DNA from: a virus
Lineage: Duplodnaviria > Heunggongvirae > Uroviricota > Caudoviricetes
IMG/VR virus record: IMGVR_UViG_3300047160_006104
Coordinates: 93,865-113,757 of that record
Length of the DNA stretch: 19,893 bases
Reading direction: 5' to 3' (one strand)
The notes beneath the pieces are model-generated. The model was given only the letters and a program-made list of their open reading frames with translations. It ran no database searches and had not been told where the DNA came from. Shown here piece after piece: positions 1-19,893 of this stretch (the stretch's first letter is position 1; each line of letters begins with the position of its first letter). The position numbers and the translations under genes were made by a program.

Positions 1-1
1 A

Positions 2-1054
2 GATCGGCGGCGTTATGCGAATGATGCTGGCGATACGTTCGGCCGGTATTGCGACGGCTGCGGAGAATCTTGGAATTGTGAGGACTGCAATGCCGGCCCA
101 TTTATCTGCCAGGATTGCGATTACGATCCAGACTGCGACCATGATAACGATGACGATTACGAGCCGGACTGCGACTGCTCCGATTGCCGCTATGCGCGTT
201 CTGGTGACGGTAGGGTCCGGAACTATTCATATCGGCCCGTGTTCATTCCGAAGGGCGGCACAGACCCGCTGAAAATGGGAATTGAATTAGAGATCGGCGG
301 TAGCCAAACCGAAATCGTTGACATAGTCGACGCTATCGCCCACGACATCCGCCGCGGAAACGTTAACGGTATCAGCAGTACGGATGACTCGAAGCATCTG
401 TATTGCAAAGACGACGGGTCAATTCAAGGTGTCGAGATTGTGTCGCATCCGATGACCCTCGGCTATGCACGACAATTCCCGTTCCGCCGATTGTTGGATG
501 AACTGCGTGATGACTGCTACGTCGAGGACGGATACGGTTTGCACGTCCATGTTTCTAGGGCAGCATTCCAATCGGCTAGTGGTAAGCATTCGCCTATCCA
601 AACGATGAAATGGTTACTGTTCATCCAGCGGAATAAGGACATGCTGACTGGATACGACAGGTTGGCGCGTAGGCCCGAATCGTCGTGGGCCAAGTTCGGC
701 AATCCGAAGAGAGGTGAGATAGCGCGTAAGGCTAAAAACGATCCGACATCGCGCCGCCAGCGATGCAACTGTGACGAGTACCGGATGCAGCATTACATGT
801 CGGATCATTGCGATGACCGCTATCAGGCAGTGAATTGCAATAACCCGGACACCTACGAATTGCGGTTCTTCAAGTCCACCCTATCCCCGCACGAGCTGTA
901 CGCGGCTATGGAATTTGTGGATGCTTCCGTGCGGTACTGCCGTACCGTGCCTACGTTCGACGTCCTAGCTGGCCGCGGGTTGTCGTGGCAGCGGTTCGCA
1001 TCGTGGGCACAGCGGCACAACTACAAGGCACTTGTCGCGGAAATATCGAAATAA
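2..1054 (+). CDS. Amidoligase (COOH-NH2 ligase type 2, Amidoligase_2-like) with Cys/Asp-rich N-terminal extension; 5'-partial
   Basis: Frame 2 is open from base 2 (DRRRYANDAGDTFGRYCDGCGESWNCEDC...CQDC...DCDCSDC...VRNYSYRPVF), so the GTG at 239 is not the true start. Motifs: NYSYRP, MGIELEI, KDDGSI..VEIVSHPM, GLHVHVSR, RYQAVN, TYELRFFKST. Confidence 0.85.
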   Translation, partial: DRRRYANDAGDTFGRYCDGCGESWNCEDCNAGPFICQDCDYDPDCDHDNDDDYEPDCDCSDCRYARSGDGRVRNYSYRPVFIPKGGTDPLKMGIELEIGGSQTEIVDIVDAIAHDIRRGNVNGISSTDDSKHLYCKDDGSIQGVEIVSHPMTLGYARQFPFRRLLDELRDDCYVEDGYGLHVHVSRAAFQSASGKHSPIQTMKWLLFIQRNKDMLTGYDRLARRPESSWAKFGNPKRGEIARKAKNDPTSRRQRCNCDEYRMQHYMSDHCDDRYQAVNCNNPDTYELRFFKSTLSPHELYAAMEFVDASVRYCRTVPTFDVLAGRGLSWQRFASWAQRHNYKALVAEISK

Positions 1055-1083
1055 TCTCTGTCTACAGATTGGAACAGACAATT

Positions 1084-1983
1084 ATGTGTCATTTAACGTA
1101 TATGCCTGACGGTATCGGCATAGATCAAGATGGACTATTCAATGCTGGATATTGCAATAGCGATGGGCATGGGTGGGCGATAGCCTCACCTATCGGATTG
1201 ATTCTGGGTAAGTCATTAGACCTAGCCGATGCGGTGGAACAGTTTGTGGATGCTCGGAAACGGTTCGACAATGCGGGCCCAGCGCTGTTTCATTCCCGCT
1301 GGGCCACGCATGGCAGCATCTGCATATCCAATTGTCATCCGTTCCTAGTCGGCGGTAGTCATCAGACGGTAGTTGCACACAATGGTGTGCTCCCTCGCAG
1401 TGCGCATCCGGGTGCGAGTGATGATCGGTCTGATACTCGGCTATTCGCGGACGAGATTCTGCCTAGACAGTATCGCCGTTTAGATCGGCGGAATGTGCGG
1501 CGTGCATTGACGGAATGGGTGGGTCGTGGGAATAAGCTCGTCATACTCACGACGGATCCGCGATACCGGCAGAATGTGTATCTGATTAATGAGTCCGCTG
1601 GGCAATGGGACAAAGCAGGTATCTGGCATTCGAATGGAGACCATAAGCCTTACTACTCGGCGAAAGCCTCGACGTGTGGGTACGGCAATGGGGATTGGAC
1701 ACCTAGCACACGTCACGTATTAGGTAAGCCATCGGATCCGACATGGACATACAGCACGGGTACGTTATGCGGATTCTGCGGGATGGGAGTCGTCGACCGT
1801 AACGGCTATTGCGATTACGGTTTTTGCCGTTCCTGCCAGGACTGCGCTGAGCACATTAAAGATTGCCTGTGCTACACCAATGGCGCTTATGACTATTTGA
1901 CTAGTCCCGATCCGGTATTGGGGTCGTGCGATGACATCGAATGGGTAAACGACATCGCTGTGGTGAGAGGTGAGAAGAAATGA
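1084..1983 (+). CDS. Class II (Ntn) glutamine amidotransferase with Cys-rich C-terminal tail
   Basis: ATG at 1084 gives Met-Cys (the N-terminal nucleophile). Motifs: NSDGHG, HSRWATHG, NCHPF, HNG, SDT. Tail contains CGFCG...CDYGFCRSCQDC...CLC. Confidence 0.9.
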   Translation: MCHLTYMPDGIGIDQDGLFNAGYCNSDGHGWAIASPIGLILGKSLDLADAVEQFVDARKRFDNAGPALFHSRWATHGSICISNCHPFLVGGSHQTVVAHNGVLPRSAHPGASDDRSDTRLFADEILPRQYRRLDRRNVRRALTEWVGRGNKLVILTTDPRYRQNVYLINESAGQWDKAGIWHSNGDHKPYYSAKASTCGYGNGDWTPSTRHVLGKPSDPTWTYSTGTLCGFCGMGVVDRNGYCDYGFCRSCQDCAEHIKDCLCYTNGAYDYLTSPDPVLGSCDDIEWVNDIAVVRGEKK

Positions 1984-2372
1984 CTCCGCTAGTTCGTAGG
2001 TTTGCGCATAGCCGCAATATCGGCTTCTATGTGTTCCAAGATGGGCAATGGCAGCGGGTATCCCAAGCGGAATGGAATGCACACCAGTGCGCCATAATGA
2101 AGAAAACAGAATGGAGTAACAATGTTGGTGACCGGGATGATCGCAGTAGCTGGAATCACGTTGGCATGTTCGGCCGTACTCATCGGAGTATACGTTATGC
2201 GGATTCTGCGGGATGGGAGTCGTCGACCGTAACGGCTACACACCAGTGCGCCATAATGAAGAAAACAGAATGGAGTAACAATGTTGATGACCGGGATGAT
2301 CGCAGTAGCTGGAATCACGTTGGCATGTTCGGCCGTACTCATCGGAGTACAGCGGATGACGAGACAGGGTGA
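1980..2372 (+). CDS. Hypothetical protein (130 aa) carrying the internal duplication
   Basis: ATGA overlap with the amidotransferase stop supports the start, but the 3' two-thirds overlaps two better-looking micropeptide ORFs in other frames. Confidence 0.4.
   Translation: MTPLVRRFAHSRNIGFYVFQDGQWQRVSQAEWNAHQCAIMKKTEWSNNVGDRDDRSSWNHVGMFGRTHRSIRYADSAGWESSTVTATHQCAIMKKTEWSNNVDDRDDRSSWNHVGMFGRTHRSTADDETG
2080..2349 (+). repeat. 111-bp direct repeat (2080-2190 and 2239-2349, one mismatch) flanking a 48-bp spacer identical to 1761-1808
   Basis: Base-by-base comparison. The only difference is G2128 vs A2287. Spacer tacgttatgc...aacggcta matches the amidotransferase gene exactly. Confidence 0.97.
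2122..2232 (+). CDS. Membrane micropeptide A (36 aa, MLVTGMIAVAGITLACSAVLIGVYVMRILRDGSRRP)
   Basis: GGAG 5 nt upstream of ATG; one hydrophobic helix followed by a basic tail. Below the ORF-track cutoff. Confidence 0.5.
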   Translation: MLVTGMIAVAGITLACSAVLIGVYVMRILRDGSRRP

Positions 2373-2382
2373 CGATAAGTAA
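2281..2382 (+). CDS. Membrane micropeptide B (33 aa, MLMTGMIAVAGITLACSAVLIGVQRMTRQGDDK)
   Basis: Same RBS and TM helix as peptide A; the stop lies just before the terminator. Confidence 0.6.
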   Translation: MLMTGMIAVAGITLACSAVLIGVQRMTRQGDDK

Positions 2383-2392
2383 ATAGCAGTCC

Positions 2393-2431
2393 AAGAAATG
2401 CCCGCCCTTGCCAAGGGCGGGCATTTCTTTT
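2393..2431 (+). terminator. Rho-independent terminator, possibly bidirectional
   Basis: Perfect 17-bp stem aagaaatgcccgccctt / aagggcgggcatttctt with a 3-nt loop and T-rich 3' end, directly after the operon. Confidence 0.9.
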
Positions 2432-2535
2432 GCTCCTGCTGGAATTTCCTCTGCTGGGGACCTTGGTCGGCCCGTGCTCCCTGGTGTGATAGGCCTACTT
2501 GCCGTCTGGTTTAGCCGTATGCGGACGTTCACCGT

Positions 2536-2738
2536 ATGGCGGGCACCACGACACCAGGAAGCCCTACCGTGTCGCCAGCGTCGACGCTAGGGCACCGTAT
2601 CGCGATATGGCCTGGTGTGCGGCACGCTGGATGCCTCATGCGGTGCCCTGAGACGGACTGAGACGTCCTGAGACAGGTCGCCTGGTGTCGCGGTGCCCGC
2701 CATGCCGTCTTGTGCGCTGGCGTGACAGCTAGGGCACC
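2536..2738. repeat. Nested dyad-symmetric site with five GGGCACC boxes
   Basis: 23-bp inverted repeat 2536-2558/2681-2703 (1 mismatch) and 9-bp inverted pair 2589-2597/2641-2649, both centred at about 2619. GGGCACC at 2541(+), 2590(+), 2642(-), 2692(-), 2732(+). Confidence 0.85.
2648..2674 (+). repeat. Three CTGAGAC heptamers with 10-bp period
   Basis: CTGAGAC at 2648, 2658 and 2668. Confidence 0.85.
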
Positions 2739-2785
2739 ATACGACGAAATCCGCATGTCACTGTCACGTCACGCCTCCCATAATG

Positions 2786-2925
2786 GCGAATCGGAATGGT
2801 GTCATTCGAGCCGCGGCATTGCGAATCGGAATGGTGCAATTCCGCCCTCACAGAATTGAATCAGAATGGCGTAATTCGACCCCAAAACAATGGCGAAAGA
2901 ATGGTTTCAATTAGACAACCAATGT
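2786..2925. repeat. Four degenerate 35-bp tandem units with palindromic core GAATGGYGNNATTC
   Basis: AATGG at 2795, 2830, 2865 and 2900 (exact 35-bp period). Units 1 and 2 share gcgaatcggaatggtg. GAAT...ATTC dyad in units 1-3. Confidence 0.8.
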
Positions 2926-3348
2926 AGCTGAAGGATGCCCCTGGCCAGCATTCCCGCAGGTCACAGCCCTACCACCACCCAGGTCGAATTAGCTCGACTA
3001 GGCAAACTGATAGCAACGCTATGCAACGCCGTGACCAGCGCAAACGCGCGTCGACCCCGAAACCAGCAACCGCAAAGTCCAGGCGCCTGGCGGGCGCCCT
3101 GGCGGAGCCGGTTCCCGAGGACCGAGGTTATCAGTTAGGTTGATATGGGGGTTGACCTGGGGTTTTGGTGGTTTGGCGGTGGTTTGGTGGTAACAGTGAT
3201 CACGGTCCGAGCTTGCTGTATTTGGTCATGTGGCGCTGCAGTGTGTGAGTGCGTTGTTGAGTGTGGTGTAGTCGGGATGTCGGTGCATATACTTTCGTTC
3301 ATGACACGCCGGAACAGCCGGGAGCAGACACAGATAGGGACACGACAC

Positions 3349-3537
3349 ATGGAGACAATCGACCGGCGGCTGCGGAGTCTGGACGAGACCCGGCAGCAGC
3401 TTCCCATCAGCATGTCCAAGCTGCACAGGTTGATGCGCGCGGGCGAACTGACCCGCGTGAAAATCGGTGCCCGAGCTTTCGTCACCCAGCAGAGCATCGA
3501 TGACTATGTGGACCGGCTGGAGGCCGCTGCGAAATGA
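3349..3537 (+). CDS. Excisionase-like HTH (HTH_17/MerR-type) DNA-binding protein
   Basis: AGGGA RBS; LRSLDETRQQLPISMSKLHRLMRAGELTRVKIGARAFV fits the xis-like winged-HTH pattern. Confidence 0.8.
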   Translation: METIDRRLRSLDETRQQLPISMSKLHRLMRAGELTRVKIGARAFVTQQSIDDYVDRLEAAAK

Positions 3538-3538
3538 A

Positions 3539-3566
3539 ACCGCCACCCGCAGGGACGGGCGGCGGT
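3539..3566 (+). terminator. GC-rich hairpin after the first HTH gene
   Basis: accgccacccg / cgggcggcggt stem with 1 mismatch and a 6-nt loop; no U-tract. Confidence 0.35.
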
Positions 3567-3689
3567 CACGAAGTTGCCGACTTCGCTTCCGAGGCACATA
3601 TTTGGGTTTCGACACGCCGACAGCATCCCAGCTATCCGCGCGAAAAACGGTAGACACACCGGCAAGCGATGAGAAAAGGAGCAAGAACC

Positions 3690-3905
3690 GTGGACACCAC
3701 CACACGCCGGATGCTGCTGAGCGTCCCTGAAGCCGCATACGCGCTGAACATCTCCCGCGCGATGCTCTACCGACTGTTGGCGCGCGGGGAGTTGGTGTCG
3801 GTGCGTATCGGCGCCCGCGCGTTCGTGGAGCAACAGGAACTGGATTCCTACGTGGCCCGGCGCCGCCAGGCGCGCTTGACCGAACTCGGCGCGCAGGGGT
3901 CGTGA
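3690..3905 (+). CDS. Second excisionase-like HTH (HTH_17) protein
   Basis: AAAGGAG RBS before GTG 3690; LLSVPEAAYALNISRAMLYRLLARGELVSVRIGARAFV. Confidence 0.85.
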   Translation: MDTTTRRMLLSVPEAAYALNISRAMLYRLLARGELVSVRIGARAFVEQQELDSYVARRRQARLTELGAQGS

Positions 3906-3945
3906 ACAAGAAAGGCCCGGCCGCGGCGGCGGGAGCGGCGGAACC

Positions 3946-4311
3946 CATTTAGACGCCGACGCCGTGACGGCGCTCCTGAAGGCGGCTGAAGGCTCGCGGT
4001 ATCACCCCGTGCTGCTGCTCATCGCGGCCACCGGACTACGCAGGGGTGAGGCGCTGGGGCTGGCGTGGTCGGCCGTCGACCTCGACGCCGGGCTGCTGCG
4101 GGTGGCCGCGACGCTGGCCCGCGTCGGTGGGCGGCTGGTCATCACGCCAGCCAAAACCGACCGCTCGCGGCGCGAGGTCCCGCTGCACCCGCAGGTGGCG
4201 GCGATGCTCCGCAAGCACCGCGTCGAGCAGAAAGCCGAGCGCCTGCGCGCAGGCAACAAGTGGACCGATACCGGGCTGGTGTTTTGCACCGCGCTCGGCA
4301 CGCCGGTCGAG
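3946..4311 (+). pseudogene. int: Tyrosine integrase fragment (first half of the catalytic domain only)
   Basis: HLDADAV..LL, TGLRRGEALGLAW..VDL (catalytic Arg), PAKTDRSRREVPL (catalytic Lys), W..TGLVFCT.LGTPVE. Similarity stops there: no HxxR/H/Y box and no N-terminal domain. Confidence 0.85.
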
Positions 4312-4416
4312 TCCACCGACCGATTCCCTGTTGTCGCGCTGCAACGCCATCATGTATTTGAGGTCTGTGTTGGTTGCTGGGCGGGCGGTGAATGTCGCTG
4401 CTTGCGTCATCATCAT
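4311..4416 (-). pseudogene. 5' remnant of a leftward gene, possibly a GNAT acetyltransferase; frame continues antisense into int to 4036
   Basis: ATGA overlap with the upstream gene's stop. MMMTQAATFTARPATNTDLKYMMALQRDNRESVGGL resembles a GNAT beta1-alpha1 start (RPAT..DL). Based on only about 35 aa. Confidence 0.35.
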
Positions 4417-4709
4417 GCGGCGCCTTTGGGGTAGGGGGGTTCGGTGATTGGTGCCGGGGCCGGTGCGGACATGTCGCGCCAGAGGACGTCTTTTTCGGGC
4501 ATCAGTTTTTCTCCGGCGTCTAGGCGGCGTTGCTGTTCGAGGGCGAAGGCGACCCAGGTTTTCAGGCCGCCGGGTTGGGGGATGAGTTCGCGGGTGTTGG
4601 CGTGGGCGATGGCGGTGTCTTGGGCTTTGCGTAGCTCGTGCCAGTTCATCCGGTCGACGGGCGGTCGGTAGGTGGTGAGGTGGGTGATGGTGGGGCGCTC
4701 CCAGTCCAT
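4413..4709 (-). CDS. Hypothetical protein (98 aa)
   Basis: AGGAG RBS before ATG; translationally coupled to the next gene. Confidence 0.75.
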   Translation of the reverse strand: MDWERPTITHLTTYRPPVDRMNWHELRKAQDTAIAHANTRELIPQPGGLKTWVAFALEQQRRLDAGEKLMPEKDVLWRDMSAPAPAPITEPPYPKGAA

Positions 4710-4816
4710 CGGTTCTCCTGGTATCCGCAGTACAGGCAGGTGAGGATGTGGTTTTTGAAGCGTAAGCCGAGTTTGGTGCAGTGTGGGCAGCGTTTGAAGA
4801 TTTTTTTGCGGCCCAC
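4646..4816 (-). CDS. Small Zn-ribbon protein (56 aa, MGRKKIFKRCPHCTKLGLRFKNHILTCLYCGYQE...)
   Basis: GTG just after the upstream stop; CPHC...CLYC motif. Not in the ORF track (<60 aa); overlaps the next gene by about 60 nt. Confidence 0.55.
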   Translation of the reverse strand: MGRKKIFKRCPHCTKLGLRFKNHILTCLYCGYQENRWTGSAPPSPTSPPTDRPSTG

Positions 4817-4820
4817 CGGT

Positions 4821-4982
4821 TCATTGTTGGTTGTCGGTGAGTCGGTTGGCGAGCTCGGTGAGGTCGGCGGAGAGGTCGCCGTGGTGGAAGCCGGCGAGGA
4901 TCATGGCGGCGGTGCGGATGAGTTCGACATCAGCCTGGGTGGTGGAAAGTGGTGATTTTTCATCACTTCGCGTTTGCGGCAT
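4821..4982 (-). CDS. Hypothetical protein (53 aa)
   Basis: AGGAAG RBS before ATG 4982; fits the leftward operon. Confidence 0.6.
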   Translation of the reverse strand: MPQTRSDEKSPLSTTQADVELIRTAAMILAGFHHGDLSADLTELANRLTDNQQ

Positions 4983-5032
4983 ATCAATCTTCCTGATGCT
5001 GTTTTCCCATGTCGGTTTCAAAATTTTCGGGC

Positions 5033-5275
5033 CTAGACCGGCGGGTCCGGGTTTGCTCGTTGGTTGATGGACAGGATCGGGCCGGTATAGGTTGAGCCGA
5101 TACCCACCACCACGCCGTAGCTGAATTTTTCGCGGTTTTCTGAGGTGTCGCAGGCCCAGTAGGGGGGTGGGACGCGGACGACGTCGCCGACACGGATGGG
5201 CAGCTCGCCCGTCCAGCGGTAGGTGAGTTCTTTGGTTTTGCCGCCGATCGCGACACGGATTTTTGAATCGGTCAT
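5033..5275 (-). CDS. Hypothetical protein (80 aa, predicted small beta domain, LPIRVGDVVRVPP...GVVV)
   Basis: ATG 5275 inside ORF 5033..5461; protein-like composition starts there. Confidence 0.7.
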   Translation of the reverse strand: MTDSKIRVAIGGKTKELTYRWTGELPIRVGDVVRVPPPYWACDTSENREKFSYGVVVGIGSTYTGPILSINQRANPDPPV

Positions 5276-5289
5276 GCCCCCGTAGTGTA

Positions 5290-5520
5290 TTACCGGGCAT
5301 AGGGGTTGTATCTGCGTCGCCGCCACCACGGCCGCGCCTCGATTTCCTCGACCGCGCGTAGCAGCATGGTGTTGTCGTCGACCAGCCTGTTGATCATCTG
5401 GTGCAGGTCGGGACCTGGGATGTCCATGCTGGGTGCGTGAGCGTTTTGGATGGCGTGCCACAGTTTGATGGTCGTGGTGCAGTGGTCGCGGGCCATCCGC
5501 ACGAAACTGTCTTCACTCAC
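5290..5520 (-). CDS. Hypothetical protein (76 aa)
   Basis: GCAAGGAAGAC RBS before GTG; overlaps the upstream stop. Confidence 0.7.
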   Translation of the reverse strand: MSEDSFVRMARDHCTTTIKLWHAIQNAHAPSMDIPGPDLHQMINRLVDDNTMLLRAVEEIEARPWWRRRRYNPYAR

Positions 5521-5782
5521 AGTGTCTTCCTTGCATCGGTTGGCTGTGTTCGTGTGCCTGGGTCAGTAGTTCGCCGTGGTGTTTCCATTGCTCGAGGACA
5601 TCCACGATGACGTTCAGATCACGCAGGCTCAGGTCGTTGGTGGAGCTGATGGTGGGGTCGTGGATGATCCACCGGAACACGTTAAGTCGGGCTTCGCGGT
5701 CGGTGATTTCGGCTTTGCGGAGCAGCGCATAGACGTGGCGGCAGCGGCGCCGCCAACGAGCATCCTCGTCGGGTTCATTCAT
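5513..5782 (-). CDS. Hypothetical helical protein (89 aa), weakly GemA/DUF1018-like; alternative upstream start at 5884 would add a TM segment
   Basis: GCAAGGAAGAC RBS before ATG 5782; YALLRKAEI...R...ISSTNDLS..DL..IVD.L pattern. Confidence 0.65.
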   Translation of the reverse strand: MNEPDEDARWRRRCRHVYALLRKAEITDREARLNVFRWIIHDPTISSTNDLSLRDLNVIVDVLEQWKHHGELLTQAHEHSQPMQGRHCE

Positions 5783-5941
5783 CGGGTCTTCCTTGCCTTG
5801 GCGCCAGTCGCGGGTGGTGGCCATGATGAGCACGGTGTTGAGTGTGCAGAGCATGGTCAGGGCGAGGATCGCGGCGGTCATCATCTGGGTAGGGATAGCA
5901 TCTGCAGGTGAACGGCATGCTACCACGATAAGCCAGCCCAC

Positions 5942-5950
5942 TGCTATAAT
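5942..5950 (+). promoter_or_regulatory. Extended -10 promoter TGCTATAAT at the divergence point, probably leaderless
   Basis: Perfect TGnTATAAT with a GTG start at 5957 (6-nt gap), located where the leftward and rightward gene blocks diverge. Confidence 0.6.
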
Positions 5951-5956
5951 CGTGGG

Positions 5957-6145
5957 GTGGGGTTCGTGTGGTCTGTCGTTGTCACTGAGACGGATGTGGC
6001 GGCATGCGGTTGTTCTAACACTTCAGACCCGCAGGGCTGGCTGTTGGTCCTGCCGATAGGCGGCGGCGCCCTAGCTGGGCTGGGCATCGCGGCCTGTATG
6101 TTCATCTGGTATCTCACCTGGTGGGAAAACAAGCACAAGCGGTAG
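5957..6145 (+). CDS. Small membrane protein (62 aa)
   Basis: TM segment WLLVLPIGGGALAGLGIAACMFIWYLTWW plus basic tail; promoter immediately upstream. Confidence 0.6.
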   Translation: MGFVWSVVVTETDVAACGCSNTSDPQGWLLVLPIGGGALAGLGIAACMFIWYLTWWENKHKR

Positions 6146-6153
6146 GAGAGCTA

Positions 6154-6399
6154 ATGATTACAACTGTTGAGGGCATCGAACACCGCCTAAGCATGACCCC
6201 CGCTCACGTCCAGTGCGACGAGTGCGGCGACATGTATAGGTGCCTGCGCTACAGCAAATGGGGCACGCCTGAGCAACGGGAACGGCTCAGAGCCGACCTG
6301 CTCGAAGCTGGCTGGTACGTCGAGGGGAATCACGAGCGTCACGTCTGCCCGTTATGCGTTAGCTCGACAGGATTATCGGCTGGGGCCGGGGATGCGTAG
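6154..6399 (+). CDS. Zn-binding hypothetical protein (81 aa)
   Basis: AGGAG RBS; CDEC...L.EAGW....HVCPLC. Confidence 0.75.
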   Translation: MITTVEGIEHRLSMTPAHVQCDECGDMYRCLRYSKWGTPEQRERLRADLLEAGWYVEGNHERHVCPLCVSSTGLSAGAGDA

Positions 6400-6457
6400 C
6401 GGCATCGTGCTCGGTAACCCCGAACCGGACGGTCAGACGCCTGTTGGAGGCGGTGCT

Positions 6458-6574
6458 GTGAGTAGTGAGCCGGAACAACCGCCGGATGTGAGCGAGATCG
6501 AGTTCGACACGATTTTCGGTTGGTGGGTTTCTGATGGGAGGCGCCGTGACCACCTGCACCTGCGAAATCGGTGA
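6458..6574 (+). CDS. Small hypothetical protein (38 aa)
   Basis: GGAGG RBS before GTG 6458. Confidence 0.4.
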   Translation: MSSEPEQPPDVSEIEFDTIFGWWVSDGRRRDHLHLRNR

Positions 6575-6689
6575 GGACGGGTTCTTGATCCGCACCCCCG
6601 ATTGCCCGCTGCACAGCCGGAAAAAGACTCTCCTGGAGAAGGCGCACACGGTGCGGGAACGGCTGCGTGACTGGTGGAACGGGAAATAA
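6546..6689 (+). CDS. Small Cys/His protein (47 aa, MTTCTCEIGEDGFLIRTPDCPLH...)
   Basis: GGAGG RBS; CxC...CPLH motif; below the ORF-track cutoff. Confidence 0.65.
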   Translation: MTTCTCEIGEDGFLIRTPDCPLHSRKKTLLEKAHTVRERLRDWWNGK

Positions 6690-6697
6690 GGAGAAAG

Positions 6698-6832
6698 ATG
6701 GTAGTGATTGTGGGCGCGGTCATGGTGGCGGTGGGAATCACCATCGGCTGGGTATATCAGGACCAGCGCACCCGGCGCGGCGCGGGCCAGAAGGTGCCCC
6801 GTTTGTATGAGACGCCGGGGCCACGCGCCTAG
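6698..6832 (+). CDS. Small membrane protein (44 aa)
   Basis: AAGGAG RBS; N-terminal TM helix MVVIVGAVMVAVGITIGWVY followed by a basic tail. Confidence 0.7.
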   Translation: MVVIVGAVMVAVGITIGWVYQDQRTRRGAGQKVPRLYETPGPRA

Positions 6833-6907
6833 ATGGATGCATCCAAAAGCACAGGATAGCTGATGCTGTGGTCACTGTGGGACCGCTGGCGGGTTTATGC
6901 TGCCGGT

Positions 6908-7192
6908 ATGCCGCGAGGACGCATCGACCGCGAAGACCGCTACGAAGCCACCGGGATGACCACGATGCAGCGGGAGCAGGTCATCGCCCGGCTCCACAAA
7001 AAAGGGTTGTCGCAGCATAAAATCGCGGCGAAGCTGGGTATCACCCAACCCGCTGTGCACTACACCCTGCTGAAATTGTCCGGGCAGCAACGCAACCGCG
7101 CGAAATACGACATCTGCGACTGGTGCGACAAAAACGTGCCTAAAGGCGCCCTGGACGCCAACGGCTGCTGCGAAGAATGCGCCGAGGGCTAG
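6908..7192 (+). CDS. HTH DNA-binding protein with C-terminal Zn finger
   Basis: KGLSQHKIAAKLGITQPAVHYTL (HTH) and CDWC...CCEEC; TATGCT -10 box at 6896-6901. Confidence 0.8.
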   Translation: MPRGRIDREDRYEATGMTTMQREQVIARLHKKGLSQHKIAAKLGITQPAVHYTLLKLSGQQRNRAKYDICDWCDKNVPKGALDANGCCEECAEG

Positions 7193-7410
7193 CGCGGTTC
7201 GGTCACCGGCGTGTCGAACGCGGAGTGCACCGCCACGAAGTTGAACAGCAGTAGCGGGCCGTCGTCGGTTATCTGTTCGCCGACCCGGATGTACTGGGCG
7301 TAGCGCGGGTTGGACAAGCTGTTGGCCGGGATGTTGATGTTCTCCACCTCGGCGGGGATCTCCTCAAGGATTTGACGGTCCAGCGGGCCGCCGCGCAGCA
7401 CAGCTCTCAT
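7189..7410 (-). CDS. Hypothetical protein (73 aa)
   Basis: ATGA overlap with the upstream gene; LRGGPLD motif typical of small phage proteins. Confidence 0.7.
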   Translation of the reverse strand: MRAVLRGGPLDRQILEEIPAEVENINIPANSLSNPRYAQYIRVGEQITDDGPLLLFNFVAVHSAFDTPVTEPR

Positions 7411-8252
7411 GGTGAATGGGTCGTGGTCGCTTTCAGTTTGCCTTGCCCGGACAGGTTAACAGACGGTTCAGGGTAGGTGGCGAAAATTTGGCGGGTGGTA
7501 GGCCCGAATTGGCTGTAGTTCGTCACCCCGCCGATACCGGAGTAGAAACCGAACTGCATGTACGGATTCCCGAACGCGGTCCAATACGTGCGGCCGGTGT
7601 AACTGCCGCACAGCACACCGTCGACATAAAACCGCTGAAACCCGTTGGCGGTCTGGGTCCAATACATTTGCGCGTCGATCCGATGCCACGTGTCATAGGT
7701 GATCACCGGGCCGTAATAGGAGTGAACGTTGTTGCCGCCGGAGTCGTACTGGACATCCCACCGCCACGCCGGGGTGGGGTAATGCGGGTCGGTGTTGTTG
7801 GTGTCCACCGACAGGCCGTGCGCCTGATTGGCCTGGGTGTGCAGCTCCCACAGCACACCCAGAAACCAGCCGGAATCAACGTCGGGGCCGGTGCCGAACG
7901 ACTGTGAGGGCACGTTGATCCACGCCGTGTATTGCACGATGGTGCCCGGCGGATCCGAGCGCCCGTTGCCGGCGATGCTGGTGCCCTGCAAAAGAACCGC
8001 CTTGGCGGTGGAGTCCCAGATCGCCACCTCGGAGTCGCTGACAGTGAACGAGAACCCCGACCCGTACGGGGTGCTCATCGTGGCGAGGCTGGAGTTGCCG
8101 GTGGTCACTGGATAGGTGTAGGCGGGCAGGAACCCGCCGCCACCCAAACTCGCATAGTTGTTGACGTTGAGGTTAATTTTCCCGCCTGACCACACTTTCC
8201 CCACCGGACCCCACTGCGGGGCGCCTAACGCCATCCGCGCCGCGGAGAACAT
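7407..8252 (-). CDS. Polysaccharide lyase-like / concanavalin A beta-jelly-roll protein (281 aa)
   Basis: Start at 8252 by TGATG overlap. Aromatic-rich beta pattern LWELH...TWHRI..QMYW....GFQRFYVDG....SYTGRT...NPYMQFGFYSG resembles the Polysacc_lyase family C-terminus. Activity not inferable. Confidence 0.55.
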   Translation of the reverse strand: MFSAARMALGAPQWGPVGKVWSGGKINLNVNNYASLGGGGFLPAYTYPVTTGNSSLATMSTPYGSGFSFTVSDSEVAIWDSTAKAVLLQGTSIAGNGRSDPPGTIVQYTAWINVPSQSFGTGPDVDSGWFLGVLWELHTQANQAHGLSVDTNNTDPHYPTPAWRWDVQYDSGGNNVHSYYGPVITYDTWHRIDAQMYWTQTANGFQRFYVDGVLCGSYTGRTYWTAFGNPYMQFGFYSGIGGVTNYSQFGPTTRQIFATYPEPSVNLSGQGKLKATTTHSP

Positions 8253-9697
8253 CAGGACGGGTATCCCTGCACGTAGGAGCCGCGCCACGTGGTTCCATCA
8301 GAGATGAACGAGTAAATGTCGACCGATCCGGCGGTCGTGGTCTGCGTCGGGGCGCCGGCCGCCGACCAGACGACGCCGGTGAAGGTGGCGGTGCCCGCGC
8401 CGGTGGTCGCGGCCTGGTGCAAGATCAGGGTGAACGACTGCGACACCCCCGAAACGACGGCAGGCATGGTGACGGTGGCCGCGGTGGACGCAGTCAACGT
8501 CGCGGTCATCACCGTCCCGCCGGACAGCGCCGGCAACGTCGTAGACGTGGTGAGGGTGCCGAGCGCTTGAACGGTTTCGGCGTAACCGGTGATCGTCGGG
8601 TTGGACAGCGTTTTATTCGTCAGCGTCTCGGTGGCCGCCGCGGTCGAATAATCCGTGCCGGCGACCGCGGCGGCCAACGTGTTGGCGCCGGTCCGCTTCA
8701 CCAGCCCGGTCGCCGAAAGCCCGGTAATAGCGTCCTGGGTGATTGAGGCGCCCAGCGCTGTCGAGGTGCCCGCGATGGTGATCGAGCTGTTCGTCAACGC
8801 CGCATTAGCGATATTCGACAGCGTGTTCGTCGAACCCGAGATCGTCTTGTTCGACAGGGTTTGGGTGTCGGTGGTGCCGACCACCGCCCCGGCCGGCGCG
8901 GCGACCGCGGTCATCGCCGCCGTCCCGGACCCTTTGACGAGCCCGGTCAGCGTCGTCGCCCCAGTCCCCCCGCCAGCCACCCCCAGCGTGCCCGTCAACC
9001 CGGCCGCGGTGCCGGTGGTGTTCTGGTTGAACGTCGGGAACACATTCCCCGACCCAGTCAAATCCTTATTCGACAACGCCTGCACAGTGTCGATACCCAC
9101 CATCGTGGTGGAGGCATCAGGGATAGCGATGGTGCGGGTGGCGCCGCTGGCGATCGCCGCCGCGGAAAACTTGACCTGCTTAGTGGTGTCGGTGGAGTTC
9201 TCCACCAGCGCCCCAGAATCCGGGAAAGGCGGCGACGCGCCGCCCCCACCGCCGGTCACAGTCACCCACGCGGCGTCGTCACGCAGATACTTGGTGCCGG
9301 TACCGATACCGCCGCTGGCGTCGATCGACGACACCGCCAACTTCCCGTTGGAGTCCGCGCCGACATACCCGTTCGCGGCGTTCTTATTCACCGTGCGCTC
9401 CGCGCCAGAATCGGTCACCGTGATCGACCCGGATCCGTCAAACGCCACCCCGTTGATGTTCACCGGCGCCGCCAACTTCGTCGCGGTAGCCGCGTTAGCG
9501 CCGGGCTGCAACGCGCTGTTCGCCGCGGACAGCGACGCCTGCACCCCAGCAGTCAAATCGGTGGTAGGAATCCCCCCACCCGGCCTGATGTAAGCCGCGT
9601 TCGCCGCCGCCGCGATCCCGTTCATATCCGACGCGGTCACATTCCCCGGCGCCGGCGCCACCCCGCCGTCACTGTAATTCGTTCGAAGGGCGGTCAT
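8252..9697 (-). CDS. Tail-fibre / minor virion-like mosaic protein (481 aa, Gly/Ala/Thr-rich)
   Basis: Fibre-type modules: YIRPGGGIPTTDL..VQASL, ATKLAAPVNINGVAFDGS, three T(Q/E)xL(S/T)NK repeats, VAGGGTGATT, C-terminal SFTLILHQ...W...AP..TTTAG.VDIYSFISDG..W. Confidence 0.72.
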   Translation of the reverse strand: MTALRTNYSDGGVAPAPGNVTASDMNGIAAAANAAYIRPGGGIPTTDLTAGVQASLSAANSALQPGANAATATKLAAPVNINGVAFDGSGSITVTDSGAERTVNKNAANGYVGADSNGKLAVSSIDASGGIGTGTKYLRDDAAWVTVTGGGGGASPPFPDSGALVENSTDTTKQVKFSAAAIASGATRTIAIPDASTTMVGIDTVQALSNKDLTGSGNVFPTFNQNTTGTAAGLTGTLGVAGGGTGATTLTGLVKGSGTAAMTAVAAPAGAVVGTTDTQTLSNKTISGSTNTLSNIANAALTNSSITIAGTSTALGASITQDAITGLSATGLVKRTGANTLAAAVAGTDYSTAAATETLTNKTLSNPTITGYAETVQALGTLTTSTTLPALSGGTVMTATLTASTAATVTMPAVVSGVSQSFTLILHQAATTGAGTATFTGVVWSAAGAPTQTTTAGSVDIYSFISDGTTWRGSYVQGYPS

Positions 9698-9756
9698 AAA
9701 CCCCGACGCTACCCGTCAACACCACAATTACCGGGGAGCCACGCTATGCTGCGGGC

Positions 9757-9903
9757 GTGGTCAGTTGGCCCGTGATGCTGATCGCGGCGACCGCCGCCGC
9801 CGGCGTCCTGCTAGGTGCCGTTGTCGCGCTCACCCCCGATCAGCGTCAACCCGCACCACCGCTGACGCCCATTCAAGTTGGCTACGGCGACCGCGCGCCG
9901 TAA
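9757..9903 (+). CDS. Small membrane protein (48 aa)
   Basis: TM helix PVMLIAATAAAGVLLGAVVAL; TATGCT at 9745-9750 is 6 nt before the GTG. Confidence 0.55.
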   Translation: MVSWPVMLIAATAAAGVLLGAVVALTPDQRQPAPPLTPIQVGYGDRAP

Positions 9904-9940
9904 CAAAATAAACGACAGCACGCTGTTAACATCAGCGGAC

Positions 9941-10144
9941 GTGACCGACGACAAAACCATCGCAGCGATCCGCGCGGCGGTACACGACGAACTGATGATC
10001 TTCGCGCACCATATGAAAGAGACAGTCCAACCGGGACTGCCGGTGGACTGGTGGATACTCAACGGCCTGGACTGGTACCTCAAACAGGAACGAAAAACCA
10101 CTGAACCGGATCAGCCGGAGCTGGACTTCAAGGAGGGTACGTGA
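9941..10144 (+). CDS. Hypothetical protein (67 aa)
   Basis: GTG 9941 preceded by TGTTAACAT (extended -10-like); GTGA overlap with the next gene. Confidence 0.55.
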   Translation: MTDDKTIAAIRAAVHDELMIFAHHMKETVQPGLPVDWWILNGLDWYLKQERKTTEPDQPELDFKEGT

Positions 10145-10254
10145 GCAAGGGAAGGTGCCCGAAATGCGGACACATGGCCAAACACCACGCCGCGACTGGA
10201 CATTGCCGCCGCCGTGGCTGTGACTGCACCCAAAGCCCGCAGAGCAAAACGTGA
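10141..10254 (+). CDS. Cys/His micro-protein (37 aa, MSKGRCPKCGHMAKHHAATGHCRRRGCDC...)
   Basis: AAGGAGG RBS; CxxCGH-x4-H...C...GCxC. Confidence 0.65.
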   Translation: MSKGRCPKCGHMAKHHAATGHCRRRGCDCTQSPQSKT

Positions 10255-10399
10255 CGAACGGCTGTGCCCGGTGTGCAAGCAGAAAGTGTCACGCACCAGC
10301 CCTCGCGGCAACATCGAACGCCACCTGGACGGCATCGGCGAAACCTGCCGAGGTTCCCACGAGCCCTGGCGCATCACCATCAAACCCAAAAAAAGCTGA
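10214..10399 (+). CDS. Small Zn-binding protein (CPVC...RH...C.GS)
   Basis: Metal-binding motif and position in the operon; start uncertain (10214 or 10220). Confidence 0.62.
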   Translation: MAVTAPKARRAKRDERLCPVCKQKVSRTSPRGNIERHLDGIGETCRGSHEPWRITIKPKKS

Positions 10400-10492
10400 A
10401 AAACCCGAAAAAACAAGGAATTTCGGCGTATCACACCGCTCAACACGAAAATTTAAGGAAATTCGGCCGAAAAGTCGGGCACCGGCGAACTG

Positions 10493-11155
10493 GTGATCGT
10501 CATCGGGGTGGTGGCGCACAATCAACGCCGAAAACAGGCCGAAAAGCTGGCCGAACAGGTCGGTGCATCAGTGTGCCTGTTCGACGACGGCACCCTGAAA
10601 TGCGAAGGCAACCATCTGGAAGTCCTTCGGCTGCTGCACTGTTACGACGCGGATTGGGTTGTGGTCCTCGAAGACGACGCGGCGCCCCAACCCGGGTTCG
10701 GTATCGACGTGCGCGCCGCCCTGCGAAACCCGCCCGCCCCGGTGATAGGCCTGTATTTGGGCACCGGCAACCCGTCAGGCGAACCGCAACGGCAAATCAA
10801 GGCAGCTGTCGACGCCGCCAAAGCCCAAGGTGCGGCGTGGCTGCTCGCCGACTGCCTGATCGGCTCCGTCGGATACGCGGTCCGCGGCAGTCACATCGCC
10901 GACATGCTGGATTTCATCACCGGCCGCGACGAAGAACTGCCGCTGCGGATCAGCCGTTGGGCGCAGGCCCGCGGCCACTTCATCGGCTACACGCAGCCTT
11001 CTCTGGTGGATCACCGCGACGACGAACCGATCGGGCGGCCGTGGCGCGGCCCGCACTTTCTGCCCCGCAAAGCCTGGAACTACGGCACCCGGGAAAACTG
11101 GGACACCCCCGCTGTCCGCATCGGACATTGCCCCGTCTGGAGCGCACATGGCTAA
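10493..11155 (+). CDS. Glycosyltransferase-like protein (mycobacteriophage type)
   Basis: IGVVAHN.R, C..NH, WVVVLEDDA (DxD-type), LYLG.G.P, YTQPSLVDH.D, the pattern of actinophage GT-A-like glycosyltransferases. Confidence 0.78.
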   Translation: MIVIGVVAHNQRRKQAEKLAEQVGASVCLFDDGTLKCEGNHLEVLRLLHCYDADWVVVLEDDAAPQPGFGIDVRAALRNPPAPVIGLYLGTGNPSGEPQRQIKAAVDAAKAQGAAWLLADCLIGSVGYAVRGSHIADMLDFITGRDEELPLRISRWAQARGHFIGYTQPSLVDHRDDEPIGRPWRGPHFLPRKAWNYGTRENWDTPAVRIGHCPVWSAHG

Positions 11156-11855
11156 GTTGCCGGTCGCGACGATCTGTGTGCCTTGGAGACCGTCGCCTTC
11201 ACGGCTCAAGCCCTACGCCAAGATTCGGGAATACTGGGCGACGTTCTTTCCTGACTGGCCGCTGATCACCGCCGACGCTGGCGGCGAAATCTTCAACCTC
11301 GCGGCCTCACGCAACAAGGCCGTCAGCGAAGCCGTAACCGACATCGTCGTCGTCGCGGACGCAGACACCGTGCCCCCGACCGACAGCGTCACGATCGCGG
11401 TAGCGGATCCGGTAGGCGTGTGTTGGCCGCATGAGGTGTGGCGACTCATTCCGGGCGAGTACGCCGAACGGCCCTTCGAGGATTTCCCCGCAGCCCCGAC
11501 AGTGCAGGAGTATCCCGGCGGTCTCGGCGCGGTCATGGTCACCACCGTCGATGAGTATTGGCGTTTGGGCGGGCAACCTGAGGAATTCGAAGGATGGGGG
11601 CATGAAGACCGGGCATTCCACTGCGTGGTCACCACACTGTCCATCCATCGCCGCATCGGCGGCGTCGCCTACAGCATCGACCATGACGGTGACTCGCCGG
11701 GCTGGACCCGCGACGGCGGGAAACGCAACGCCCGGCTGGCCCGACCCTATGAACAGGCCAACGGCCGGCCCTGGTTGATGCGCGAACTGCTGCGCCAACG
11801 CGACGAACCCCTTCCCGAAGACAACGACCCCACCCAAGGCCGCTACACACCCTGA
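11148..11855 (+). CDS. GT-A fold glycosyltransferase (GT2 / galactosyltransferase-like)
   Basis: ICVPWR, FNLAASRNKAV, VVADAD (DxD), RLGGQPEEFEGWGHEDRAF (GT2/GT7 C-terminal motif). Confidence 0.85.
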   Translation: MAKLPVATICVPWRPSPSRLKPYAKIREYWATFFPDWPLITADAGGEIFNLAASRNKAVSEAVTDIVVVADADTVPPTDSVTIAVADPVGVCWPHEVWRLIPGEYAERPFEDFPAAPTVQEYPGGLGAVMVTTVDEYWRLGGQPEEFEGWGHEDRAFHCVVTTLSIHRRIGGVAYSIDHDGDSPGWTRDGGKRNARLARPYEQANGRPWLMRELLRQRDEPLPEDNDPTQGRYTP

Positions 11856-11922
11856 CACTTGTCAAGCATCGCTGCGGCGTGTCTACGTAAAGAATCGGCG
11901 GCCCCACGCCCAGAATGTGGGG

Positions 11923-12372
11923 ATGGCTGCCCAGCCCAGACTCACGCGCGCTGAAATGGAAAAACGCGACTACCGCATCCTTACCCTGTTTTTGGCGGGC
12001 AACTCCGAAGCCGAGATCGCCCGCGCGATGGGACTAACCGGCGCCCGAATCAACCAGATCGTCAAAAAGGAACTCAAAAACGCCGGCCGGCACCGCCGCC
12101 TGCTCACCGACGAAGCCCTGGCCGTGTATCAGTCGCGGCTGGAAACCCTGATCAAAGTGGTGTGGCCCAAAGTCGCCCAACAAGACTTGAAGGCGGTTGA
12201 GATTGCGCGGCGCCTGCTTGAGCAGCAATCGCGGCTGTACAACTTCGAAGAGGAACGCATCGGCGCGATCCCGCCGATGGGCGAACAGGAACTCGCCGAA
12301 GACGACGCTAATCCCGCCGAGGTCGACGACCTGTCCCGCTACCGCAACCGCCACCGCGAGCAGGCGACATGA
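11923..12372 (+). CDS. Probable terminase small subunit (N-terminal HTH)
   Basis: HTH LFLAGNSEAEIARAMGLTGARINQIV followed by helical region LKAVEIARRLLEQQSRL; position upstream of terL. Confidence 0.62.
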   Translation: MAAQPRLTRAEMEKRDYRILTLFLAGNSEAEIARAMGLTGARINQIVKKELKNAGRHRRLLTDEALAVYQSRLETLIKVVWPKVAQQDLKAVEIARRLLEQQSRLYNFEEERIGAIPPMGEQELAEDDANPAEVDDLSRYRNRHREQAT

Positions 12373-12527
12373 GTATCTGCCGCTGCGGGCATGACCGGCT
12401 GCTACACGGCTGGTTGGATAACTTCACCGGCCCGTGCCTGATCCTGAACATGACCGCCCCCTACCCGATCGGCTGCGGCTGCGTCGAATACAAAAAGCAG
12501 CCCACCGGCCCGAAAGTGAAACCATGA
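12369..12527 (+). CDS. Cys/His micro-protein (52 aa, MSICRCGHDRLLH...PC...GCGCVEY)
   Basis: ATGA overlaps at both ends (terS stop and terL start); absent from the ORF track. Confidence 0.65.
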   Translation: MSICRCGHDRLLHGWLDNFTGPCLILNMTAPYPIGCGCVEYKKQPTGPKVKP

Positions 12528-15268
12528 CCGCGGTAGTCGAGGCGCCCTCACCAGAAATCGGGGCCACCACCGCCCGCGTCTACACCCCACCACTAAAACG
12601 CAACTGCACCGGCCCGAAACCCGATCAGGACGGAAACGTGCTGGAATGCGGCTGCGGCTGCGGCCTGAACCCGCAAACCTCGTGGGGCTTCGACTGCAAC
12701 CACTTCACGAAAAATGTGCTGCGCTACAACCTGCTGCCGTGGCAAGAGTGGCTGAATATCCACGCCCTGGAGAAAAGCGAAGACGGCGGTTTCCGGTTTA
12801 AAATCGTCGTCGTTCTGGTGGCTCGACAAAACGGTAAGACCAGTTGGTTAAAGCAGTTAGGTTTGTGGCGCCTGTTCGTCTCTAAATACGGAACCGCCAA
12901 CGCCGCCGCCCCCGGCGCCCGGCTGGCGGTGATCGCCGCCCAGAACCTGGAATACGCCGAACAAGTCCTCAAAGACGTCGTCGACACCATCCGCGACCAC
13001 CCCAGACTGTCCCGAGAGCTGATTAACCATCGGGTCTGCCTGGACGTGTCGACTCCGCTGCTGACCGCCAACAGGGGTTGGACAACGATGGGTGATGCCC
13101 GCGCCGGTGACGTGCTGTTTCACCCAGACGGCGGCACAACCCGTATCCGCTACGTGAATCCTGTGTATGACAATCACCTCTGTTACCGGGTCAGCACCAG
13201 CGACGGGCGCAGCGTCGTGTGCGATGACCGGCATTTGTGGACGGTTCAGGATCGGCGCCGTTTCACGCGCGGCGAAGACGACCGATTCGTGTGGACCTGG
13301 GAAACGATCAGCACCGTCGAGATGCTGCGCCGCGGGCTTCGTCGGCTCGGAGCATCACCCCGGGCCAATGCCTTCCGGCTACCGGATCAGCAATGCCTGG
13401 ACGGGAAGAACGTTGACCTGCCGATAGACCCGTACACCTTGGGCTACTGGCTCGGAGACGGCGACAAACACGGATCACGCATCACCGTCGCCGATCGCGA
13501 TGCGGCGGAGTTGATCAGCCTGATGGCGGCGCGCAATACCACCGTCCAGAAAGCGCGTCGTGAGGGTAACTGGTGGCGTATCTGGTTCGGCACCCCAGCG
13601 GGGGGTCTGTGGACGCAGTTACGCAGCCTCGGGGTGGCAGATGACCGCCGCTACCTTACCGGCGCGCACAAGCACATCCCCGACATCTACCTACACGCCG
13701 GGCCTGAGCAGCGGGAGGAGCTGCTGGCCGGCTTACTGGACAGCGACGGCAGCGTCTCCACCAAGGGCCGGGTGGTGTTCACCAACACGTCCGCGGAACT
13801 CGCCGACGCGGTGATGTACCTCACCCGATCGCTCGGCTTTTCGCCGCGCCACCACATCAAGCGCCACATCGTGAGCGGTAAAGACTACGGCGACATCCAC
13901 CGGGTCATGTTCACACCGCACCGCCAGGTGTTCCGGCTGTCCAGGAAGACCGAACGGATCTCGACCGGCCAGCGCCCCCCGGGTATCTATGTGAAATCGA
14001 TCGAGCCGGTGGAGACACGCGCGGTGCGCTGCTTCAAGGTGGATCGCGACGACGGCCTGTTTTTGGCTGGCCGAGACCTCATCCCCACCCACAATACCAA
14101 TGGCCGGCACCGCGCGATCCTGACCAACCGTCGCTATTGGCGGGCGGTCACCGCTTCTCGTAAAGGCGGCCGAAGCCTCTCGGTGGATTTAGCGATGCTC
14201 GACGAGTTACGTGAGCACACCACCACCGACGCGTGGGACGCGATCGCCCCGGCGACCACGGTGCGGAAGTTTTCGCAGATCGTCTGCACTTCCAACGCCG
14301 GAGATCAGCGCTCCGAGGTGCTGCGCAGCCTGCGTGACGCCGCCACCCGGCGGATCACCACCGGCGAAACCACTGAAACTAGAACCGGATTATTCGAATG
14401 GTCGGTGCCCACCGACTACAATCCTCGCGACGAGCAGCATTGGCATCTCGCTAATCCCGCGTTGGGGTACCTCAACGACTTCTGCCTCTCAGACCTGCGA
14501 GCTATGTTCGAAGCCGCGCAATACCGCAACATGCCCGGGTTTCAAACCGAATATTTATGCCAGTGGGTTGATGCGCTGCAGCCGGGCATTATCCCGGCTG
14601 AGCATTGGGGTGAAACGGTCGATTCCACCACCAGGAGGGCAGAGCAATCCCCGGTTTACGCGGCAGTGGACGTCAACTACGACCGCACCCGCTCATTTAT
14701 CGCCATCGCGGCCCGACGCGACGACGGGGATCTGCATATCGAGATCGTGGCGGCGGCGCGGGGAACGGACTGGGTAGTGGACTGGCTGTCCGAGCGGAAA
14801 ACGAAATTCAAAGCGGTGACCGTGCAGCAGACCGGGGCACCGGCCAGCGGAATGATCCCTGACTTGCAAAAAGCTGGACTCGAGATTATGGAGTGGGGGC
14901 CGGGCGCTGAGGTCGCGGCGGGCTGCGCCCGTTTCTATGACCTGATCTGCCAACACAGCCTGCGGCACCGGCCCGCCCCGGTGTTGGACCGCGCCGCCGC
15001 GTCGGGTATTTCCCGGCGGGTGGTCGACGGCTGGGTGTTCTCGCGGCGCGACTCACCGGTCGACGTCGCCCCACTGTTCGCTTGCGCCGCCGCCGTCTGG
15101 GCGGAACACCGCGGCCCCGCCCCGGCACCAGAAATTCATCCCTGGCCCGACGAAGACACCATCACCCGATGGGAAGCCGACGCCGCCGAAAAATACGGCG
15201 CCTCACCCGGCGCCCTGTCTGCGCGGTTCAACGACATCGAAGGAACATCGTGGTGGATGAGCACCTAG
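12524..15268 (+). CDS. terL: Terminase large subunit precursor (914 aa; about 561 aa after intein removal)
   Basis: Start at ATG 12524 (ATGA overlap). LLPWQEWL, Walker A VARQNGKTS, Walker B LAMLDELRE, TSNAG, nuclease YAAVDV, VDVAPLFA. Confidence 0.95.
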   Translation: MTAVVEAPSPEIGATTARVYTPPLKRNCTGPKPDQDGNVLECGCGCGLNPQTSWGFDCNHFTKNVLRYNLLPWQEWLNIHALEKSEDGGFRFKIVVVLVARQNGKTSWLKQLGLWRLFVSKYGTANAAAPGARLAVIAAQNLEYAEQVLKDVVDTIRDHPRLSRELINHRVCLDVSTPLLTANRGWTTMGDARAGDVLFHPDGGTTRIRYVNPVYDNHLCYRVSTSDGRSVVCDDRHLWTVQDRRRFTRGEDDRFVWTWETISTVEMLRRGLRRLGASPRANAFRLPDQQCLDGKNVDLPIDPYTLGYWLGDGDKHGSRITVADRDAAELISLMAARNTTVQKARREGNWWRIWFGTPAGGLWTQLRSLGVADDRRYLTGAHKHIPDIYLHAGPEQREELLAGLLDSDGSVSTKGRVVFTNTSAELADAVMYLTRSLGFSPRHHIKRHIVSGKDYGDIHRVMFTPHRQVFRLSRKTERISTGQRPPGIYVKSIEPVETRAVRCFKVDRDDGLFLAGRDLIPTHNTNGRHRAILTNRRYWRAVTASRKGGRSLSVDLAMLDELREHTTTDAWDAIAPATTVRKFSQIVCTSNAGDQRSEVLRSLRDAATRRITTGETTETRTGLFEWSVPTDYNPRDEQHWHLANPALGYLNDFCLSDLRAMFEAAQYRNMPGFQTEYLCQWVDALQPGIIPAEHWGETVDSTTRRAEQSPVYAAVDVNYDRTRSFIAIAARRDDGDLHIEIVAAARGTDWVVDWLSERKTKFKAVTVQQTGAPASGMIPDLQKAGLEIMEWGPGAEVAAGCARFYDLICQHSLRHRPAPVLDRAAASGISRRVVDGWVFSRRDSPVDVAPLFACAAAVWAEHRGPAPAPEIHPWPDEDTITRWEADAAEKYGASPGALSARFNDIEGTSWWMST
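13037..14095 (+). mobile_element. Intein in TerL (353 aa) with LAGLIDADG homing endonuclease
   Basis: CLDVSTPLLT...GW.TMGD (block A), DDRHLW (B), LGYWLGDG and LLAGLLDSDG (C/E), VRCFKVD...LFLAG..LIPTHN/T (F/G); exteins join as NHRV/TNGRH. Confidence 0.95.
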
Positions 15269-15630
15269 AAGACCAGAACGTGGTCACCCTTGGGGGCGGC
15301 GGGAAACTATACAAAGACGCCCGCGACGCCGACCGGCGGTTGAGCAGGGAAGAAGACACCGCCCGCGGCGCCGGTAAACCCAAACAACCCGAACCCGCGC
15401 CGCAACCACCGTGGACGGTGCAACCGGTCCGGCCTGAGCCAGTCGCGCTGCCCCCTTCACAGCGCGACTGGCATCAGGTTGAATCCACCCTGGTCGAACT
15501 GTTAGGTATCAGCCTTGTCACCGGCGGGGTCGCCATGTGGTCAATCCCCGCCGCCATGATCGTGGCGGGCGTGTTCATCTTGCTGCTCGGTGTCGCGGCC
15601 GGGCTACCCGAAAAGAAACCCAAACCATGA
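15250..15630 (+). CDS. Membrane protein upstream of portal (126 aa, two TM segments)
   Basis: AAGGA RBS before GTG 15250; Pro-rich linker then LVELLGISLVTGGVAMWSIPAAMIVAGVFILLLGVAAGL. Confidence 0.7.
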   Translation: MVDEHLEDQNVVTLGGGGKLYKDARDADRRLSREEDTARGAGKPKQPEPAPQPPWTVQPVRPEPVALPPSQRDWHQVESTLVELLGISLVTGGVAMWSIPAAMIVAGVFILLLGVAAGLPEKKPKP

Positions 15631-15818
15631 CCTGCCCAGTCTGCGGCGGTGTCGGCTTCGTGAAAGCTGCACCCTTGTCGGTGCCGGCCCGGTCGCGGCC
15701 GTGGGGTAAAGGCCAAGAAAGAGTGTTTGTCGGCGCCAACATGCGGCGCCGCGTCTTGTGGAACAACGCGATCACCGTGCCCTGCTGGGCGTGCGCCGGG
15801 ATGCCGGTGATCACGTGA
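15627..15818 (+). CDS. Small Zn-finger protein (63 aa, CPVCGGVG...CWAC)
   Basis: ATGA and GTGA overlaps; CxxCxGxG...CxxC. Confidence 0.65.
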   Translation: MTCPVCGGVGFVKAAPLSVPARSRPWGKGQERVFVGANMRRRVLWNNAITVPCWACAGMPVIT

Positions 15819-15991
15819 ACCGCGACGCCCGCGAATGCTTAAGGACCGCCGCGGAAATACTCACCGCGGCCACCGGCTGCCAACCGTCGCTCGCCGCGCA
15901 GATCGTGGAACTCATCGCGCTGGGCACGATCCGCTGGAACGCGGAAGAAACCCCCGAACCGCGCATTCCCGTAGTGATGGAGGACCCGTGA
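15815..15991 (+). CDS. Hypothetical protein (58 aa)
   Basis: GTGA overlaps at both ends. Confidence 0.6.
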   Translation: MNRDARECLRTAAEILTAATGCQPSLAAQIVELIALGTIRWNAEETPEPRIPVVMEDP

Positions 15992-18612
15992 GCATCCTAG
16001 CCAGGTTGGTGTCATCCGACGCGCGGATGGAACGCCGCACACTGCAGAGCAGCGCATTTGTCCCGCCCCCGCAAGTCGGCGTCATCGACGACTTCGTCGG
16101 TGTCCACCGGGCCATGGCCCATATGAGTGTGTATGCGTGTGTGCGTTTGCTGGCGGACACGATAGCGTCGCTGCCGTGGAAAGCGTATCGCCGCGACTCC
16201 AACGGTGTGCCGAAAGAGATAAACCCGCAGCCTGCGCTGCTGAGTGAGCCGTATCCCGGATTCGACGTATTCCAGTGGAAATGGATGGTTGTGGCGTCGA
16301 TGGCGCTGCGCGGAAATTCCTACCACTACATCACCAGCCGCGACAAAAACGGGATTTATCCGACCGCGCTGCTCCCTTTGCATCCCGACATTGTGTTCCT
16401 TGAACGGCGCCCCGACATTCTGATGTGGTTTGAACCGATCTACCGGATCATGGGGGAGCCGATCCCGGCCCAGGACATGATCCATATGCGGCGGTTCACC
16501 ATGCCCGGCGAACCGTGGGGATTATCACCGATTCGTCAAGCCGCGGTCGCGATCGGCATGGGCCTAGCGGCCGAAGAATACGGATACCGCTACTTCAAAG
16601 AATCCGCCAACCCGTCCGGCACCCTATCCACCGACCAAAACCTCGATGAGGGCGCCATCACCCGACTACAAAACAACTGGATCTCCAGCCAAGGCGGGCG
16701 GCGACTACCGGCGATCCTGACCAACGGGATGAAATGGGAGACACTGTCCATCAGCCCCGACGAGTCCCAGTTTCTGACGACGCGGCAGTTTCAGCGCTCC
16801 GAAATCTGCATCATGTACGGAGTGCCCCCGATCCTCATCGGAGACACTAAAGAAACAACGGCGTGGGGATGTTTGCCCAGTTCAGCCCTGGTGTTTAGTA
16901 GCTCTAACGGGCCTGTTCCGATTAGTGAAATCAATGTCGGTGACGAGGTTTGGTCATTTGATGGCAGCAAAATGGTTACAGCGAAAGTAACCGGCTGGAA
17001 GATGACTGGGTATAAACCGCTTCTGACAATCAAGACGCAAGGTCGGGAACTTCAAGTCACTGAAAACCACCGCATCCCGGTACGCCGATATTTCGGGAGG
17101 GCCGCCGGCCGCATCGGCGGTAATCCGCATCGTAAGAGCACATGCGGCTGGGAGACGATCGAGATAAGTGCTGGTGAGATTGGAAAAGGCGACTACCTCA
17201 TCGTGCCCCACGGCATGGGAGACGGCGATCAGCACACTACGCCCAACGGTCTGGATGTCAGTGTGGGAATGATGGAATTCCTCGGTCTCTACTTGGGCGA
17301 CGGGAACCGGGACCGGGGTTCTCGCGCGGACAAGGCCAGAGGGTGGGTGGGTCGGCGAGTCGAGATCGCTCATGGCCGCGACGAAGACCATATGGCTCAT
17401 TACCGCCAGCTCATCGAGCGCGAGTTCGGGGTCGTCCCCTATACCGATGATCGTGGCACCCGCACCAGATTCAGTTCGGTTAAGGCGGTCGAGTTGATCG
17501 ACGCGGGTTTCACCGGCACTGCCGCCACCAAACGTGTACCCGGCTGGGTGTTCCGATTGGCCCCGGAGCTGCAGTTGGCGCTGCTGCGCGGCTATCTCGA
17601 CGCCGACGGTTCTGTTCAACGCGGGGCCATCATCTTCTCGTCGGTCAACAAGTTACTGCTGGAAGACGTGCGTCATCTGTGTATCCAAACCGGTGTTCCG
17701 GTGGGCAAGGTCAAACTGGGCCGCAAAGGCGGCCTGATGATGATCCGTGGGAAGACCTACCGCAGCAGAGACAAGTGGGAGTTGTCGCTGTCCTCTCTTG
17801 CGCACAACGTCCGGATCGGCAGTAACAGCGTCCATAAGGCGAGTCGCCTAACCACGTTGGCCAGCAACTCCCGCAAAGGTGGCCTGCGCGAGCGGTCGCG
17901 GCGGCTGCGGTATGACGATGACTGGACCGGCGACTCCTACGGTGCCCGCAAGTCGATCGGACGCCCACCGCAGGGAACTGTCTATCACAAGGTGGTGTCG
18001 GTTGAGCGCGGCACCGTTGATGTGCCGGTGTACGACATTGAGGTGGACGGGCTGGCGCACTATGTCGCTGACGGCATCGTCGTCCACAACACCGGTGTCT
18101 CGCAGATCAATTTGGCGGCGGTGACGTATACGTTTAGGCCGTGGACGGCGTGTATTGAGTCGGTGATTTCGGGGTGTTTGCCGCGGGGGCAGTTTGTGCG
18201 GTTCGATTATTCGGCGTTGTTGCGTGGTGATTTTGCTGGGCATTTGGCTGCTTTGAAGGATGGTGTGCAGGGGTCGGTGTTCATGCCTAATGAGGCCCGC
18301 GCCGAGTTTGAGATGGACCCTGTTAAGGGCGGCGACAAACTGTATATACCGAATACGTTTGTGCCGGTTGGGTTTCCGCCGACCGCCGCGACACCGCCGG
18401 CGGGTAATGATCAGCCTGGTCATTTGCCGACGCCGCCGATCGGTGGTGGGGAGCACACCCCGGCCCCTGCGGGCGGCAAAACCGGCGGCGGCGGGAATGG
18501 TAGCCGCGCGGCGGATCCGTTTGACTGGCATGAAGCTGAACTGCGTCGTGTCTCCCTTTTGCAACGGGAAACCTCTGAGACTCTAAGAGACGGCCACGAG
18601 GAGATGACATGA
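15988..18612 (+). CDS. HK97-family portal protein precursor (874 aa; about 467 aa after intein removal)
   Basis: GGAGG RBS before GTG 15988. VYACVRLLADTIASLP, LRGNSY, GLSPI, ANPSGTL, SPDESQFLTTRQFQRSEIC..YGVPP..IG, WG/TG, F.PNEARA. Confidence 0.95.
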   Translation: MSILARLVSSDARMERRTLQSSAFVPPPQVGVIDDFVGVHRAMAHMSVYACVRLLADTIASLPWKAYRRDSNGVPKEINPQPALLSEPYPGFDVFQWKWMVVASMALRGNSYHYITSRDKNGIYPTALLPLHPDIVFLERRPDILMWFEPIYRIMGEPIPAQDMIHMRRFTMPGEPWGLSPIRQAAVAIGMGLAAEEYGYRYFKESANPSGTLSTDQNLDEGAITRLQNNWISSQGGRRLPAILTNGMKWETLSISPDESQFLTTRQFQRSEICIMYGVPPILIGDTKETTAWGCLPSSALVFSSSNGPVPISEINVGDEVWSFDGSKMVTAKVTGWKMTGYKPLLTIKTQGRELQVTENHRIPVRRYFGRAAGRIGGNPHRKSTCGWETIEISAGEIGKGDYLIVPHGMGDGDQHTTPNGLDVSVGMMEFLGLYLGDGNRDRGSRADKARGWVGRRVEIAHGRDEDHMAHYRQLIEREFGVVPYTDDRGTRTRFSSVKAVELIDAGFTGTAATKRVPGWVFRLAPELQLALLRGYLDADGSVQRGAIIFSSVNKLLLEDVRHLCIQTGVPVGKVKLGRKGGLMMIRGKTYRSRDKWELSLSSLAHNVRIGSNSVHKASRLTTLASNSRKGGLRERSRRLRYDDDWTGDSYGARKSIGRPPQGTVYHKVVSVERGTVDVPVYDIEVDGLAHYVADGIVVHNTGVSQINLAAVTYTFRPWTACIESVISGCLPRGQFVRFDYSALLRGDFAGHLAALKDGVQGSVFMPNEARAEFEMDPVKGGDKLYIPNTFVPVGFPPTAATPPAGNDQPGHLPTPPIGGGEHTPAPAGGKTGGGGNGSRAADPFDWHEAELRRVSLLQRETSETLRDGHEEMT
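16870..18090 (+). mobile_element. Intein in portal (407 aa), class 1, with LAGLIDADG endonuclease
   Basis: CLPSSALV (A), VTENH (B), FLGLYLGDG and LLRGYLDADG, VYDIEV...YVADGIVVHN/T (F/G); exteins join as ETTAWG/TGVSQ. Confidence 0.95.
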
Positions 18613-19893
18613 CCGTGACAGATACCCGCCGTGTTGATGCGTTGCGCGGTTTGTTGGATGTTCGTGAGGAGCGTCGCACCGCTGGGCGTTTGGAGGTGCG
18701 TGAAGACCTGGGTGCGGGTCTCATCGTCCTTGAGGGGTATGCGGCGACGTTTGATTCCTACGACGTGAACGGTGGTCCCAGCGCGGGTGGCTGGGTGGAG
18801 CAGCTTGGTATGCGTTGTTTTGATCAGACGTTGGCTGAGCAGCCTGATGTGATGTTGTTGATCAACCATGAGGGTTTGCCGTTGGCGCGCACCATCAGCG
18901 GCAATCTGGTGCTGCGCGCGGATCGGCATGGCTTGCTGGTTCGCGCTGAACTGGATAAAAGCGATCCTGATGTGCAGCGGATCGCCCCGAAAATGAAAAG
19001 CCGCAACGGCAAGCGGGCGATGCTTGATGAGATGTCGTTCGCTTTCCGAGTCAAAGAGCAGGATTGGGATACGTCGTATTCGCATCGCACCATCAACCGG
19101 TTGTCGTTGGAAAAAGGGGATGTCTCTATCGTGAATTACGGTATGAACCCGGGCACCCGGGCGCAGTTGTCCGCGGACGCTATCGGCGCGCTGGCCAGCT
19201 TGTCCCGCAATGAGATGGCTGAGCTGCGTAAACTGGACCCGAAGCAGGTGCGCCGCGCGGTCAGCGCGCTGGTGTCGGTGGTGGACGGGCGTCCGGTGGG
19301 CAACGTTGTGTGGCGTGCTGATGACGGCGACTCGAAGAAACCTTACGGCGATGTGCCTTACGCGGATCCTGGTTACAAGGACGGGAAGAAGCGTTATCCG
19401 ATCGACGCGAAACATGTTCAAGCGGCGTGGGCCTACATTAATCAGCCGAAAAATCAGAAAGGTTATACCGCTGAGCAGTTGGCGGCGATCAAGGGTCGGA
19501 TTAGGGCGGCGATGAAGAAGCACGGGCACGACGTGTCGGAGGACTCTAAGTCCGCGGCCGGGATCGACCATATCGACACGGTGGTCCGCGCGGACGGGAA
19601 CACCGATCTGGTGGCGGTGTTGACTAACGGGAATCGGGTGGTGTTGCCGTCGATGCGGGACATGCCGGCGCCGGATGCGAATAAACCGCCGGCGTTCTCA
19701 AGCAAGGTTTACGACTGGCATCCGGGTGGGGTGTCTGATGACCCGCACGATGAAGGTTTCGTGGAAGGCATGGTCGGCGCGGTGGGTGTCGGCCCGGTCG
19801 CCGAGAACATTGAGGGCGGCTCCGGCTCGTTTGACGGCACCCCGCAAGGTGACTGCGATCCCGACGAGGAAGCCGAAGACCCCCACGACGACG
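18609..19893 (+). CDS. HK97-type capsid maturation (prohead) protease with DUF6582-like domain; 3'-partial
   Basis: Not in the ORF track (no stop in window); ATGA overlap with the portal stop and open frame to the window end. LEGYAATFD, LLINHEGLPLART (catalytic His), MSFAFRV (catalytic Ser), GDVSIVNYG.NP.T, then PYGDVPYADPGY...RYPID..HV.AAW.YINQ at 19335-19526. Confidence 0.92.
   Translation, partial: MTVTDTRRVDALRGLLDVREERRTAGRLEVREDLGAGLIVLEGYAATFDSYDVNGGPSAGGWVEQLGMRCFDQTLAEQPDVMLLINHEGLPLARTISGNLVLRADRHGLLVRAELDKSDPDVQRIAPKMKSRNGKRAMLDEMSFAFRVKEQDWDTSYSHRTINRLSLEKGDVSIVNYGMNPGTRAQLSADAIGALASLSRNEMAELRKLDPKQVRRAVSALVSVVDGRPVGNVVWRADDGDSKKPYGDVPYADPGYKDGKKRYPIDAKHVQAAWAYINQPKNQKGYTAEQLAAIKGRIRAAMKKHGHDVSEDSKSAAGIDHIDTVVRADGNTDLVAVLTNGNRVVLPSMRDMPAPDANKPPAFSSKVYDWHPGGVSDDPHDEGFVEGMVGAVGVGPVAENIEGGSGSFDGTPQGDCDPDEEAEDPHDD

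Follow-up and report, generated by a model that had tools for sequence, protein, structure and literature searches.

A 159-bp tandem duplication with filler copied from a neighbouring amidotransferase gene, most likely a break-repair scar, in a Ku-encoding phage

Results

A low-GC gene cassette lies towards the right end of the phage genome

The DNA analysed here (the window, 19,893 nucleotides) is the last 19.9 kb of IMGVR_UViG_3300047160_006104, a 113,757-bp (113.7-kb) virus record from soil in the IMG/VR collection. Judged by sequence similarity, the source is a Ku-encoding actinophage of ~114 kb related to cluster J: its capsid protease and its Ku protein are 52% and 35% identical, respectively, to their nearest relatives, which are found in the ~110-kb cluster J mycobacteriophages. 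The record has a GC content of ~62%, compared to ~52% in an island of ~3.5 kb that contains an amidoligase gene, an amidotransferase gene and small open reading frames (ORFs).

The first enzyme of this low-GC cassette is encoded on the plus strand at positions 2–1054 of the window, with the 5' end of the gene lying before the window start, and belongs to the amidoligase family (Pfam Amidoligase_2, 27.3 bits, above the cutoff; phrog_22302, E = 3e-62). It is followed on the same strand (1084–1983) by a gene for a 299-residue protein resembling class-II glutamine amidotransferases (GATases), which have an N-terminal cysteine; the protein begins Met-Cys, has a Cys-rich C-terminal part, and matches phrog_25883 (E = 7e-80). 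We found 267 homologs of it, the best with 60% sequence identity, at E-values from 1e-99 to 1e-66, and several of them are named class II glutamine amidotransferase; the Pfam GATase_4 score is 17.5 bits, below the cutoff of 23 bits. The stop codon of the GATase gene (TGA) overlaps the ATG of a 130-codon orphan ORF on the plus strand (1980–2372) in the arrangement ATGA, with a GAGG motif 9 nt upstream of the ATG. This start is a coupled one, and its ribosome-binding site is good. A terminator scan placed an intrinsic, bidirectional terminator at 2393–2429, consisting of a hairpin with a perfect 18-bp stem (100% complementary) followed by a T run. This hairpin closes the cassette and the low-GC island, and it dominates the predicted fold of the region 2060–2440.

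On the 3' side of the terminator there is ~900 bp of non-coding, repeat-rich DNA. Farther downstream lie, in order, two HTH_17 genes, an integrase fragment, an intein-bearing ORF (12434–15268), a portal gene with an intein, and a prohead protease gene. The intein-bearing ORF contains LAGLIDADG and homing-endonuclease domains and no terminase family scored against it, but it is probably the large terminase. This downstream gene order puts the cassette at the right-hand extreme of the map, adjacent to the probable termini of the genome.

A 111-bp segment is present twice, separated by a copy of part of the GATase gene

Between the GATase stop codon and the terminator, a repeat finder identified two direct copies of a 111-bp segment, which we call R1 (2080–2190) and R2 (2239–2349). 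They are 99% identical, and differ only at one site, which is G in R1 (position 2127) and A in R2 (position 2286). The 48 bp between them (2191–2238), which we call S, match positions 1761–1808 at 48 of 48 nucleotides. This source sequence lies in the same orientation ~430 bp upstream of its copy, in the part of the GATase gene that codes for the Cys knuckle. The boundaries of both elements are sharp, in that the adjacent outside bases differ in every context and on both sides, and a self-BLAST of the entire 113.7-kb record found no further copies of R or S. These matches are too long and too exact to be due to chance. The added unit (R plus S, 111 + 48 = 159 nt) is equal to 53 codons, and the 130-codon ORF stays in frame through R1, S and R2. 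With one change in the 111 nucleotides of R and none in the 48 nucleotides of S, the event that produced this arrangement is recent and indeed very young.

We also noted an 80% likeness between positions 1763–1782, inside the source of S, and positions 11–30 of the window, but dropped it since we estimate that a match of this quality would be expected by chance in a region as large as this one.

Two small ORFs share a transmembrane helix and differ in their tails

Each copy of R carries the start of a small ORF, with a GGAG motif located 5 nt before the ATG and a predicted transmembrane (TM) helix that is the same in both apart from the third residue (V3/M3). The upstream ORF, for a 36-residue peptide that we call peptide A (2122–2232, plus strand; GGAG at 2113–2116), takes its TM helix from R1 and a basic tail from S, and has a Kyte-Doolittle 19-residue maximum of 2.32. 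The downstream ORF, for the 33-residue peptide B (2281–2382, plus strand), has the TM helix and a charged tail, with a Kyte-Doolittle maximum of 2.24, and is presumably the original micropeptide gene. The reading offset of S is +1 in the GATase gene, 0 in the peptide A ORF and +2 in the 130-codon ORF. A preliminary description of this locus, made from the sequence alone, is borne out on all of these structural points: the two 111-bp repeats with a single mismatch, the 48-bp separator copied exactly from 1761–1808, the twin ORFs with a ribosome-binding site, an ATG, a common TM helix and the different tails that it quoted, and the use of S in three different reading frames.

The whole record contains 732 short ORFs, of which only 3 combine a Shine-Dalgarno motif with such a TM helix, and 2 of these 3 are the ORFs for peptides A and B. 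Because the combination is so rare in this genome, the micropeptide ORF does not look like a random one and a real gene is plausible; on this sequence evidence we lean somewhat towards the candidate micropeptide gene being genuine. It has no recognizable relatives, since neither TBLASTN searches of phage records nor the Pfam and PHROGs profiles (sub-threshold noise only) gave a homolog of peptide A or B. An ESM Atlas search with the small ORFs similarly gave no usable match, the recognition scores (1446 and 2037) both being below the 2300 mark.

The 130-codon ORF is also without homologs, in a word search of 5.8 billion proteins, a full HMMER search of 1.84 billion proteins, and TBLASTN searches of phage records, and for it too Pfam and PHROGs gave nothing beyond noise below threshold. 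In a single-sequence AlphaFold2 (AF2) model, residues 1–39 have pLDDT values of 61–80 and form three strands and a helix, while residues 40–130, including every residue encoded by R and S, are below 50. Codon log-odds favor the frame of this ORF, with a score that is confounded by amino acid composition, and a test restricted to synonymous differences was flat. The N-terminal 40 residues are probably real too. We note that the 130-codon ORF and the micropeptide ORFs compete for the same DNA.

The arrangement recurs in separate sequencing runs

The preliminary description had left room for a chimera made by assembly or amplification, in which case the order R-S-R would be absent from any phage molecule. 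Some grounds for caution exist, because the record is a metagenome assembly and because repeats such as R (111 bp) and S (48 bp) confuse the graphs built from short reads. We therefore aligned Logan contigs from four soil runs to positions 1400–3600; these are contigs and not raw reads, which also leaves some weight with the chimera. In a run filed in 2025 (X8), a 241-nt contig matches positions 2166–2406 with zero differences, so that a single contig joins the end of R, S, the whole of R2 (carrying A at the variable site) and unique sequence beyond it. In a 2018 run (X4), one contig contains S and the first 30 nt of R2, another contains unique upstream sequence and 30 nt of R, and a separate unitig corresponds exactly to R (2080–2190) at a depth of 3.8, compared to 2.1–2.5 in the flanking sequence (~1.5–1.8x). 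A lone R unitig with raised depth is what is expected of a collapsed two-copy repeat that has two different neighbours on each side. A contig from a 2019 run (X2) extends from position 1871 across R1 to 3 nt inside S. Finally, in an index search with the stretch 2163–2266, which occurs only across the junctions, all of the sampled words were present in a second 2019 run (X13) and in the 2025 run, and 63% of them in the 2018 run.

The R|S and S|R junctions are thus represented by k-mers or contigs in at least three runs, with different filing years and from different studies. A De Bruijn assembler does not make up k-mers across a junction, and the mismatch between R1 and R2 allows the copies to be phased by 150-nt reads. 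A chimera made during library preparation is disfavored because the same junctions recur across libraries, and these contigs from separate runs largely exclude the artefactual explanation, which we consider very improbable. All of the runs are soil metagenomes that may share one sampling campaign, and they should be read as several libraries, not as independent populations. No contig that skips the 159 bp was seen among the Logan contigs of the soil runs, where the low and patchy coverage means that this absence says little.

The cassette has relatives, but the repeats do not

To find relatives of the locus, we searched 50,697 phage records by MEGABLAST and BLASTN and found only matches of 66–67% identity, which are to the GATase genes of cluster S phages. 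A scan of JGI metagenomes for a GATase peptide found relatives at 53% identity only. The nearest GATase homologs (at most 60% identity) are followed by unrelated DNA. No occurrence of R or of the peptides was found elsewhere, either in scans of IMG/VR for the peptide patterns and for exact R, or in a scan of JGI metagenomes for exact R ends.

Cluster S mycobacteriophages (for example Marvin, and Blackbeetle gp113–116) have the same pair of amidoligase and GATase genes, in the same order and also at the right end of the genome. Their GATase is likewise 299 residues long; its Cys-rich C-terminal motif is conserved, and its stop codon lies in a 4-nt overlap with a small gene. In contrast, the small genes downstream of it show no sequence relationship to those of the phage studied here, and the relatives that we examined lack both the duplication and R.

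The layout of a repeat, a spacer taken from the neighbouring gene, and a second repeat could suggest a functional device, for which we considered three forms: a mini-array of the CRISPR type, an RNA that is processed and is homologous to its own operon, and a programmed means of diversifying the tails of micropeptides. CRISPR arrays and mini-arrays do share this layout, and integration of a spacer into them duplicates the repeat. CRISPR repeats are short (~23–50 bp), non-coding and usually partly palindromic, and there are typically several spacers, with foreign targets. In contrast, R is three to four times too long, is protein-coding, and folds no better than shuffled sequences (z = +1.1); there is no leader, and the only spacer matches the phage's own GATase gene. 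There are no cas-like genes among the annotated ORFs of the window. We therefore rejected membership in CRISPR arrays on the grounds of repeat length, coding content, self-matching spacer and structure. The suggestion of an RNA element with homology to its own operon gains no support either, because besides the poor folding no Rfam family scored above threshold (the one sub-threshold match, Thr_leader, is the terminator hairpin) and S has the orientation of its source and is therefore unable to pair with the sense operon mRNA. As for a system with varied spacers, which the preliminary description had raised, there is no other copy in the genome and no other spacer, and no relative bearing R, S in this setting or the small ORFs turned up in IMG/VR, the JGI contigs, INPHARED or protein sets, which are collections that hold no close relative of this phage. 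We regard a functional device of any of these kinds as extremely unlikely, and nothing indicates a programmed or recurrent process.

One junction resembles the ligation of two filled-in ends

The sites from which the R|S junction was made have the same four bases in common. The end of R2 and the sequence that follows it read GTA|C (2347–2350), and the left boundary of the source of S reads G|TAC (1760–1763), whereas the R1|S junction itself (2188–2193) reads GTA|TAC, so that the central TA of GTAC is doubled. The S|R junction is simply blunt, and no microhomology is retained at either junction. The earlier statement that the junctions lack clear microhomology therefore holds for retained bases, with the refinement that the R|S junction sits in a GTAC common to both parental sequences. 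The pattern GTA|TAC is that of two ends whose 2-nt 5'-TA overhangs were filled in and then ligated bluntly. To assess how often this would occur by chance, we carried out Monte Carlo simulations on the island sequence and obtained frequencies per junction of 0.5% when the overhang is 2 nt long and 2.6% when any length of 1–4 nt is allowed. The signature was spotted post hoc and at one of two junctions (~1–5% by chance), so we take it as suggestive only.

The phage encodes Ku and no ligase of its own

The Ku gene of this phage is ~4.8 kb upstream of the repeats; the match to the Ku family model (PF02735, 113 bits) spans record positions 90664–91179 on the minus strand, inside an intact ORF of 300 codons. 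The phage encodes neither an ATP-dependent ligase domain nor a LigD polymerase domain. This is similar to the situation in the mycobacteriophages Omega and Corndog, which circularize or join their ends via host LigD, as related in PMC12848934 (citing Pitcher et al. 2006): they too have Ku without a phage ligase, and the Ku studied here is ~35% identical to the Omega-type protein of cluster J and has a similar position in the right arm. As far as that account goes, non-homologous end joining (NHEJ) in those phages is known for cos ends, whereas here we invoke it, with a proposed part for Ku, for an internal rearrangement. Because it is phage-encoded, Ku would be present whenever the genome replicates.

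Discussion

Taken together, these results make it most likely that the locus bears the scar of a single break repair. Mutations of this kind are already known, and the locus would add another case, in which a candidate micropeptide gene was doubled incidentally. Specifically, we propose a one-off structural mutation, an in-frame tandem duplication of 159 bp comprising the 111-bp segment and 48 bp of filler, that most likely arose by end joining (probability roughly 0.7). The locus shows the features by which such scars are recognized, namely head-to-tail copies that are near-identical, sharp boundaries, an insert copied from nearby, and junctions without microhomology. Duplication with capture, as put forward in the preliminary description, is thus supported by exact and unique repeats and filler and by the recovery of the junctions in separate runs. 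The mechanism, which we infer from its product, would start from a break with a 111-nt stagger, or from two sister copies broken on either side of R. Filling in of the ends would leave R on both of them. A 48-bp piece of nearby phage DNA could then have been captured, or copied, into the gap, and the ends joined without microhomology by Ku-dependent end joining, using the phage Ku and a presumed host LigD. Since the ancestral form without the 159 bp was not seen, the polarity of the event and its single-step nature are also inferred.

Some of these steps have precedents in published work. Paired nicks that leave 5' overhangs lead to duplication of the whole overhang, with no microhomology involved (PMC5227551), and there is ample documentation of templated insertions at the junctions that end joining makes (PMC2943611). 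The duplications with filler in those two reports resemble ours in having head-to-tail copies, a direct insert copied from nearby and no microhomology, and one junction of our locus looks like a fill-in. They differ in being mostly eukaryotic and made by engineered breaks, whereas ours is a natural phage allele in which the enzymes are deduced. In addition, a stagger of 111 nt and a filler of 48 nt are at the long end of the published range, and the length of the stagger counts against the end-joining account.

The main rival account, replicative template switching (copy-choice, serial slippage, or a process like FoSTeS/MMBIR), would make the same product if R was copied, the polymerase jumped 430 bp back to position 1761, copied 48 nt, and jumped again to the start of R. 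A filler that is nearby, in direct orientation and on the same strand is typical of such switches, and GTAC is common to the parental sequences at the first switch point. On the other hand, priming by GTA or GTAC predicts that the shared bases should be present in a single copy, and instead TA is doubled; at the second junction not one base is shared, whichever the direction of replication, and joins without microhomology are atypical of template switching. We think this origin rather unlikely. A different question is whether a mutation of the same origin was kept by selection, because it supplied a useful second membrane micropeptide with a basic tail or a longer form of the 130-residue protein. 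In its favor, the 159-bp unit is a multiple of three, peptide A still has a Shine-Dalgarno site, an ATG and the TM helix as well as a positively charged tail, ORFs of this kind are rare in the genome, and the form containing the 159 bp is the sole form seen, in several runs. Divisibility by three, however, has a one-in-three chance of arising by accident, and within the long ORF it matters for no more than the final 8 codons; so young an event could also reflect drift, and the small ORFs have no homologs. Retention by selection seems unlikely to us.

If the locus is a repair scar, its coding effects would be by-products. The small ORF of R, with its Shine-Dalgarno site, ATG and TM helix, would now be present twice; its upstream copy, which ends inside the filler, would have acquired a new basic tail of 13 residues; and the 130-codon ORF would have gained an internal repeat of 53 residues. 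A stronger proposal is that the NHEJ scar gave birth to a new gene variant, a duplicated micropeptide gene with a functional tail made from enzyme-coding DNA in another frame, and this we consider quite improbable. If it were true, Ku carried by phages would add new small genes to their genomes, besides its role in circularization.

For eukaryotes there are good descriptions of such scars following engineered breaks, but they have rarely been documented in phage genomes, and the locus is a clean natural example, in a Ku-carrying phage, of a duplication with filler that can be dated and whose junctions are resolved. It illustrates how a single repair accident can yield a paralogous micropeptide ORF with an out-of-frame tail derived from an enzyme gene, which is possibly a snapshot of the birth of a small gene. 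If such scars turn out to occur preferentially in phages that encode Ku, this would bear on the extent to which NHEJ shapes the mosaicism of phage genomes.

The presence of GTAC at both parental sites of the R|S junction also led us to consider avoidance of a restriction site or a GTAC-specific nuclease, and we dropped these ideas because the depletion of this sequence is only mild: GTAC is under-represented in the genome with a ratio of 0.67, which is similar to that of CTAG.

A low-GC cassette and a Ku gene at the right end of the phage record

The amidoligase gene, the GATase gene and the small ORFs form a cassette that extends from about -1100 to 2400 in window coordinates (about 92,700-96,300 in G000:C1, the whole phage record). 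The cassette is a ~3.5-kb island of 50-55% GC, compared to ~62% GC for the phage genome, and looks like a module gained by horizontal transfer. Cluster S mycobacteriophages have genomes that end in the same amidoligase and GATase gene pair. In soil-metagenome run X2 we found a C>A substitution at window position 1986, just 3' of the GATase stop codon, which changes Pro3 of the 130-aa ORF to Thr; strain variants of the phage are therefore present in soil runs.

An intact Ku gene (PF02735, 113 bits) lies on the minus strand at G000:C1:90664-91179, ~2.7-3.2 kb ahead of the window start. Its product has ~35% identity to the Ku protein of cluster J mycobacteriophages, where the gene has a similar right-arm position, and we found no ligase or LigD polymerase encoded by the phage.

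Repeats, an apparent integrase remnant and putative inteins

The ~900 bp at window positions 2430-3350 contain no convincing gene and show much symmetry: a 28-nt sequence that recurs in inverted orientation (2531-2558 and 2681-2708), three CTGAGAC units spaced 10 bp apart near 2650-2675, and three 25-nt units with a spacing of exactly 35 bp (2783-2877). This stretch is possibly a cos or termini region combined with an operator or iteron array. Beyond it are two excisionase-like HTH_17 genes (3349-3537 and 3669-3905), and next, in the region up to 4434, comes an ORF of 156 aa. Its match to the tyrosine-integrase catalytic domain is only partial, and it looks like an integrase remnant.

Elsewhere in the record, G000:C1:33,600-36,700 is crowded with repeats, tandem as well as dispersed, that have diverged (741 nt at 83%, 266 nt at 88%, and an exact 91-nt pair) and is probably a repetitive structural gene. 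Separate from these is an exact 51-nt inverted repeat (G000:C1 55,698-55,748 and 73,389-73,439).

Upstream of the portal gene (window 15835-18612), a 944-aa ORF (12434-15268) probably encodes the large terminase, although it has no terminase-family score. Both genes appear to be interrupted by inteins, with LAGLIDADG and homing-endonuclease domains in the 944-aa ORF, and LAGLIDADG, intein-splicing and Hint domains in the portal gene, a less usual intein location.
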